Source: an uncultured Clostridiaceae bacterium (GTDB taxonomy: Bacteria > Bacillota > Clostridia > Monoglobales > Firm-18). Taken from it: a DNA stretch of 60,894 nucleotides. Position 1 is the first letter of the stretch. The number at the start of each line of letters is the position of its first letter. The notes beneath the pieces were generated by a model. It searched no databases and was not told the DNA's origin. It worked only from the letters and a program-made list of their open reading frames with translations. The position numbers were made by a program, and so were the translations under genes. Positions 1-60,894 of this stretch are shown here, one piece after another. The DNA is taken from positions 1 to 60,894 of the forward strand of contig CAZNKU010000004.1 of the NCBI GenBank assembly GCA_964573775.1, in the 5' to 3' direction.

Positions 1-450
<450 letters not shown>

Positions 451-574
451 TTAAATATACGTTATATAGCTCCTTATATTATAGCAATTTTGTTTTTTTA
501 TGTCAAGTTTACTATATAAAAAATTATAGTAAATAAATTATTAAATTGAAGCCATTTTAAATTAAAGGCATTTG

Positions 575-603
575 TTGACATACTTTGAGAATAGATGTAA
601 AAT
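575..603 (+). promoter_or_regulatory. sigma-A type promoter for the Mrp/NBP35 gene
   Basis: TTGACA (575-580), 17-nt spacer, TAAAAT (598-603), about 30 nt upstream of the start codon. Confidence 0.55.
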
Positions 604-635
604 AATAAAAGCATAAATATATGGAGGATTTTACA

Positions 636-1460
636 ATGAGTGAAAATTGTACACACAATTGCGAAACATGCTCTGCAAACTGTTCAGACAGAAAACCAAA
701 CAGTTTTTTAGAAGCACCTAACGCAAAATCAAATATCAAAAATGTTATAGCAGTTGTAAGCGGTAAGGGTGGCGTTGGCAAATCAATGGTTACTTCTCTT
801 CTTTCCGTTGCTATGAATAACAAAAAATATCATACTGCAATTCTAGATGCAGACATTACAGGACCATCAATTCCAAAAGCATTTGGTATACATTCTGAGA
901 TTATGGGAACAGATGACGGTCTTATTCCTGCAAAAACAACTGCAGGAATAGATGTTATCTCTTTGAATCTTATGTTACCTGATGAAACAGACCCCGTTGT
1001 ATGGAGAGGTCCTGTTATTGCAGGTACAGTAAAACAGTTCTGGACAGATGTTATATGGGAAGATGTTGACTATATGTTTGTTGATATGCCTCCCGGCACA
1101 GGTGATGTTCCTCTTACTGTATTTCAGTCTATTCCAATTAAATGTATTGTTGTAGTTACATCTCCACAAGAGCTTGTATCTATGATTGTTGAAAAAGCAG
1201 TTAAAATGGCTAATCTAATGAATATACCTGTTCTCGGTATTGTTGAAAACATGTCATACTTCAAGTGTCCTAGCTGTAATGAAAAACATTATATTTACGG
1301 TGAAAGTCACATAAACGAAATTGCTGAAAAATTCAACATACCGGCAATAGGCACACTGCCTATTAATCCTGAACTTGCCGAATTAGTTGATGGCGGTGCA
1401 ATTGAAACTGCCGATACAGCAGGACTTGAGCAGATAATTGAAAAACTTGAAAAACTTTAA
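636..1460 (+). CDS. Mrp/NBP35 family iron-sulfur cluster carrier ATPase
   Basis: ORF 621..1460. Deviant Walker A GKGGVGKS, CPSC (CxxC) motif near the C-terminus, N-terminal CX3CX2CX3C. GGAGG at 623-627 favours the ATG at 636 (MSENC...) over 621. Confidence 0.9.
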   Translation: MSENCTHNCETCSANCSDRKPNSFLEAPNAKSNIKNVIAVVSGKGGVGKSMVTSLLSVAMNNKKYHTAILDADITGPSIPKAFGIHSEIMGTDDGLIPAKTTAGIDVISLNLMLPDETDPVVWRGPVIAGTVKQFWTDVIWEDVDYMFVDMPPGTGDVPLTVFQSIPIKCIVVVTSPQELVSMIVEKAVKMANLMNIPVLGIVENMSYFKCPSCNEKHYIYGESHINEIAEKFNIPAIGTLPINPELAELVDGGAIETADTAGLEQIIEKLEKL

Positions 1461-1556
1461 TAAAATCAAAAATAAAGATAAAAATTCAACAGATACGTAT
1501 ACGCAAAACATCAAATGCTCCCTCATTCTCGTAAAATTCCTATAAAAGGCATAAAA

Positions 1557-1599
1557 ACAAATAGAGTAGCTGATAAATTGTATCAATTACTCTATTTGT
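1557..1599. terminator. bidirectional hairpin terminator between convergent genes
   Basis: 12-bp perfect stem ACAAATAGAGTA / TACTCTATTTGT (1557-1568 / 1588-1599) flanked by A/T runs. Confidence 0.6.
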
Positions 1600-1657
1600 T
1601 ATTGCTTTCACGATTTTACCAGCGTTATTGTTAGCAGAACCGACAAACTATGCTCAA

Positions 1658-2995
1658 TTAATATATTTTTAATCCTTCAACATCATCGAAGATCATGTCT
1701 TCTCTTGCATCATCATCAATGGTAAAAATATTAATATTTTGTAATGAAAGATTTTTTACATGACGGAAGAATATTCCACTTGCAGGAAGAACTTCTCCGT
1801 GCGTAACTGCTGATGGTGTTGCTTTTGGGTTTTCAGGCACAATAATTTCTCTGTCTGCTTCTCCTCTTCCTCCCGGCACTGTAAGATAGATATTTGATAA
1901 ACTTATATTTTCTAATTTTTCATCCACTTGTCCAACAACACTTGATGTAACCACCTTTGGTGCTTTGGACAATTTTTCATCAGGTAGTATAGTTGTATAT
2001 CGTATAGGATAGATATAACCATATGGACCTGTAGCAACCAAATTGTCAATTACAACATTCTTTATTTTTCCAATGGTTGCATCTTCCGGTGCACGTCTTC
2101 TGTCAGTAAGTATTATAATAAACGGTGTGCCTACATTTTTCATAACTATCCCTGTAACTGTTATTCCATCAATTTCACCGCCGTCAGCTATTTCTAAAGC
2201 TAAACCTGTATAACATGTGTCATATACTGCACAGTTAGTTATTGCAATATTTTTAAAACCTCCGTTTGACTCGGTTCCCAACTTAATAGCACACATTCTT
2301 GATGATACATTACAATTTGAAATCACAACATTTTCACATAGTTGCTTTCTGTTTAATGCATAGGAGCTCTTTAAAACTATACCATCATCCCCTGCTACAA
2401 TGTTACAATCAGAAATAACCACATTTTTACAACAATCAGGACTTATTCCATCAATATTGACATGCATTGTTAATCTTGTAGTTTTTACATCCTCGCAACC
2501 GGCAAGATATACTGCCAAATCTGTAGCATTGTAAAGCTTTAAGTCTGATATATCAATATGTTTGCAATTTTTAAAGGAAAAAATTTTAATTGCTCTGTAA
2601 GCGCGTCGTTCTGCCTCACCTTCGGCAGGGGTATTTTCCCAAACCTCTCGCATATCAATTGTTCCTAATCCGCTGAAAGATATATTTTCTATATCTTCGC
2701 CCCAAAACATAGCTCGGTGAAAATACGAATGTGAATAGTCCTGATATAAGGGATAATCAATATGCTCTCTTTCATCAAATTCATCAGGATTTAAACTTCC
2801 TAAAATTTTTGCACCTGGTTCAAAAACAAAATGTATATTGCTAAAAATTTGAACAGAGGCTATAACGTATGTGCCATTAGGAATATATACTACTCCTCCA
2901 CCGTTTTTAACGCACTCTGCTACTGCCGCACGAACAGCCTCAGTCGAATTTGTTATTCCATCATTTTTTGCTCCGAAAGCTACTATATTATACAT
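1658..2995 (-). CDS. glycoside hydrolase family 28-like protein (pectate-lyase fold, polygalacturonase-type), no signal peptide
   Basis: ORF 445 aa. N-terminus FGAKNDGITNSTEAVRAAVAEC..GGGVVYIPNGTYV, GDDGIVLKS and AIKLGTES motifs typical of GH28 beta-helix enzymes. Confidence 0.75.
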   Translation of the reverse strand: MYNIVAFGAKNDGITNSTEAVRAAVAECVKNGGGVVYIPNGTYVIASVQIFSNIHFVFEPGAKILGSLNPDEFDEREHIDYPLYQDYSHSYFHRAMFWGEDIENISFSGLGTIDMREVWENTPAEGEAERRAYRAIKIFSFKNCKHIDISDLKLYNATDLAVYLAGCEDVKTTRLTMHVNIDGISPDCCKNVVISDCNIVAGDDGIVLKSSYALNRKQLCENVVISNCNVSSRMCAIKLGTESNGGFKNIAITNCAVYDTCYTGLALEIADGGEIDGITVTGIVMKNVGTPFIIILTDRRRAPEDATIGKIKNVVIDNLVATGPYGYIYPIRYTTILPDEKLSKAPKVVTSSVVGQVDEKLENISLSNIYLTVPGGRGEADREIIVPENPKATPSAVTHGEVLPASGIFFRHVKNLSLQNINIFTIDDDAREDMIFDDVEGLKIY

Positions 2996-3195
2996 TTTTC
3001 CTCCTAAAATATTAAATTAATTATTGATTTTAAATGTTATAATTCTCTTTTATAACTTATAATATTATATTTTAATTTTATCATATCATTATCTAAATCT
3101 CAAGAATAAATTTCTAAAGCAGATCATTTATTTTATTCTGTATAAATTCTTTTTCGTTTAAATTTTTGATTCGTACTCAAACTAAAAAACAAGCA

Positions 3196-3223
3196 AGAAG
3201 GACATCTTCTGATGTCCTTCTTA
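3196..3223 (-). terminator. intrinsic terminator downstream of tRNA-fMet
   Basis: Perfect 12-bp stem AAGAAGGACATC / GATGTCCTTCTT with a 4-nt loop. A T-run follows on the minus strand. Confidence 0.75.
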
Positions 3224-3226
3224 TTT

Positions 3227-3303
<77 letters not shown>

Positions 3304-3340
3304 ATATTTAATTTCACGGTCAACTTTCAACCACTCGAAC

Positions 3341-3369
3341 ATTATATCACTATTATATTATATTGTCAA
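3341..3369 (-). promoter_or_regulatory. exact consensus sigma-A promoter for tRNA-fMet
   Basis: On the minus strand: TTGACA (3364-3369), 17 nt, TATAAT (3341-3346), about 35 nt upstream of the mature tRNA 5' end. Confidence 0.7.
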
Positions 3370-3379
3370 GTATTTTATT

Positions 3380-3419
3380 AAAAATTTTTATACCAAGGTG
3401 CAAACAGGCACCCTGGTAT
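3380..3419 (-). terminator. intrinsic terminator after asp23
   Basis: Stem TACCAAGGTGC / GCACCCTGGTA (one mismatch) followed by a T-run on the minus strand. Confidence 0.6.
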
Positions 3420-3427
3420 ATTAATTA

Positions 3428-3817
3428 TTATTTTTTTTCTTTAGAATTCTTTGGTTTTTCAGTCTTTGGCATAGAAATACCGTTAACATAAACATCAACA
3501 GCAGTAACATTCAGGCTCGTCATTGTTTCAACTTCTCTCTTAACCTTTTCCTGTACTTCGCAGGAAACAGTAGGAATATGGCAACCAAAATCAACTGTAA
3601 TAAAAACAGAAATTTTAACTTCTTCCCCTTCTATAACAGACTTGACACCTCTGGAATAATTCTTTTTACCGAAAAAATCTGTTATTCCTTCTACCAAAGT
3701 TGTGCACATACTTGCTACACCCGGAACATCAAGTGAAGCAACACTTGAAACAACTGCTATAACTTCTTCAGAAATATTTATTTTACCAATATTATCTATA
3801 GATTTTTCTTCGTACAT
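3428..3817 (-). CDS. Asp23/Gls24 family envelope stress (alkaline shock) protein
   Basis: ORF 129 aa. ISEEVIAVVSSVASLDVPGVASM is typical of Asp23 (DUF322). Sits directly after spoIIIAH, as in other Firmicutes. Confidence 0.85.
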   Translation of the reverse strand: MYEEKSIDNIGKINISEEVIAVVSSVASLDVPGVASMCTTLVEGITDFFGKKNYSRGVKSVIEGEEVKISVFITVDFGCHIPTVSCEVQEKVKREVETMTSLNVTAVDVYVNGISMPKTEKPKNSKEKK

Positions 3818-3880
3818 TACCTTCAGCCCCTTTCATTAAGTATATTTTACCATACTTTTTTAAAAAATAAAAGACTTTTT

Positions 3881-4387
3881 TTATTTATTTTCAATTATTT
3901 TTATATTTTCAGCAACAAATCCGGTTATATTAGATATTATATCCTTAATTTGAGATACTGATACTTCATCAAGTTTTTTATCATATATTATGGCTGTTGC
4001 TTCATTTTCGTCTATGTATAAAACGCTTTTTTCAAAGCCTTTTGCCTTAAGCGTGTTTTCTATTGTACTTTCCGCATTAATATATTCCGCTGAAAGCGTC
4101 AACATCTTCTGTGCATTTTCTTTTATTTCTTTATCACACTCAGAATTATCAATTATATCTCTGTAAACCTGCATACTTTCACTTCGTTTATTATCTCTTT
4201 CCATAACTGCCACAGTATATTCATCTGTGGTTTTATCAACATCAACCTCTGCAGCAGTTGACATCGTTTCCACCGTATCAGATGTTTTGTAATTAATATT
4301 TACATAGCCCGCTACTGCAATTACGACCACCATACCCATTAATGTCAAATGGCGTTTGTTTATACCTGAAAATTTTGGTTTTTTCAT
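3881..4387 (-). CDS. spoIIIAH: stage III sporulation protein AH
   Basis: ORF 168 aa. N-terminal TM helix, last gene of the spoIIIA operon, SpoIIIAH-like acidic C-terminal domain. Confidence 0.8.
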   Translation of the reverse strand: MKKPKFSGINKRHLTLMGMVVVIAVAGYVNINYKTSDTVETMSTAAEVDVDKTTDEYTVAVMERDNKRSESMQVYRDIIDNSECDKEIKENAQKMLTLSAEYINAESTIENTLKAKGFEKSVLYIDENEATAIIYDKKLDEVSVSQIKDIISNITGFVAENIKIIENK

Positions 4388-4397
4388 ATTTTTCTCC

Positions 4398-4730
4398 TCA
4401 CTTTTTTTTAATTAAAATCTGAACTTTATAATCGGGAAGATTAAGTACTGCAACGGCAGAATCGTGCAAATTCTTTTTTACAGATGTATTCTGCGCACCT
4501 TCAGCAACAATAATTGCTCCTTCAACCCTGTCATTTTCATCAAAAGTAAGCATCACATCTACATCACCCACTCCCTCTGCCATTTCAAGTGTTGTTTTAA
4601 GTTTCTTTTCAAGACTTGTACGAGAATCCGTACCAACAGACGGTCCATTTGTAAGCATTACACATATTATTCCTGCGAGTAACAAAATTAAATATTTGAT
4701 ATTTTTGTTTAAAAAATCAGTTATTTTCAT
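4398..4730 (-). CDS. spoIIIAG: stage III sporulation protein AG
   Basis: ORF 4398..4811. The likely start is ATG at 4728-4730 (MKITDFLNKNIKYLILLLAG...), overlapping the spoIIIAF stop. Has the LEMAEGVGDVDVMLTF motif. Confidence 0.8.
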   Translation of the reverse strand: MKITDFLNKNIKYLILLLAGIICVMLTNGPSVGTDSRTSLEKKLKTTLEMAEGVGDVDVMLTFDENDRVEGAIIVAEGAQNTSVKKNLHDSAVAVLNLPDYKVQILIKKK

Positions 4731-5112
4731 ACAGATACCCCACAACATTGTCATATGTTTCTTTACTGTCACAATATACATTTTTGATTTTACACTCATC
4801 TGTAAGTTCAATTCTTATCGACTCATCATCAAATTTTTCCCTAAGAATTGTTTCAAGTTTTTCTTCGTACAAATTCTTAATATAATTATTGTTATAGCCG
4901 ACAGATTCCATATTGTAGTCATTAGTGTAAAAACTATTATAATCTATTGATGTGAACACAGATACTGCCATAGATATAACAATCAGACCGTATATATATG
5001 ATGAATATTTTTTTATTGATTTTTCAGGCAAGATATTTTCTGCAATACACCAAAGTAAAGTAAGTGCAACCAGCGTTTTAACAAATATACCTACACTATT
5101 CATACTATGCAC
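4717..5112 (-). CDS. spoIIIAF: stage III sporulation protein AF
   Basis: ORF 131 aa. Two N-terminal TM helices, correct operon position. Confidence 0.8.
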   Translation of the reverse strand: MHSMNSVGIFVKTLVALTLLWCIAENILPEKSIKKYSSYIYGLIVISMAVSVFTSIDYNSFYTNDYNMESVGYNNNYIKNLYEEKLETILREKFDDESIRIELTDECKIKNVYCDSKETYDNVVGYLYENN

Positions 5113-6208
5113 CGCCTATATAAATAATAACTGTAACGGAAATAATATACATAATGGAAACGACAATGTTCATTGCAAACAAAATGCCTATACCCGAAGA
5201 TATACTGTTAATAACTTCAATGACGTTTTTTCCTGCAACAGGTGAAATAAAAAAACCGAGTATATTTATGACAATTAACTTTATAAGTACCTTCAGACAC
5301 GGTATAACTGCAATAAGTAATATGCCTATTAGTCCGGCAATTCCAACAGAATTTTTCACAACCGACGAACAGTTAAGTATAAGGTCAACAGAATCAGCAA
5401 CCATACCACCGACATAAGGTATAAAATTATTTACCGCATACTTTGCGGTTTTAACGGTAATATCATCTAACTTTGGTGCCGCAACGCCAACAACACCTAT
5501 AATACCAACATATATTGTAAGAACAAATCCAAGCGACCATTTTAAAATTTTCTGCATCTGATTACCAAAGTTGGTAAGATGATTTTTTTCAGTCACACAG
5601 CCCGTAAGCTTAAGCACGAGACTTATGGTATTTAACGGAACAACAAAGTTTTTAACAAACAATACAATTACGGATGATACCCCAATCATAACAGGATTCA
5701 AAACCCCTGCTGTTTCGGTTTTGCCACTTGTTGCAAGCAAAAGCATAAGTGTTGGAGTAAGGGAATTTACAAAAAGAATAAGATTATCAATAAACTGTAG
5801 GGAATATTCTGAAATATTGTCAACAACTACGATAAGCGAAAGTACAACAACAGCTATAACTATTAAATTAACAGTCTTATTTTCATTAAAAGACTGATTC
5901 ATATTTTCAATCATCGACGCAAGCATTATCAACACAAAAGCAGTAATTCCAAAACCGATATTTTCCTTTACCAAATCAACAAATATATTTTTGATATATG
6001 TACCTATATTTTTAAAATTTATATCAAAATCGCCATTATTGAGTTGATCTATTACCTCAAGTGCATCGATTTCAATACCTGATGCTTCGAAGGAATTTTC
6101 GATATCATATCTCATTTCACTGTCTAGAACATCATCAAATCCGTCGGCACAAACCTGTACAGATATTAACAAATACAGAACACAAAATAAACAAAAAAAT
6201 TTTCTCAT
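5105..6208 (-). CDS. spoIIIAE: stage III sporulation protein AE (polytopic membrane protein)
   Basis: ORF 5105..6277. The likely start is ATG at 6206-6208 (MRKFFCLFCVLYLL, signal-like), just after the spoIIIAD stop. Multi-TM protein. Confidence 0.85.
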   Translation of the reverse strand: MRKFFCLFCVLYLLISVQVCADGFDDVLDSEMRYDIENSFEASGIEIDALEVIDQLNNGDFDINFKNIGTYIKNIFVDLVKENIGFGITAFVLIMLASMIENMNQSFNENKTVNLIVIAVVVLSLIVVVDNISEYSLQFIDNLILFVNSLTPTLMLLLATSGKTETAGVLNPVMIGVSSVIVLFVKNFVVPLNTISLVLKLTGCVTEKNHLTNFGNQMQKILKWSLGFVLTIYVGIIGVVGVAAPKLDDITVKTAKYAVNNFIPYVGGMVADSVDLILNCSSVVKNSVGIAGLIGILLIAVIPCLKVLIKLIVINILGFFISPVAGKNVIEVINSISSGIGILFAMNIVVSIMYIISVTVIIYIGGA

Positions 6209-6215
6209 AATACAC

Positions 6216-6593
6216 CTACAGTAAATTATTAATGCTGTCAAGTAAATTGATAAGCATAGGTACTGATAGCGAGACAATCAAAATTTTTCCAGCAAGATCT
6301 ATTTTTTTAGCAACAAATTTTTCTCCACACTCTTCTGCAACCGATGCACCAAACTGCGTTATATAAGAAATTCCCATCACTTTAATCAAAAGCTTAATAT
6401 GAGCTTCCGAAACACCGTAACCCGAACTGAAGGTTTTAAAAACATTAAGAATATTATTAATATCGGTATACAAAAGTCCCACTATTATTGTGCCTGTTAT
6501 AATGGCAGCGGCAAAACCAATATCAGTACAGGTTCGCTTCAACAAAACAGATACAGCTATACCAATAAAAGCAACCAAAATAATTTTAATCAT
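6216..6593 (-). CDS. spoIIIAD: stage III sporulation protein AD
   Basis: ORF 125 aa, hydrophobic, correct operon position. Confidence 0.85.
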   Translation of the reverse strand: MIKIILVAFIGIAVSVLLKRTCTDIGFAAAIITGTIIVGLLYTDINNILNVFKTFSSGYGVSEAHIKLLIKVMGISYITQFGASVAEECGEKFVAKKIDLAGKILIVSLSVPMLINLLDSINNLL

Positions 6594-6790
6594 AATTCAA
6601 AAAGAGTCTTAACAGCTTCAAAAAGCTCACTTACTTTTTGAACAATTAAAACAAGTGCTATCATAAGGCCTGCAAGAGACGTCATTAAACCAAGCTCGCT
6701 TTTGCCTGCCTGATTAAGCAGATTATGTAACACTGATGCAATAATTCCAATTGCCGCTATTTTAAATATTAAATCAATTCCGTTATCCAC
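6590..6790 (-). CDS. spoIIIAC: stage III sporulation protein AC
   Basis: ORF 66 aa with two TM helices. GTG start preceded by AGGTGGTGA. Confidence 0.85.
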   Translation of the reverse strand: MDNGIDLIFKIAAIGIIASVLHNLLNQAGKSELGLMTSLAGLMIALVLIVQKVSELFEAVKTLFEL

Positions 6791-6801
6791 AAAATCACCA
6801 C

Positions 6802-7311
6802 CTAAGCTAAAATTATCGCAATAAGAAAACCGGCAAGTACTCCGGAAGTGCGAAATATTTTCACGTATTTCTTTTCATTTTCCAAAGCCTCATTAAGATG
6901 TGATTTTATATTATCTACTGTATTTGAAATATTTTTAATTTCATCATCTCTGTCTCCGCTTCCGAAAACAGAAAAAAAGTTATATATCTCTTCCATATCG
7001 TTTTTTTCAAAAAAGGTGGTATTCTCATTAACATAGCACCCAAAAGCATCTGCCGGTCCTATGTTTCCATCCTCAATTTTTTTTGAAATATATGCAACCA
7101 AATTACTTACTGTATTAGACTTTACATCAGATGCTTTTACAAGTGCATCAGATATTACACAATTAGAAAATTTAATTTCATTTTTAATTTTTTCAAGTAC
7201 GCTTATAAATGCTTTCAAATCCTTAACTCTACAGATATATTTTGCAGACAGGTCAAAACCAATTTTGCTTGATGATATCACAATTATAATAAAACCAATT
7301 AACTTAATCAT
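6802..7311 (-). CDS. spoIIIAB: stage III sporulation protein AB
   Basis: ORF 169 aa, N- and C-terminal TM helices, correct operon position. Confidence 0.85.
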   Translation of the reverse strand: MIKLIGFIIIVISSSKIGFDLSAKYICRVKDLKAFISVLEKIKNEIKFSNCVISDALVKASDVKSNTVSNLVAYISKKIEDGNIGPADAFGCYVNENTTFFEKNDMEEIYNFFSVFGSGDRDDEIKNISNTVDNIKSHLNEALENEKKYVKIFRTSGVLAGFLIAIILA

Positions 7312-8131
7312 TTGAAAATACCTCCTCTATTGTACCTATGCCGTATTTATTGCCAAGCAAAACTATGTTGTCAAATACTGCTTTATCAATGCTCAGTCTT
7401 TCTAGTGTTTTCGAAATACTGTTCCCATGTGCAGTTGCAACAATGTATACCCCTGATGCAACTGCTTTTTTAAGTATCTCACAGTCAGAATCTGCAATTT
7501 CATCTGTTACTATATATTCCGGCGACATACTCCTGAGCATATATTCCATACCTTTTTTCTTAGGTACCAGCGATAAAACATCTGTCATGGTTCCAATGTC
7601 AAAGCATGGTATACAATTATACATACCTGCAATTTCTCCACGTTCATCAACAACACTTACCTTTCTTCTGTTACCGATCCTGCGGCACAAATCCCGTAAA
7701 ATAGTTGTTTTTCCACAGCAGGGTGGAGAAATTACAAGTAGATTTTTTATGTCAAACTCAAGCTTATCCGAACATCCCATTACTTCTTTTGCAACCCTTA
7801 TATTTACAGAACTTATATCTTTTATATTAAAAACATTTTCATTTTCCATTACGGCGGTGCCGCAAATTCCTATACGGTGTCCTCCTTCTATAGTTATAAA
7901 ACCGTTCTTTATTTCATTAATATATGCATACACGGAAAAATCACAAAATCTTTTAAAGCATTCTGACACTTCTGAACTATTTATAATATAATCGATTTTA
8001 TAATAGATGTTGTCCGCTTTTACTGTTACATTTTTTCCTGCCCTTAAGGTAATTTCATTTATATTATCGAGATTGATTTTTTTAACCAATCCGTCCGGCA
8101 ATTGTGATAATATATTCTTCATTTGTTTCAC
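7304..8131 (-). CDS. spoIIIAA: stage III sporulation protein AA (secretion-type ATPase)
   Basis: ORF 275 aa. Walker A PPCCGKTT. First gene of the operon, with an 8-nt overlap with spoIIIAB. Confidence 0.9.
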   Translation of the reverse strand: MKQMKNILSQLPDGLVKKINLDNINEITLRAGKNVTVKADNIYYKIDYIINSSEVSECFKRFCDFSVYAYINEIKNGFITIEGGHRIGICGTAVMENENVFNIKDISSVNIRVAKEVMGCSDKLEFDIKNLLVISPPCCGKTTILRDLCRRIGNRRKVSVVDERGEIAGMYNCIPCFDIGTMTDVLSLVPKKKGMEYMLRSMSPEYIVTDEIADSDCEILKKAVASGVYIVATAHGNSISKTLERLSIDKAVFDNIVLLGNKYGIGTIEEVFSND

Positions 8132-8178
8132 CTCTTGACTTTATTCTATTTTCAAAACAACAAATTTAGAACACATTA

Positions 8179-8207
8179 TTGACATAACATAAAAAAAGTA
8201 ATATAAT
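8179..8207 (+). promoter_or_regulatory. exact consensus sigma-A promoter for the THF riboswitch/folT transcript
   Basis: TTGACA (8179-8184), 17 nt, TATAAT (8202-8207). The riboswitch P1 stem starts about 15 nt downstream. Confidence 0.75.
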
Positions 8208-8214
8208 AACCTCA

Positions 8215-8320
8215 TCCGAAACGCAGAGTAAGGATATGTGCGTATAGTGTCAACAGACGGGGAGTTGCTGTTGAACGAATACTTTTTGTAGCGATACATA
8301 TTCTGCATCCCGCTGCCTTA
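8215..8320 (+). promoter_or_regulatory. THF (tetrahydrofolate) riboswitch
   Basis: GCAGAGTAAGGATATGTGCGTATAGTG...GGGGAGTTG...ACGAA...GCG...CTGCATCCCGCTGC matches the conserved AGAGUAG / GCGU.AGUG / GGGA.GU.G / ACGAA / UGCAUCCGCU blocks of the THF-I aptamer (recalled from the E. siraeum structure construct). It lies directly upstream of a folate ECF S-component. Confidence 0.8.
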
Positions 8321-8385
8321 TACGAGGATTATCTTCTTAAAATTAATCTCCGTAAATGTGCAGATTTATTTTAAGGAGGTTTTTT

Positions 8386-8955
8386 ATGTCAAAAAATAAA
8401 AATTCACAAAAATTCTGGAGTTTAAAAAGGATATTTTATTTTCCAGAACTAACGACAAATACGGTTTGTTCGTTAGGACTACTGATTGCAATTACCGTTG
8501 TTTTATCAATAATTTCAGGACATCTTAGGATAGGAAACATAAGCAAACTTTCAATAAGCTTTGTATCGGTATTTATTGCCGCCTATGCTTTTGGAGGAAT
8601 TACAGGTGGTTTGGTAGGTGCTTTAGCAGATTTAATATCATGCTTTGTTAACCCTGTAGGTCCGCTGATGATACAAATTACGCTAATTGAATTTGTTTTC
8701 GGATTTATATATGGTTTATTTTTTTATAAGACCTGCAAAAAAAATTATGTCGCACTTGTTTTGATTTGCGATACAATACAGTTTATTACAAATATTTTCC
8801 TAAAGACTGCTGTTCTTTCAGCAGCATACGGTACAGCATTAAATGTATTTCTTATATCGAGATTACCTATGTGCATAATACAAATGGTAATTATATTTAC
8901 AGTAATAATATTGATTAAACCCCTTTTAAAAATAATAAATAAAATATCTAATTAG
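8386..8955 (+). CDS. folT: folate-family ECF transporter S component
   Basis: ORF 8356..8955. AAGGAGG at 8373-8379 favours the ATG at 8386 (MSKNKNSQKFWSLKR...). Multi-TM protein with the THF riboswitch upstream. Confidence 0.8.
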   Translation: MSKNKNSQKFWSLKRIFYFPELTTNTVCSLGLLIAITVVLSIISGHLRIGNISKLSISFVSVFIAAYAFGGITGGLVGALADLISCFVNPVGPLMIQITLIEFVFGFIYGLFFYKTCKKNYVALVLICDTIQFITNIFLKTAVLSAAYGTALNVFLISRLPMCIIQMVIIFTVIILIKPLLKIINKISN

Positions 8956-8989
8956 TAATCATCCTCTGGTAACAGCGGGGCGTATATAA

Positions 8990-9025
8990 AAGGATACCGA
9001 AATTTTTTTCGGTATCCTTTTTTTG
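8990..9025 (+). terminator. intrinsic terminator after folT
   Basis: Stem AAGGATACCGAA / TTCGGTATCCTT followed by TTTTTT. Confidence 0.8.
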
Positions 9026-9073
9026 ACATTTTTCAGTAACGGTTGTGTGTATAATAGTTATATGGAGGGTAAA

Positions 9074-9904
9074 ATGACTGTTTACATTGACCAATACATA
9101 ATTGTAAATATAATACTGAATTTTGTAATATTGCGTATTACAAAGTCAATTATCAAATCAAAATCTTCCAACCCAAGACTTTTGATTTCAAGTATAGCAG
9201 GTACTTTATTTGCAATACTTATGCTTTTTCCACAAGTAAAACCTCTTACAAATATATTTGGAAAAACCATATTTTCTTTAGTACTTACAGGCATAAGCTT
9301 TAAATCTTCATCTTTTAAAATTTTTCTTAAGAATCTGTCTGTCTTCTATCTTGTAAGCTTTACCATGGGCGGATGCGCATACGCACTTATTAGCCTGATA
9401 GGAAACAGTCAATATACAGACACAGCAAAACTTTTATGTATTACAGTTTTTTTATCATATGTAATATTAAATGTTATAACATCAGTTTACGAAAAACACT
9501 TTAAATACGGAAGCCTGATACACAAACTCAGCATTACTTTAAATGATAAAACCATTGAAACCGAATGCTTTTATGACACAGGTAACAATTTAAAAGATCC
9601 TATCACAAAAACTCCGGTAATAATAGTAAATATAAAAACTGTTAAAAAAATTTTGCCCGAACATATTACATACCATCTTATGCACGGTACAGATATAATG
9701 AAAATATACATCTCACACTTTGAAGATTTGAAGCTTAAAATCATACCATACCGTACAATAACAGAAAAAGGGGTTATACTCGGCTTTGTACCATCAGAGA
9801 TATTAATTGACGGAGAAGAAAAAAAGGCCATAATAGGAATATCATCTGATGTAATGTCAAATGATAAAAGCTACAACGCAATAGTTAATCCACATAATAT
9901 ATAA
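9074..9904 (+). CDS. spoIIGA: sigma-E processing peptidase SpoIIGA
   Basis: ORF 9023..9904. GGAGGG RBS then ATG at 9074 (MTVYIDQYIIVNIILNF). Five TM helices and the aspartic protease motif FYDTGNNLKDPIT. Confidence 0.9.
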   Translation: MTVYIDQYIIVNIILNFVILRITKSIIKSKSSNPRLLISSIAGTLFAILMLFPQVKPLTNIFGKTIFSLVLTGISFKSSSFKIFLKNLSVFYLVSFTMGGCAYALISLIGNSQYTDTAKLLCITVFLSYVILNVITSVYEKHFKYGSLIHKLSITLNDKTIETECFYDTGNNLKDPITKTPVIIVNIKTVKKILPEHITYHLMHGTDIMKIYISHFEDLKLKIIPYRTITEKGVILGFVPSEILIDGEEKKAIIGISSDVMSNDKSYNAIVNPHNI

Positions 9905-9916
9905 ACGGAGGTTTTT

Positions 9917-10624
9917 ATGAACACTATAGGCAATTTATTTCAGACACTTATAAAAATTTTACTTAGTCAAAAAAGCAATGAAATACATTACATAGGGGGG
10001 ACGGATGTTTTGCCTCCTCCCCTTTCTGCAAACGAAGAAAAAGATTTGCTTAATAACATCAACGAAAGCGATGCAAAAAACAAATTAATTGAACATAATT
10101 TACGACTAGTAGTATATATTGCTAAAAAATTTGAAAATACAGGAATCAATATAGAAGACCTCATTTCAATTGGTACAATAGGTCTTATAAAATCTATAAA
10201 TACCTTTAACACCGAAAAAAACATAAAGCTTGCCACCTATTCATCACGCTGTATAGAAAATGAAATACTGATGTATTTAAGAAAAAATAACAATTCAAAG
10301 ACAGAAATATCAATTGACGAACCACTTAACACAGACTGGGACGGTAACGAGCTTTTATTATCGGATATATTGGGAACAGATCCCGACATTATACACCGTA
10401 AAATTGAAGATGAGGTTGACAGACAGCTTTTAAAAGAGGCAATGCACAAGCTTACACCCCGTGAACTTGAAATAATAAAATTGAGATTCGGAATAGGTAT
10501 ATCGGAAGAACGGACTCAAAAAGAAGTGGCAGATATGCTTGGAATTTCACAGTCTTACATTTCAAGACTTGAAAAGAAAATAATTAACAGATTAAGAAAA
10601 GAAATTAACAAGATGATTGATTAG
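9917..10624 (+). CDS. sigE: sporulation sigma factor SigE (pro-sigma-E)
   Basis: ORF 235 aa. Pro-sequence followed by [15 protein letters not shown], then sigma-70 regions 2-4 ([26 protein letters not shown]). Immediately downstream of spoIIGA. Confidence 0.93.
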
Positions 10625-10635
10625 GAGTTGTTTTT

Positions 10636-11757
10636 TTGGTTAAAAAATCTGTTACATTATTAATTTTAATCTTATTACATATTGTTAACGTTTGTGCAAT
10701 ATCTGCACAAAATGCATTAGTGATGGATGCTGAAACAGGCAGAGTATTATTTGAACATAACGGACACATTAAAAAAGGTATTGCAAGCACAACAAAAATT
10801 ATGACCGCACTGGTTGTTCTGGAAAATTGCAATCTTAGCGACACAGTAACCGTATCATACAATGCCGCTGTAACAGCAGGTTCTTCCATGTACTTAAAAC
10901 CAAACGAGAAGATAAGCGTTGAAAATTTACTGTATGGTTTAATGTTGAATTCAGGAAATGATGCAGCAACAGCACTTGCCGAGCATACAAGCGGAAACAT
11001 TGAAAAATTTTCAGACCTTATGAATGCAAAAGCAAAAGAAATTGGAATGATGAATTCCTCCTTTGCTAATCCACACGGTTTAGATAATGAAAATCACTAC
11101 TCAACTGCATATGATATGGCACTGCTTACCAAATACGCAATGAAAAACGAAAAATTCAAAGCAATTGTTGCCACCAAACAAAAAATAACAGAAACCTCTG
11201 AGTCAGAAAAATACAGATATTTAACAAACCATAACAAACTTTTATCAAAATATCAATGGTGCAAAGGTGTAAAAACAGGCTTTACAAAAAAGAGTGGCCG
11301 TTGTTTAGTATCATATGCAGAAAGAGAAGGTGTAAAGTTAATTGCCATTACACTTAATGCACCCGATGATTGGAATGATCACATATATTTATACGAAGAA
11401 TATTTTAGTATGTATAAATCATATAACATCATTAACAGCAATGATTATATATGTTCTGTAAATATAGAAAATTCCGAAATTAACACACTGCAATTATATA
11501 ACTGTAAAGCAATAAACTTAACACTAAATGATGAAGAATACAAAAATCTACAAATTAAATACAACTATCCGAAAAGCATAAAAGCACCTGTTTACATAGA
11601 CCAGGTAATAGGAAATACTGAAATATTACTGAACGGCAAGGTTATTGCATCCTCTCCTATTATAAGCAAGTATGGTGTAGTTGAAAAAAAATCAAAAAGT
11701 TATATCAAAAGCTTAAAATTTCTCATCAAAAACCTTCTTATCTTTTTTAAATCATAA
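10636..11757 (+). CDS. D-alanyl-D-alanine carboxypeptidase (S11 penicillin-binding protein)
   Basis: ORF 373 aa (TTG start). Signal peptide, SxxK (ASTTK), SxN (NSGND) and KTG (VKTGFT) motifs. Confidence 0.88.
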   Translation: MVKKSVTLLILILLHIVNVCAISAQNALVMDAETGRVLFEHNGHIKKGIASTTKIMTALVVLENCNLSDTVTVSYNAAVTAGSSMYLKPNEKISVENLLYGLMLNSGNDAATALAEHTSGNIEKFSDLMNAKAKEIGMMNSSFANPHGLDNENHYSTAYDMALLTKYAMKNEKFKAIVATKQKITETSESEKYRYLTNHNKLLSKYQWCKGVKTGFTKKSGRCLVSYAEREGVKLIAITLNAPDDWNDHIYLYEEYFSMYKSYNIINSNDYICSVNIENSEINTLQLYNCKAINLTLNDEEYKNLQIKYNYPKSIKAPVYIDQVIGNTEILLNGKVIASSPIISKYGVVEKKSKSYIKSLKFLIKNLLIFFKS

Positions 11758-11783
11758 AACCACTCTGTGGTTTTATTTTTTTT
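11757..11783 (+). terminator. intrinsic terminator
   Basis: Stem AAACCAC / GTGGTTT followed by a T-run. Confidence 0.65.
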
Positions 11784-11845
11784 GATACATATAAATTATT
11801 CTTTTGTACAATAATAACCAAAATAAAACAAACGGAGGTAATTAC

Positions 11846-12844
11846 ATGAAAAAATTAGCAGCACTAAGTATTCTTACAATTTCTTTAATATTATCACTAT
11901 GCGGATGTAATGGAAATGTATCAGATAAACCCAAAATAGGTGTGTGTTTATATAAGTATGATGACACATACATTTCAACAGTACGTCAAGAACTTGAAAA
12001 ACTTGCTAAAGACAAGGCTGATTTGTACCTTAATGACGGAAAAGGTGACCAAGGTACACAAAATGATCAAATAGATTTGTTGATTCAAAAAGGTGTTGAT
12101 GTGCTTGTAGTTAATCTTGTAGATGTAGGTGCGGCACAAACAGTTATAAACAAGGCAAAAACAGCTGATATACCGATTATTTTTTTTAACAGAGAACCAG
12201 GTGCTGATATTTTAAATTCATACGATAAAGCAATTTTTATAGGTACAAACGCAAAAGAAGCCGGTATTATACAGGGTGAAATTGTTTCAAATACATGGAA
12301 CAGCGGTGATTACGACAAAAATAACGACGGCATATTACAGTATGTAATGTTAAAAGGTGAACCGGATAACCCTGAAGCTGTTGCAAGAACAGAATATTCG
12401 ATAAGTACAATAAAAGAAAAAGGCATAGATATTGAAGAATTGGGATTGCAGGTTTGTAATTGGGATACAGAACTTGCAAACAGTGCAATGTCAGGTTGGC
12501 TTACAAAATACGGTGATAAAATAGAATTTGTAATTTCAAATAACGACGCTATGGCACAGGGTGCCGTTTCCGCATTACAATCAGCCGGATACAACAAAGA
12601 TGATAAAAACAAATATATCCCCGTTATAGGTGTTGATGCAACAGATGCCGCAAAAGACCTTATTTCAAAAGGATATATGACTGCAACTGTTCTGCAAGAC
12701 GGAAAAGCCATGGCAGAAGCAATAAACAATATTGCAATTAACAGTTCAAAAGGTAATGAATTTTTATTGGATACAATTTATGAATTTGACGAATCGGGTA
12801 AATCTGTAAGGATTCCTTACAAATCATACGAAGGTGAAAAATAA
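11846..12844 (+). CDS. mglB: galactose/glucose ABC transporter substrate-binding lipoprotein
   Basis: ORF 11804..12844. GGAGG RBS then ATG at 11846 (MKKLAALSILTISLILSLCGCNG, lipobox). Periplasmic sugar-binding fold, followed by mglA and mglC. Confidence 0.85.
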   Translation: MKKLAALSILTISLILSLCGCNGNVSDKPKIGVCLYKYDDTYISTVRQELEKLAKDKADLYLNDGKGDQGTQNDQIDLLIQKGVDVLVVNLVDVGAAQTVINKAKTADIPIIFFNREPGADILNSYDKAIFIGTNAKEAGIIQGEIVSNTWNSGDYDKNNDGILQYVMLKGEPDNPEAVARTEYSISTIKEKGIDIEELGLQVCNWDTELANSAMSGWLTKYGDKIEFVISNNDAMAQGAVSALQSAGYNKDDKNKYIPVIGVDATDAAKDLISKGYMTATVLQDGKAMAEAINNIAINSSKGNEFLLDTIYEFDESGKSVRIPYKSYEGEK

Positions 12845-14332
12845 ATGCTTCTTACAATGGAAAATATCTGCAAGTGCTTTGGAAACACAGTAGCACTTGA
12901 CAAAGTTTCACTAAAGCTTGAGGAAGGTTCTATCCATGCGTTGATGGGTGAAAACGGTGCAGGTAAATCTACCCTTATGAAATGTCTTTTTGGTGTATAC
13001 CGTAAAGATAAGGGTATAATCAGGCTTAATGAACGGGAAATCAACTTTATTAATCCAAAGCAGGCACTTGAAAACGGTGTGGCAATGGTGCATCAGGAGC
13101 TTAATCAGGTGCTTGAACAAACTGTTTTGGAAAATATATGGTTAGGACGATACAAAAACAAATTTGGAATAATCAAAAAAAAAGAAATGTACGGTGAAAC
13201 ATTAAATATTTTCAAAAATTTAAATATAGATGTAGACCCGGATGTAAAAATAGGTACTCTTTCCGTATCCCAAAGACAAATGGTAGAAATTGCAAAAGCA
13301 GTATCATATCACGCAAAAGTTATTGTAATGGACGAGCCTACCTCCTCCCTTAACGAACGTGAAGTTGAACATTTATTTAAAATACTGAATATGTTAAAAG
13401 ACGCTGGTTGCGGCATTATATATATTTCTCATAAAATGTCTGAAATACTTGAAATTTCCGACACAGTAACAATTATGCGTGACGGTAAGTCAGTTTCATC
13501 TCACAAGGCCGAAGATCTTACAACAGACAAAATTATAAATCTTATGGTAGGCAGAGAATTAAACGAAAGGTTTCCACCAAAAGCCAATACACCATCCGAT
13601 ATAATTTTAGAGGTTAAAAACTTAAATACAAAATACAAACCTCGTCTTACAGATATAAATTTCAGTTTACGAAAAGGTGAAATTTTAGGTATTGCAGGCT
13701 TGGTAAGTTCAGGAAGAACGGAAATTTTGGAAGCTCTTTTCGGAATGAGAAAAATAGAAAGCGGTACAATTTCCGTTAACGGTACAGTGGTTGTAAACAA
13801 CAATCCGCTTCAGGCTAAAAAGAATGATTTTGCGCTACTTACGGAAGAACGCCGTGCTAACGGTATATTCCCATCTTTAAGCATTGAAGCAAATACTACA
13901 ATATCAAGTCTTAATGACTATAACAGAACCTTTTATATAGATAATTCTCTTATACGTCAGGTAACTAACGAAACAATACAAAAGTTAAAAATAAAGACAG
14001 CAGACAGCAAAGCAAAAATAAAAACCTTGTCAGGCGGTAATCAACAAAAAGTAATTTTAGGCAGATGGTTGCTCACAAGACCGGAAATACTGCTACTTGA
14101 TGAACCTACACGAGGCATAGATGTAGGAGCAAAATACGAAATATATCAGCTTATAAACGAGCTTGCCTCAAATGGCAAGGGAATAATTGTTGTATCATCG
14201 GAAATGGCTGAGCTTTTGGGTATATGTGACCGCATAATGGTAATGTCTAACTACAAGGTTGCTGGTATACTTGAAAACAATGAAAATACAGACCAGGAAA
14301 CAATAATGAAGCTTGCTTCAAAATTTATTTAA
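12845..14332 (+). CDS. mglA: sugar (galactose/methyl-galactoside) ABC transporter ATP-binding protein, tandem ABC domains
   Basis: ORF 495 aa. Walker A GENGAGKST, signatures LSVSQRQ and LSGGNQQK. Confidence 0.9.
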   Translation: MLLTMENICKCFGNTVALDKVSLKLEEGSIHALMGENGAGKSTLMKCLFGVYRKDKGIIRLNEREINFINPKQALENGVAMVHQELNQVLEQTVLENIWLGRYKNKFGIIKKKEMYGETLNIFKNLNIDVDPDVKIGTLSVSQRQMVEIAKAVSYHAKVIVMDEPTSSLNEREVEHLFKILNMLKDAGCGIIYISHKMSEILEISDTVTIMRDGKSVSSHKAEDLTTDKIINLMVGRELNERFPPKANTPSDIILEVKNLNTKYKPRLTDINFSLRKGEILGIAGLVSSGRTEILEALFGMRKIESGTISVNGTVVVNNNPLQAKKNDFALLTEERRANGIFPSLSIEANTTISSLNDYNRTFYIDNSLIRQVTNETIQKLKIKTADSKAKIKTLSGGNQQKVILGRWLLTRPEILLLDEPTRGIDVGAKYEIYQLINELASNGKGIIVVSSEMAELLGICDRIMVMSNYKVAGILENNENTDQETIMKLASKFI

Positions 14333-14346
14333 CATAGGTGAGATTA

Positions 14347-15360
14347 ATGAACAAAGAAAAAATAAATATAGGTGATTTTTTAATTAACTATTCACTTTAT
14401 ATAGTTCTTGGTGTAATGATTCTTGCAGTAATTATAACTGAACCAAGCTTTATATCTGCAAAAAATATTACAAACATTTTAAGTCAGGCATCGACACGAG
14501 GAATACTTGCGCTTGGTGTTGCAGGTTTAATTGTACTACAGGGTACAGACCTATCAGCCGGCAGAATATTAGGCCTTACAGCTATTGTATCTGCATCTCT
14601 TTTGCAATCTGTTACGTATACATCAAGAATGTATTCAGATTTGCCGCAACTACCTTTGATAGTACCTTTTTTGGTTGCAATAGCAATTGGCGGTATATTT
14701 GGTGCAATAAACGGATTTGGTGTTGCAAAGCTTAAACTCCATGCCTTTATTATATCTTTAGGTACACAGCTTATTGCATACGGTATTTCCTGCATATACA
14801 TTGACAGACCTCCGCTTGGTGCACAGCCTGTTGCAAATCTTGATGAACGTTACACAAACTTTGTAAACGGAAGTTTTAAAGTAGGTAGTTTTGAATTGCC
14901 GTATCTTATTTTATATCTCATTATAGTAGCAATAGTAATGTGGTTTATATGGAACAAAACCGTGCTTGGTAAAAATATGTTTGCAATAGGTGGTAATCCT
15001 GAAGCCGCCGCAGTATCGGGAGTAAACCTTTTTAAAAATATTATGATTATATTTATAATATCGGGTATATTATACGGTACTGCAGGTTTTTTGGAGGCGG
15101 GCAGAATAGGCTCTGCAACAAGTAATACCGGTATTAACTACGAGCTTGATGCAATATCCGCTTGTGTTGTAGGCGGTGTATCATTTTCGGGCGGTATCGG
15201 GACAATACCAGGCGTACTGATTGGTACGGTAATACTTCAGTTTATAAACTACGGTCTTAACTACGTGGGTATTAGCCCATACTTTCAATATATAATCAAG
15301 GGCTTGATAATAATTCTTGCCGTATCTATAGACGTAAGAAAATATTTAGATAAAAAATAA
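14347..15360 (+). CDS. mglC: sugar ABC transporter permease
   Basis: ORF 14338..15360 (GTG). The ATG at 14347 (MNKEK) is more likely. Polytopic BPD-type permease. Confidence 0.88.
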   Translation: MNKEKINIGDFLINYSLYIVLGVMILAVIITEPSFISAKNITNILSQASTRGILALGVAGLIVLQGTDLSAGRILGLTAIVSASLLQSVTYTSRMYSDLPQLPLIVPFLVAIAIGGIFGAINGFGVAKLKLHAFIISLGTQLIAYGISCIYIDRPPLGAQPVANLDERYTNFVNGSFKVGSFELPYLILYLIIVAIVMWFIWNKTVLGKNMFAIGGNPEAAAVSGVNLFKNIMIIFIISGILYGTAGFLEAGRIGSATSNTGINYELDAISACVVGGVSFSGGIGTIPGVLIGTVILQFINYGLNYVGISPYFQYIIKGLIIILAVSIDVRKYLDKK

Positions 15361-15381
15361 AAGGACTGTTTAACAGTCCTT
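15361..15381. terminator. bidirectional hairpin between convergent mglC and queH
   Basis: Stem AAGGACTG / CAGTCCTT with a 5-nt loop. Confidence 0.6.
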
Positions 15382-15398
15382 TTACTCTTTATTTAGGT

Positions 15399-16028
15399 TC
15401 AGTACAATATTTTTTCTTCCATTTTCTTATCATTATACATTTTAGAATAAATACAACCACAGTAGTCTTGTCTGTACAAATTGTACTGCTGGGAAAGTTC
15501 ACAAGAACGTTTATAGCCGTTTTTCTTTTTAAAATCCGAAAACATGTATTCTACGCCATATTTCTTTGCCAAATCTCCGCCTATTTCATTAAGCTTTGCC
15601 GCATTTTTGTGTGGGCTTATTGAAAGGGTGGTTGTAACAAAATCAAAGTCATTATCCTTTGCATATTTAACAGATTTTTCAAGTCTTAGTTTATAACAAT
15701 TTATACACCTTGTCAATCCTTCAGGCAAATCCCCATATTCCTTTGCAACAGCTTCAAAGCTATCGTTATCGTACTCTTCCACCACTATTTTTACATCAAG
15801 CTTCATTTCTGAAACAAGGCGTTTTAACTCATCTGCACGGAATTCAAATTCACTGTACGGATATATGTTTGGATTATAAAAATACAAAGTAATATTAAAA
15901 TAACTACTTAAATATTCCAGCACATAGCTTGAACAAGGTGCACAGCAGGCGTGCAAAAGTAAATTCGGCTTTATATCACCTATTTTACTGATTGTATCTT
16001 CCAATACTTTTTGATAATTAATGTTCAT
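15399..16028 (-). CDS. queH: epoxyqueuosine reductase QueH (DUF208)
   Basis: ORF 15399..16052. Likely start is ATG at 16026-16028 (MNINYQKVLED). Has LLHACCAPCSSYVLEYL and a CGC motif near the C-terminus. Confidence 0.85.
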   Translation of the reverse strand: MNINYQKVLEDTISKIGDIKPNLLLHACCAPCSSYVLEYLSSYFNITLYFYNPNIYPYSEFEFRADELKRLVSEMKLDVKIVVEEYDNDSFEAVAKEYGDLPEGLTRCINCYKLRLEKSVKYAKDNDFDFVTTTLSISPHKNAAKLNEIGGDLAKKYGVEYMFSDFKKKNGYKRSCELSQQYNLYRQDYCGCIYSKMYNDKKMEEKILY

Positions 16029-16088
16029 AAATATAGCTCCATAAAATAACATCTCTTATCATTCAATATTTGACAACTTTAGTTGTAA

Positions 16089-16508
16089 TCAGCCCAGGTT
16101 ATCTTTAATTTTTTGAATGATTTCGTCATATTCAGAATTAGAAAGAGTTACTCTCTGCGGGTTCATTGCAAACACTCCGCCCCATTCAAACTCATCCTCA
16201 TACTTGGGAACAAGATGAAAATGAAGGTGGCATCCGGTATCCCCATATGCACCATAATTAACCTTTTGTGGTGAAAATGCCTTATGAATGGCTTTTGCTA
16301 CCTTAGCAATATCTTCAATAAATCCTTCTCTTTCATCTTTGGTAAGGTCAACAATTTCGCTCACATGCTTTTTGTGAGCAACAATAACCCTCCCTTTATG
16401 GCTTTGTTCCTTAAACAAGTAAACTTTGCTTTGAGATAATTCACAGATTTTAATCCCAAATGCATCCAAAAGTTCGTTTTCCATACAATAAGCACAATTT
16501 TTATTCAT
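16089..16508 (-). CDS. HIT family hydrolase
   Basis: ORF 16089..16541. AAGGAG RBS then ATG at 16506-16508 (MNKNCAYC). Histidine triad HLHFHLVPK. Confidence 0.85.
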   Translation of the reverse strand: MNKNCAYCMENELLDAFGIKICELSQSKVYLFKEQSHKGRVIVAHKKHVSEIVDLTKDEREGFIEDIAKVAKAIHKAFSPQKVNYGAYGDTGCHLHFHLVPKYEDEFEWGGVFAMNPQRVTLSNSEYDEIIQKIKDNLG

Positions 16509-16569
16509 ATCAATTCTCCTTATCCTTTTATTTTTGTACAACTACCGATATCTTGCATAATTATAGGCA

Positions 16570-17112
16570 CTACCTCTCTAAGTGAATATTTATTAATTTA
16601 ATTATAACAGGAATAAGAATAAACTGCAATATAATTCCCGGAAGTGAATCCAATATCCCACCTGCTATAAACGCCTGAACTGTAAATGCTTTACCATCTA
16701 TTCCAAGCAGAACCGCTTTTGCAACTCCCCATACCATGCGTCCGCTAATCATAGATATGAATAGACAACAATATAACCACCACATCTGTTTTTTATAAAA
16801 ACAAAAATATAAGAATCCAATCGTAAAGCCATATGTAGCAAGCTCCGCCGACATCCATACAGCATTAGGATAAATCGGAGGCATTCCTACTGCCACTGAT
16901 CTTAAAAAAGGAAGAATAAGTCCAACGGAAAAACCATATTTACAACCGCATATAATCCCACAAAGCATAACAGGAAGGTGCATTGGAAGTAATGTATCTC
17001 CTATTTCTTTAATTTGCCCTGTCAAAAATGGTAATACCATACCAAGTGATAAAAACACCGCAGAATACACGATTTTTTGAATATTCTTTTTACATAATGA
17101 ACTTTTCTTCAT
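16570..17112 (-). CDS. ECF transporter S component (substrate unknown)
   Basis: ORF 180 aa with about 6 TM helices. LPMHLPVMLCG...GMPPIYP pattern resembles PF12822-type S components as I recall them. No riboswitch seen in the 100-nt upstream region. Confidence 0.6.
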   Translation of the reverse strand: MKKSSLCKKNIQKIVYSAVFLSLGMVLPFLTGQIKEIGDTLLPMHLPVMLCGIICGCKYGFSVGLILPFLRSVAVGMPPIYPNAVWMSAELATYGFTIGFLYFCFYKKQMWWLYCCLFISMISGRMVWGVAKAVLLGIDGKAFTVQAFIAGGILDSLPGIILQFILIPVIIKLINIHLER

Positions 17113-17212
17113 TGTATCACCGCCAATCAGTTATTTCTACAAATTCAAACATTCTTTATATGGTTCATATCAAGTTAGTAACAAAAAAATAATATAGTAC
17201 ACAACATATTGC

Positions 17213-18130
17213 TCAGAACTTCTTTTTCTGATAGTTTATTGTAATGATACCAATACATATAAGCACAAGGGCAACTAAAACATTTAAAAATGGAACTGCG
17301 CTTGCTTCTGTCAGTAAAAATTTGGATAGTATAACACCAAATACCGGAGTCATAAAACTATATATCGAAACTTTTGATACCTGATTATTCTTAAGAAGCA
17401 TTCCCCACAAAGCATACGCAACAGCAGAAAGAAATGCAAGATATATTAATATGATTATGCCTTTTAGACTTTCAAAACTAATTGTTCCACCAAAGCTAAG
17501 CCCTATAGTAACCATAACAAGTCCACCAACAAAAAACTGATAACCGCTTAGAACCACCGGACTTTCGTACTTAGAATAAATTTTCATAAACACCGAAGAA
17601 AATGCAAGACATATCGCCGAAAATATGACGAAAGCATCTCCAAAGAAGTTGAAATTGAGTTTTAGTCCGTTTAAATTCACCAGAACAACTCCTGCAAAGC
17701 CTATAATACAAGCAAAAATCTTTTTAAGATTAATTTTTTCCTGTTTGAATATGAGGCTTGCAATAAGAATAGAAAAGAAAGCACTTGAACCACTAAGGAT
17801 TGTCCCCTTGACACCGCTGGTATTGGCAAGACCGACATAGAAAAATATATACTGGAGAATAGTCTGGAATATGCTAATAATCCCAACATATTTCATGCTT
17901 TCTTTTTTTGGGTAAAGAAATTTTCTTTCAATAATACTATAAATCAAAACAGTTAAAATTCCAGCAATAGTAAACCTTATTCCCGCAAAAAGTATAATAG
18001 ACGGTGTTCCCTCAACCTTGAGGCACAAATATCCGTTTTTTATAAATGGTGTGGCACTTCCCCACAAGGCTGTGCATATAAGAGCAAATATCATCACAGA
18101 TAACGTATTTGTAAAAAAAGTTTTTTTCAT
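17213..18130 (-). CDS. EamA/DMT family transporter
   Basis: ORF 305 aa, 10 predicted TM helices arranged as two EamA-like repeats. Confidence 0.8.
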   Translation of the reverse strand: MKKTFFTNTLSVMIFALICTALWGSATPFIKNGYLCLKVEGTPSIILFAGIRFTIAGILTVLIYSIIERKFLYPKKESMKYVGIISIFQTILQYIFFYVGLANTSGVKGTILSGSSAFFSILIASLIFKQEKINLKKIFACIIGFAGVVLVNLNGLKLNFNFFGDAFVIFSAICLAFSSVFMKIYSKYESPVVLSGYQFFVGGLVMVTIGLSFGGTISFESLKGIIILIYLAFLSAVAYALWGMLLKNNQVSKVSIYSFMTPVFGVILSKFLLTEASAVPFLNVLVALVLICIGIITINYQKKKF

Positions 18131-18250
18131 TATAGACTCCTTTTCAATATAAATTACTTTTACACTATAAAAAAGATGTACAATTAACCCCGTCTTTTTG
18201 GATATGAGGTGGTAAAGACGGTTTAAAAGCTAAACTTTTTTACATCCCGT

Positions 18251-19093
18251 TTATATGCTTCTGAAACCTCGTCCTATTATTTCACTGCTTGTAGTAATAA
18301 TTGTAAAAGCATGTGGGTCAATATCACGTATTTTACGCTGAAGTGTTATTGCTTCGATTCGCTTACAAACTGTATGCAACATAAATCTTTCTTCCCCTGT
18401 AAATTCTCCTGTAGCAACATTGACGGTTACACCGTGATGAAGTGTTTGAATAATAAACTTTGATATTTCATCACGTTTTGATGTAATAACTATAAAGTAT
18501 TTACAGCTGTTAAGGTTGTCAATTACGCCATCAACAATAAAGGCTTTTGCAAACAAACCAAGTAATGAGAACAATCCTGTTTTGATATCAAATACAAAAA
18601 ATGCACTTGTTGCAATTATAAAGTCTGTACAAAGTAAAGCCTTACCAACATCAAGACTTGAATATTTTTTAAGAATAAGCGCAACAATGTCCGTCCCCCC
18701 CGATGATGCCTGACAATAAAAGATAATAGCAGAACCTATTGCAGTCAGCATCATTGCATATACAAGTTCCAAAAACGGTTGGTCCGAAAGTGGTGAATCT
18801 AGCGGAATAAAAACTTCAAACAAATATGTAAGTGCAGAATACATCATACTGCAATACACTGTTTTTATACCAGTATCCTTTCCAAGAATAATAAATCCTA
18901 AAACAAGTAATGCGATATTCAAAATCCATATCCATGCACCCGGACTTATAGGTGTAAACTGTGCAAGAATTGTACCTATGCCTGTAACACCACCCGTCGA
19001 AAAACCATTAGGTATTTTAAAGAAATATATACCCAATGCCATAAGAACAATACCTATATTCATTAATAAAAAACTTTTTATTTTTTTACTCAT
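18251..19093 (-). CDS. YitT family membrane protein (DUF2179 C-terminal domain)
   Basis: ORF 18251..19117. Likely start is ATG at 19091-19093 (MSKKIKSFLLMNIGIVLMALGIYFFKIPNGFSTGGVTGI). Confidence 0.8.
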   Translation of the reverse strand: MSKKIKSFLLMNIGIVLMALGIYFFKIPNGFSTGGVTGIGTILAQFTPISPGAWIWILNIALLVLGFIILGKDTGIKTVYCSMMYSALTYLFEVFIPLDSPLSDQPFLELVYAMMLTAIGSAIIFYCQASSGGTDIVALILKKYSSLDVGKALLCTDFIIATSAFFVFDIKTGLFSLLGLFAKAFIVDGVIDNLNSCKYFIVITSKRDEISKFIIQTLHHGVTVNVATGEFTGEERFMLHTVCKRIEAITLQRKIRDIDPHAFTIITTSSEIIGRGFRSI

Positions 19094-19154
19094 AAAAACA
19101 CCCCTAATATTCAACAACAGTTTGAATTATAGCACAAAGATTTTACTTTGTAAA

Positions 19155-19187
19155 TATAAAAAAACAAGATTCTTTTAAATCTTGTTT
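19155..19187 (-). terminator. intrinsic terminator ending the Zn-ribbon/vWA/PP2C/kinase operon
   Basis: Stem AAACAAGATT / AATCTTGTTT (19162-19171 / 19178-19187). A T7 run follows on the minus strand. Confidence 0.8.
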
Positions 19188-19194
19188 TTAATAA

Positions 19195-20265
19195 TTATAA
19201 GTCACCGCCTGAAGCAAACCAATCATTATTGGCTACAACACCAGGTGTCGGAGCAACATTTGCAGGACTGGACACAGGTGCAGAAATTTCAGCACCAGCT
19301 ACTGACTTTTCATTCTGTTTCATATTAATTATAAGTCGTAAACCACCGGCTGCCACAGGAACATGATCAGGATTATTGACAGGAGGCACAGTAATTTCTG
19401 TATCACCTGAGAGCTTCTTTATTTCCTTTAAAACTTCGTCTGCAGACGGTCTTTTGTCAGGATCTGCATTTATCATTTTTAAAATCATTTCGCTTATTTC
19501 TGTTGGCATCGATGCTGAATCAATGGAAATTCCACCACCATCTAAAACTGCCTCAAAAGGATATTCATATTCATTTCTATCAAAATTCGGCAAATGTCCT
19601 GAAAAATATTCATGCAAAACAAGCCCGAGTGAATATATATCTGCCTTTTCACCAATTTTAACATCATCACCTCTGATGGCAAGAAAGGTTTCCGGAGCAA
19701 GATATGTAAGGTCACCACCAAGTTCTACATCATCACGGATTTCATTTTGTGAAAATCCTGCATCAAAGTCTATTATCTTACCAACATATCTTCCTGACAT
19801 TGTCTTTTTAACAAGAATGTTGGAAGGCTTCACATCAAAATGAACTATACCCCATCTGTGAAGGCAACAAAAAGCATACACAATAGATTTTGCCAACAAA
19901 AGCTTATCTTCTTCCGATAAAGAAGCAATCTGTTCCATAGTTACTGATTCACCTGCTACCTTTTCGTTTATAAGATAATATTTGCTTCCACATCTGAAGA
20001 ATTCTTCTATGCGAACAAGATTACCGCAACTTGCATTGTTAATTGCCGAATAAAGGTTTATGTATCTGTTCTCAAAATTTTTACAAAAATTACGTTTACT
20101 GGCAAAAAGTTCATCAGACATTACACCTTTATCAACAGGATATACAGGAGTAATCAATTCCTTTATGAAATATTCCTTTCCACCCTTAACGGCAAATCCC
20201 CATTTTGAAAAACCGCTGTTTTCGTTATTAAGTTCACCTTTTAAAGTATAACCGTTAATATTCAT
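19195..20265 (-). CDS. Ser/Thr protein kinase (Hanks-type, divergent motifs) with a Pro/Ala/Val-rich C-terminal tail
   Basis: ORF 356 aa. Beta3 lysine in KEYFIKEL, catalytic loop HFDVKPSNILV, DFD in place of DFG, and LAPE. GGTGA RBS 7 nt upstream. Confidence 0.9.
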   Translation of the reverse strand: MNINGYTLKGELNNENSGFSKWGFAVKGGKEYFIKELITPVYPVDKGVMSDELFASKRNFCKNFENRYINLYSAINNASCGNLVRIEEFFRCGSKYYLINEKVAGESVTMEQIASLSEEDKLLLAKSIVYAFCCLHRWGIVHFDVKPSNILVKKTMSGRYVGKIIDFDAGFSQNEIRDDVELGGDLTYLAPETFLAIRGDDVKIGEKADIYSLGLVLHEYFSGHLPNFDRNEYEYPFEAVLDGGGISIDSASMPTEISEMILKMINADPDKRPSADEVLKEIKKLSGDTEITVPPVNNPDHVPVAAGGLRLIINMKQNEKSVAGAEISAPVSSPANVAPTPGVVANNDWFASGGDL

Positions 20266-20312
20266 TTATTTATCACCATTTAATATTATTTATGTCAATT
20301 AAAAAGATATAT

Positions 20313-21248
20313 CTAAATGGAATAATATCCATTTTTATACATCTCCCACTTTACAGAAGAATCTTTATCAGAAAAAACAAAAGTGTTATATACATACTTG
20401 TTACGCATATCAAATGCAGCCTGAATATTACGGAAAGAACCGTAACCAAATATTGCAACACTCATCGTATAATCATCACCGGCAAAGTTTCCGATATTTT
20501 CATAAATAGCATTTTTCCATTCAGCAATACTACGTGAGTGCATAAGAAGATTAGTCAACAAATATTCAAACTCCATAGGAGTACCCATATAACCAAAACA
20601 CCCATCCGTTGCCGTAAAAAGAATACAAGGCAAATCTAACACAAATTCCTTTTTATGAATCTTAAAAGGAACGCTTGCACTTATGAAGTTGGTAAGTACA
20701 CCGTCATTCGAAAGATTACTCATAGCATCTTCACCGCTGACATCATCATCACTTAATTGATGTAAGCCTGTTGCATTAAGTGCATAACATCTAGAATCAC
20801 CCGCCCATAAACAAGTTACTCTTATTTTTTTGCCTTCCTCAGCAACTTTGATTATTGCGGCAGTTGTAGGAAATGATTTACCAAGACTGCCTATAAAACG
20901 GCTTTCTTCTTTATCGGCATATGCTTCACAGATATTTAAAGTTTGTTTAATATACCCCATAAGGTTATCTGTATTTTCATCCTCGGAATCAAACCACGCC
21001 TTTACCCCGCCACATACTGCACGGGACGCAACATAAGCACCAGTTTTTCCGGAATAATTGTTGTATCTTTTTGAACCAATACCACCGCATCCGTCAAAAA
21101 CAGAAACAATAGCACTGTTTTTTCTTACACTGTAATAAAAACTGTCTTCACCATTTTCGGGTTTTACTTCTCTTTCTACACAGAAAATTGTATCTAATTT
21201 TTCAAAGCCGTTTTTTGAACTATGTTTGTTATTCTTAATTCTACTCAT
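20313..21248 (-). CDS. PP2C-family protein Ser/Thr phosphatase
   Basis: ORF 311 aa. PP2C motifs NGEDSF, VFDGCGGIGS...AYVASRAV, PTTAA, WAGDSRCYAL, ATDGCFGY and GDDYTMSV. Confidence 0.88.
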   Translation of the reverse strand: MSRIKNNKHSSKNGFEKLDTIFCVEREVKPENGEDSFYYSVRKNSAIVSVFDGCGGIGSKRYNNYSGKTGAYVASRAVCGGVKAWFDSEDENTDNLMGYIKQTLNICEAYADKEESRFIGSLGKSFPTTAAIIKVAEEGKKIRVTCLWAGDSRCYALNATGLHQLSDDDVSGEDAMSNLSNDGVLTNFISASVPFKIHKKEFVLDLPCILFTATDGCFGYMGTPMEFEYLLTNLLMHSRSIAEWKNAIYENIGNFAGDDYTMSVAIFGYGSFRNIQAAFDMRNKYVYNTFVFSDKDSSVKWEMYKNGYYSI

Positions 21249-21262
21249 AACACCATATCTGT

Positions 21263-21952
21263 TTAGCCAATTGTATTAGCTATTACATCTATAATCTGAT
21301 TGTATTCAAGTTCTTTAAGACCGTTACCTGCTTGTGAAGGAAAGTGAAGTACGTTATCCCAGTTTCTTGAAACAATATTCCAATCCGGTGCATCCGGTGC
21401 ATACAAAACAAGACGTTTTGCATTGTTATCCATAAAGCCTGTATACTGACCCGCGCCCCACCATGCTGATAGTTCATTAAGGTCTCTTGACATACCCTTT
21501 GGATAATATTCACTTGAACTGCCAAAGCCAAGTTTGTGTGTTGATTCATCTGTCCACACAACAATAACCTGACGTTTTTTCATGCCTTCTGTATCCCACT
21601 TTGATTTAATAGCATAAGCCAAAGCTTCCAAACCGTCTTCAGGATCATCGCCGCCACCATCTGCTTTAAGACTGCGAACACACTTTTCAAAATCCACTGC
21701 CTGCTCGGGAAGCTTGAAGAAATCGGTAACAAGCATTGCATCTTTACCGTCTGCAAGATAATCACGGAAAGCTACAACACGAACTCTTAGCTGATCAATG
21801 TGTTTACTTTTAACTTCCATTGCTTGAGTAACATCCTGATAAAAGTTAAGTGCATTATTTTTTACGATATCAATAATATTATCCATACTACCGGTACAGT
21901 CAATACAGAATACCATATCTACATTGTAAGTTAATTTGAAATTTGAAGCCAT
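21263..21952 (-). CDS. von Willebrand factor type A (vWA, TerY-like) domain protein
   Basis: ORF 21263..21967 (GTG). The ATG at 21950-21952 (MASNFKLTY) has the better RBS (GGGGAAGGA). MIDAS-type DCTGSM ... VVWTDEST. Confidence 0.85.
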   Translation of the reverse strand: MASNFKLTYNVDMVFCIDCTGSMDNIIDIVKNNALNFYQDVTQAMEVKSKHIDQLRVRVVAFRDYLADGKDAMLVTDFFKLPEQAVDFEKCVRSLKADGGGDDPEDGLEALAYAIKSKWDTEGMKKRQVIVVWTDESTHKLGFGSSSEYYPKGMSRDLNELSAWWGAGQYTGFMDNNAKRLVLYAPDAPDWNIVSRNWDNVLHFPSQAGNGLKELEYNQIIDVIANTIG

Positions 21953-21985
21953 ATTTCCTTCCCCCACATATTTTTAAATTTATTA

Positions 21986-22453
21986 TTAATTAAAAATTGA
22001 TTCGATATTTTCTATAACCTCTGAAAAAATATAACCTGCCGAACCTTTATTTTCTTCAAAATCACTTCGTTTCATTGTATCAACAGCAGAATCAACTGAA
22101 GATTTACCTCCAAATTCACCGCTGTTTTCTGTAGCTTTATTTTTGCTACAGGAAGCACAAATTGTAAATATTAAACAAACAAGTATAATTAAACTGAAAG
22201 ACCATGAAATAATAGAAAGAATTTTAAATTTTCTTTGTGTTTGAATTGCTACGTTGAGCTTTTTTTCAAGATTTTGAACGATTTTTTCATTCACACCATT
22301 ACTTACGGACGTATTAACAACTGTAGTTGGACCTTCATAGCTAAGTATATCTCCGAATCCACCACACATTTCAGTATCCGGCATATTTGCACCGCACCTG
22401 GGACAGGCGGCAGAGTTTTTAGGATTATTACTTCCACATTTCTCACAAATCAT
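21986..22453 (-). CDS. zinc-ribbon protein with a single TM helix
   Basis: ORF 21986..22462. AAGGAG RBS favours the ATG at 22451-22453 (MICEKCGSNNPKNSAACPRCG, i.e. CxxC-x10-CxxC). One TM helix (ILSIISWSFSLIILVCLIFTICA) and a short Ser/Glu-rich C-terminal region. Confidence 0.75.
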   Translation of the reverse strand: MICEKCGSNNPKNSAACPRCGANMPDTEMCGGFGDILSYEGPTTVVNTSVSNGVNEKIVQNLEKKLNVAIQTQRKFKILSIISWSFSLIILVCLIFTICASCSKNKATENSGEFGGKSSVDSAVDTMKRSDFEENKGSAGYIFSEVIENIESIFN

Positions 22454-22471
22454 AATACGCACTCCTTAAAA

Positions 22472-22504
22472 GCGAATCGTCAATTTCAAAAAATGACAAT
22501 TCGC
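22472..22504 (-). promoter_or_regulatory. 11-bp inverted repeat (operator or 5' leader hairpin) between the promoter and RBS of the Zn-ribbon/vWA/PP2C/kinase operon
   Basis: GCGAATCGTCA (22472-22482) / TGACAATTCGC (22494-22504), one mismatch. On the transcript it is followed by UUUUAAGGAG. Confidence 0.5.
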
Positions 22505-22516
22505 TAACATAGTGAC

Positions 22517-22545
22517 ATTATATAACAAAATATTACAAATGTCAA
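22517..22545 (-). promoter_or_regulatory. exact consensus sigma-A promoter of the Zn-ribbon/vWA/PP2C/kinase operon
   Basis: On the minus strand: TTGACA (22540-22545), 17 nt, TATAAT (22517-22522). Confidence 0.7.
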
Positions 22546-22699
22546 TCAATTACAAATGAAAGAACTTGAAGATATTATCATTTTTACAAGCAGTATCTAA
22601 GTTCATTTTTAAAACCATTTAATGTATAAGCCATTCTATTGGAATAGACTGTTTAGAACACACATTCATACAGCACAGCCATTACACTTACTTTCACAT

Positions 22700-22742
22700 T
22701 CACAAACAAAACACCTCTATGGTTTTATATATCATAGAGGTG
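22700..22742 (-). terminator. intrinsic terminator after the alarmone synthetase gene
   Basis: Stem CACCTCTATG / CATAGAGGTG (22712-22721 / 22733-22742), followed on the minus strand by TTTTGTTTG. Confidence 0.8.
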
Positions 22743-22782
22743 AAAAACAATATAAAATTGTATCTGAAAATACGATAAATTT

Positions 22783-23442
22783 TTATAATTTTGATATTCT
22801 CTTATTAATATTCTGCATTTTAGTATCTGTTTTGGCAATAATATCTGCACATAATCTTAGTTCATCAAAAATTTCATCTGCATTTGCAATATCTTTTTTA
22901 TAACGCATTTTATGTTCAAGGCTTGCCCAGAAGTCCATTGCAATAGTTCTGAGTTGTACTTCTACCCTCATATACTGCTTTCTGTTAGTGAAAAATACGG
23001 GAACTTCAACTATCATATGATAACTTCGGTAACCGTTTTCTTTTGGATTTTTGATATAATCTTTTATTTCAATAAGCCTTACATCATCTTGGCTTGCAAA
23101 CATATGGGCAACCTCATAAATATCGTCAATAAAGGAACAGATTACACGAATACCTGCAACGTCGTTTACGTTTTCAAGTACAGATTCTATACTTATTGGA
23201 AAATCCTTACGGTATAATTTTTCAATTATACTTTCGGGTGATTTTATACGACTTTTAATCATTTCTATAGGATTTCGGTTATGCATTGTAGAAAGTTCAT
23301 CATTTAAAATTTCAAACTTTGTCTTCACTTCTTTCATAGCACAGTTATACATCATCATAAACTGTCTGAATTTATTAAACTCACCGAATGCTGCTTCTAT
23401 TTTTTCAATTTTTTGCTGTTCTAATTCAAAATGCTCTGCCAT
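22783..23442 (-). CDS. small alarmone synthetase (RelQ/RelP, YjbM/YwaC-type GTP pyrophosphokinase)
   Basis: ORF 219 aa. RelA_SpoT synthetase motifs AGIRVICSF, YRSYHMIVEVPV and VEVQLRTIAMDFWASLEHK. Confidence 0.9.
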   Translation of the reverse strand: MAEHFELEQQKIEKIEAAFGEFNKFRQFMMMYNCAMKEVKTKFEILNDELSTMHNRNPIEMIKSRIKSPESIIEKLYRKDFPISIESVLENVNDVAGIRVICSFIDDIYEVAHMFASQDDVRLIEIKDYIKNPKENGYRSYHMIVEVPVFFTNRKQYMRVEVQLRTIAMDFWASLEHKMRYKKDIANADEIFDELRLCADIIAKTDTKMQNINKRISKL

Positions 23443-23544
23443 TTTTGTACCTCGTTTTTAAATATATAATTTAATTATATCATTTTTAATTTTTAAGTCA
23501 ATAACATAATTAAAGATTAATATTTTCTTTACAAAGAATAATGA

Positions 23545-23582
23545 GATAACAAAAAATCCCACAAGCTCAATTTGTGGGATTT
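23545..23582 (-). terminator. intrinsic terminator overlapping the stop codon of the PG-binding gene
   Basis: Stem AAATCCCACAA / TTGTGGGATTT. A T-run follows on the minus strand. Confidence 0.75.
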
Positions 23583-24097
23583 GTTTTTTTTGCTATACTT
23601 GATGTATACAGATTTGCAATGCTGTTATAGGTAAGAGTGTCTATTACACCTGTAGGTTCTAATCCTGTTAATGTTTGTACAAACAAAACTGCATTAACGG
23701 AATTTTCATCGTGAATACCTGTTATGTCTACATTTGGTGCATTTGGATAAACAAGAAAAATTGCATATAACATTGCCTGAATTACATAAAGTTCCGAGCG
23801 TTCATCGCCCTCATTAATAAGTATTCTTTTGCCGAAAACCGGAAAAGCAATCGGTAATACATATATTCTGTTAAGCTCCATATTGACATCACGTATTTTT
23901 TGCCATGTTATGTTGTCAACCTCGCCGGTAGGTTCTAATCCATAAGCTTTTTGAAAAGATATAACGCTGTCTTTAGTATTTTGAGTAAAGTTTCCGTCCG
24001 GAATAACAGGTAACACATCCTCTACATAATACGAAATATTTCTCAGCATACTTTGCAAGCCTCGCACAGGCTTTGCATCGGTATTTTCCACTATCAT
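23567..24097 (-). CDS. peptidoglycan-binding (PG_binding_1 repeat) protein
   Basis: ORF 176 aa. Two repeats of the ...FQ...GL.PTG..D..T... type (SFQKAYGLEPTGEVDNITW; VQTLTGLEPTGVIDTLTY). AGAGGTGA RBS overlaps the upstream stop codon. Confidence 0.75.
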   Translation of the reverse strand: MIVENTDAKPVRGLQSMLRNISYYVEDVLPVIPDGNFTQNTKDSVISFQKAYGLEPTGEVDNITWQKIRDVNMELNRIYVLPIAFPVFGKRILINEGDERSELYVIQAMLYAIFLVYPNAPNVDITGIHDENSVNAVLFVQTLTGLEPTGVIDTLTYNSIANLYTSSIAKKTNPTN

Positions 24098-24108
24098 ACA
24101 ATCACCTC

Positions 24109-25530
24109 TTAAAAATCAGAATCACCCTGCCGTAATGTACTGCCGGGAAACTGCATACTTTCTGTTTGCTGTGAAGATATTACATTTTTATACTCATTGG
24201 CTATTGCATTCCATGTTGATTCGTTTACATTTCCAGTACGTATAAGTCCATTTTCACCCTGTATTTGCATAACTGCACTTCGTGTTGCCCTGCCGTACAC
24301 ACCTGTTACACTGACTGGCATAATATTACTATTCACGGTAGCAATAGTATTTATATATTCCTGCAAGGTACGTATACTATCACCTGTTGAACCAATCTGA
24401 AGTACTGTCCCCGGAAACGGTATGGTTTCAATATTTAATTCACGGCTATCGAAAAGTACAATATCATAAGAATTTTTAAGAACACGATACATTAAATCCC
24501 ACGTTTCTGCATCAGTAATACCGGTTACAGGCAAACCGTAAATTGCCTGAAAACTTTCCACTGCCGCAGCAGTATTTGCCCCATATATTCCGTCTCGCGT
24601 AACAGTGGGAATTCGATTATCAAACTGTGCAAGTGTTGCAAGCATATACTGAAGTGCCGCAACCTTTTCACCTCTGTCGCCAATTTCCAATCCGTTAGGA
24701 TATTGAAGGTCTATACCAACAAATGTCTGACCTTCTGAATACAGTTCGGAAAGCCGAAGTAAACCAACATACAGATATACCATTTCATACCATGTTGCTC
24801 TTCCTACTATTCCGTCAGCAGTAAGGTTGAAAATCTCCTGAAACTTTTTAACAGCAGCCTCTGTATTTTCTCCAAATATGGCATCTATAGGTCTTACTTT
24901 TGGTATAGCAGGATAGTCATTTGAAATTCTGTTTAACATCACCTGAATTATCTGCACATACACACCGGAATCACCCCTGCGTATCGGGTAGCCCGGATAA
25001 GATTCATTAATGCCTCGTATAGGAGCATTTGTGACAATTTCAATATCATCTCCGTAGTAATTACGGAGTATCTGTACATAGTCAAGTCCATCCCGTGCAA
25101 GATATTCACTGCCCCATTGAGAAAGCCCCTGACAAGTTACCGTAGTACCGTTGCAATACTTTGCTGCAAGCGGTTCTACACGTCCCATAATACGCAAATA
25201 CGAATCAAATATTTCATCAACAATATCCGATATATTTGAAAAAATATTTCTTCCCTGAGTGTACTTCTGGTCATATGCTGTGTTATTTGTTATGTCAAAA
25301 TTGTAGCCCTGAGAACGGTAAAATTCTGTATAAACTCTGTTTAATGCATAAGATATCTGTGCAAGTATGTTGGCATAAAGTGCATCTTCATCCCAAGTGG
25401 GATATATTTCACTTGAAGCAACGTTTTTTATGTAATCTCTGAATGATACGGTTACATTTTCCGCCACCTGTGACGGTGCCCCTAAATGTACCGTTATTTC
25501 CTCGGGTATGTAAGGTATAACAGTTGGCAT
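24109..25530 (-). CDS. SleC-like spore cortex-lytic enzyme core with three PG-binding repeats
   Basis: ORF 473 aa. YIKNVASSEIYPTWDEDALYANILAQISYALNRVYTEFYRSQGYNFDITNNTAYDQKY resembles the catalytic region of clostridial SleC as I recall it. Followed by three PG_binding_1-like repeats. Confidence 0.65.
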   Translation of the reverse strand: MPTVIPYIPEEITVHLGAPSQVAENVTVSFRDYIKNVASSEIYPTWDEDALYANILAQISYALNRVYTEFYRSQGYNFDITNNTAYDQKYTQGRNIFSNISDIVDEIFDSYLRIMGRVEPLAAKYCNGTTVTCQGLSQWGSEYLARDGLDYVQILRNYYGDDIEIVTNAPIRGINESYPGYPIRRGDSGVYVQIIQVMLNRISNDYPAIPKVRPIDAIFGENTEAAVKKFQEIFNLTADGIVGRATWYEMVYLYVGLLRLSELYSEGQTFVGIDLQYPNGLEIGDRGEKVAALQYMLATLAQFDNRIPTVTRDGIYGANTAAAVESFQAIYGLPVTGITDAETWDLMYRVLKNSYDIVLFDSRELNIETIPFPGTVLQIGSTGDSIRTLQEYINTIATVNSNIMPVSVTGVYGRATRSAVMQIQGENGLIRTGNVNESTWNAIANEYKNVISSQQTESMQFPGSTLRQGDSDF

Positions 25531-25540
25531 GAAATCACCT

Positions 25541-25927
25541 CTACAAATTTTGTGGTGTTACGGTAAATGTATTACTGAATTCGTCATATTCGGACTTTTC
25601 GGGCAAAGGTATCATCTCGATATCTTGCTCACTTAGTCTGTTTGCAAAAATCTGTACATTCTGTATGACAAAAATCACAAAACCTTCTTTTTCAACCTTT
25701 ATATTTACACTGGTAAACGGTTTTAAAGTATTATTTTGGTCCAAAGAAAGCTCCATATCGGGTGTATCAATTTCTACAATATCCGTCTTACCGTTTTCAT
25801 CAGTAAGTCTGAAAGCAAGTATTTCTTCACCGTTACCATTATTTTCAGTAACGGTAACACGCACATCACGCACAGGTATAAGCATATCTGCAATATATGT
25901 TCTTACCAACAAACTACCTTTTTGCAA
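25541..25927 (-). CDS. carboxypeptidase-regulatory-like (beta-sandwich) domain protein, equivalent to the SleC N-terminal pre/pro region
   Basis: ORF 128 aa. TTG start 8 nt after AGGAGGTG. Pattern GSLLVRTYIADMLIPVRDVRVTV...TDENGKTDIVEIDTP. Confidence 0.55.
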   Translation of the reverse strand: MQKGSLLVRTYIADMLIPVRDVRVTVTENNGNGEEILAFRLTDENGKTDIVEIDTPDMELSLDQNNTLKPFTSVNIKVEKEGFVIFVIQNVQIFANRLSEQDIEMIPLPEKSEYDEFSNTFTVTPQNL

Positions 25928-25929
25928 TA

Positions 25930-25963
25930 AAAAAACACCTCCTGATATCTTATTTATATCAGG
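25930..25963 (-). terminator. hairpin after pncB, overlapping the RBS of the next gene (weak terminator)
   Basis: Stem CCTGATAT / ATATCAGG (25941-25948 / 25956-25963), then AGGTG and a T-run on the minus strand. Confidence 0.4.
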
Positions 25964-26151
25964 AAAGTGTTTAAATATGATTATTTTTTAATTTTATTTG
26001 TATGAGCTTTCCTTAGCATCCAAAGCCCAGCAGTTAGAAAGTTCTTTGCCTGCTTTATTATAAACTTCAAGTTTACCTCTTGTAACAACTGTTGTGGAAG
26101 GCCTGCAATACTAAATTTGTCAACAAACTAAATAATATATTTTTATACAAA

Positions 26152-27579
26152 TCAACCGAATTGATCAAGCAGATTTTGCTTCATCTGCCACATATCTTTC
26201 GACAAATCCACATAATAACGGTGTGGGTTTTCAAAACGTTTTACTTCATCCCACAATGTTTCAATTTCTTCCCTGCACTTATTCTGAATAGTCTTAAGGT
26301 CAGGTGATTCATAAACGCATTTACCCTTATCAAAAATTTTAGTAAGTAAAGGCTTTGCTTCAAAATCCGTAAGAGTCCTCTTCTTCCATGTATGTTCAGG
26401 GTCAAATATTGTATAAGGTTTTGATGTATCAATAACTTCGCCGTGTTTTGTAATTACATCCGCAACTGCCTTACCGTCCTTATATAGTCTGTATAGTGAC
26501 TTAAAGCCGGGATTTGTAATTTTTGCAACATTTTCGCTAAGCTTAATTCTCGGTATAATTTCATTACCGCTTTCTATAGCGACAAGCTTATATACACCGC
26601 CAAACACAGGTTCTGACCTTGAAGTAATAAGTCTTTCACCAACGCCAAAGCTGCTAATTTGTGCCCCCTGAAGCAAAGTATCACGGATAATATATTCATC
26701 AAGTGAATTGGAAACTACAATGCCGCAGTCCTCCATACCATTTTCGTCAAGGATTTTACGAACCTTTTTTGTAAGGTATGTTATATCACCGCTGTCTATT
26801 CTTACGCCCTTTAGTCTGTAACCTGCGGGTACCAAAACATCATTATGTACTTTAATAGCATTAACAATACCGGATTTTAATACATTATACGTGTCAATTA
26901 AAAGTGTACAACTGTCAGGATAAACAGAAGCATAAGCACAAAAAGCAGAATATTCATCAGGGAAAGTCTGTATCCAGCTGTGTGCCATTGTACCGAGTGC
27001 AGGTACATCAAAAAGCTGTTCAGATATTGTGCAGGCTGTACCTGCGCAACCGCCGATATAAGCGGCACGGGAACCGTATACAGCACCGTCATAACCCTGC
27101 GCACGTCTTGACCCGAATTCCATAACAGGACGCCCCTCTGCGGCACGTACGATACGGTTTGTTTTAGTGGCAATCAACGACTGATGATTTATTGTAAGTA
27201 AAATCATAGTTTCCAAAAACTGAGCCTGTATGATTGGTCCGCGTACAACTATCAATGGGTCATTTGGGAAAATAGGTGTTCCCTCTTCTATCGCCCATAC
27301 ATCACATACAAATTCAAAGTTTTTAAGGTAATCAAGAAACCCTTCGCTGAACATGTTTTTGCTTCTTAAGTATTCAATATCTTCATCTGTAAACTTAAGA
27401 TCTTTGATATACTCAATTACCTGTTCAACACCTGCCATTATAGCAAACCCACCATTATCCGGTACTTTACGGAAATACATGTCAAAATAACCCACTTTGT
27501 CACCTATTCCGTTTTCAAAATAACCGTTTGCCATAGTAAGCTCGTAAAAATCCGTAAGCATTGTTAAATTTCTGGTCAT
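26152..27579 (-). CDS. pncB: nicotinate phosphoribosyltransferase
   Basis: ORF 475 aa. MLTDFYELTMANGYF N-terminus and GTMAHSWIQ motif. Confidence 0.92.
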   Translation of the reverse strand: MTRNLTMLTDFYELTMANGYFENGIGDKVGYFDMYFRKVPDNGGFAIMAGVEQVIEYIKDLKFTDEDIEYLRSKNMFSEGFLDYLKNFEFVCDVWAIEEGTPIFPNDPLIVVRGPIIQAQFLETMILLTINHQSLIATKTNRIVRAAEGRPVMEFGSRRAQGYDGAVYGSRAAYIGGCAGTACTISEQLFDVPALGTMAHSWIQTFPDEYSAFCAYASVYPDSCTLLIDTYNVLKSGIVNAIKVHNDVLVPAGYRLKGVRIDSGDITYLTKKVRKILDENGMEDCGIVVSNSLDEYIIRDTLLQGAQISSFGVGERLITSRSEPVFGGVYKLVAIESGNEIIPRIKLSENVAKITNPGFKSLYRLYKDGKAVADVITKHGEVIDTSKPYTIFDPEHTWKKRTLTDFEAKPLLTKIFDKGKCVYESPDLKTIQNKCREEIETLWDEVKRFENPHRYYVDLSKDMWQMKQNLLDQFG

Positions 27580-27592
27580 TTTAATCCTTCTT

Positions 27593-29593
27593 TCAGTTTG
27601 AAATCAAATTGTGTATTATTTGTGCTGCAACATCACGTTTAACATAATATTTTGGCATAAAGGCGTTGCCGCGGAATATTCCAAGACCCTTGGCAATTGC
27701 CGCATAACCTATTAAATCTGTTGAAATCATACCCTCGTCCACATAACCGGTTTTGAAAGTATCAGGTAATTTTGCAATGTCTCCGTATCCAAGATAAGTT
27801 ACTATATACTTAATAGCCATTTCAGTAGTTATACAAGAATTTAACGTAAGCTCATCATATGTAACAATACCTTTGCCTACAAGATCATCTGCAACCTCAT
27901 TTATATTTTTGTAATCCTCACAATCTACCGCACGACACATCCAAAGTAAATAGTCACAAAGTAAAACATTGTCGTCGGGACAAAATTTTTCTGCCTCATC
28001 AAGAATACCGCAGGCATACAATGTTTTAATTTGTTCTTCAGAAGCATCCTTATATATATCTGTATACATAGTCTTTTCAACATCAATTTCATTTCCGTAT
28101 GAATCAACAACTTCACCCGTAACGGCATTTATGTATAAATCTAAAAGAGGATTTGGTGCATACACAGCACGAAGCTCCATTTCCTTTGTCATTGATTCTG
28201 CTGTAACATATTGAAGTTCAAAACCTGCCACATTAATATACTTTTCAAAAGCCTGTTCAACTGATACAGACAATGAATATTCAGGTATTTCCAGAACATC
28301 CCAACCCGAATTTACACTTATGATTTTTCCTGTTGAACGGGATACACCAACTACAACACCGTTATCATCATAGGCAATGTCATTAATAAATCGGGCATAA
28401 TTGAAATAATAAATATCCTCACCAATGTAATTATTTTGATTATTATAATTCAAAAGTTTACAATTGGAAACAAAAGAACTGTTATGTATTGACATAAAAC
28501 GGTCAGCTATCTGCTTGCAGTGTTCCATACTGTAATTTAAATTTTCATCACCGATTTCATGCTGATAATAATCAAAATATCTTATATCGCCTTTTTCAAC
28601 ATCAACAATGTATGTTTTTACGCTTCCGTTGAAATTATCATAATACATATAAAGATAATTTCCGTAATCGTCCTGCAAATACTGAATGCCCGTAAGAGTA
28701 AAATCACTACCCGGTGAAACATAGCTACTGTCTTCAACAGCAAATACGGCACCGTCTATTTCATACACATAATCGGAATACCAAAAATCAAATTTCTTTT
28801 CAACTGTCAATGCATTTTTATAAGAGCCGTCAGATACACTGTTTGTATTAACTATATTTCCGGTATATGCGTTCACATAGTTTATACCGTCTGACAAATC
28901 AGCATAGCGCACATATAGTTCACCATTTGATTTTTTAGCATACTCTTTTACCATACCTATGTTTTCAAACATACTTGCACTTGCATCAGCAGAGTTAAGT
29001 CTTGTACCTGAAGGGTATACTTTGTCATAATCAATCCATTTAACATCAAAGGATGAAACCTTTCCGCTTGATGCATCAACTGTTATATCAATATAATTAT
29101 CATAACAGGGCAAACCATTCTCATATCTTACAAATTTGAATTCATAGGGTTCAAAATTTCTGTGAACGGAATATTCCTGTTTAACAAGCTTTGTATGAGG
29201 ATAAAATTCCGGACACGCCATAGAAAGAAAATTATTTGCCTCGTTTTCAGCATCCTCGGATGTATATGAAGAAAGCTTGTAGTTACCGTTAAATTCACCG
29301 TAGAAATAGCGGCTGAATGATATTATGCGAAACCGTTCGTCAACAGTAACATTGATCTGTCCTCCCGGATTATTTTCATCATCATCACCGTACCAAGTAA
29401 GATACGCATATTGCCCACCAGGTTCAACCGTAATCTTACTGTTGAATTCACTATAATTTTCAGGGATATCTATTTTACTTTTAACAACATTAACAGCTTT
29501 CGTAACAAAAGATTCATTATCTGCATAGCATATTACAAATAAAGAATTTACTAATATTAAAATTGTAAGCAAAGAACATATGATTTTTTTCAC
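27593..29593 (-). CDS. secreted protein of unknown function with degenerate SLH-like repeats at the C-terminus
   Basis: ORF 666 aa. Signal peptide MKKIICSLLTILILVNSLFVICYA. The C-terminal ~170 aa holds two segments resembling S-layer homology repeats (..GIL..AEKFCPDD.., ..GLGIFRGNAFMPKYYVKRDVAAQII..). Confidence 0.5.
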   Translation of the reverse strand: MKKIICSLLTILILVNSLFVICYADNESFVTKAVNVVKSKIDIPENYSEFNSKITVEPGGQYAYLTWYGDDDENNPGGQINVTVDERFRIISFSRYFYGEFNGNYKLSSYTSEDAENEANNFLSMACPEFYPHTKLVKQEYSVHRNFEPYEFKFVRYENGLPCYDNYIDITVDASSGKVSSFDVKWIDYDKVYPSGTRLNSADASASMFENIGMVKEYAKKSNGELYVRYADLSDGINYVNAYTGNIVNTNSVSDGSYKNALTVEKKFDFWYSDYVYEIDGAVFAVEDSSYVSPGSDFTLTGIQYLQDDYGNYLYMYYDNFNGSVKTYIVDVEKGDIRYFDYYQHEIGDENLNYSMEHCKQIADRFMSIHNSSFVSNCKLLNYNNQNNYIGEDIYYFNYARFINDIAYDDNGVVVGVSRSTGKIISVNSGWDVLEIPEYSLSVSVEQAFEKYINVAGFELQYVTAESMTKEMELRAVYAPNPLLDLYINAVTGEVVDSYGNEIDVEKTMYTDIYKDASEEQIKTLYACGILDEAEKFCPDDNVLLCDYLLWMCRAVDCEDYKNINEVADDLVGKGIVTYDELTLNSCITTEMAIKYIVTYLGYGDIAKLPDTFKTGYVDEGMISTDLIGYAAIAKGLGIFRGNAFMPKYYVKRDVAAQIIHNLISN

Positions 29594-29707
29594 AACATCA
29601 CCTACCTATACTTATTTAATGATATCATAAAAAAAATCAAAAAACAAGAATATTAACAGTATTGTAACATATAATATTTATCAGTACATCAAAAAGGGAG
29701 TGATAAA

Positions 29708-29812
29708 ATGAAGCAGGAAAATGAAGAAAGCAAAAAAACGCCTAAACCTATTGAAGATTTAGACGATTTTATTTTTAAGGACGAAGAAATCAAATATCAC
29801 TCAGAGAGGTAA
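29708..29812 (+). CDS. candidate small acidic protein (34 aa), hypothetical
   Basis: Own reading: GGGAG RBS 6-7 nt before ATG 29708. Translation is MKQENEESKKTPKPIEDLDDFIFKDEEIKYHSER. Its 3' end overlaps the convergent dusB by 23 nt. Below the ORF-track cutoff. Confidence 0.3.
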   Translation: MKQENEESKKTPKPIEDLDDFIFKDEEIKYHSER

Positions 29813-30737
29813 GCAACATTGCCATTTCATCAAAGGATGTTGCAGCAGTAAGTTTGTTTTTTACAGCAACACTATTCTTCATCCCTTTTATATACCATAT
29901 GGCATGTTTGCGTGCTTCTCTGATTCCAACATATTCACCTTTATATTCCACAATTTTCTTTATATGCTCAAGAGCAGTTGTTATAATCTCTTTTTGCGAA
30001 GGTTCAGGAAGAAGTTCTTTAAATTCAAGATAGTGCTTTATTCTTTTAAACAAAAACGGATTACCCAAAATTCCTCTGCCTATCATTACAGCTTCACAGC
30101 CTGTTTGCGTCATCATATTTTCAGCATCAGCAGGTGACTTTACATCACCGTTACCTATAACAGGAACATTCACTGCACTGACAACATCTTTAATTATTGA
30201 ATAGTCTGCACTGCCTCGATATTCCTGTTTTACTGTTCTGCCGTGAACAGTTATGTGGGAAGCTCCTGCCTTTTCGGCAAGCTTTGCAACTTCTACGGCG
30301 TTAACAGACGAATCATCCCAACCCTTACGGATTTTAACGGATACGGGCAAATCACAGTTTTCCTTTACTGCACACACAATATCGTATACAGTCTGAGGAT
30401 TTTTCATAAGTGAGCCACCGTCGTCATTGCCTATTATTTTATTTGCAGGACAACCGCAGTTTATATCAATACCAATTGCACCAAAAGAAGCTGCCTTGGC
30501 AGACACCTTTGCAAATATTTCAGGCTCGTGACCGAATATTTGTGCATAAACGGGCTGTTCTTTTTCAGATATTTCTAAAAGAGTGGCTGTTTTTTTATCA
30601 TTATAAAAAAGCCCCTTTGTACTAACCATTTCGGTAAAGCACATATCTGCACCGTAGTCCATACACACTTCACGGTATGCTCTGTCGGTAACACCTGCCA
30701 TTGGAGCAAGAATTACTTTATTTTTTAAGGATATCAT
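29790..30737 (-). CDS. dusB: tRNA dihydrouridine synthase
   Basis: ORF 315 aa. LAPMAGVTDRAYR, catalytic NCGCP, TIM-barrel Dus family. Confidence 0.9.
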   Translation of the reverse strand: MISLKNKVILAPMAGVTDRAYREVCMDYGADMCFTEMVSTKGLFYNDKKTATLLEISEKEQPVYAQIFGHEPEIFAKVSAKAASFGAIGIDINCGCPANKIIGNDDGGSLMKNPQTVYDIVCAVKENCDLPVSVKIRKGWDDSSVNAVEVAKLAEKAGASHITVHGRTVKQEYRGSADYSIIKDVVSAVNVPVIGNGDVKSPADAENMMTQTGCEAVMIGRGILGNPFLFKRIKHYLEFKELLPEPSQKEIITTALEHIKKIVEYKGEYVGIREARKHAIWYIKGMKNSVAVKNKLTAATSFDEMAMLLTSLSDI

Positions 30738-31611
30738 ACATTACTCCTTCTCGTAAACTGCTGACACAGCTTATAAGTTTTGGCGAATCAATATATTCCA
30801 TAATAGCAAGCAGGGGTACAACTCCGCCAAGTATGATATCTGCCCTGCCTCTTCCTATGCCTTTAATGTTAATACGTTTTTCAATAGGCATTTTTACAAG
30901 TTCATAAATTTTACTGAATGTATGTTCCTTGCTCATTGTATATCCATGCACTTTATGGTCAGGGACATCCTGCATTTTTGTAAGTGAGCGTACTGTACCA
31001 CCCATACCTACAACATCGACGTTTTTAATATCCTTAACCCATTCAGCCTCGTCAATTTTACATTTAAACTGATTTACCGCATAAGAAAGTTCGTTATCAT
31101 CGGCTATTGTACCGGAAAAATATTTTTCGGTTATATTAACTGCAGCCATTGGAATGCTTACCACATTAATATTGACGCAGTCCTTTACATATATAAGTTC
31201 TGTACTTGCACCGCCAATATCAACTATCAGGCAATCTTTAACGGGCAATGTGTTTACAACACCCATAAAGTCGTAATATGCTTCTTTTTCACCTGTAATA
31301 ATTTCAAAATCTACACCAATATCAGATGCTGGCTTTAAAAACAGTTCTGCATTTTTGGCTGTACGAAGTGCGGCAGTAGCAATAGCTCTTACCTCATCAA
31401 CGCACATATCATCTATTATACGTTTGAATTTTTTAAGCTCAGTAAGTGTACGATCAACAGCATTTTGTCTTAAAAGCTTTTCGTCTCCCATACCCTCACT
31501 TAAACGTACAACCGTTCGGATATTTTCCAAAACGGTTGCACTGTTGTTTATAACTTCTATTATATTCATACGTATAGAATTTGAACCCAAATCTATAATC
31601 GCAATTCTCAT
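30718..31611 (-). CDS. Ppx/GppA family phosphatase (exopolyphosphatase-like, N-terminal domains only)
   Basis: ORF 297 aa. IIDLGSNSIRMNI and DIGGASTEL ASKHA-fold motifs. Confidence 0.85.
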   Translation of the reverse strand: MRIAIIDLGSNSIRMNIIEVINNSATVLENIRTVVRLSEGMGDEKLLRQNAVDRTLTELKKFKRIIDDMCVDEVRAIATAALRTAKNAELFLKPASDIGVDFEIITGEKEAYYDFMGVVNTLPVKDCLIVDIGGASTELIYVKDCVNINVVSIPMAAVNITEKYFSGTIADDNELSYAVNQFKCKIDEAEWVKDIKNVDVVGMGGTVRSLTKMQDVPDHKVHGYTMSKEHTFSKIYELVKMPIEKRINIKGIGRGRADIILGGVVPLLAIMEYIDSPKLISCVSSLREGVMYDILKK

Positions 31612-31620
31612 TTTTTTACC

Positions 31621-33102
<1,482 letters not shown>

Positions 33103-33178
33103 TTATGGTTCTTTGTTATTACCTTATAGTATAACAAAAGCCAACACGTTTCGTCAAGATAAAATTTATATATTTTTA

Positions 33179-33925
33179 CTAAAGTATGCTAATAACTTTT
33201 AGTATTAACTGATAAAAAACAGGAATCAGTACCGCAGGCAGAAGATTACCTACCTTTACTACTTTTTTATCAAACAGTAAATTAAAGCCTATTGCCATTA
33301 CCAATACTGAGCCAACAAGTGAAAGCTGACCTATTAAAGCATCTGTCATAACCGATTCTAAAACACTTGCAAGAAGTGTTATAAGTCCCTGATAAACGCC
33401 AACAGTCAGTACAGAGAGGAATACGCCTCCTCCCAATGATGCCGCAAGCACAATTGACATTACACCGTCAAGCACAGCTTTTGCCGCAAGTATTGTATAA
33501 TCTCCAACCAATCCGTCCTGAATAGATCCTACTATTGCCATTGCTCCAACACAAAAAAGAAGTGATGTAGACACAAAGCCCTCAACAAACTTTGGATTAT
33601 CCTTTGCCATAAAAGAGGCTTTTTTCTTACAGAAATTACCTACACGTTCAAGCTTTTCTTCAACATCAACAGCTTCCCCCGCTATTGCACCAAGCACTAA
33701 AGATATTACCATAAGCATAATACCATTTGTAGAAATTGTGCCGTCAGCATTAACTGAAAACATTTCCGAAAGTGTACCTGTAACACCAATTATAATGGTA
33801 GAAAGCCCCGCTGCAGACTTAACAGTCTTTTCAAACCTTGAGGGCAAACCACCTTTTAAAAGCATACCGATTGTTGCACCAATTAAAATGGTTACAATAT
33901 TTATTATAGTTCCTAAACCCCTCAT
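33179..33925 (-). CDS. DUF554 family membrane protein
   Basis: ORF 248 aa. MRGLGTIINIVTILIGATIG N-terminus, polytopic. Confidence 0.75.
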   Translation of the reverse strand: MRGLGTIINIVTILIGATIGMLLKGGLPSRFEKTVKSAAGLSTIIIGVTGTLSEMFSVNADGTISTNGIMLMVISLVLGAIAGEAVDVEEKLERVGNFCKKKASFMAKDNPKFVEGFVSTSLLFCVGAMAIVGSIQDGLVGDYTILAAKAVLDGVMSIVLAASLGGGVFLSVLTVGVYQGLITLLASVLESVMTDALIGQLSLVGSVLVMAIGFNLLFDKKVVKVGNLLPAVLIPVFYQLILKVISIL

Positions 33926-33933
33926 AAAACCAC

Positions 33934-35172
33934 CTACTTAATTTTTCGTGCCTCTACATAAAATCTTTTATCACAAGCTTCTCCCATTGAAAATGTTTTG
34001 CGTGGAAGTATGCCGTCTTTAATTATAGTTTTGAACAAATCTGACTTTTCCATAGACGGTAACAAAAATCCTATTGAGTTATCCTTCATTGAAAGGTCTG
34101 CAACAACATTGTCACCGTGTATGTAGTCAATTTCACAATTTTTATTGCTTATATATTTATCAAGGAAGTTTTGCAATGTACCTACAGCAAGGTTTGATGT
34201 AGGTTTTTTGATGTAAAGCTTTGTTACTTTACCCTTTACAACACTACTTATCTGCTGGTCATTTTCACTGCCTGTATCACTAATGCCACAGTAATTATCA
34301 AGTTCTTTTAAAAGGTCATCTGCATCACAGTTTATAATTATTCTGTGTATAGGTTCAAAATCAAGTGCGTTATCGTGAATATTTTCAATCTCTACAAGTG
34401 CATATCGAGCAGGGTGATTATTAACATCGGCACCTGACTTTTTAACTTTTTCCCAACACGCCTTTGCTGTTGCAAGTGAATGGTTACCATCACCTACTGC
34501 ATAAAGCATTGTATTATTCTGTGTATAATTTTTTTCGTAAAGTTTTGCCAACTTATCTGCAAGTTTATCGCAATTATCTATCTTCCAACCGCAAAGATGA
34601 CCACTTTCCTTCATAAGTTCAAAATCGTAAACCTTTTCAAGTTTTGTGCTGTCAATGCTGCCGAATACTATATCATCAGCATCGTCAATAAGAAGCATAA
34701 CATGAGGAAGTTCAAGGCAGGCATTTTCCCTTACCTTTACCCTTGGAGGAATACGCTCTAAAACTGTACCTTCTGTAGCACGAATCATAGCAGTGTTGCC
34801 CGGTTCAAACTTATAATTTTCAAGGTCTATTGCAGCAACAATACCCTTTCTTACTTTACCATTATTCAGAGTTCTTTCTATATACATAACCGAATTTTTA
34901 TATTCAGCAAAAATACCGTTATCAACATAGTTATGCATATTGGCATTTATATTTTTAATTTTTTCATCAACATCATTGCCGTTAAGATAAAGCTCCGGCA
35001 AAACAATATTATATGTTGAGGGCTTATCTGCAACTGTATTTTTTACATCCTCCCAATATTCAGGTTGTGATGTATATTGGTCACAGGCCACCACACTCCA
35101 TTTATTCATATCCGCATCTTTCGGCAACAAAATGTCTGCAGGAAAAAGCGAAACCTTTTCAAACTTACTCAT
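33934..35172 (-). CDS. DUF1015 domain protein
   Basis: ORF 33934..35277. GGAGG RBS then ATG at 35170-35172 (MSKFEKVSLFPADILLPK...WSVVACDQYTSQPEYW). Confidence 0.75.
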   Translation of the reverse strand: MSKFEKVSLFPADILLPKDADMNKWSVVACDQYTSQPEYWEDVKNTVADKPSTYNIVLPELYLNGNDVDEKIKNINANMHNYVDNGIFAEYKNSVMYIERTLNNGKVRKGIVAAIDLENYKFEPGNTAMIRATEGTVLERIPPRVKVRENACLELPHVMLLIDDADDIVFGSIDSTKLEKVYDFELMKESGHLCGWKIDNCDKLADKLAKLYEKNYTQNNTMLYAVGDGNHSLATAKACWEKVKKSGADVNNHPARYALVEIENIHDNALDFEPIHRIIINCDADDLLKELDNYCGISDTGSENDQQISSVVKGKVTKLYIKKPTSNLAVGTLQNFLDKYISNKNCEIDYIHGDNVVADLSMKDNSIGFLLPSMEKSDLFKTIIKDGILPRKTFSMGEACDKRFYVEARKIK

Positions 35173-35420
35173 TAGAAAACCTCCAAATAGATATTGTATA
35201 AAATTATAGCACAGAAAAAATAAAAAGTAAAACAAAAAATAATTGTATAAATTTAAAATGTATTGTGGTTTTTGCATAAATTTATAAATTGCAAAACCTC
35301 ATAATACAGTTTTTAAATTAAAAAAATAATTTATTTAATTATTTTTTAAAAAACTATTTATTTTTTTGCATATTTATTGTATAATTATTTATAATGTATA
35401 TTTTATGGGAGAATGATATT

Positions 35421-35822
35421 ATGAACAGAAAAACTGCCAGAGATTTAGCTTTTAAACTTTTATATCAGGCTGATATTCAAAAAGAAGACGGTGAGGTTGT
35501 ATTTGATATCGCCAAGGAAGAATACGAAATTGACGATAAATCCAAAGAATACATCGGCAACATATTATACGGTGTTGAAGAAAATGCAGAAAACATAAAC
35601 GGAATTATATCCGAAAAATCAGAAGGTTGGAAAATTAACAGAATTTCCAAAATTTCTCTTGCCTGCCTTAAGCTTGGAATATTTGAAATTTTATACTGTG
35701 AAGATATTCCTGACCAGGTTGCGGCAAATGAAGCCGTAGGTCTTGCAAAGCTTTACGAGGGTGAAGAAGCCGCTAAATTTGTAAACGGTATTTTATCTGT
35801 TGTAATTAAAGAAAAGGAATGA
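35421..35822 (+). CDS. nusB: transcription antitermination factor NusB
   Basis: ORF 35394..35822, ATG at 35421. MNRKTARDLAFKLLYQ. Confidence 0.92.
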   Translation: MNRKTARDLAFKLLYQADIQKEDGEVVFDIAKEEYEIDDKSKEYIGNILYGVEENAENINGIISEKSEGWKINRISKISLACLKLGIFEILYCEDIPDQVAANEAVGLAKLYEGEEAAKFVNGILSVVIKEKE

Positions 35823-35829
35823 CCTTAAG

Positions 35830-37080
35830 TTGGCTATTACTGTAACACAGCTAAACAAATATATAAAAAATCTTTTAGAAACAGACATTAACCTGTCACA
35901 AGTTTCCGTTAAAGGTGAAATATCTAATTTTAAACTACACTCTTCGGGACATTGTTATATGACAATTAAGGATGAAACCGCACAGATACGGGCAGTTATG
36001 TTTAAAACATACGCCTCTGCCCTTAAATTCACACCCGAAAACGGTATGAAGATTACGGCAACAGGCAAAATTTCCGTATATGAACGTGACGGTCAGTATC
36101 AGATGTATATTTTTTCTATGCAACCTGACGGTCTTGGAGATTTGCATGTTGAATTTGAAAAGTTAAAGGCAAAGCTTACTGCTGAGGGTATATTTGATGT
36201 GGCTCACAAAAAACCTATACCAAAAATACCAAAGGCAATAGGTGTTGTAACATCCCCTACCGGTGCGGCAATACGTGATATTATAAATGTAGCAACAAGA
36301 CGTTATCCATTAGCTGAAATTATAGTTTGTCCCGTATTGGTGCAGGGAGAAAATTCCGCAAAGCAGATTGCAAATGCAATTGAATATATGAACAGGGAAA
36401 ACATGGCAGATGTTCTTATTGTAGGACGAGGAGGTGGCTCTATAGAAGATTTATGGAGTTTTAATGAAGAAGTTGTTGCATATGCAATATATAATTCAAA
36501 AATCCCCATAATATCCGCTGTAGGACACGAAACAGACTTTACAATTGCGGATTTTGCAGCAGACCTTCGGGCACCTACCCCTTCCGCTGCTGCTGAGCTT
36601 GCCGTACCTTCCGTTTTGGAGCTTAAGGGTAATATTTCCATGTATTTAAACAGAATGATTTCTGTCACAAAGCAGGCTATTGACCTTAAACGTTCAATCG
36701 TAAAAAGTTTTTCACTTAAAAGTCCTGTTGATTATATTAACCAAAACAGATTGCGTACAGATATTGCTATGCAGAAGATTACCAACATTATGACGGAATC
36801 ACTTATAAAAAGCCGTAACAAAACAGATACGTATTTACAGAGAATAAATAATTCTGCGGAAAACCTGTTTTCCGAAAAGTCAAAACAGCTTACACTGAAC
36901 GTTGCAAAGCTTGATGCACTTAGTCCTCTTAAGGTTATGACCAGAGGTTATTCTGTGGCACTTGGAAAAGACGGAATTTTAAAAAGTGTTGAAAATTCAG
37001 CAAAAGGTGACGAAATTACAGTAAGACTTGTGGACGGAACACTTGACTGTACAGTAGATAACATTAACAAGGAGCAATAA
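35830..37080 (+). CDS. xseA: exodeoxyribonuclease VII large subunit
   Basis: ORF 416 aa (TTG start). OB-fold N-terminus ISNFKLHSSGHCYMTIKD, GRGGGSIEDLW, and the xseB gene immediately downstream. Confidence 0.92.
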   Translation: MAITVTQLNKYIKNLLETDINLSQVSVKGEISNFKLHSSGHCYMTIKDETAQIRAVMFKTYASALKFTPENGMKITATGKISVYERDGQYQMYIFSMQPDGLGDLHVEFEKLKAKLTAEGIFDVAHKKPIPKIPKAIGVVTSPTGAAIRDIINVATRRYPLAEIIVCPVLVQGENSAKQIANAIEYMNRENMADVLIVGRGGGSIEDLWSFNEEVVAYAIYNSKIPIISAVGHETDFTIADFAADLRAPTPSAAAELAVPSVLELKGNISMYLNRMISVTKQAIDLKRSIVKSFSLKSPVDYINQNRLRTDIAMQKITNIMTESLIKSRNKTDTYLQRINNSAENLFSEKSKQLTLNVAKLDALSPLKVMTRGYSVALGKDGILKSVENSAKGDEITVRLVDGTLDCTVDNINKEQ

Positions 37081-37082
37081 TA

Positions 37083-37313
37083 ATGGCTGAAAAAATTAAT
37101 TTTGAAAAATCATTGGCAGAACTTGAAGATATAGTTAAAAAATTAGAGGGTGGCAACATATCCCTTGATGAAATGCTAAAGTATTTTGAACAGGGCACAA
37201 AATTGGTTGCAGACTGCAACAAGGTCCTTGATGAAACCGAAGCAAAGCTTAACATACTTATGAAAAAAGATGGTCAAATTGTAAAACAGGATTTTGCTTT
37301 ACCGGAGGAATAA
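37083..37313 (+). CDS. xseB: exodeoxyribonuclease VII small subunit
   Basis: ORF 76 aa. FEKSLAELEDIVKKLEGGNISLDE. Confidence 0.92.
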   Translation: MAEKINFEKSLAELEDIVKKLEGGNISLDEMLKYFEQGTKLVADCNKVLDETEAKLNILMKKDGQIVKQDFALPEE

Positions 37314-37316
37314 ATA

Positions 37317-38186
37317 ATGGATTTCAAAACCCGATTTAATGAAAAACTTAATACTGTAAACAGTTGGATTGATGATCTTTCACCAAAAGGTGAAGGCTTA
37401 CACAAGGTTATATATGATGCATCAAATTACTCTGTAATGGCAGGAGGAAAACGCATACGTCCCATACTTGCATATGCTGTATGCGAAATGCTTGGAGGAA
37501 ATGCTGAAAATATAATGCACTATGCCTGTGCTGTCGAATTTATCCATACATATTCACTTATTCACGACGACTTGCCCTGTATGGATAACGATGACTTAAG
37601 ACGAGGTATGCCAACCAACCACAAAGTATTTGGTGAAGCAATTGCTCTTTTGGCAGGAGATTCTTTGCTTACTTACGCATTTGAATGTGCATCAATGTCA
37701 AAAAACAATGCATCGGTTACAGTGAAGGCAATAAATTCCATATCAAAAGCAGCAGGTATTGCAGGTATGATAGGCGGCCAGGTTATAGATATAAACGGTG
37801 CAAAGAATTATGAAGAGCTTAAAACCGTACACAAAATGAAAACAGGTGCTCTTATAAGACTTTCAGCACATCTTGGTGCAATAGCCGCAGGCTGTACAGC
37901 AGACGAGGCTGACGTCATTGACAAATTTGCAGACAATTTAGGTATTGCATTCCAGATTAAAGACGACATACTGGATGTTGAAAGCACAACCGAAGAGCTT
38001 GGAAAACCAATAGGCAGTGATGACAAGCGTGACCTTACAACATATGTGACACTCTTTGGCATAGAAGGTGCAAAAGAAAAACTTGATGAGCATACAAAAA
38101 TGGCTAAAGATGCACTTTTACCCTTTGGTAACAAGGCTGATTTTTTACTGCAGTTTGCAGATATGTTATTACAGAGAAAGAACTAA
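37317..38186 (+). CDS. ispA: farnesyl/geranyl diphosphate synthase (polyprenyl synthetase)
   Basis: ORF 289 aa. FARM IHDDLPCMDNDDLRRG and SARM KDDILD. Confidence 0.9.
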   Translation: MDFKTRFNEKLNTVNSWIDDLSPKGEGLHKVIYDASNYSVMAGGKRIRPILAYAVCEMLGGNAENIMHYACAVEFIHTYSLIHDDLPCMDNDDLRRGMPTNHKVFGEAIALLAGDSLLTYAFECASMSKNNASVTVKAINSISKAAGIAGMIGGQVIDINGAKNYEELKTVHKMKTGALIRLSAHLGAIAAGCTADEADVIDKFADNLGIAFQIKDDILDVESTTEELGKPIGSDDKRDLTTYVTLFGIEGAKEKLDEHTKMAKDALLPFGNKADFLLQFADMLLQRKN

Positions 38187-38207
38187 TGAAAAGAGGATAT
38201 AAAATCC

Positions 38208-40055
38208 GTGAGTGTTTTAGAACATATTGACAATCCGTCAGATTTAAAAAAACTCAATAATGATGAACTTAATCTCCTTTCTGCCGAAATAAGAGAATTT
38301 CTTGTAGAAAACGTGTCAAAAACAGGTGGGCATCTTGCATCAAGTCTTGGTGTTGTTGAACTTACATTGGCACTTCACAAGGTTTTTAATTCTCCTGAAG
38401 ATAAAATTGTGTGGGATGTCGGTCACCAGGCATACGTACACAAAATTGTTACAGGCAGAAAAGACAGATTTGATACATTACGTCAACATGAGGGTTTAAG
38501 TGGCTTTCCACGCGGAAACGAAAGTGAACACGACGTATTTGATGCAGGACACGCAAGTAACTCTATTTCTGCCGCACTGGGTTATGTATGTGCAAGGGAT
38601 TTGAAAAAAAAGGATTACAGTGTAGTTGCCGTTATAGGTGACGGTGCTATGAGCGGTGGTCTTGCATTTGAGGGTATAAACAATGCAACAAGACTTAAGA
38701 CTAACTTTATTGTTATTTTAAATGACAATGAAATGTCCATTTCAAAAAATGTTGGTGGCTTGTCAAGATACCTTAACAACTTAAGAACAAGACCGGGATA
38801 TATGAAAACAAAAATTGATGTATCCTCTACTCTTAACAAAATTCCAGTTATAGGTAAGCCTATATACAAAACGATAAGCGGTATAAAATCCGTTTTCAGA
38901 TTTATTGTTACAAAAAATCATACACATATTTACGAAGAACTTGGATTTAAAAGTATTGGTCCTGTTGACGGTCACAACATCAAAGATATTTGTGAAGCAC
39001 TGGAACGTGCAAAGCAGATAAAGGGCCCTGCTATAATCCACATGTACACACAAAAGGGCAAAGGCTATACCTTTGCAGAAGAAAACCCAAGTAAATTTCA
39101 CGGCATAGGAAAATTTGACCCTAAGGTTGGAGAATGTGCAGGTAAACCATCAGACAGTGTATCTCCGTCAAAAGTATTCGGTAACAAAATGGTTGAAATA
39201 GCAAAGACAAACAAAAACCTTGTTACTATTACAGCGGCAATGCCTGACGGAACAGGGCTAAGCGAATTTGCAAGTCTGTATCCCGAAAGATTTTACGATG
39301 TAGGTATTGCAGAAGGACACGCCATAACATTTGCAGGCGGTCTTGCAAAAGGCGGTGCTGTACCGGTTGCAGCTATATACTCTACTTTTTTACAGCGTGC
39401 TTATGACAACATATACCACGACCTCATTTTACAAAATGTACATGCTGTAATTGCAATTGACAGAGCAGGTCTTGTAGGTGAAGACGGAGAAACTCATCAC
39501 GGTATGTTTGATATTTCATATCTTACGGCATTACCAAACATATCTGTTTTAGCTCCATCCTCCTCTGCTCAGCTTGAGGAAATGCTTGAATATGCAGTAA
39601 ATAAGCACAATGGCGTTATTGCCATAAGATACCCCAAGATATTCTACAAAGACTTAAAATCTGTTTATCCTTTTGAATACGGTAAGGCTGTTGTGGAAAA
39701 AGAGGGTAATGACATTACAATTGTAGCAGAAGGCAATATGTTAGAACACGCTTTGGAAGCGGCAGAAATTTCAAAATACAGTGTTGAAGTTATAGATATA
39801 AGAACTATTAAACCCATAGATGCAGAAACAATAGAAGCATCTTACACCAAAACAGGCAAAATAATTACTGTTGAAGACAACACAATATGCGGAGGACTTG
39901 GCAGTATTGTTGAAGGTGTAATAGGTGCAAAGGTCAGCAAAATAGGTTACAATGACAAAATTATAACCCACGGTGATTTAAAAACACTTTATAAAGACAA
40001 CAAAGTAGATGCACAGTCTATTGCAGACGAAATTGAAAGGATGTGCAATATTTGA
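38208..40055 (+). CDS. dxs: 1-deoxy-D-xylulose-5-phosphate synthase
   Basis: ORF 615 aa (GTG start). GGHLASSLG, VWDVGHQAY, and the TPP motif IGDGAMSGG...NDN. Confidence 0.95.
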   Translation: MSVLEHIDNPSDLKKLNNDELNLLSAEIREFLVENVSKTGGHLASSLGVVELTLALHKVFNSPEDKIVWDVGHQAYVHKIVTGRKDRFDTLRQHEGLSGFPRGNESEHDVFDAGHASNSISAALGYVCARDLKKKDYSVVAVIGDGAMSGGLAFEGINNATRLKTNFIVILNDNEMSISKNVGGLSRYLNNLRTRPGYMKTKIDVSSTLNKIPVIGKPIYKTISGIKSVFRFIVTKNHTHIYEELGFKSIGPVDGHNIKDICEALERAKQIKGPAIIHMYTQKGKGYTFAEENPSKFHGIGKFDPKVGECAGKPSDSVSPSKVFGNKMVEIAKTNKNLVTITAAMPDGTGLSEFASLYPERFYDVGIAEGHAITFAGGLAKGGAVPVAAIYSTFLQRAYDNIYHDLILQNVHAVIAIDRAGLVGEDGETHHGMFDISYLTALPNISVLAPSSSAQLEEMLEYAVNKHNGVIAIRYPKIFYKDLKSVYPFEYGKAVVEKEGNDITIVAEGNMLEHALEAAEISKYSVEVIDIRTIKPIDAETIEASYTKTGKIITVEDNTICGGLGSIVEGVIGAKVSKIGYNDKIITHGDLKTLYKDNKVDAQSIADEIERMCNI

Positions 40056-40837
40056 AGGAAAGATTAGACATATACCTTACGGAAAACGGTTACGCCGAAA
40101 GCCGTGAAAAAGCAAAGAGCATAATTATGGAGGGTATTGTATATATAAATAATCAGAAGGCAATGAAAGCCGGCGACATGGTAAGCGATGGCGACAACGT
40201 TGAAGTACGTGGCAACACACTAAAATACGTTAGCCGTGGCGGACTTAAGCTTGAAAAGGCAATAACCAATTTTGACCTTACACTTGAGGGCAAAGTTTGT
40301 ATGGACGTAGGTGCTTCAACAGGCGGTTTTACGGACTGTATGCTACAAAACGGTGCAAGCAAGGTCTACTGTGTTGATGTAGGCTACGGACAGCTTGCAT
40401 GGAAATTAAGGCAAGATGAACGAGTGCACAATATGGAGCGTACAAATATAAGATACGTTACAGAAAGTGACATTGACGAAAAGCTTGACTTTGCATCAAT
40501 TGACGTTGCATTTATATCTTTAAAGCTTGTACTTCCCGTTGTATACAATCTTTTAAAGGATGACGGCGAAGTGGTTGCACTTATAAAGCCGCAGTTTGAG
40601 GCAGGCAGAGAAAAAGTAGGAAAAAAAGGCGTTGTACGTGACAAAAACGTACATATGGAAGTTATTGAAAATGTATTGGAATTTACAAGAAGCTTTGGTT
40701 TTAAAGTTTCAGAAGTTACCTATTCCCCCATTAAAGGACCTGAAGGCAACATTGAATATCTGATGCATATTTCAAAACAGGGTGAAGATAACGAAATAGA
40801 TATTACAGATATTGTTGAAAATTCTCATACTTTATAA
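40043..40837 (+). CDS. tlyA: TlyA family rRNA (cytidine-2'-O)-methyltransferase
   Basis: ORF 264 aa. S4 domain plus FtsJ-like MTase (DVGASTGGFTD). The true start may be the TTG at 40052 (LKERLDIYL). Confidence 0.88.
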   Translation: MQYLKERLDIYLTENGYAESREKAKSIIMEGIVYINNQKAMKAGDMVSDGDNVEVRGNTLKYVSRGGLKLEKAITNFDLTLEGKVCMDVGASTGGFTDCMLQNGASKVYCVDVGYGQLAWKLRQDERVHNMERTNIRYVTESDIDEKLDFASIDVAFISLKLVLPVVYNLLKDDGEVVALIKPQFEAGREKVGKKGVVRDKNVHMEVIENVLEFTRSFGFKVSEVTYSPIKGPEGNIEYLMHISKQGEDNEIDITDIVENSHTL

Positions 40838-40849
40838 AGGAGAATTGTT

Positions 40850-41677
40850 ATGAAAAAAATTGCAGTTATACCCAACATCTTAAGAGATGAAAATTTTGAG
40901 GGTACAAAAAAAATAATTGAATATCTGAAGTCGAAAGGCATTTATGTTATTGCAGACAACATTCTTAGGGAATATAACCTTGATGTTGAATACAAAGACC
41001 TTGAAACATACAAGGACATTGATATGGCTATAATTATAGGTGGTGACGGTACAATACTTGCATCAAGTAAAAAGTACATAAACACCGATATTCCGATACT
41101 TGGTATAAACCATGGTAACGTAGGATTTTTAACAGAGCTAGAAAAGGGTGATACCGAAGGCTTTGCAGCCATTATAGACGGTAACTATTCTGTTGAAAAA
41201 AGGCCTATTATAGAGGTTGAACACCTCGGAAGAAAATATTATTCCATAAACGAAGCATCAATACACAGAGGTAATTCTCCCAAAATGCTTGATATTGACA
41301 TTATAATTGAAAATGTTTCAATGAATAAATTTAAAGCAGACGGTCTTATAGTTGCTACCTCCTCCGGCTCTACTGCATATTCACTTGCGGCAGGGGGACC
41401 TATAATTGACCCGTCGTTAAATGCCTTTGTAGTTACTCCCGTTTGTCCTCACAACATAAATATACGAAGTGTTGTAGTATCAAACGAGGCGGAAATAAAA
41501 ATAGAAATCAAGGATTCCGAACTGTGCACATTCTCTGTAGACGGCAATTTAATTGAAGAAATTAACGGAAACAGTGAAATAATTATTAAAAAAGGTGGAT
41601 ATTTGAATACTGTAAGGCAAAGCAAAAATTCTTTTTACAAAAAACTTAAAAGAAAAATATTTGAAAAGGAAATTTGA
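40850..41677 (+). CDS. nadK: NAD kinase
   Basis: ORF 275 aa. IIGGDGTIL and GSTAYSLAAGGPI. Confidence 0.92.
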   Translation: MKKIAVIPNILRDENFEGTKKIIEYLKSKGIYVIADNILREYNLDVEYKDLETYKDIDMAIIIGGDGTILASSKKYINTDIPILGINHGNVGFLTELEKGDTEGFAAIIDGNYSVEKRPIIEVEHLGRKYYSINEASIHRGNSPKMLDIDIIIENVSMNKFKADGLIVATSSGSTAYSLAAGGPIIDPSLNAFVVTPVCPHNINIRSVVVSNEAEIKIEIKDSELCTFSVDGNLIEEINGNSEIIIKKGGYLNTVRQSKNSFYKKLKRKIFEKEI

Positions 41678-41679
41678 TT

Positions 41680-42132
41680 ATGTATACAAAAAAACAACGT
41701 CATGCTAAAATATTGGAGCTTATTAAAAACGAGGCCATTGAAAGACAGGAAGATATTGCAAAAAAGCTTAACGATATGGGCTATATGGTTACACAGGCCA
41801 CAGTTTCAAGAGATATAAGAGATTTAAACCTTATAAAACAATCCGTAGGCGGTGTTATAAAATATGTACTGCCTGAAGAAGTTACAACAGACAACACCGT
41901 AAAGCTTATAGACATTTTCGGAAACAGCGTTGTATCCGTTGAAAGTGCTGAAAATTTATTGGTTGTAAAAACTCTAAGCGGTACTGCACACGCAGCGGCT
42001 TCTGCAATAGATGCAATGTCAAACACTATGATTTTAGGCACAATTGCAGGTGATGATACAATACTTGTAATTGTAAAAAATACTGAACAGGCAGAAATGG
42101 TGAAAAAAGAAATTACTCAGCTTATAAAATAA
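41680..42132 (+). CDS. argR: arginine repressor
   Basis: ORF 41674..42132, ATG at 41680. MYTKKQRHAKILELI...VTQATVSRDIRDL; C-terminal GTIAGDDTILV. Confidence 0.92.
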   Translation: MYTKKQRHAKILELIKNEAIERQEDIAKKLNDMGYMVTQATVSRDIRDLNLIKQSVGGVIKYVLPEEVTTDNTVKLIDIFGNSVVSVESAENLLVVKTLSGTAHAAASAIDAMSNTMILGTIAGDDTILVIVKNTEQAEMVKKEITQLIK

Positions 42133-42144
42133 AGGATGTAAATT

Positions 42145-43818
42145 ATGCTTGAGAGACTACACATAAAAAATATAGCTGTCATTGATGAGGCAGAAATTGA
42201 ATTTAATAAAGGTTTTAACGTACTTACAGGCGAAACGGGTGCAGGTAAGTCTATTATCATTGACTCTATAAATATGGTATTGGGTGAACGTACAAGCAAA
42301 TCTATTATCCGTAACGGTGAGAAAAAGGCTGTAGTTGAAGCCATGTTTTCAATAGATAATTCCGAAATTATAAAAACACTTGATGAAAACGGCATTGAAG
42401 TTGAAGATGGAATGTTAATACTTTACCGTGACCTTAACACAGACGGCAAAAGTCTTTGTAAAATAAACGGTTCTATGACTACAGCATCGGGCATTCGTGA
42501 AATTGCAAATATGCTTATTAACATACACGGTCAGCAGGATAATCAGGCATTGTTAACACCTTCTTCCTACATCAGCTTTTTGAACAGCTATGCAAACCTT
42601 GCATCAAAGCTTGATGAATACAGAGTATATTATAATAAGGTAAATGAAATTTACGACAAGCTTAATTCCCTGCAGGTTGACGAACTTGAAAAGGAAAGAA
42701 TGACCGACCTTTACAGCTTCCAGATAAAAGAAATTGAAGATGCAAAATTGGTTATCGGCGAAGACGAACAGCTTGCAGAACGCAGAAAGTTCATAAGCGG
42801 TATAAGTAAAATTTCAGAAGCTTTGAACTACTCTCACGAAGCGCTTTACAGTAGCGACCAAAATGTATACGACACCATATCCTCCGTTGCTAACAGCTTT
42901 ATGTCTGTTGCGGAATATGATGTAAAACTTAATGAAATATATGAAAGGCTTAACAGTGCAGCAATTGAGCTTGACGACATAATCTATCAAATACGCGACT
43001 ATCGTGATGGTATGGATTTTGACGAAAGTGAAGCCAACAGCATTGAATCACGTCTTGACCTTATAAATACATTAAAGCGTAAATACGGTAATTCTATTGA
43101 AGAAATAATTGAATATAAAAATGACATTGAAAACAAATTATACTCCATCACAAAAAGTGATGAAGAAACCGAAAAGCTTAACCAAGAACTTGCAGCTACA
43201 ACAGGAACACGCAACAAGATTGCTGCTGAAATAACAAAAACACGTACAAAATATGCAACAGAGCTTAGCGACAAAATATGCAAAGAGCTTGCAGACCTTG
43301 ATATGTCTAAGGTTAAATTTGACGTACAGATAAAAGAATGTGAATATAACAAAAACGGCTGTGACAGTGTGGAATTTTTAATTTCCGTAAATGCAGGGGA
43401 GCCTTTAAAGCCACTTTCCAAAATAGCATCGGGCGGTGAAATGTCAAGAATTATGCTTGCAATAAAGTCTATATTTGCAGATTCTGACCCTGTTGATACA
43501 TTGATATTTGACGAAATTGATACAGGTGTAAGCGGACGTGCAGCCCAGAAGATTGCTGAAAAGATAAACAAAATTGCAGGTAACAAACAAATACTTTGCA
43601 TTACACACCTTGCACAGATTGCTGCTATGGCCGGTACTCACTTCCTTATAGAAAAGAATGTTGAGGCAGAGCACACATATACAAATGTTACTCCTCTTGA
43701 CGAAAACTCAAGGAAAAATGAGCTTGCAAGAATTATCGGCGGTGCACAGATTACCGACATTACAATTCAAGCGGCATCAGAAATGTTGGAATTGGCAGAT
43801 AAACTTAAAAGGTCGTGA
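42145..43818 (+). CDS. recN: DNA repair protein RecN
   Basis: ORF 557 aa. Walker A GETGAGKS, coiled coil, signature ASGGEMSR, Walker B LIFDEIDTG. Confidence 0.95.
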   Translation: MLERLHIKNIAVIDEAEIEFNKGFNVLTGETGAGKSIIIDSINMVLGERTSKSIIRNGEKKAVVEAMFSIDNSEIIKTLDENGIEVEDGMLILYRDLNTDGKSLCKINGSMTTASGIREIANMLINIHGQQDNQALLTPSSYISFLNSYANLASKLDEYRVYYNKVNEIYDKLNSLQVDELEKERMTDLYSFQIKEIEDAKLVIGEDEQLAERRKFISGISKISEALNYSHEALYSSDQNVYDTISSVANSFMSVAEYDVKLNEIYERLNSAAIELDDIIYQIRDYRDGMDFDESEANSIESRLDLINTLKRKYGNSIEEIIEYKNDIENKLYSITKSDEETEKLNQELAATTGTRNKIAAEITKTRTKYATELSDKICKELADLDMSKVKFDVQIKECEYNKNGCDSVEFLISVNAGEPLKPLSKIASGGEMSRIMLAIKSIFADSDPVDTLIFDEIDTGVSGRAAQKIAEKINKIAGNKQILCITHLAQIAAMAGTHFLIEKNVEAEHTYTNVTPLDENSRKNELARIIGGAQITDITIQAASEMLELADKLKRS

Positions 43819-43822
43819 TTGA

Positions 43823-44191
43823 TTGAATAAGAATGGTATTGTGGAAAAGGTTGATGGAAACAAGGTAACAGTGAAAATACAGCGTGATTCTGCCTGCGGT
43901 GAGAACTGCGCTATGTGCAATGCCTGCCCGGGTAAGGACATGCTTATTACAGTAGAAACTGATATAAAACTCGCGGTAGGTGACAAGGTAAGGCTTGAAA
44001 CAAATACAAAAACTGTGTTACTCTCTGCTTTCTGTGTTTATATTCTACCTATTGTGCTACTAATTGTTGGTTATGCCCTATATACACTATATCTTGGGCT
44101 TATACTTATGATATTTTCCTTTACAATATTATTACAGGCTGATAAAAAAATTAATAAAAAACATCTTATAAAGTTGAGCAAAGTGCATTAA
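43823..44191 (+). CDS. SoxR-reducing system RseC family protein
   Basis: ORF 122 aa (TTG start). GIVEKVDGNKVTVKIQRDSACGENCAMCNAC plus two TM helices. Confidence 0.75.
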   Translation: MNKNGIVEKVDGNKVTVKIQRDSACGENCAMCNACPGKDMLITVETDIKLAVGDKVRLETNTKTVLLSAFCVYILPIVLLIVGYALYTLYLGLILMIFSFTILLQADKKINKKHLIKLSKVH

Positions 44192-44216
44192 ATCAAGCAT
44201 TTTGCTCATTTTTTTG
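44176..44216 (+). terminator. intrinsic terminator ending the nusB-recN-rseC block
   Basis: Stem GAGCAAA / TTTGCTC (44176-44182 / 44201-44207) followed by ATTTTTTT. Confidence 0.55.
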
Positions 44217-44229
44217 TCAAAATAAATTT

Positions 44230-44281
44230 ATAACAACATATTGTTATTTACTATTGACAAAGTAACTATATGTTGTTATAA
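44230..44281 (+). promoter_or_regulatory. pair of NrdR boxes
   Basis: ATAACAACATATTGTTAT (44230-44247) and TAACTATATGTTGTTATA (44264-44281). Both are A/T-rich palindromes of the acaCwAtATaTwGtgt type, with centres about 34 bp apart. The second overlaps the promoter spacer and -10 element of nrdD. Confidence 0.7.
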
Positions 44282-44282
44282 T
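44254..44282 (+). promoter_or_regulatory. exact consensus sigma-A promoter of nrdD
   Basis: TTGACA (44254-44259), 17 nt, TATAAT (44277-44282). Confidence 0.7.
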
Positions 44283-44294
44283 ATAAATGCACGC

Positions 44295-44318
44295 AAACCC
44301 AAGATGTTGGGTTTTTTT
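44295..44318 (+). terminator. terminator-like hairpin inside the nrdD 5' leader
   Basis: AAACCCAA gatg TTGGGTTT followed by TTTT (seven T in a row including the stem). It begins about 13 nt after the -10 element. Confidence 0.5.
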
Positions 44319-44371
44319 AGTCTATGAAGAAATGAAATACGATATAAATTATGAGGAAAGGAGATTTTATT

Positions 44372-46549
44372 ATGAAGATTATCAAGCGAAGCGGTGCGGA
44401 AGTTGTTTTTGACCCGGAAAAAATTATTATTGCTATTTCCAAGGCTAATGACAGTGTTGTTCCAAGTGCAAGAATGACACCTATACAGATTAAAAGAATT
44501 GCCGAAGACGTTGAAAGTGCAGCTCTTAACATAAACCGTTCACTAAGCGTGGAAGAAATTCAGGATATGGTGGAAGACCAGATTATGAACCAGCGTGCTT
44601 TTGAAGTGGCAAGACGTTATATTACATACCGTTATACACGTGCATTGGTTCGTAAATCAAACACTACAGATGAACAGATTTTAAGTCTTATTGAATGCAA
44701 CAACGAAGAGGTTAAACAGGAAAACTCCAACAAAAACCCTACTGTTAACAGCGTTCAGCGTGACTATATGGCAGGTGAGGTAAGTAAGGATATTACAAAA
44801 CGTATTCTTCTTCCGACCGACATTGTTGCTGCACATGAACAGGGTATTATCCACTTCCACGATGCAGACTACTTTGCACAGCATATGCACAACTGTGACC
44901 TTGTAAACCTTGAGGATATGTTGCAGAACGGTACTGTTATAAGCGGTACTATGATTGAAAAGCCACACAGCTTTTCAACAGCTTGTAACATTTCAACACA
45001 GATTATTGCACAGGTTGCCTCCTGTCAGTACGGCGGTCAGAGCATAAGTCTTACACATCTTGCTCCATTTGTTGACGTAAGCCGTCAAAAGATTAAAAAG
45101 CAGGTTATTGAAGAATTTAAATCAATAAATCAGGATGCTACTGAAGAACAGATTAACGAAATTACCGAAAAGAGACTTCGTGACGAAGTTAAAAGCGGTG
45201 TACAGATGATACAGTATCAGGTTGTTACACTTATGACAACTAACGGACAGGCTCCTTTTGTAACTGTATTTATGTACCTTAATGAAGCTAAAAACGAGCA
45301 GGAAAAGAAAGACCTTGCTTTGGTTATTGAAGAAACATTGAAACAGCGTTATCAGGGTGTTAAAAACGAAAAGGGTGTATGGATTACTCCTGCATTCCCT
45401 AAGCTTATTTACGTTTTGGAAGAAGACAACATTCACAAGGACAGCAAATATTACTACCTTACAGAATTGGCGGCAAAATGTACTGCTAAACGTATGGTAC
45501 CCGACTATATTTCAGAAAAGGTAATGCTTCAGAACAAAATTGACAAAAACGGTGAAGGTCATTGCTACACTTGTATGGGTTGCAGAAGCTTCCTTACTCC
45601 TTTTGTTGATGAAAACGGCAAGCCTAAATATTACGGCAGATTTAACCAGGGCGTTGTAACCGTAAACCTTGTTGATATTGGTCTTTCCGCTAACAAGGAT
45701 ATGGACAAATTCTGGGAAATATTTGACGAACGTATGGACCTTTGTCACAGAGCATTACAGTGCAGACACGAAAGGCTTACAGGCACACTATCAGATGCCG
45801 CGCCTATTTTGTGGCAACACGGTGCACTTTTAAGACTTGGAAAAGGTGAAAGCATTGACAAGTATCTGCACGGTGGATATTCTACACTTTCACTTGGTTA
45901 TGCAGGTCTTTGGGAATGTGTGTATAGTCTTATCGGCAAAAAGCTTACAGAGACTGAGGGTGAAGAATTAGGCCTTGAAATTATGCGCAAACTTAACGAA
46001 TATACTGCTAAGTGGAAGGCTGAAGAAAACATAGACTATTCACTTTACGGTACACCTTTGGAAAGCACAACATACAAATTTGCCAAGAATTTACAGAGCA
46101 GATTTGGTATTATAAAGGGTGTTACAGACAAAAACTACATTACAAACAGTTATCATGTTCATGTAACAGAAAACATTGATGCTTTCGACAAGCTTGCTTT
46201 GGAATCCAAATTCCAGGCTCTTTCACCGGGTGGTGCTATTTCTTACGTAGAAGTTCCTAATATGCAAAATAATCTTGAAGCTGTTCTATCAGTAATGAGA
46301 TTTATTTACGACAACATTATGTATGCGGAGCTTAACACAAAGAGTGACTACTGTCAGGAATGCGGCTTTGACGGTGAAATAGAAGTTAAGGAAGACGCAG
46401 ACGGCAAGCTTATCTGGACATGCCCTAACTGTGGCAACAATGACCAGACAAAGCTTAACGTTGCAAGAAGAACCTGCGGTTACATCGGTACACAGTTTTG
46501 GAATCAGGGAAGAACACAGGAAATTAAAGAACGAGTTCTTCACTTATAA
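44372..46549 (+). CDS. nrdD: anaerobic ribonucleoside-triphosphate reductase (class III)
   Basis: ORF 44351..46549. GGAAAGGAG RBS then ATG at 44372. ATP-cone N-terminus (MKIIKRSGAEVVFDPEKI), Zn site CQECGF...CPNCGN, glycyl-radical motif RRTCGYIG. Confidence 0.95.
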   Translation: MKIIKRSGAEVVFDPEKIIIAISKANDSVVPSARMTPIQIKRIAEDVESAALNINRSLSVEEIQDMVEDQIMNQRAFEVARRYITYRYTRALVRKSNTTDEQILSLIECNNEEVKQENSNKNPTVNSVQRDYMAGEVSKDITKRILLPTDIVAAHEQGIIHFHDADYFAQHMHNCDLVNLEDMLQNGTVISGTMIEKPHSFSTACNISTQIIAQVASCQYGGQSISLTHLAPFVDVSRQKIKKQVIEEFKSINQDATEEQINEITEKRLRDEVKSGVQMIQYQVVTLMTTNGQAPFVTVFMYLNEAKNEQEKKDLALVIEETLKQRYQGVKNEKGVWITPAFPKLIYVLEEDNIHKDSKYYYLTELAAKCTAKRMVPDYISEKVMLQNKIDKNGEGHCYTCMGCRSFLTPFVDENGKPKYYGRFNQGVVTVNLVDIGLSANKDMDKFWEIFDERMDLCHRALQCRHERLTGTLSDAAPILWQHGALLRLGKGESIDKYLHGGYSTLSLGYAGLWECVYSLIGKKLTETEGEELGLEIMRKLNEYTAKWKAEENIDYSLYGTPLESTTYKFAKNLQSRFGIIKGVTDKNYITNSYHVHVTENIDAFDKLALESKFQALSPGGAISYVEVPNMQNNLEAVLSVMRFIYDNIMYAELNTKSDYCQECGFDGEIEVKEDADGKLIWTCPNCGNNDQTKLNVARRTCGYIGTQFWNQGRTQEIKERVLHL

Positions 46550-46576
46550 AACGGGATGTAAAACTGTAAATTTAAT

Positions 46577-46605
46577 AACGGGCGCCTAAAAAGCGTCCGT
46601 TTTTT
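46577..46605 (+). terminator. imperfect hairpin plus T-run between nrdD and nrdG (partial terminator or processing site)
   Basis: AACGGGCGC / GCGTCCGTT (one mismatch) followed by TTTT. Confidence 0.45.
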
Positions 46606-46618
46606 AAGGATTGATTTT

Positions 46619-47170
46619 ATGAATTACGCTACAATTAAAAAAAACGATATAGCAAACGGTCCCGGAATACGTGTTTCACTTTTCGTAAGCGGATGCCGTC
46701 ACAGATGCAAAAACTGTTTTAACAGTGAAGCATGGGATTTTAATTACGGCAAGGAATTTAACGATGCGATTATCGGCGAAATAATTACAGCGTTAAAACC
46801 CGACTATGTGGAAGGCATCTCCCTTTTGGGCGGTGAGCCCTTTGAACCTGAAAATCAAGAGGGTCTTATTAAACTCCTTGAAAAGTTGAAAAGTGAACTA
46901 CCCGATAAAAATGTATGGTGCTACACGGGCTTTACTTTTGAAAAAGATTTGATGAACGGCAGTGAAAACGTAAAAAAACTCCTTTCACTTATAGACGTTT
47001 TGGTAGACGGAAAGTTTGTGGAAGAACTTAAAGACCCCTCCCTTATCTTCCGTGGTTCTTCAAATCAGAATATAATCGACGTTCCAAAGTCATTGGAATG
47101 TAAGTCTACAATTTTACTTAAAGGCACCTGGAAACGAAAAATGGGCTCTACAAATATATATGAGGCATAG
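46619..47170 (+). CDS. nrdG: anaerobic ribonucleotide reductase activating protein (radical SAM)
   Basis: ORF 183 aa. GPGIRVSLFVSGCRHRCKNCFN (CX3CX2C). Confidence 0.93.
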   Translation: MNYATIKKNDIANGPGIRVSLFVSGCRHRCKNCFNSEAWDFNYGKEFNDAIIGEIITALKPDYVEGISLLGGEPFEPENQEGLIKLLEKLKSELPDKNVWCYTGFTFEKDLMNGSENVKKLLSLIDVLVDGKFVEELKDPSLIFRGSSNQNIIDVPKSLECKSTILLKGTWKRKMGSTNIYEA

Positions 47171-47222
47171 AAAAAGCTTTACGCTTCAAACCGTTTATTG
47201 CCAAAAATAATTATAACTATAA

Positions 47223-47257
47223 AACCGCAAGGAAAACATCAAATTTTCCTTGCGGTT
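47223..47257 (+). terminator. intrinsic terminator after nrdG
   Basis: 14-bp stem AACCGCAAGGAAAA / TTTTCCTTGCGGTT. Confidence 0.75.
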
Positions 47258-47346
47258 ACTTGCTTTTTGCCAATTTATACTCTACCGTACACAGTGGAGG
47301 CTTTTTATTTTAACATTATTTAACAATCTTTAATTGCGAGAAATAA

Positions 47347-47527
47347 GGTTTAGATGCAAACCTGTTTTAGCTAAATTTTTCGCCCATAGCTAAATAACTC
47401 CTTTGGAGTAGCTAAATTAAATTCGCCTTAAGCTGACCGTAGGTCAATTTATCTACAAAGTAATTTAGCGTACTTTAGTACATTTAGCTCGCCGTCAGGC
47501 GAATTTAGCTGCGTTGCTTTGCAACGC
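47347..47527. repeat. ladder of AGCTAAAT / ATTTAGCT octamer repeats interleaved with mini-hairpins
   Basis: AGCTAAAT at 47369, 47388 and 47410. Its complement ATTTAGC(T) at 47463, 47482 and 47503. Hairpins at 47347-62, 47397-409, 47434-46, 47470-81, 47489-502 and 47511-27. Confidence 0.8.
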
Positions 47528-47552
47528 TCGTGTCAAGTCAGGCCAAAAAGAT

Positions 47553-48791
47553 TTATATGTCATTATTTAAGTTCTGTATATATTTATGCATAGTTTCTGC
47601 CACAACCTTGCTATGAGCAACTGCCTCAACAACGGTACGTGCACCGTTTACCACATCGCCCGATGCAAATATTCCCGGGCGAGTTGTATTGCCCACCTCG
47701 TCTGCTACCAAAAGTCCGGATTTATTTGCTTCAAGTCCCGTTGTGGTAGACACTATTATATTTTTAGGTCCCTGACTGATTGCAATGATAACCGAATCCG
47801 AATGATAAAATTTATCACTTCCCTTTACCTCTTCAATAGTCCCGTCGTCATTCTCTATGATATCCCGAAAAATCACACCATCATCAAGAATTTCTATCGG
47901 CTTAAGATTGTATTGAAATTTTACACCTTCAAGTTTTGCATAGCTGTATTCATAATCACTTGCCGCAACCTTTTTTTCCAAAGAAAAACAGGTTACTTCC
48001 CTACAACCGCTGCGTACCGCTGTCCTTGCAACATCCATAGCAGCATTACCTGCACCGATTATGGTTACTTTTTCTCCCAATTTGTATACATTGGGATTAT
48101 TAAGATAGTTTATGGCAAAATGAACATTTCCAAGGGTTTCACCTTTGATATGCAATGTATTGGGACTCCATACACCTGTGCCTATGAAAATAGCCTTATA
48201 CCCATCCCGAAATAAATCATCCACGCCTATAGCATCGCCAATGCGAATGTTTGGACGAATTTTTATACCCTTTAGTTCTATGTGACGATACTGAAGATCA
48301 TCAAGCACGCTTTTGGGCAATCTGAACTCAGGTATGCCATAGCGCAAAACTCCCCCTATTTTATCCTTACTCTCAAAAATCGTAACCTGATAACCATAGC
48401 GGGCAAGAATAATTGCAATGGTAAGTCCCGCAGGACCTGAGCCAACAATAGCAACTTTCTGACCATTTGATTTTGCAGGTCCCTTAGTCATTTTAGGTGC
48501 ATATGTACCGGATATATAGCTTTCGATTGCAGAAAAATGAACCGGCGAACCTTTTTTGTTCAGTACACAGTTCCCTTCACACTGTTTCTCATGATTACAA
48601 ACCAAACTGCAAACTGTGGTGAGGGGGTTGTTTTCAAATAATAACTTTCCTGCTTCATCCAACTTATTATCCTTCAAAAGACCAATAGCTTTAGGAATTG
48701 GCGTATTTATGGGACATCCTTTTTGGCATGTTGGATTTTTACATTGAAGGCAACGGTTAGCCTCGTCTAAAATATGAAGTGCCATTAACAT
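47553..48791 (-). CDS. GltD/NfnB-like NAD(P)H-dependent FAD oxidoreductase (glutamate synthase small-chain family)
   Basis: ORF 412 aa. N-terminal Cys clusters (CLQCKNPTCQKGCP; CNHEKQCEGNC), VAIVGSGPAGLT, GGVLRYGIPEFRLPK. Confidence 0.85.
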   Translation of the reverse strand: MLMALHILDEANRCLQCKNPTCQKGCPINTPIPKAIGLLKDNKLDEAGKLLFENNPLTTVCSLVCNHEKQCEGNCVLNKKGSPVHFSAIESYISGTYAPKMTKGPAKSNGQKVAIVGSGPAGLTIAIILARYGYQVTIFESKDKIGGVLRYGIPEFRLPKSVLDDLQYRHIELKGIKIRPNIRIGDAIGVDDLFRDGYKAIFIGTGVWSPNTLHIKGETLGNVHFAINYLNNPNVYKLGEKVTIIGAGNAAMDVARTAVRSGCREVTCFSLEKKVAASDYEYSYAKLEGVKFQYNLKPIEILDDGVIFRDIIENDDGTIEEVKGSDKFYHSDSVIIAISQGPKNIIVSTTTGLEANKSGLLVADEVGNTTRPGIFASGDVVNGARTVVEAVAHSKVVAETMHKYIQNLNNDI

Positions 48792-48891
48792 TTTCCTCCG
48801 TTCATTTTTAATTATGATTCACTATATAATATCATAATGCAAATTTATGCTATCGCCTACAAGTAGTATTTTTTCACATTTACAACACTTC

Positions 48892-49659
48892 CTATATATT
48901 AAAAAGCCTTTTTGCATTATTCAATAATATATTTTCTTTATCTCTTTGAGCAATCATTGCAAACTCAATTCTTCCTCTTTGTGAAGCAGCAGAATAGGTA
49001 TCTGTACCGAATAAAATATGTTCAGAGCCTATTTGTGATACAGCATACTCTATTACCCTATTTTGAATACTCGCTATACCTGATGTGTCTACATAAACAT
49101 TTTCATATTTCGCATTTCTGACTGCTTCAATATGATGTATGCCTTTCAAATGTGCCATAATAAAAGTTGTATTTTGATATTTGTTTGCAAAAGGAACAAT
49201 ATTATCAGCAACTTTTTCAGGATGAATCTGCACAATCGCAGAATGTTTATTTGCAAACGAGAAAATCTTATCACCATATTCGGCAATAGAATATTCATGG
49301 CACACCGGATGAATTTTTATTCCTACACATTTTTCAGATTTAAGCATTCTTTCGGCTTGCATAAATGTATTTTCGTTTCTTGGTTCAATAATAACCCATT
49401 GATATAAATTCTCTGTTTTGTTTGCTAAGTCAAACATATACTCATTTGAAGTCTCAGTTCTTTCTTTATCAAGTAATCCATCAAATGGTGAAACAAACAC
49501 CTTACCTATATGTGCCATTTCACTCATTTTTGATAATACATCCCAATAGGCAGTATAAAAATCACCTTCTTGCATCATTTTAGAAAGATAATTATGTGCT
49601 ATACTCTCTTTTGAACCATAATTCAAATGACAATGTGTATCAATTGCATTTATAAACAT
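48892..49659 (-). CDS. amidohydrolase-superfamily (TIM-barrel metal-dependent) hydrolase
   Basis: ORF 255 aa. N-terminal IDTHCHL metal-binding motif. Internal H residues and a D near the C-terminus (FGTDT). Confidence 0.65.
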   Translation of the reverse strand: MFINAIDTHCHLNYGSKESIAHNYLSKMMQEGDFYTAYWDVLSKMSEMAHIGKVFVSPFDGLLDKERTETSNEYMFDLANKTENLYQWVIIEPRNENTFMQAERMLKSEKCVGIKIHPVCHEYSIAEYGDKIFSFANKHSAIVQIHPEKVADNIVPFANKYQNTTFIMAHLKGIHHIEAVRNAKYENVYVDTSGIASIQNRVIEYAVSQIGSEHILFGTDTYSAASQRGRIEFAMIAQRDKENILLNNAKRLFNI

Positions 49660-49845
49660 TCATTTTCCTCCCTCTCAATTCAACATTTTATATGATGTAA
49701 ATTAATAAATTAAACTATTTCGTTTTTACATTTTCAGACAAATTTACCGCTAAAATCAATGTACGACATATCGAAAATCTCGTTAGAGATTTATATCACT
49801 GCGGTATCCGACCGCATAGGTTCATATCAAGTCAAGAACATTGAC

Positions 49846-50775
49846 TCATTTTTTATTCACTATTTTTTCACCATCGAACAGGATAATTCCCTCTCCTCTA
49901 CCAAACACACCGTAGTTATCTATATAATTTTTCATATTGCGACGCAAACTTGTATCATCAGGCAGTCCTTTTGAAGAACCCTCATACGATTTATTGAATA
50001 TTCGCCAACAAGCCGTAAAGTCATTTCCTTCCTCTACGCAATTGACGATATCAAACATCTGTGAAAATTTTTTCAGATTTGAGTTCTCACCATATACCTT
50101 TTCTATGTACGGAGGATACAACAACCATGAATTACAATAGATTGGTAATATCCTTCCCTTTAGCTTTGCCCCGCCAAAAAACTCATATGCTTTTTTAAAC
50201 GACAAAACGCAATCTTCCACTTTTAGCGGACCCGACGACGGAATATGACACGAATATACTGTATCGCCTTTCTTGAGTGTATAATCACCCCAGTTATAGT
50301 CATCTAATTCATACGTTCTTAAATTATACTGCAACCTGCCAAGTGCAAATAAATTAAGCTCTTGTACCACAACATACCACGAAGAAAAAACTCCCACCAC
50401 ACCATAAAGATTCTTACATTCTTTAATTTTATATGAAATATCCGCTACAGTATCTCTAAATATTTCCATATCAATACTATATTTTTTATAGTTTTCTTCC
50501 ATATATGGAACAAGATACAGCCAGAAAATAAGTTGTAATGTATAGCTATGCTCCAAAGAAAGCTCTCCTACTATCGTCACAACCTCCTTCGACCTTCTCA
50601 ATTTTTCATCAAGCGTTTTAATGTCCATTGGTTCAAATGGATGTTTGCAAAGTTCCTTTTTATAATCATTTGCAAGTTGTTCAACCTTTTCGCCATAGAT
50701 TTTGTCAATTTCCATAATATATGGTATATCTTCTGACTCAACTCCAACTTTTTCAAAAACATCATATTTAATCAT
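49846..50775 (-). CDS. hypothetical protein, possibly the DUF5596/GNAT-like C-terminal acyltransferase family
   Basis: ORF 49846..50793. GGGAGGAAAG RBS then ATG at 50773-50775 (MIKYDVFEKV). Motif GDTVYSCHIPSSGPL...CNSWLLYP recalled from that family. Weak assignment. Confidence 0.4.
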   Translation of the reverse strand: MIKYDVFEKVGVESEDIPYIMEIDKIYGEKVEQLANDYKKELCKHPFEPMDIKTLDEKLRRSKEVVTIVGELSLEHSYTLQLIFWLYLVPYMEENYKKYSIDMEIFRDTVADISYKIKECKNLYGVVGVFSSWYVVVQELNLFALGRLQYNLRTYELDDYNWGDYTLKKGDTVYSCHIPSSGPLKVEDCVLSFKKAYEFFGGAKLKGRILPIYCNSWLLYPPYIEKVYGENSNLKKFSQMFDIVNCVEEGNDFTACWRIFNKSYEGSSKGLPDDTSLRRNMKNYIDNYGVFGRGEGIILFDGEKIVNKK

Positions 50776-50882
50776 TATACACTTTCCTCCCATTTTTCAC
50801 TCACTCATGGCATATTTAGTTGTCATCACTTCCAACCTCACTACAGTTGTGTCATGTTACAACCGAAAAAAATTTTTCTCTT

Positions 50883-52031
50883 TTAAATGCAGTACACAAC
50901 TGCAGTAATTCTTTTGGCGGATTCTGCCATAGATTTTAGTTCTATATATTCATTGGTGGAATGTATATTAAAGCCCTCTGTGCCAATACTGTCTACGCAG
51001 GGGATTCCACATTCCGTTACATACGCTGCATCGGAGCCACTTAAATTCTTTCTTGCTTTTAGTACAGGCAAGCCATTTTCCACATATATTTCATTCATTA
51101 TTTTAAGCAGTTCGTAATTCTTTTCCGAATAAGGCATTGCAGGTCGGTAGCTTACTTCTTTTGCTATACAGCTGCAACCTTCTATATATGTAGTATTTGC
51201 AACTTTTTTAAGGTATTCTCTTACTTCCGAAAGTTCTTCAGGTGTAGAAAAACGAATATCCACATTAAAAACACAATTTTCCGCAACCGTATTTGCAGTT
51301 GTGCCACCGTTTATAACCCCGCAATTACAGGTAATACCATCGGGGTTTTTAAGCTTTTCAAGCTCAATTATTTTATGTGCCGCCTCTGCAACAGCATTCG
51401 AAGCCTCGTGACAACGGGATGAATGCATAGCCTTGCCCTTCACTTCAAATAAATAGCGAAGTATTCCTTTTCGTTCCAGCACCAAAGTATCTTTTACATA
51501 CCCTTCAAGATTTAAAAATGCAACAGAATTTTCCGCCCTTTTACAAATATAGTTTATAGTTGCCTTTCCACTTAAGGAACTTCCTACTTCCTCATCACTT
51601 TGCAACAAAAGTTTTACAGGGCGTGATTTAAAACCGCATTTTTCCAGAGCATCCATAGCTAAAAGTGCCGCAACTATGCCGCCCTTACAGTCCATAACAC
51701 CGGGTCCGTACATATTTTTTTCATCACGGTGTACGGCAGGTGTACCGAAGGAACCCACAGGTTGTACGGTATCCATATGTCCCGAAAGGCTGACAGGTTG
51801 ACCTTTTGCATCGGGATTTAAGGTAATACACACAACATTTCCTGAAACGGGTTGTTCAAAAACCTCTACCTTCCAACCACGTTTTTTAGCAAAATCAACA
51901 AAGTAATTCCCTACGGCATCAACGCCTTCCTTAAAGTTGGTTGGACTTTCTATATTACAAACATCTTCAAGCACATCAAGGTACTTGGCACTAAGTTCAT
52001 CAATTTTTCCAAACAGCAATTCACATTTCAT
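50883..52031 (-). CDS. M20 family metallopeptidase (carboxypeptidase G2-like)
   Basis: ORF 50883..52112. GAGGTGA RBS then ATG at 52029-52031 (MKCELLFGKIDELS). SGHMDTV and DCKGG motifs, LLQSDEEVGS. Confidence 0.85.
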   Translation of the reverse strand: MKCELLFGKIDELSAKYLDVLEDVCNIESPTNFKEGVDAVGNYFVDFAKKRGWKVEVFEQPVSGNVVCITLNPDAKGQPVSLSGHMDTVQPVGSFGTPAVHRDEKNMYGPGVMDCKGGIVAALLAMDALEKCGFKSRPVKLLLQSDEEVGSSLSGKATINYICKRAENSVAFLNLEGYVKDTLVLERKGILRYLFEVKGKAMHSSRCHEASNAVAEAAHKIIELEKLKNPDGITCNCGVINGGTTANTVAENCVFNVDIRFSTPEELSEVREYLKKVANTTYIEGCSCIAKEVSYRPAMPYSEKNYELLKIMNEIYVENGLPVLKARKNLSGSDAAYVTECGIPCVDSIGTEGFNIHSTNEYIELKSMAESAKRITAVVYCI

Positions 52032-52173
52032 TTTTATCACCTCAAAATTTTTCAAAAAGGATTCTTCATAACTCATATCCCTAAGTACATAACCATAAAT
52101 ATTATAACACATTAAATAAAAAAAACATAGTATTTTAACTATATTTTTTCACAAAATTATATAAATTTATTTG

Positions 52174-52207
52174 TATAAAAACACATACTCAAATCGAGTA
52201 TGTGTTT
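52174..52207 (-). terminator. intrinsic terminator after the dehydratase-like gene
   Basis: 12-bp stem AAACACATACTC / GAGTATGTGTTT. A T-rich tail follows on the minus strand. Confidence 0.75.
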
Positions 52208-52210
52208 GAA

Positions 52211-53452
52211 TTAAATTTTAGCTGTTTCACGGCTTGATGCCATCATAAGCTTTATTCTGTTTTCCTGATTAACCTTTGATGCACTGGCATCGTAGTCGAT
52301 AGGCACGATATTAACATCGGGATTATTTTCCTTGATAATTTTTATCATACCCTTACCTACTATATGGTTTGGCAGACAGCCGAATGGCTGAGTACAGACA
52401 ATACTTTTTACACCCATATGTATAAGCTCTAACATTTCCGCAGTTAAAAGCCAGCCTTCACCCATTTTTACACCAAGGCTTATATAATCCTTTACAGCTT
52501 TTACCGTGTCGCGAAAATATGATGGTGGAACAAAATCACTGTTTTTCTTAATAACCTTTATTAAAAAGCGCTGTTTTGCAAGAGCATACAGGTAAACAAT
52601 GCGGTATATAGCCGCCTTTACTTTGCCCATACCATATAACTTTTTGTCCACTATACTGTTATATATACAATAAAGGCAAAAGTCAAGAAGTCCTCCCATT
52701 ACAACCTCACCATTGTTTTCAACAAGCAGTTTTTCAAGGTCATTGTTGCCGAGAGGTGAAAACTTAACGAAAATTTCACCAACTACACCGACTTTTAATT
52801 TTTCAACAGATTTATCAAGCTTTATATTTTTAAAAGCTTCAATAAGCCTGATGTACTCTTTTTTAATCAGCCTTTTATTAAGCTTATCCTTGGTAAGAAT
52901 GTCTATAATCTCATTTATAAACAGTAGGGAAACTCTGTCGGTTTCTCCCTTTTCAACTTCATAGGGCATACATTGATTTTTAAGGCACATAATAAGATCA
53001 CCAAACATAATTGCATACATAAAACGTACAAGCATTGGCAAGGTAATTTTAAGTGAAGAAGCATCAAGTCCTGAAAAATTCAATGAAATAACAGGAATAT
53101 GACCGTAACCAGCATTACTAAGTGCCTTACGAAGAAGTGAAATATAGTTAGATGCACGACAACCGCCACCTGTCTGGGTAATCATAAGGGCAATTTTGTC
53201 CTTGTCATATCCACCATTTTCAATTGCATCAATAAGCTGTCCTATAACAACCTGTGCAGGATAGCAGGTATCGTTGTGTACATATTTTAAACCGTATTCC
53301 TTAATTCCTTCATGGTCGGTTTTTAAAAGTTCTGCATTATAGCCGTATTTTTTAAGTATACCTATAAGCATTTCAAAATGAATAGGAAGCATTGTAGGCA
53401 CAAGTATTTTATAATCTTTTTTCATCTCTTCGGTAAATACTGCGTATTCCAA
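52211..53452 (-). CDS. 2-hydroxyacyl-CoA dehydratase (HgdB/D-like) family protein
   Basis: ORF 413 aa. It starts at a TTG immediately after, and in frame with, the TAA of the upstream ORF (next ATG at 53425). CTQPFGCLPNH motif. Confidence 0.75.
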   Translation of the reverse strand: MEYAVFTEEMKKDYKILVPTMLPIHFEMLIGILKKYGYNAELLKTDHEGIKEYGLKYVHNDTCYPAQVVIGQLIDAIENGGYDKDKIALMITQTGGGCRASNYISLLRKALSNAGYGHIPVISLNFSGLDASSLKITLPMLVRFMYAIMFGDLIMCLKNQCMPYEVEKGETDRVSLLFINEIIDILTKDKLNKRLIKKEYIRLIEAFKNIKLDKSVEKLKVGVVGEIFVKFSPLGNNDLEKLLVENNGEVVMGGLLDFCLYCIYNSIVDKKLYGMGKVKAAIYRIVYLYALAKQRFLIKVIKKNSDFVPPSYFRDTVKAVKDYISLGVKMGEGWLLTAEMLELIHMGVKSIVCTQPFGCLPNHIVGKGMIKIIKENNPDVNIVPIDYDASASKVNQENRIKLMMASSRETAKI

Positions 53453-56413
53453 TTATAAATTCTCCCTTTCTTCCAATGCAGCGGCAAGGCTGCGGAGTCT
53501 GATTTTCACCGCACCAAGATTGTTGATTTCATCAATTTTAAGCTGTGTATATATTTTGCCACCGGTTTCAAGAATAGCCTTTACTTCGTCAGTCGTAATG
53601 GCATCTATACCGCAACCGAAGGATACAAGCTGTACAAGCTCAGTATTTTTATGTGTTATTGCATAATTTGCGGCATTATAAAGACGTGAATGATATGTCC
53701 ATTGGTTAAGGACATCAACCTTTATTTTTTCTTCCCCCATAGGTATGCTGTCTTCACTTACAACAACAAAGTCCAAAGAAAGTGCAAGTTTATCAATAAG
53801 ATGGCAAATTTCAGGGTCAACATGGTACGGTCTACCTGCAAGAATAACAACACGTTTGTTATTTTCTGCAGCAAATTCCATCGCCTTTTTACCCTCTTCC
53901 ATTACATCTGCACGCCACTGATTATACACGGCACAACCTTCATTTACTGCGGCAAAAACCTTTGTAAAACGAATGTGTGAAAAGTTTTTGTTTATTATTT
54001 TATAAAGACCTTTTGCAAATTCATAGTTATTGTTGATATTAAGATAAGGTGCTAAAAACTTAATCCTTGAAAGTCTTTTTACATTAGACTTTAAAAGTTC
54101 TGAATAATACGCAACAACAGGACAGTTGTAGTGATTATCACCCGACTGTTCGTCAAAGTTATATGTAAGGCACGGATAGAAAATTGCATCTACATCCATA
54201 TCCAGAAGCTCCTCAACATGACCGTGCATCAGTTTAGCAGGATAACACACTGTGTCGGAAGGTATTGTATGCTGACCTTTTGTGTATGTTTTATGAGTTG
54301 AAAACTTGCTGAACTTAACCTTAAAGCCAAGGGTTGTAAATATGGTATACCAAAGAGGTGCCATTTCGTACATGCTAAGGGCAAGAGGTATGCCGATAGT
54401 TTCTTTATGTCCCTTCGGTTTTAAGTCTGTAATCTTATTGCGTTTATACTCATAAATATTGGGATAGTTATTTTTAACCTCTGTTGCTCCTGCTCCCTTT
54501 TCACACTTATTACCAGAAACAAGACGTTTTCCGTCATTAAATATATTTATTGTCAAATTACAGCGGTTTTCACAGCCCTTGCAATTTACAGCCTTTACAG
54601 TCTGTGAAAAATTTTTAACCTCTTCATAAGAAAGAATTGTGGTCTTTTCCTTTTTTACAGCTTTTGCATAAAGAGCTGCACCGTATGCACCCATAAGACC
54701 CGCTATTGCAGGACGTACGACATTTCTGCCCATTTCCATTTCAAAGCTGCGTAAAATGGCATCATTAAGGAAGGTGCCGCCCTGTACAACTATGTTTTTA
54801 CCAAGCTCGTCAGGATTATTGGCACGGATAACCTTGTAGATTGCATTTTTAACTACACTAACGGAAAGACCTGCAGATATTTCAGATACATCTGCTCCGT
54901 CCTTCTGCGCCTGTTTAACGGATGAGTTCATAAAAACAGTACATCTCGAACCTAAGTCTACAGGATTTTTAGCAGTAAGTGCAAGCTTTGCGAATTCCGC
55001 CACAGGGTAACCTGCAATGTTTGCAAAGGTTTCAATAAATGAACCGCAACCTGATGAGCAGGCTTCGTTAAGCATAATATTATCTATTGCATTATTGCGT
55101 ATTTTAAAACACTTTATATCCTGACCGCCAATATCCAAAATAAAGTCCACATCGGGCTTGAAATGGCGTGCCGCATAAAAATGTGCCATTGTTTCAACTA
55201 TACCGTTATCTACACCAAATGCGTGTTTAATAAGTTCTTCACCATAGCCTGTGACTGTACCTGAGGCTATTTTAATTTTGTCTCCGCACATTTCGTATAT
55301 TTTTATAAGCTCTTCCTTGATAACATCTGTGGGATTACCTCTGTTAGAGCCATAATAGCTGTAGAGAATTTTCTCTTTATTGTCTAAAAGCACAAGCTTT
55401 GTTGTTGTACTACCGCAGTCTATACCAAGGTATGCTTCACCGGAATATGTATTGATATCGGAATTTTCAACAGTCGCCATTTCATGACGCTTTTTAAATT
55501 TGTCATATTCCTGCTCGTTTTCAAAAAGAGGCGGTAATTTTGTGACATTGTCACTTGTATAACTCGCCTTGTTTAGCTTATCTGTAATTTCTTCAACGGT
55601 AAATTCATCAGATGTTTTGTTTGCAAGCAAAGCACAACCCAAAGCAACGGAAACAAGTGCATATTCGGGGAAAATTGCCTGAGATGGTGACAGGTTAAGT
55701 GTTTTGACAAATCTTTCTCTCAAACCCTTACAGTAGTGCAAAGGTCCGCCCAAAAACATTACATTTCCGGAAATTTCATAACCTTGTACAAGGCCAGAAA
55801 TTGTCTGATTTACCACTGCCTGATAAATACTTGCAGCAATATCCTCCTTTTTAGCACCCTGATTTATAAGAGGCTGAACATCGGATTTTGCAAAAACGCC
55901 ACAACGTGAGGCAATAGAATATATCTTTTCGTAATTTAAGCTGAGTTCGTCCAAAGTATCGTTATCAACGTTCAAAAGCGTTGCCATCTGGTCTATAAAC
56001 GCACCTGTACCTCCTGCACAGGTGCCGTTCATACGTTCATCGGTAATACCTTTGAAGAAGATAACCTTTGCATCTTCACCACCAAGCTCTATAACAACAT
56101 CTGTCTGAGGAGCAAGAGTCTTTACCATTTCACCTGTGGCAAAAACCTCCTGAACAAAGCTTATGCCCGTAGCATTTGCAAGACCCAAACCTGCGGAACC
56201 GGAAATACAGACCTTAACCTTTTCATTACCTACATATTCCTTTATACGTTCTACAAGCTCAACAGTTTTTTTACGTACTTCGGACATATGGCGTTCATAA
56301 CAGTTGAATACAAGCTTGCCATCTTTGATAAGTACAATCTTAACAGTTGTAGAACCAACATCAATGCCAAGTGTTATTTTATTTATATCACTAAAAAGTA
56401 AATTCTCAAACAT
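53453..56413 (-). CDS. acyl-CoA dehydratase activase-related protein (two BcrAD/BadFG ATPase domains plus a DUF2229-like region)
   Basis: ORF 986 aa. Two ASKHA phosphate-1 motifs LGIDVGSTTVKIVL and LGIDCGSTTTKLVL, plus CAGGTGAFID. Confidence 0.85.
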   Translation of the reverse strand: MFENLLFSDINKITLGIDVGSTTVKIVLIKDGKLVFNCYERHMSEVRKKTVELVERIKEYVGNEKVKVCISGSAGLGLANATGISFVQEVFATGEMVKTLAPQTDVVIELGGEDAKVIFFKGITDERMNGTCAGGTGAFIDQMATLLNVDNDTLDELSLNYEKIYSIASRCGVFAKSDVQPLINQGAKKEDIAASIYQAVVNQTISGLVQGYEISGNVMFLGGPLHYCKGLRERFVKTLNLSPSQAIFPEYALVSVALGCALLANKTSDEFTVEEITDKLNKASYTSDNVTKLPPLFENEQEYDKFKKRHEMATVENSDINTYSGEAYLGIDCGSTTTKLVLLDNKEKILYSYYGSNRGNPTDVIKEELIKIYEMCGDKIKIASGTVTGYGEELIKHAFGVDNGIVETMAHFYAARHFKPDVDFILDIGGQDIKCFKIRNNAIDNIMLNEACSSGCGSFIETFANIAGYPVAEFAKLALTAKNPVDLGSRCTVFMNSSVKQAQKDGADVSEISAGLSVSVVKNAIYKVIRANNPDELGKNIVVQGGTFLNDAILRSFEMEMGRNVVRPAIAGLMGAYGAALYAKAVKKEKTTILSYEEVKNFSQTVKAVNCKGCENRCNLTINIFNDGKRLVSGNKCEKGAGATEVKNNYPNIYEYKRNKITDLKPKGHKETIGIPLALSMYEMAPLWYTIFTTLGFKVKFSKFSTHKTYTKGQHTIPSDTVCYPAKLMHGHVEELLDMDVDAIFYPCLTYNFDEQSGDNHYNCPVVAYYSELLKSNVKRLSRIKFLAPYLNINNNYEFAKGLYKIINKNFSHIRFTKVFAAVNEGCAVYNQWRADVMEEGKKAMEFAAENNKRVVILAGRPYHVDPEICHLIDKLALSLDFVVVSEDSIPMGEEKIKVDVLNQWTYHSRLYNAANYAITHKNTELVQLVSFGCGIDAITTDEVKAILETGGKIYTQLKIDEINNLGAVKIRLRSLAAALEERENL

Positions 56414-56489
56414 ATTATCACCACAAATTATTTTTACGAATTTCTACCTAATTTATATTATACTACAAAAAAACTCAAAATCAATGGCT

Positions 56490-56871
56490 TTACAAAAATT
56501 TAACATAAATTACCTGTCCATACTTCCTCTTACAAAACCTTCTAAATCCCAAAGAGTACAAATATTCCTCTGCACTTTCAATCTTTTTTATTTTGTTGTA
56601 CTGAATCTTCATATTTTTCAGCAATTTAGACCGTAAAGTCTCAATCCTTTACAGTATGTAACAAAGTGTAAATTGTAACAGCATACACCCTTTTTTTGTT
56701 GATTTTTGCGCTTTCGCAGGCAATTTTCAAAAGCAAGCTAATGTCTACACCTCCTGAAAAGGCCGCTACGACATCAATGTAAGCATCCTGAGAGGTCTGT
56801 TTTTTCTTCATAATAAACGCAGGTGTAAAGTGTATTTCCTTTACATCTGCATCCGACAATTTCGGAAACAA
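56490..56871 (-). pseudogene. degraded LarE-like PP-loop ATPase (ATP-dependent sacrificial sulfur transferase family) remnant
   Basis: ORF 56641..56871 encodes ...VVAAFSGGVDISLLLKIACE... (PP-loop SGGxDS with the last Ser changed to Ile), then stops. In another frame, 56490-56612 encodes ...IESAEEYLYSLGFRRF..., which resembles the LarE C-terminal AEKYLRSLGF region. The central ~130-150 codons are missing. Confidence 0.6.
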
Positions 56872-57021
56872 CCTATTTTACATGGCTTTCTGCGAAAATA
56901 AAGTTATGCCTCTTTCACAGTAAATTCGTTGTTCTTAAATCTCCCAAAACTTCATATATTTCCACACTATCACTCCTGAAAATAACATATAATCATTGTA
57001 TCATAATGAAGATATTTTTTC

Positions 57022-57053
57022 AACAAAAAAGTCCCGAACAAATAGTTCGGGAC
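57022..57053 (-). terminator. intrinsic terminator after the lipoprotein gene
   Basis: Stem GTCCCGAAC / GTTCGGGAC with a 5-nt loop. TTTTTTGTTG follows on the minus strand. Confidence 0.8.
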
Positions 57054-57062
57054 AAATTAAGC

Positions 57063-57668
57063 TTAATAAGCAAAGAATCCTATGCCTGTTGTTTTATTTT
57101 CTATGCCGTAAACCGAAAGTTGATTTACGCTGTCATCTTTTATCTTTCTCCAGCTTAAAAACTCATCCGAAAGATTTTCAATGGGTGTTTGCGGTACATA
57201 CAAAACATATTCCGTACCGTCCATACCGTTTGGCACTGAAACTACATACCGCATTTCGTCTTCTATATACTCGTTGCCTTCATTCTCTATATCAAATTCA
57301 CTTAATTTCATTTTATATGAATAATCGTCTGTCTTTTCAATATCGGTAAACTTACCGCTGAAATCCGCACAGTATACGGTACCTAAAGGATAACCTTCAC
57401 CAACATTGCCCATTTCGGAATTGTGATATGAGCCTGAAAATGTACCGTCGGGTTTAAGTGTAAGTGATGTATACCATGCACCTGCACCGCTTGAAAAACC
57501 AAAGTCCAGCGGTTGGTCAAAGGGTAGTGATATTGTCTGAGGTGTTACAACACTTTCATCAGGCTTTGTACTTTCGGGTAAATCCGTTTTATTTTTACCG
57601 CAGCCTGCCAAAAAACTTACACAAAGAACAAAACAACAAAGCAAAACTAAAAGTCTATTCTTTTTCAT
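57063..57668 (-). CDS. lipoprotein of unknown function
   Basis: ORF 201 aa. Signal peptide with lipobox MKKNRLLVLLCCFVLCVSFLAGC. Confidence 0.7.
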   Translation of the reverse strand: MKKNRLLVLLCCFVLCVSFLAGCGKNKTDLPESTKPDESVVTPQTISLPFDQPLDFGFSSGAGAWYTSLTLKPDGTFSGSYHNSEMGNVGEGYPLGTVYCADFSGKFTDIEKTDDYSYKMKLSEFDIENEGNEYIEDEMRYVVSVPNGMDGTEYVLYVPQTPIENLSDEFLSWRKIKDDSVNQLSVYGIENKTTGIGFFAY

Positions 57669-58686
57669 GCTTAATCCTCCTTGTATAATTTTTGAACATT
57701 ACACACAAGGTAACACTTATGGAATATACAAGTACAAAGTTTATAAGGTACATTCTGAGCTGACCGAATGAAAATACACTTGATGTAAATCCATTAACTG
57801 CATATATTACATATATATGGAACAGGAATATTAAAAATGTAGCATCATTTATTTTTTCAAACAGCTCTGTTCTAAAAATCCTTGACCTGTAAACTGTAAA
57901 TAAACCGTACATAAAAAGCAACATAGTGTATAAATACAAAAGTCGCACATAATCAAGCACAGGATACACCTTATAATAATAACTTACACCGTATGCCATA
58001 TATGAATCTGCACAGAGTAATACAAAAGCCGCTATACCGAACTTCCAAAAATGTGTTTTTATAAAATCACTAAACGCATTATAATATTTGCCGCATACAC
58101 AACCTAAAATCCATACAAAAATGTAGGAAGTAAACAAACCGTGATTATATGTAAAATCTATATTGAAAGCAGCAAGAACATCTGGCAAGTGACAGTAGAA
58201 CAGCACGTTAACAACTGCCGCTATACTTAAAAGCCAAAACACCTTTTTTATTTCAAGCAATTTTCTCCACAGCGGGAAAAGTAAATAAAATTGCATTATA
58301 ACAAATATAAAGTAAAAATGACTTTCTCCACTGCCAAATAGAATAAATTTAACAAGCTGAGGTATATTGAATTTATAAAACCCTCTTGTAACCTCAAAAA
58401 GGTAGTATATTGTCGCAAAAACAAGATACGGTATGTAAATTTTGCGGAATCTTGATTTTATATACTTACGGTAGTCTATTTTTGAAGTATCCTTCAAAAA
58501 AAGCTTAAGCGATGACAAAAATACAAAACCGTGTACTGCAACACCGCACATACGGTGAATAAAGAAAAGTATTCTACTTACATTTTCAGTTGTATAATGT
58601 CCTATTATTGGTGCTGCCGTTACATGGATAAAAATAACCATTAAGCAAAACATCACGTTTAATACGGAAATTTCATTTTTTTTCAT
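57655..58686 (-). CDS. acyltransferase family 3 (O-acyltransferase) membrane protein
   Basis: ORF 57655..58701, ATG at 58684-58686 (MKKNEISVLNVMFCLMVIFIHV). About 10 TM helices. Confidence 0.8.
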   Translation of the reverse strand: MKKNEISVLNVMFCLMVIFIHVTAAPIIGHYTTENVSRILFFIHRMCGVAVHGFVFLSSLKLFLKDTSKIDYRKYIKSRFRKIYIPYLVFATIYYLFEVTRGFYKFNIPQLVKFILFGSGESHFYFIFVIMQFYLLFPLWRKLLEIKKVFWLLSIAAVVNVLFYCHLPDVLAAFNIDFTYNHGLFTSYIFVWILGCVCGKYYNAFSDFIKTHFWKFGIAAFVLLCADSYMAYGVSYYYKVYPVLDYVRLLYLYTMLLFMYGLFTVYRSRIFRTELFEKINDATFLIFLFHIYVIYAVNGFTSSVFSFGQLRMYLINFVLVYSISVTLCVMFKNYTRRIKHEKE

Positions 58687-58734
58687 AATTTTTACCAACA
58701 TTCTTAAAGATTATATTTATATTGTAGAATTAAT

Positions 58735-58750
58735 GTACAATTTAGATGCC
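58735..58750. repeat. copy A of the GT(G)CACAATTTAGATGC motif
   Basis: GTACAATTTAGATGCC, about 50 nt downstream of the pyk stop codon. Confidence 0.7.
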
Positions 58751-58798
58751 TCTTTTTTATCGATATAAAATCATCATCTGCTTGATGTTCTTGTTACA

Positions 58799-60211
58799 TT
58801 ACAGTTCTTCCACCTTAATAAGACTGGTATTTCCGGACTGACCATTTGTATCGCCACCCGTTATGACTATTCTGTCTCCTTTTTTCAAATGCAATGTTTC
58901 CTGCGCAATTTTCTTGGCAGTATAGAAGAGAACATCAGTAGAGGTAAATTTTTCACACATCACAGGTATTACTCCCCAGGATAAAGCAAGTCTGCGCCAT
59001 GAGTTTTCATTAGTAGTAAGTCCAATTATAGGCACAGGCGAACGGAATCTCGAAACCATTCGTGCAGTCATTCCTGACAAGGAGCAAGCAATAATTGCTT
59101 TTGCATCAAGGTCTAATGCCATTCCACAGGTTGAGTGAGAAATTGCATCCACTTCGTTTTTTATATGAAATTCTGCATTGTGAAAGCGCTTGTCATAGTG
59201 AATGTTGTTTTCTGTTGCTTCAGCGATTTTTGCCATTATTTCAACGGTTTCCACAGGATATTTTCCTGCTGCCGTTTCGCCGGAGAGCATAATGGCACTC
59301 GTGCCGTCATAAACTGCATTGGCAACATCAGAAATTTCTGCCCTTGTAGGTCGTGGATTATAAATCATTGTTTCAAGCATTTCCGTGGCAGTTATTACTC
59401 TTTTTCCAAGCAATCTACACTTTGTTATAAGTTTTTTTTGCATTGCAGGAAGTTGTTCAAAAGGAACCTCAACGCCCATATCTCCCCTTGCAATCATTAT
59501 ACCATCACAGTATTCACAAATTTCAACAATATTATCGAATCCGGACTGATTTTCAATTTTTGCAATTAGTTCAATTTTTTCTGCTTTAATTTCTTTTAAA
59601 TATTCATGAACATCTATTAAGTTTTGCTTATTGGAAACAAAAGAGCATGCAATATAATCAACTTCATTTTCTACACCAAACAAAATATCCTGTTTATCTT
59701 GTTCAGAAAGGTATTCCTGTTTCATAACTTTTCCGGGAAAACTCATGCTTTTTCTGTTTGAAAGTTCTCCGCCGCAAAGTACTTTACAGATAATATCCTT
59801 ATTTTCAATTTTTTCAACAAGAAATGTTAAAAGTCCGTTATTAAGCAAAATTGTATCGCCGACAGTAAGTTCATCAGCAAGACTGGGATAGTTGACAGAG
59901 ACGATGTTTTCGTTCCCAATTACATCTGCTGTTGTAAAAACAAACCGATTGCCCTCAACGAGCGTTACCTTTCCGTCTTTAAAAGTTTTTATTCTATATT
60001 CGGGACCTTTCGTATCAAGCATAATTGCAACTGGAATATTGAGTTCCTGTCGTACTTCTTTGATCAAATCTATTCTTTTTTGATGTTCGCTGTGGGTCCC
60101 ATGAGAAAAATTCAGTCTTGCAACATTCATTCCTGCTTTGCACAAACCTGAAAGAACTTCCTTAGTTTCACTTGCTGGTCCGATTGTGCATACTATTTTG
60201 GTTTTACGCAT
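58799..60211 (-). CDS. pyk: pyruvate kinase
   Basis: ORF 470 aa. MRKTKIVCTIGPAS, NFSHG, MIARGDMGVE. AAGGAGAAAC RBS. Confidence 0.95.
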   Translation of the reverse strand: MRKTKIVCTIGPASETKEVLSGLCKAGMNVARLNFSHGTHSEHQKRIDLIKEVRQELNIPVAIMLDTKGPEYRIKTFKDGKVTLVEGNRFVFTTADVIGNENIVSVNYPSLADELTVGDTILLNNGLLTFLVEKIENKDIICKVLCGGELSNRKSMSFPGKVMKQEYLSEQDKQDILFGVENEVDYIACSFVSNKQNLIDVHEYLKEIKAEKIELIAKIENQSGFDNIVEICEYCDGIMIARGDMGVEVPFEQLPAMQKKLITKCRLLGKRVITATEMLETMIYNPRPTRAEISDVANAVYDGTSAIMLSGETAAGKYPVETVEIMAKIAEATENNIHYDKRFHNAEFHIKNEVDAISHSTCGMALDLDAKAIIACSLSGMTARMVSRFRSPVPIIGLTTNENSWRRLALSWGVIPVMCEKFTSTDVLFYTAKKIAQETLHLKKGDRIVITGGDTNGQSGNTSLIKVEEL

Positions 60212-60329
60212 ATTTGTTTCTCCTTATTTGTTATATATGAACTTGTACGATTCGTGACATCCTTTATTGCGATTCATGCCGGATGGCAATTCAATGAGAT
60301 TACCAATTTTACAATTAAACTCATAATAA

Positions 60330-60353
60330 AAATCGTGCACAATTTAGATGCAG
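60330..60353. repeat. copy B of the AAAAT(T)CGTGCAC(A/G)ATTTAGATGC motif
   Basis: AAAATCGTGCACAATTTAGATGCA, about 125 nt upstream of the pyk start codon. Confidence 0.75.
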
Positions 60354-60372
60354 CAAAATCATTTTACCAGGA

Positions 60373-60667
60373 GCAAAAATCTTTGCTTGCAAGGGAGATT
60401 TTGCGACGCCGTTAATTGACACAGCGGTCAAAGACCGCAAAAAGCCAAAAGGCTTAAGGAATTTTATAATATCACGTATGTGTCAATTATAAAATTCGTG
60501 CACGATTTAGATGCCGTTCAATTAAATGAATAATTAATAATGAATGATGAATAATTGTGGTTGAAAATCGCCTTATGCGATTTTCTTCTAATTCAAATGC
60601 GTAGCATTTGTTCCTTAATTCTTCACTATTCATTTTTCACTATTCATTGAGTTTGCTTTGCAAACTC
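60373..60667. repeat. cluster of short perfect hairpins and inverted TGAATA-type repeats in the pyk upstream gap
   Basis: Stems at 60414-23/60479-88 (AATTGACACA/TGTGTCAATT), 60424-38, 60443-54, 60564-84, 60594-610 and 60649-67. Direct repeat CACTATTCATT at 60624 and 60638, with partially complementary AATGAATAATT-type copies at 60525-60556. Confidence 0.75.
60491..60516. repeat. copy C of the AAAAT(T)CGTGCAC(A/G)ATTTAGATGC motif
   Basis: AAAATTCGTGCACGATTTAGATGCCG, 161 nt from copy B in the same orientation. Confidence 0.75.
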
Positions 60668-60802
60668 ATTATAACATAAATAAATATTTTTTTCAACAAT
60701 ATAATTCTCTTAACAACATAAAACTGTACTATTGTCTTTTTTTCACTACGATAATAAGTTATCAAGAAAAGCAATTTCAAGTATATAATTAATATGGATT
60801 TT

Positions 60803-60834
60803 TCAAAAAAAGTGCACCCCGAAAGGTATGCACT
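60803..60834 (-). terminator. intrinsic terminator after the gene that enters at the window end
   Basis: Stem AGTGCA..CC / GG..TGCACT with a GAAA loop. A T7 run follows on the minus strand. Confidence 0.65.
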
Positions 60835-60848
60835 GTTTTAAACTTAAA

Positions 60849-60894
60849 TTAGTTAAGTTCAGCGAAGTATTTGATTGTTCTAACCATCTGGCTT
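60849..60894 (-). CDS. C-terminal 14 codons of a gene entering from beyond the window, possibly glyceraldehyde-3-phosphate dehydrogenase
   Basis: Own translation gives ...SQMVRTIKYFAELN*. This resembles the GapA C-terminus (..YTAQLVRTLEYFAKI..) as I recall it. Too short for certainty. Confidence 0.35.
   Translation of the reverse strand, partial: SQMVRTIKYFAELN

Follow-up and report, generated by a model that had tools for sequence, protein, structure and literature searches.

A zinc-ribbon, vWA, PP2C and kinase operon of Clostridia with an integrin-beta-like vWA protein and a cassette-specific kinase tail

What kind of module is encoded by four adjacent genes for a zinc-ribbon membrane protein, a vWA protein, a PP2C phosphatase and a Ser/Thr kinase, and how might its proteins be held together? 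The question is raised by a locus in the window, a stretch of 60,894 nucleotides from an uncultured Clostridiaceae bacterium (contig CAZNKU010000004.1). Its main elements are as follows.

22517..22545, minus strand: sigma-70-type operon promoter, TTGACA-17-TATAAT (12/12), about 55 nt upstream of the gene 1 start codon
21986..22453, minus strand: gene 1, membrane-anchored zinc-ribbon protein (ZnR-TM), 155 aa from ATG
21263..21952, minus strand: gene 2, stand-alone vWA protein, 229 aa, with VWA_4, VWA_2 and VWA matches
20313..21248, minus strand: gene 3, divergent PP2C-type Ser/Thr phosphatase, 311 aa, cytoplasmic, with a PP2C_2 match
19195..20265, minus strand: gene 4, Hanks-type Ser/Thr kinase, whole ORF, with a Pkinase match (1.1e-27)
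19153..19189, minus strand: intrinsic terminator, a 13-bp A/U-rich hairpin followed by U7

The ORF list gives four co-directional genes on the minus strand in the order ZnR-TM, vWA, PP2C and Hanks kinase, separated by gaps of 33 nt (18 nt if the GTG start is used), 14 nt and 47 nt. The TTGACA-17-TATAAT site at 22545-22517 is the sole perfect promoter site within 18.5-23.5 kb; promoter-like sites overall did not exceed the chance level in the scanned region (25 found, 24 expected). The terminator folds with -11.5 kcal/mol (z = -5.4, equalled by 0 of 200 shuffles) and was missed by the scan because its stem has fewer than three G-C pairs. The initial annotation had described four minus-strand ORFs with these gap sizes, an exact consensus promoter, a strong terminator and a self-contained operon. 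The ORF coordinates, the promoter, the domain matches and the hairpin confirm that the ZnR-TM, vWA, PP2C and Hanks kinase genes form a self-contained operon; the hairpin and its U-run are real, though "strong" is generous wording. The next promoter-like site, for yitT, is found at 19154-19126 (11/12, with TG).

The cassette family is present in at least 196 Clostridia species (196 confirmed genome matches) and is characteristic of Clostridia from the gut and rumen, including Oscillospiraceae, Lachnospiraceae and Faecalibacterium. Cultured carriers include Blautia caecimuris DSM 29492, Faecalibacterium langellae CNCM I-4541 and Oribacterium sp. KHPX15. For comparison 80 genome loci were fetched, which show two gene orders. 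The core of vWA, PP2C and kinase recurs in many genomes with one to several zinc-ribbon and TM genes, and this recurrence across the fetched loci indicates that the cluster is not a chance arrangement. Loci with a 288-aa kinase have no PP2C and no zinc ribbon.

Both enzymes retain all catalytic residues. The PP2C_2 match of gene 3 is over the Pfam cut-off (3.1e-7), and all of its 72 aligned relatives keep the metal-binding residues D52, D151, D215, D258 and D259. In the kinase, K35, D144, K146, D166 and E192 are likewise unchanged in all 78 relatives.

19396..20265, minus strand: kinase domain, residues 1-290 (Pkinase match and AF2 model)

AF2 models residues 1-290 with a pLDDT of about 90, and Foldseek matches this domain to canonical protein kinases, the best structural matches being CaMK-like. 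The full PP2C motif set, the Hanks-type kinase, the vWA domain with a DxTxS MIDAS and the zinc ribbon with one TM helix had all been read from the DNA letters. Pfam profiles now confirm the vWA, PP2C and kinase domains; the ribbon falls below the cut-offs and is upheld by its invariant cysteines and a single hydrophobic segment.

22394..22447, minus strand: zinc ribbon C3-x2-C6-x10-C17-x2-C20 (residues 3-20), read from the sequence
22337..22363, minus strand: post-ribbon motif G-G-F-G-D-I-L-S-Y (residues 31-39), conserved in the family alignment
22148..22225, minus strand: predicted TM helix (about residues 77-102) from a hydropathy scan, preceded by basic RKFK

The likely start of ZnR-TM is the ATG 8 nt past AAGGAG, the mechanical ORF start being the GTG at 22462. 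In the protein the N-terminal ribbon is followed by the conserved GGF[GA]DIL motif, a single TM helix and a short, variable C-terminus. The ribbon matches Zn_Ribbon_1/DZR at 3.6e-4; in the family alignment all four of its cysteines (C3, C6, C17 and C20) are invariant in 18 relatives, as are G32, F33, D35 and I36 of the motif, which is a possible second Asp-containing docking motif. The RKFK before the helix suggests, by the positive-inside rule, that the N-terminus is cytoplasmic.

ZnR-TM had been labelled an extra partner of the triad, and this label does not hold. At least one zinc-ribbon and TM gene is found in 60/81 vWA loci (18-fold enrichment), and such genes make up 128/260 of the cassette-adjacent ORFs versus 29/580 elsewhere (p = 4e-49). 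All 26 occurrences of the window's own ribbon type, defined by its post-ribbon pattern, are inside cassettes. The co-occurrence is also found from the ribbon side, where 4/4 metagenome loci matching ZnR-TM over its full length have vWA, PP2C and kinase directly downstream. Zinc-ribbon and TM genes are thus a standard, fast-evolving part of the cassette family; relatives carry 2-5 of them and the window's cassette, with a single one, is a minimal version. Between genomes with 88-96% identical flanks, ZnR-TM retains 42-55% identity, PP2C and kinase about 80%, and vWA, the best-conserved cassette gene, 97%. This gradient is consistent with variable sensors around a conserved hub.

What could such a hub bind?

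21887..21901, minus strand: MIDAS motif D18-C-T20-G-S22, which aligns to integrin beta D-x-S-x-S
21623..21658, minus strand: loop G99-G-G-D-D-P-E-D-G-L-E-A110, aligned by HMM to integrin beta-8 and near-invariant across loci
21548..21556, minus strand: W133-T-D135 with the last MIDAS Asp, which aligns to integrin "MTD"

The vWA protein likely starts at the ATG after GGGGGAAGG, with an alternative GTG at 21967. It matches VWA_4 at 4.9e-9, VWA_2 and VWA also exceed their cut-offs, and Integrin_beta matches weakly (2e-4). It has no signal peptide and no TM segment, and is a cytoplasmic, integrin-beta-I-like protein. The D-x-T-x-S motif is kept in nearly all fetched loci with minor variants at the third and fourth positions (T to M, G to A or R), WTD or WSD is present at residues 133-135 in nearly all, and loop 99-110 is the counterpart of the integrin beta metal-binding loop S-G-N-x-D-x-P-E-G-G-F-D-A. 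A profile search of PDB sequences gave integrin beta-8 and beta-6 as the only significant matches, with an alignment spanning D-x-S-x-S, the D-x-P-E-x-G-x-[DE]-A loop and the TD motif. The best 40 Foldseek matches are all integrin beta chains, at a TM-score of about 0.55-0.6 and with a query model of modest confidence (pLDDT 64). By sequence and by predicted fold alike, the protein is closest to integrin beta I domains. The residues that would form an ADMIDAS are not conserved in the vWA loci and alignments.

A candidate ligand is found at the end of the kinase.

19222..19395, minus strand: disordered linker, kinase residues 291-348, rich in Pro/Ser/Thr/Ala/Val (AF2)
19198..19221, minus strand: C-terminal tail W349-F-A-S-G-G-D355-L356-COOH, a cassette-specific short linear motif

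The linker differs in length and sequence among relatives. The tail has the family consensus [WF]-F-x-x-A-G-D-L-COOH, and xGDL-COOH ends 107/120 kinase homologues in the database; conservation is at least 90% at W349, F350, G354 and D355 and complete at L356. The same tail is found on 1-3 additional zinc-ribbon/TM proteins of larger cassettes. It occurs on 25/641 ORFs in the cassette zone versus 1/1918 outside (Fisher p = 1e-14), and 25/26 tail-bearing non-kinase ORFs are on the cassette strand about 4 kb or less from vWA. The window's ZnR-TM protein does not have such a tail; its putative link to a vWA hub would come from gene adjacency and a motif resemblance.

Could the tail fold back in cis onto its own kinase domain and inhibit it, as a pseudosubstrate or docking segment? 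CaMK-like kinases commonly have C-terminal autoinhibitory segments. However, the AF2 monomer leaves the tail undocked, with a pLDDT below 50 at linker residues 300-309 and 317-348 and of 53 in the last block against about 90 in the domain. At least 25 non-kinase proteins end in the same tail, and in two natural kinase-linker-vWA fusions (P0167 and P0173) the vWA domain takes the tail's position. Autoinhibition is very improbable.

AGDL-COOH resembles the fibrinogen AGDV-COOH terminus, an integrin ligand. Integrin alphaIIb-beta3 holds AGDV-COOH by its penultimate Asp, which binds the Mg2+ of the MIDAS, and by its terminal carboxylate, which contacts the ADMIDAS via water (PMC2518716). According to PMC4813479, AGDV peptides bind the beta subunit on its own. 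By analogy, we tentatively propose, at a likelihood somewhat short of even, that the vWA protein acts as a Mg2+-dependent hub onto which AGDL-type tails dock in a membrane-tethered Ser/Thr phospho-signalling module. The MIDAS metal would bind the penultimate Asp of the tail, as the beta3 I domain does with fibrinogen, and a further ligand may be the Asp of the gene 1 GGF[GA]DIL motif beside the ribbon. Docking would carry the soluble kinase to the membrane-anchored, fast-evolving zinc-ribbon proteins, which would serve as anchors or sensors, and in larger cassettes several tail-bearing receptor-like proteins may compete or cooperate for one hub. Autophosphorylation of the kinase or phosphorylation of partners would set the state and PP2C would reset it. 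The terminal-carboxylate part of the analogy may fail because the residues needed for an ADMIDAS are not conserved.

Residue 103 of the vWA loop, next to the metal site, co-varies with the tail class (D/E with A/G-G-D-L tails in 36/41, I/L with P-G-D-L tails in 5/5), a comparison that phylogeny confounds. The MIDAS is equally invariant where kinases have no acidic tail, as with the kinases of 288 aa and those that terminate in NGLSRFM[KR]K, so the tail cannot be its sole ligand. It has therefore to be asked whether the tail docks onto another partner, such as PP2C as a substrate or regulator tether, the zinc ribbons, or a host factor (a protease, a chaperone or a TPR-type carboxylate clamp), while the MIDAS binds another ligand, for example the gene 1 motif or a phosphorylated residue. 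Besides the MIDAS of the tail-less clades and the unconserved ADMIDAS-like residues, this is favoured by the frequent lack of PP2C or a typical zinc-ribbon gene in those clades (both in the 288-aa kinase loci) and by TPR proteins, which are seen in some cassettes (L026). Against it, vWA is the sole cassette member with a known peptide-Asp-binding site, resembling the AGDV-COOH-binding integrin beta I domain; it stands in for the tail in the fusions; and the triad is the only common neighbour of tail-bearing proteins of many architectures. We regard docking onto another partner as unlikely.

The docking proposal leaves room for more than one biological role. The neighbours of the window's cassette are a gene of the YitT family and one for a small synthetase of the RelA/SpoT type, in keeping with the earlier description of housekeeping flanks free of mobile-element genes, and among 129 flanking genes in 70 loci no defence, DNA-processing or mobile-element gene and no recurring neighbour was found. 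A signal sensed at the cell envelope is favoured because of the membrane sensors and the housekeeping context, phage attack being one candidate stimulus among several. SMEK_N and retropepsin-like protease domains are in use in conflict systems, and distant vWA relatives are fused to both.

A TerY-P-type anti-phage, abortive-infection role, which is compatible with docking, is unlikely. The membrane zinc-ribbon proteins or vWA would sense infection, PP2C would hold the kinase off, and the released kinase would broadly phosphorylate host or phage proteins so that growth stops. Such a role is in line with the three-domain composition shared with the TerY-P triad, with matches of the kinase to the defence-kinase models mad6 and PD-T4-6, generic kinase matches though these are, with the fusions of distant vWA relatives, with the modular, fast-evolving membrane components, with two cassette copies in some MAGs, and with the relQ-yitT locus, where the cassette is present in 3 related genomes and absent in 2. 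Against it stand the flanking genes, a vWA better conserved than its housekeeping flanks, which is unusual in defence genes, and a cassette that has no nuclease or other effector. Narrow search patterns found no cassette relative in 2.9 million viral contigs, and PHROGs gave a generic kinase match only. PADLOC did not recognise the system: vWA, PP2C and ZnR were unmatched, which is weak evidence because the YegL control also failed.

How does the cassette compare with the TerY-P triad? According to the CoCoNuT paper (PMC11090510), Gao et al. 2020 reported that triad as a stand-alone defence system. The initial annotation had called the locus TerY-P-type, which holds for the three-domain composition and not for the vWA/PP2C lineage or the kinase C-terminal fold. 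TerY-P kinases are reported to have a C-terminal zinc ribbon or OB fold (PMC11090510), whereas the modelled window kinase has neither. The vWA and PP2C proteins do not specifically resemble those of the E. coli yegL/pphC triad and belong to another lineage than YegL/PphC. Given the lineage, the kinase fold, the PADLOC results and the flanks, a defence role is possible but not indicated by context. The new leads are the integrin-beta-like vWA, the cassette-specific tail and the kinase-vWA fusions, and the resemblance of the tail to an integrin ligand provides a concrete, testable idea for the assembly of a poorly understood signalling triad.

The four genes on the minus strand form a cassette of the vWA-PP2C-kinase kind. 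It is a distinct variant, centred on Clostridia, with membrane zinc-ribbon proteins as an integral part. An ORF scan of the window places them head to tail from 22453 to 19195, and the features of the locus are as follows.

22545-22517, minus strand: operon promoter, TTGACA-17-TATAAT, perfect and the sole 12/12 match in the region scanned
21986-22453, minus strand: gene 1, zinc-ribbon protein with a transmembrane (TM) helix
21263-21952, minus strand: gene 2, vWA protein
20313-21248, minus strand: gene 3, PP2C phosphatase
19195-20265, minus strand: gene 4, Hanks-type kinase
3' of the kinase stop, minus strand: terminator, a 13-bp A/U-rich hairpin followed by seven U (-11.5 kcal/mol, z = -5.4)
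19126-19154, minus strand: promoter-like site, 11/12 with an extended -10 TG, directly past the cassette terminator

Reading of the DNA suggests that gene 1 starts at ATG 22453, 8 nt past AAGGAG, and that gene 2 starts at ATG 21952, which is preceded by a G-rich Shine-Dalgarno sequence. With these likely starts the intergenic gaps are 33, 14 and 47 nt, the same as those in the initial annotation, whose observation of four ORFs for a zinc-ribbon TM protein, a vWA protein, a PP2C and a Hanks kinase between a promoter and a terminator is confirmed. Promoter-like sites overall occur at chance level, with 25 found and 24 expected from shuffles. The stability of the terminator hairpin was matched by none of 200 shuffles on folding; its stem simply holds too few G-C pairs for a consensus scan to call it. 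The promoter-like site at 19126-19154 presumably serves the yitT-family gene at 18251-19117. With a perfect promoter, a hairpin with a U-run and a separate promoter-like site for the next gene, the four genes look like an insulated transcription unit. No RNA element was found inside the operon with Rfam.

Pfam supports three of the four domain assignments made earlier, those of the vWA, PP2C and kinase. The vWA protein matches VWA_4 (4.9e-9), with VWA_2 and VWA also over their cut-offs and a weak match to Integrin_beta; gene 3 encodes a divergent PP2C (PP2C_2, 3.1e-7, over the Pfam cut-off) and gene 4 a protein kinase (Pkinase, 1.1e-27). The zinc ribbon of gene 1 falls under the Pfam thresholds, though C-x2-C-x10-C-x2-C is evident in the sequence and the four cysteines are invariant among relatives. 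One hydrophobic helix, at about residues 77-102, lies C-terminal to the ribbon. The kinase has the features of a Hanks-type enzyme, namely the catalytic Lys (VAIK), the H-x-D-x-K-x-x-N loop, the DFG-type Asp and APE, and its AlphaFold2 model has a canonical kinase fold. Residues K35, D144, K146, D166 and E192 are invariant in 78 of 78 relatives, and the set K35, D144, K146, N149, D166 (as D-F-D) and E192 is kept in 72-78 of the 78. The metal-binding residues of the PP2C (PPM) enzyme, D52, D151, D215, D258 and D259 in the motifs DGxGG, GDS, TDG and GDD, are invariant (72/72), and nearly all loci keep the vWA motifs D-x-T-x-S (with minor variants), GGGD[DE]PEDGLEA and WTD/WSD. The conservation of these catalytic residues and metal-site motifs indicates that both enzymes and the metal site are under selection for function. 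No FHA domain was found by Pfam in the four cassette proteins, nor among the commonest Pfam families of 129 flanking proteins from related loci.

The vWA protein has 1663 relatives in a 90%-clustered protein collection, the best 120 of which are all at least 70% identical to it. An exhaustive search of 50% representatives gave 318 relatives at E <= 1e-30 and 1029 at E <= 1e-10. In contigs from one genome per species, 196 matches were confirmed and 80 were fetched; in nearly all of these 80 loci the vWA gene is accompanied by PP2C and kinase genes. The carriers belong to the Oscillospiraceae, the Lachnospiraceae (Blautia, Mediterraneibacter, Acetatifactor, Oribacterium) and Faecalibacterium, or are Clostridia MAGs of gut and rumen origin. 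Two gene orders occur. The first, which includes the window, is [zinc-ribbon TM]-vWA-PP2C-(0-3 extra genes)-kinase and the second is PP2C-kinase-vWA-[small zinc-ribbon protein].

Several variations were seen within the family. Several MAGs have two cassettes of differing sub-type, namely JAZNLK01 (loci L014, L034), SVKF01 (L031, L055), CADAPG01 (L060, L067), CAZTEA01 (L051, L063) and CAMNQN01 (L054, L080). A sub-clade formed by L051, L053, L055, L059 and L062 has a 288-aa kinase with no acidic tail and lacks the PP2C, and the TM protein encoded upstream has no ribbon. In another sub-clade (L073, L081, L083-L085, L088) the kinase ends in the basic, amphipathic-looking ...NGLSRFM[KR]K and not in AGDL. 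The vWA metal site, MIDAS, is intact in both. Some vWA relatives of 39-47% identity (P0152, P0168, P0247, P0222/P0240) are fused to other domains, among them a retropepsin-like aspartyl protease, SMEK_N, Sel1 repeats and a TM segment with a CarboxypepD_reg-like domain. Others (P0123, P0129, P0229) consist of 2-7 tandem copies of the vWA.

The site between yitT and the alarmone synthetase gene, to which the initial annotation had drawn attention, is occupied by the cassette in two related genomes (L010 and L128), again from the RelA/SpoT-type gene to yitT. In two other genomes with 85-89% identical YitT the cassette is missing upstream of yitT and other genes are found there. Only YitT matches at 85-89% identity were informative as a synteny probe; those at 72-75% lie in unrelated contexts, probably through paralogy or rearrangement, and were set aside. 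In carriers further removed, the surroundings of the cassette are unrelated. The genes at the shared site differ in their identity to the window.

Identity to the window in the two genomes with the cassette at the same site (L010/L128)
RelQ-like: 92-96%
YitT: 88%
vWA: 97%
PP2C: 80-81%
Kinase: 79-81%
Zinc-ribbon TM protein: 42-55%

The DNA of the ribbon region could not be aligned with that of L010 or L128, both of which hold extra genes there.

The flanks of the cassette in the window encode YitT, EamA, an ECF S-component, HIT, QueH, a RelA_SpoT synthetase and peptidoglycan-binding proteins. The peptidoglycan-binding proteins are encoded by two adjacent genes with multiple PG_binding_1 repeats, one with a SpoIID-like N-terminal region, at 23567-25530 on the minus strand, upstream of the operon and just past the RelA/SpoT-type gene. 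Elsewhere in the window there is a full-length THF (tetrahydrofolate) riboswitch aptamer at 8222-8317 on the plus strand (78.5 bits, E = 2e-16), just upstream of an ORF at 8356-8955 on the same strand, and a tRNA-Met (CAT) gene at 3227-3303 on the minus strand, found by ARAGORN and Rfam. The earlier description of housekeeping flanks with no mobile-element signature holds for the flanks of the cassette in the window. In one carrier, L004 (1440-6528), genes for a phage-type major capsid protein, a terminase large subunit and a resolvase lie directly upstream of the cassette, and past it come genes for a ricin-lectin protein and for an S8 peptidase that has SH3_3/Cu_amine_oxidN1 domains; this is the sole mobile-element-like context seen among carriers.

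A role in defence was considered. The 129 flanking proteins of related loci include no recurrent neighbour, being products of ordinary metabolism, transport and regulator genes, and no defence families other than kinase paralogues and an aminotransferase class-V enzyme, a generic family that scores with SspA/DndA models. A search of viral contigs found no relative, with narrow patterns (VFCIDCT, QVIVVWT) that would miss clades with VFCIDAT, and PHROGs gave a generic kinase match only. A defence role for the cassette is possible, though its context does not suggest one, and we consider it rather unlikely.

The initial annotation regarded the zinc-ribbon gene as an extra partner added in this copy of the triad. 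This view is not upheld, as zinc-ribbon TM genes are a regular part of the cassette; 60 of 81 loci have one or more. Such ORFs make up 128 of 260 cassette-adjacent ORFs on the same strand versus 29 of 580 in the remainder of these loci (odds ratio 18, p = 4e-49). With one ribbon gene the window has the minimal version, and relatives have two to five. The ribbon class found in the window, M[IFL]C.KCG..N...C..CG..MP...CGGF[AGS]DIL[ST][FY], occurs 26 times inside cassettes and never outside. In the gene 1 protein the ribbon is directly followed by G-F-x-D-I-L, which is invariant among relatives. A metagenome scan with the ribbon alignment gave at least 4 loci that match all 40 residues including GGFxDIL. 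Among the matches listed, the vWA-PP2C-kinase genes lie directly downstream in all four full-length ribbon matches, a small sample, and in none of the 28 loci that match the generic ribbon part only. The co-occurrence of ribbon gene and triad that was earlier in question is therefore borne out both across the loci and among these matches.

A second ribbon class, W-x-C-x2-C-x3-N-x(4-8)-C-x2-C, occurs 53 times inside cassettes and 3 times just outside. We take this pattern to be the RanBP2 zinc-finger consensus. Fingers of this class are present in 42 of 81 cassettes and absent from that of the window. Most are fused to a TM helix and at times to TPR repeats; examples are L001:6692-7225, L026:10738-12027, L034:10847-, L060:6- and L089:4508-. 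The ribbon proteins of some relatives have two TM helices flanking an extracytoplasmic segment, together with a cytoplasmic double ribbon. In the window the only other C-x2-C...C-x2-C ribbon pattern is in a 732-aa ORF at 44351-46549 on the plus strand, where it is C-terminal (residue 668).

Another theme that emerges from the related loci is a short peptide shared at the C-terminus of cassette proteins, [WF]-F-x-x-A-G-D-L-COOH, referred to here as the tail. The kinase of the window ends in ...NNDWFASGGDL-COOH and is the only ORF in the 60-kb window that bears the tail. Among 120 kinase homologues from a protein database (47-87% identical), the C-terminus is xGDL-COOH in 107 and a close variant of it in 7. 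In their alignment L356 is invariant and conservation reaches 90% or more at W349, F350, G354 and D355; the 50-150 residues N-terminal to the tail cannot be aligned. Residues 300-356 are disordered in the AlphaFold2 model, and Pfam finds no domain C-terminal to the kinase domain. The pLDDT is about 90 for the kinase domain, below 50 for the linker and 53 for the last residues. By this pattern the tail is a short linear motif at the end of a disordered tether and does not dock onto its own kinase domain. Variants of the tail (AGDDDLL, AGEDDL, PGDL) occur in more distant clades. Two sub-clades lack an acidic tail, that with 288-aa kinases, whose loci have no PP2C, and that whose kinases end in NGLSRFM[KR]K.

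The tail also closes further cassette proteins, such as those ending ...HERFKQAGDL, ...HSRFTQAGDL, ...GDWFKSAGDL and ...QEWFSDAGDL. Non-kinase ORFs that end in GD[LIMVF] are on the cassette strand in 25 of 26 cases, between -0.8 and +4.2 kb from the vWA gene; counted in a fixed zone, they are 25 of 641 ORFs inside and 1 of 1918 outside (p = 1e-14). At least one such protein is present in 20 of 81 loci. The carriers are zinc-ribbon, multi-TM and small soluble ribbon proteins, and the neighbouring triad is their only common feature. Autoinhibition of the kinase in cis by its own tail is disfavoured both by the AlphaFold2 model and by the occurrence of the same tail on proteins that are not kinases. 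The recurrence of the cassette, the enrichments and the tail counts among related loci rule out chance or artefact as the origin of the operon and the tail. A literature search found no description of an AGDL-COOH tail.

What might bind the tail is suggested by the vWA protein. When a profile of the family was compared with all PDB sequences, the only significant matches were to integrin beta-8 (E ~1e-3), with a weak match to integrin beta-6 (E ~0.4). In the beta-8 alignment YNVDMVFCIDCTGSM is paired with YPVDLYYLVDVSASM, GGGDDPEDGLEAL with SGNIDTPEGGFDAM and VVWTD..TH with LVMTD..SH. The loop G99-GGDDPEDGLEA110, near-invariant across loci, aligns with SGNIDTPEGGFDA of integrin beta-8, and the protein thus has the D-x-P-E-x-G-x-[DE]-A loop expected of integrin beta I domains. 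In integrin beta this loop provides the Glu that the MIDAS shares with a neighbouring metal site; the assignment of individual residues to metal sites follows integrin beta3 structures. Of the MIDAS motifs, both D18-x-T20-x-S22 and the distal W-T-D135 are present. The acidic pair of the ADMIDAS past D-x-S-x-S is not conserved; M-D-N follows S22 in the window, and relatives have D/G/E/S then N/D/R/P. The AlphaFold2 model of the vWA was built from a shallow alignment and is of modest confidence (pLDDT 64). In a Foldseek search of about 350,000 PDB chains, the best 40 matches of this pLDDT 64 model were all integrin beta chains, ahead of any other vWA structure, with E values of 4e-8 to 2e-6 and TM scores of about 0.5-0.6. 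By this model, the closest fold relatives of the vWA are integrin beta I domains.

The protein was also considered as an integrin proper and rejected as such. Integrins are extracellular transmembrane receptors whose beta I domain, inserted in a hybrid domain, pairs with a beta-propeller of the alpha subunit. Here the domain stands alone in 229 aa, and signal peptide, TM segment and further domains are all absent; there is no hybrid domain and no alpha-subunit partner. It starts at the first beta-strand and, having neither signal peptide nor TM segment, is predicted to be cytoplasmic. A limited literature search for prokaryotic integrin-beta-like vWA domains found nothing relevant.

Integrin beta I domains recognise ligands that contain Asp, among them RGD and the C-terminus of the fibrinogen gamma chain (PMC2518716, PMC4813479). 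In the crystal structure of alphaIIb-beta3, the penultimate Asp of fibrinogen gamma KQAGDV-COOH binds the Mg2+ of the beta I MIDAS, and a water connects the terminal carboxylate to the metal of the ADMIDAS nearby (PMC2518716). AGDV peptides bind the integrin beta subunit alone, according to passages of PMC4813479. The cassette tails (RFKQAGDL, RFTQAGDL, WFASGGDL-COOH) resemble the fibrinogen peptide in having a penultimate Asp after A/G-G. The beta-I-like vWA is the only cassette protein with a known Asp-binding site, and from this we infer that it could be the hub for the AGDL tails. We therefore put forward, as a tentative proposal whose chances we place somewhat below even, that a cytoplasmic bacterial vWA of integrin-beta type reads ...A-G-D-L-COOH through its MIDAS metal in the way that the platelet integrin reads ...A-G-D-V-COOH. 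The vWA would be a metal-dependent hub and the conserved adaptor of the system, the fast-evolving membrane ribbon proteins would be anchors or sensors, the kinase would be the output and the PP2C would reset the system. The tail would act as a plug-in address label by which any protein that bears it, whether the kinase or one of the changing zinc-ribbon and multi-TM receptor-like proteins, is wired to one hub. The invariant G-F-x-D-I-L of gene 1 might likewise act as a ligand, one internal to the protein. These roles are proposed; what the sequences themselves show is how the cassette is built, its conservation, the enrichment of its partners and the likeness of the tails to the fibrinogen peptide.

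Two further observations agree with a vWA hub. In two vWA relatives (P0167, P0173) a kinase of the same family is followed by a long disordered linker and then by this vWA in place of the tail. Directly after GGGD in the metal loop, D/E is found in 36 of the 41 loci whose tails read A/G-G-D-L, but I/L in every one of the 5 P-G-D-L loci and of the 6 NGLSRFM loci; this co-variation of loop residue and tail class would fit docking at the hub and is confounded by phylogeny. Loss of the MIDAS was sought in the tail-less clades as a co-variation test, and the MIDAS is invariant everywhere. Since it is equally invariant in clades without an acidic tail, another ligand must exist there, which counts mildly against the tail as the sole ligand.

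The most useful outcome of this work is a specific and cheaply checked docking hypothesis for the vWA protein. Triads of vWA, PP2C and kinase are widespread, and one form has been reported as anti-phage. The invariant integrin-beta-type metal site, the cassette-specific C-terminal peptide and the natural kinase-vWA fusions offer handles on how such triads assemble. Abundant Clostridia of gut and rumen commonly carry the family, cultured strains of Blautia, Faecalibacterium and Oribacterium among them, and Ser/Thr signalling in these bacteria has hardly been explored. If the docking model is true, integrin-mode ligand recognition operates inside bacterial cells and several sensors are wired in a modular way to one kinase. 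The reading of the tail would then define a modular receptor-adaptor-kinase system, provide a bacterial intracellular precedent for integrin-style ligand recognition, and supply a role for the vWA protein across vWA-PP2C-kinase triads in general.

The initial annotation assigned the cassette to the TerY-P type. According to passages of PMC11090510 and PMC4978471, the TerY-P triad goes back to a 2012 definition by Anantharaman, Iyer and Aravind, and passages of PMC11090510 attribute to Gao et al. 2020 the finding that TerY-P-like modules are stand-alone anti-phage systems. The triad comprises a TerY-like vWA, a PP2C and a kinase with a C-terminal zinc ribbon (in CoCoNuT) or OB fold (in stand-alone defence) (PMC11090510); it is often embedded in Type II/III-A CoCoNuT systems and is associated with restriction and DNA-processing genes (PMC11090510, PMC4978471). 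Like the triad, the cassette encodes a stand-alone vWA, a PP2C and a Hanks-type Ser/Thr kinase in neighbouring genes of one direction; the association with zinc ribbons and the proposed logic of a metal-dependent, phosphorylation-controlled switch are also shared. However, the cassette kinase has a disordered linker and the AGDL-COOH tail in place of a fused zinc ribbon or OB fold, zinc ribbons are found on proteins of their own that are anchored in the membrane, the vWA appears closer to integrin beta (VWA_4/Integrin_beta) than to YegL/TerY, the PP2C is very divergent (3e-7 versus 6e-52 for PphC), and neither Ter genes, McrBC/CoCoNuT, WXG100/FtsK nor nucleases are linked to the cassette. In its three domains and its use of zinc ribbons the cassette thus fits the earlier assignment; in the kinase fusion (by Pfam and AlphaFold2) and the genomic context it does not. 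PADLOC gave no match for the vWA, PP2C or zinc-ribbon proteins and a generic one for the kinase, a weak negative because the E. coli YegL/PphC control was also missed, so that its library is no usable test for the triad.

The yegL (vWA)-pphC/yegK (PP2C)-yegI (kinase) genes of E. coli K-12 are, as we take it from COG4245 naming, a TerY-type triad. As in the cassette, the vWA, PP2C and kinase genes share one chromosomal neighbourhood in a non-mobile region. Unlike the cassette kinase, YegI is a 648-aa atypical kinase below the Pkinase thresholds, and no zinc-ribbon TM genes are annotated in the yegL cluster. YegL matches VWA/VWA_2 only in Pfam, whereas the cassette vWA matches VWA_4 best, together with Integrin_beta. 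The hhalign probability between the two vWA proteins is 17%, a weak comparison with a single-sequence template, and BLASTP of the cassette PP2C against PphC gives E = 2; neither shows a specific similarity. These comparisons point to a lineage for the cassette vWA that differs from the TerY/YegL type.

With integrin beta I domains the cassette vWA shares the aligned MIDAS and D-x-P-E-x-G loop and its best sequence and fold matches. It differs in being cytoplasmic and bacterial, in having no alpha-subunit, hybrid or PSI domains, and in that ADMIDAS-type residues are not conserved. The same domain trio is linked in several other sets of genes, where a role in binding peptides or as a scaffold is proposed for the vWA. 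The type VI secretion threonine-phosphorylation pathway has PpkA (a kinase with a vWA domain), PppA and Fha1. In actinobacteria, kinase (with zinc ribbon), PP2C and vWA genes are attached to GAP1-N2 GTPase conflict systems (PMC7159879), and Deinococcus radiodurans has a vWA/STPK/FHA/PP2C operon, DRA0331-0334 (bioRxiv 10.64898/2026.01.23.701218). These three sets include FHA domains, GTPases or secretion machinery, but the cassette has none of these, and neither arrays of zinc-ribbon TM genes nor a shared C-terminal AGDL tail has been described for them.

The archaellum module of Sulfolobus consists of ArnA (zinc-binding and FHA), ArnB (vWA), the kinases ArnC/ArnD and PP2A (PMC6509490, PMC7472852, PMC12852372), and phosphorylation of a C-terminal region controls the complex between the vWA protein and its partner (PMC6509490). 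In contrast to the cassette, this module has an FHA domain, its phosphatase is PP2A and not PP2C, ArnB has extra beta-sandwich and helical domains, its proteins are not membrane-anchored, and an AGDL tail is not described for it. Both have a cytoplasmic vWA protein with a zinc-binding partner, Hanks-type kinases and a Ser/Thr phosphatase. By analogy, the cassette would work most like the ArnA/ArnB module.
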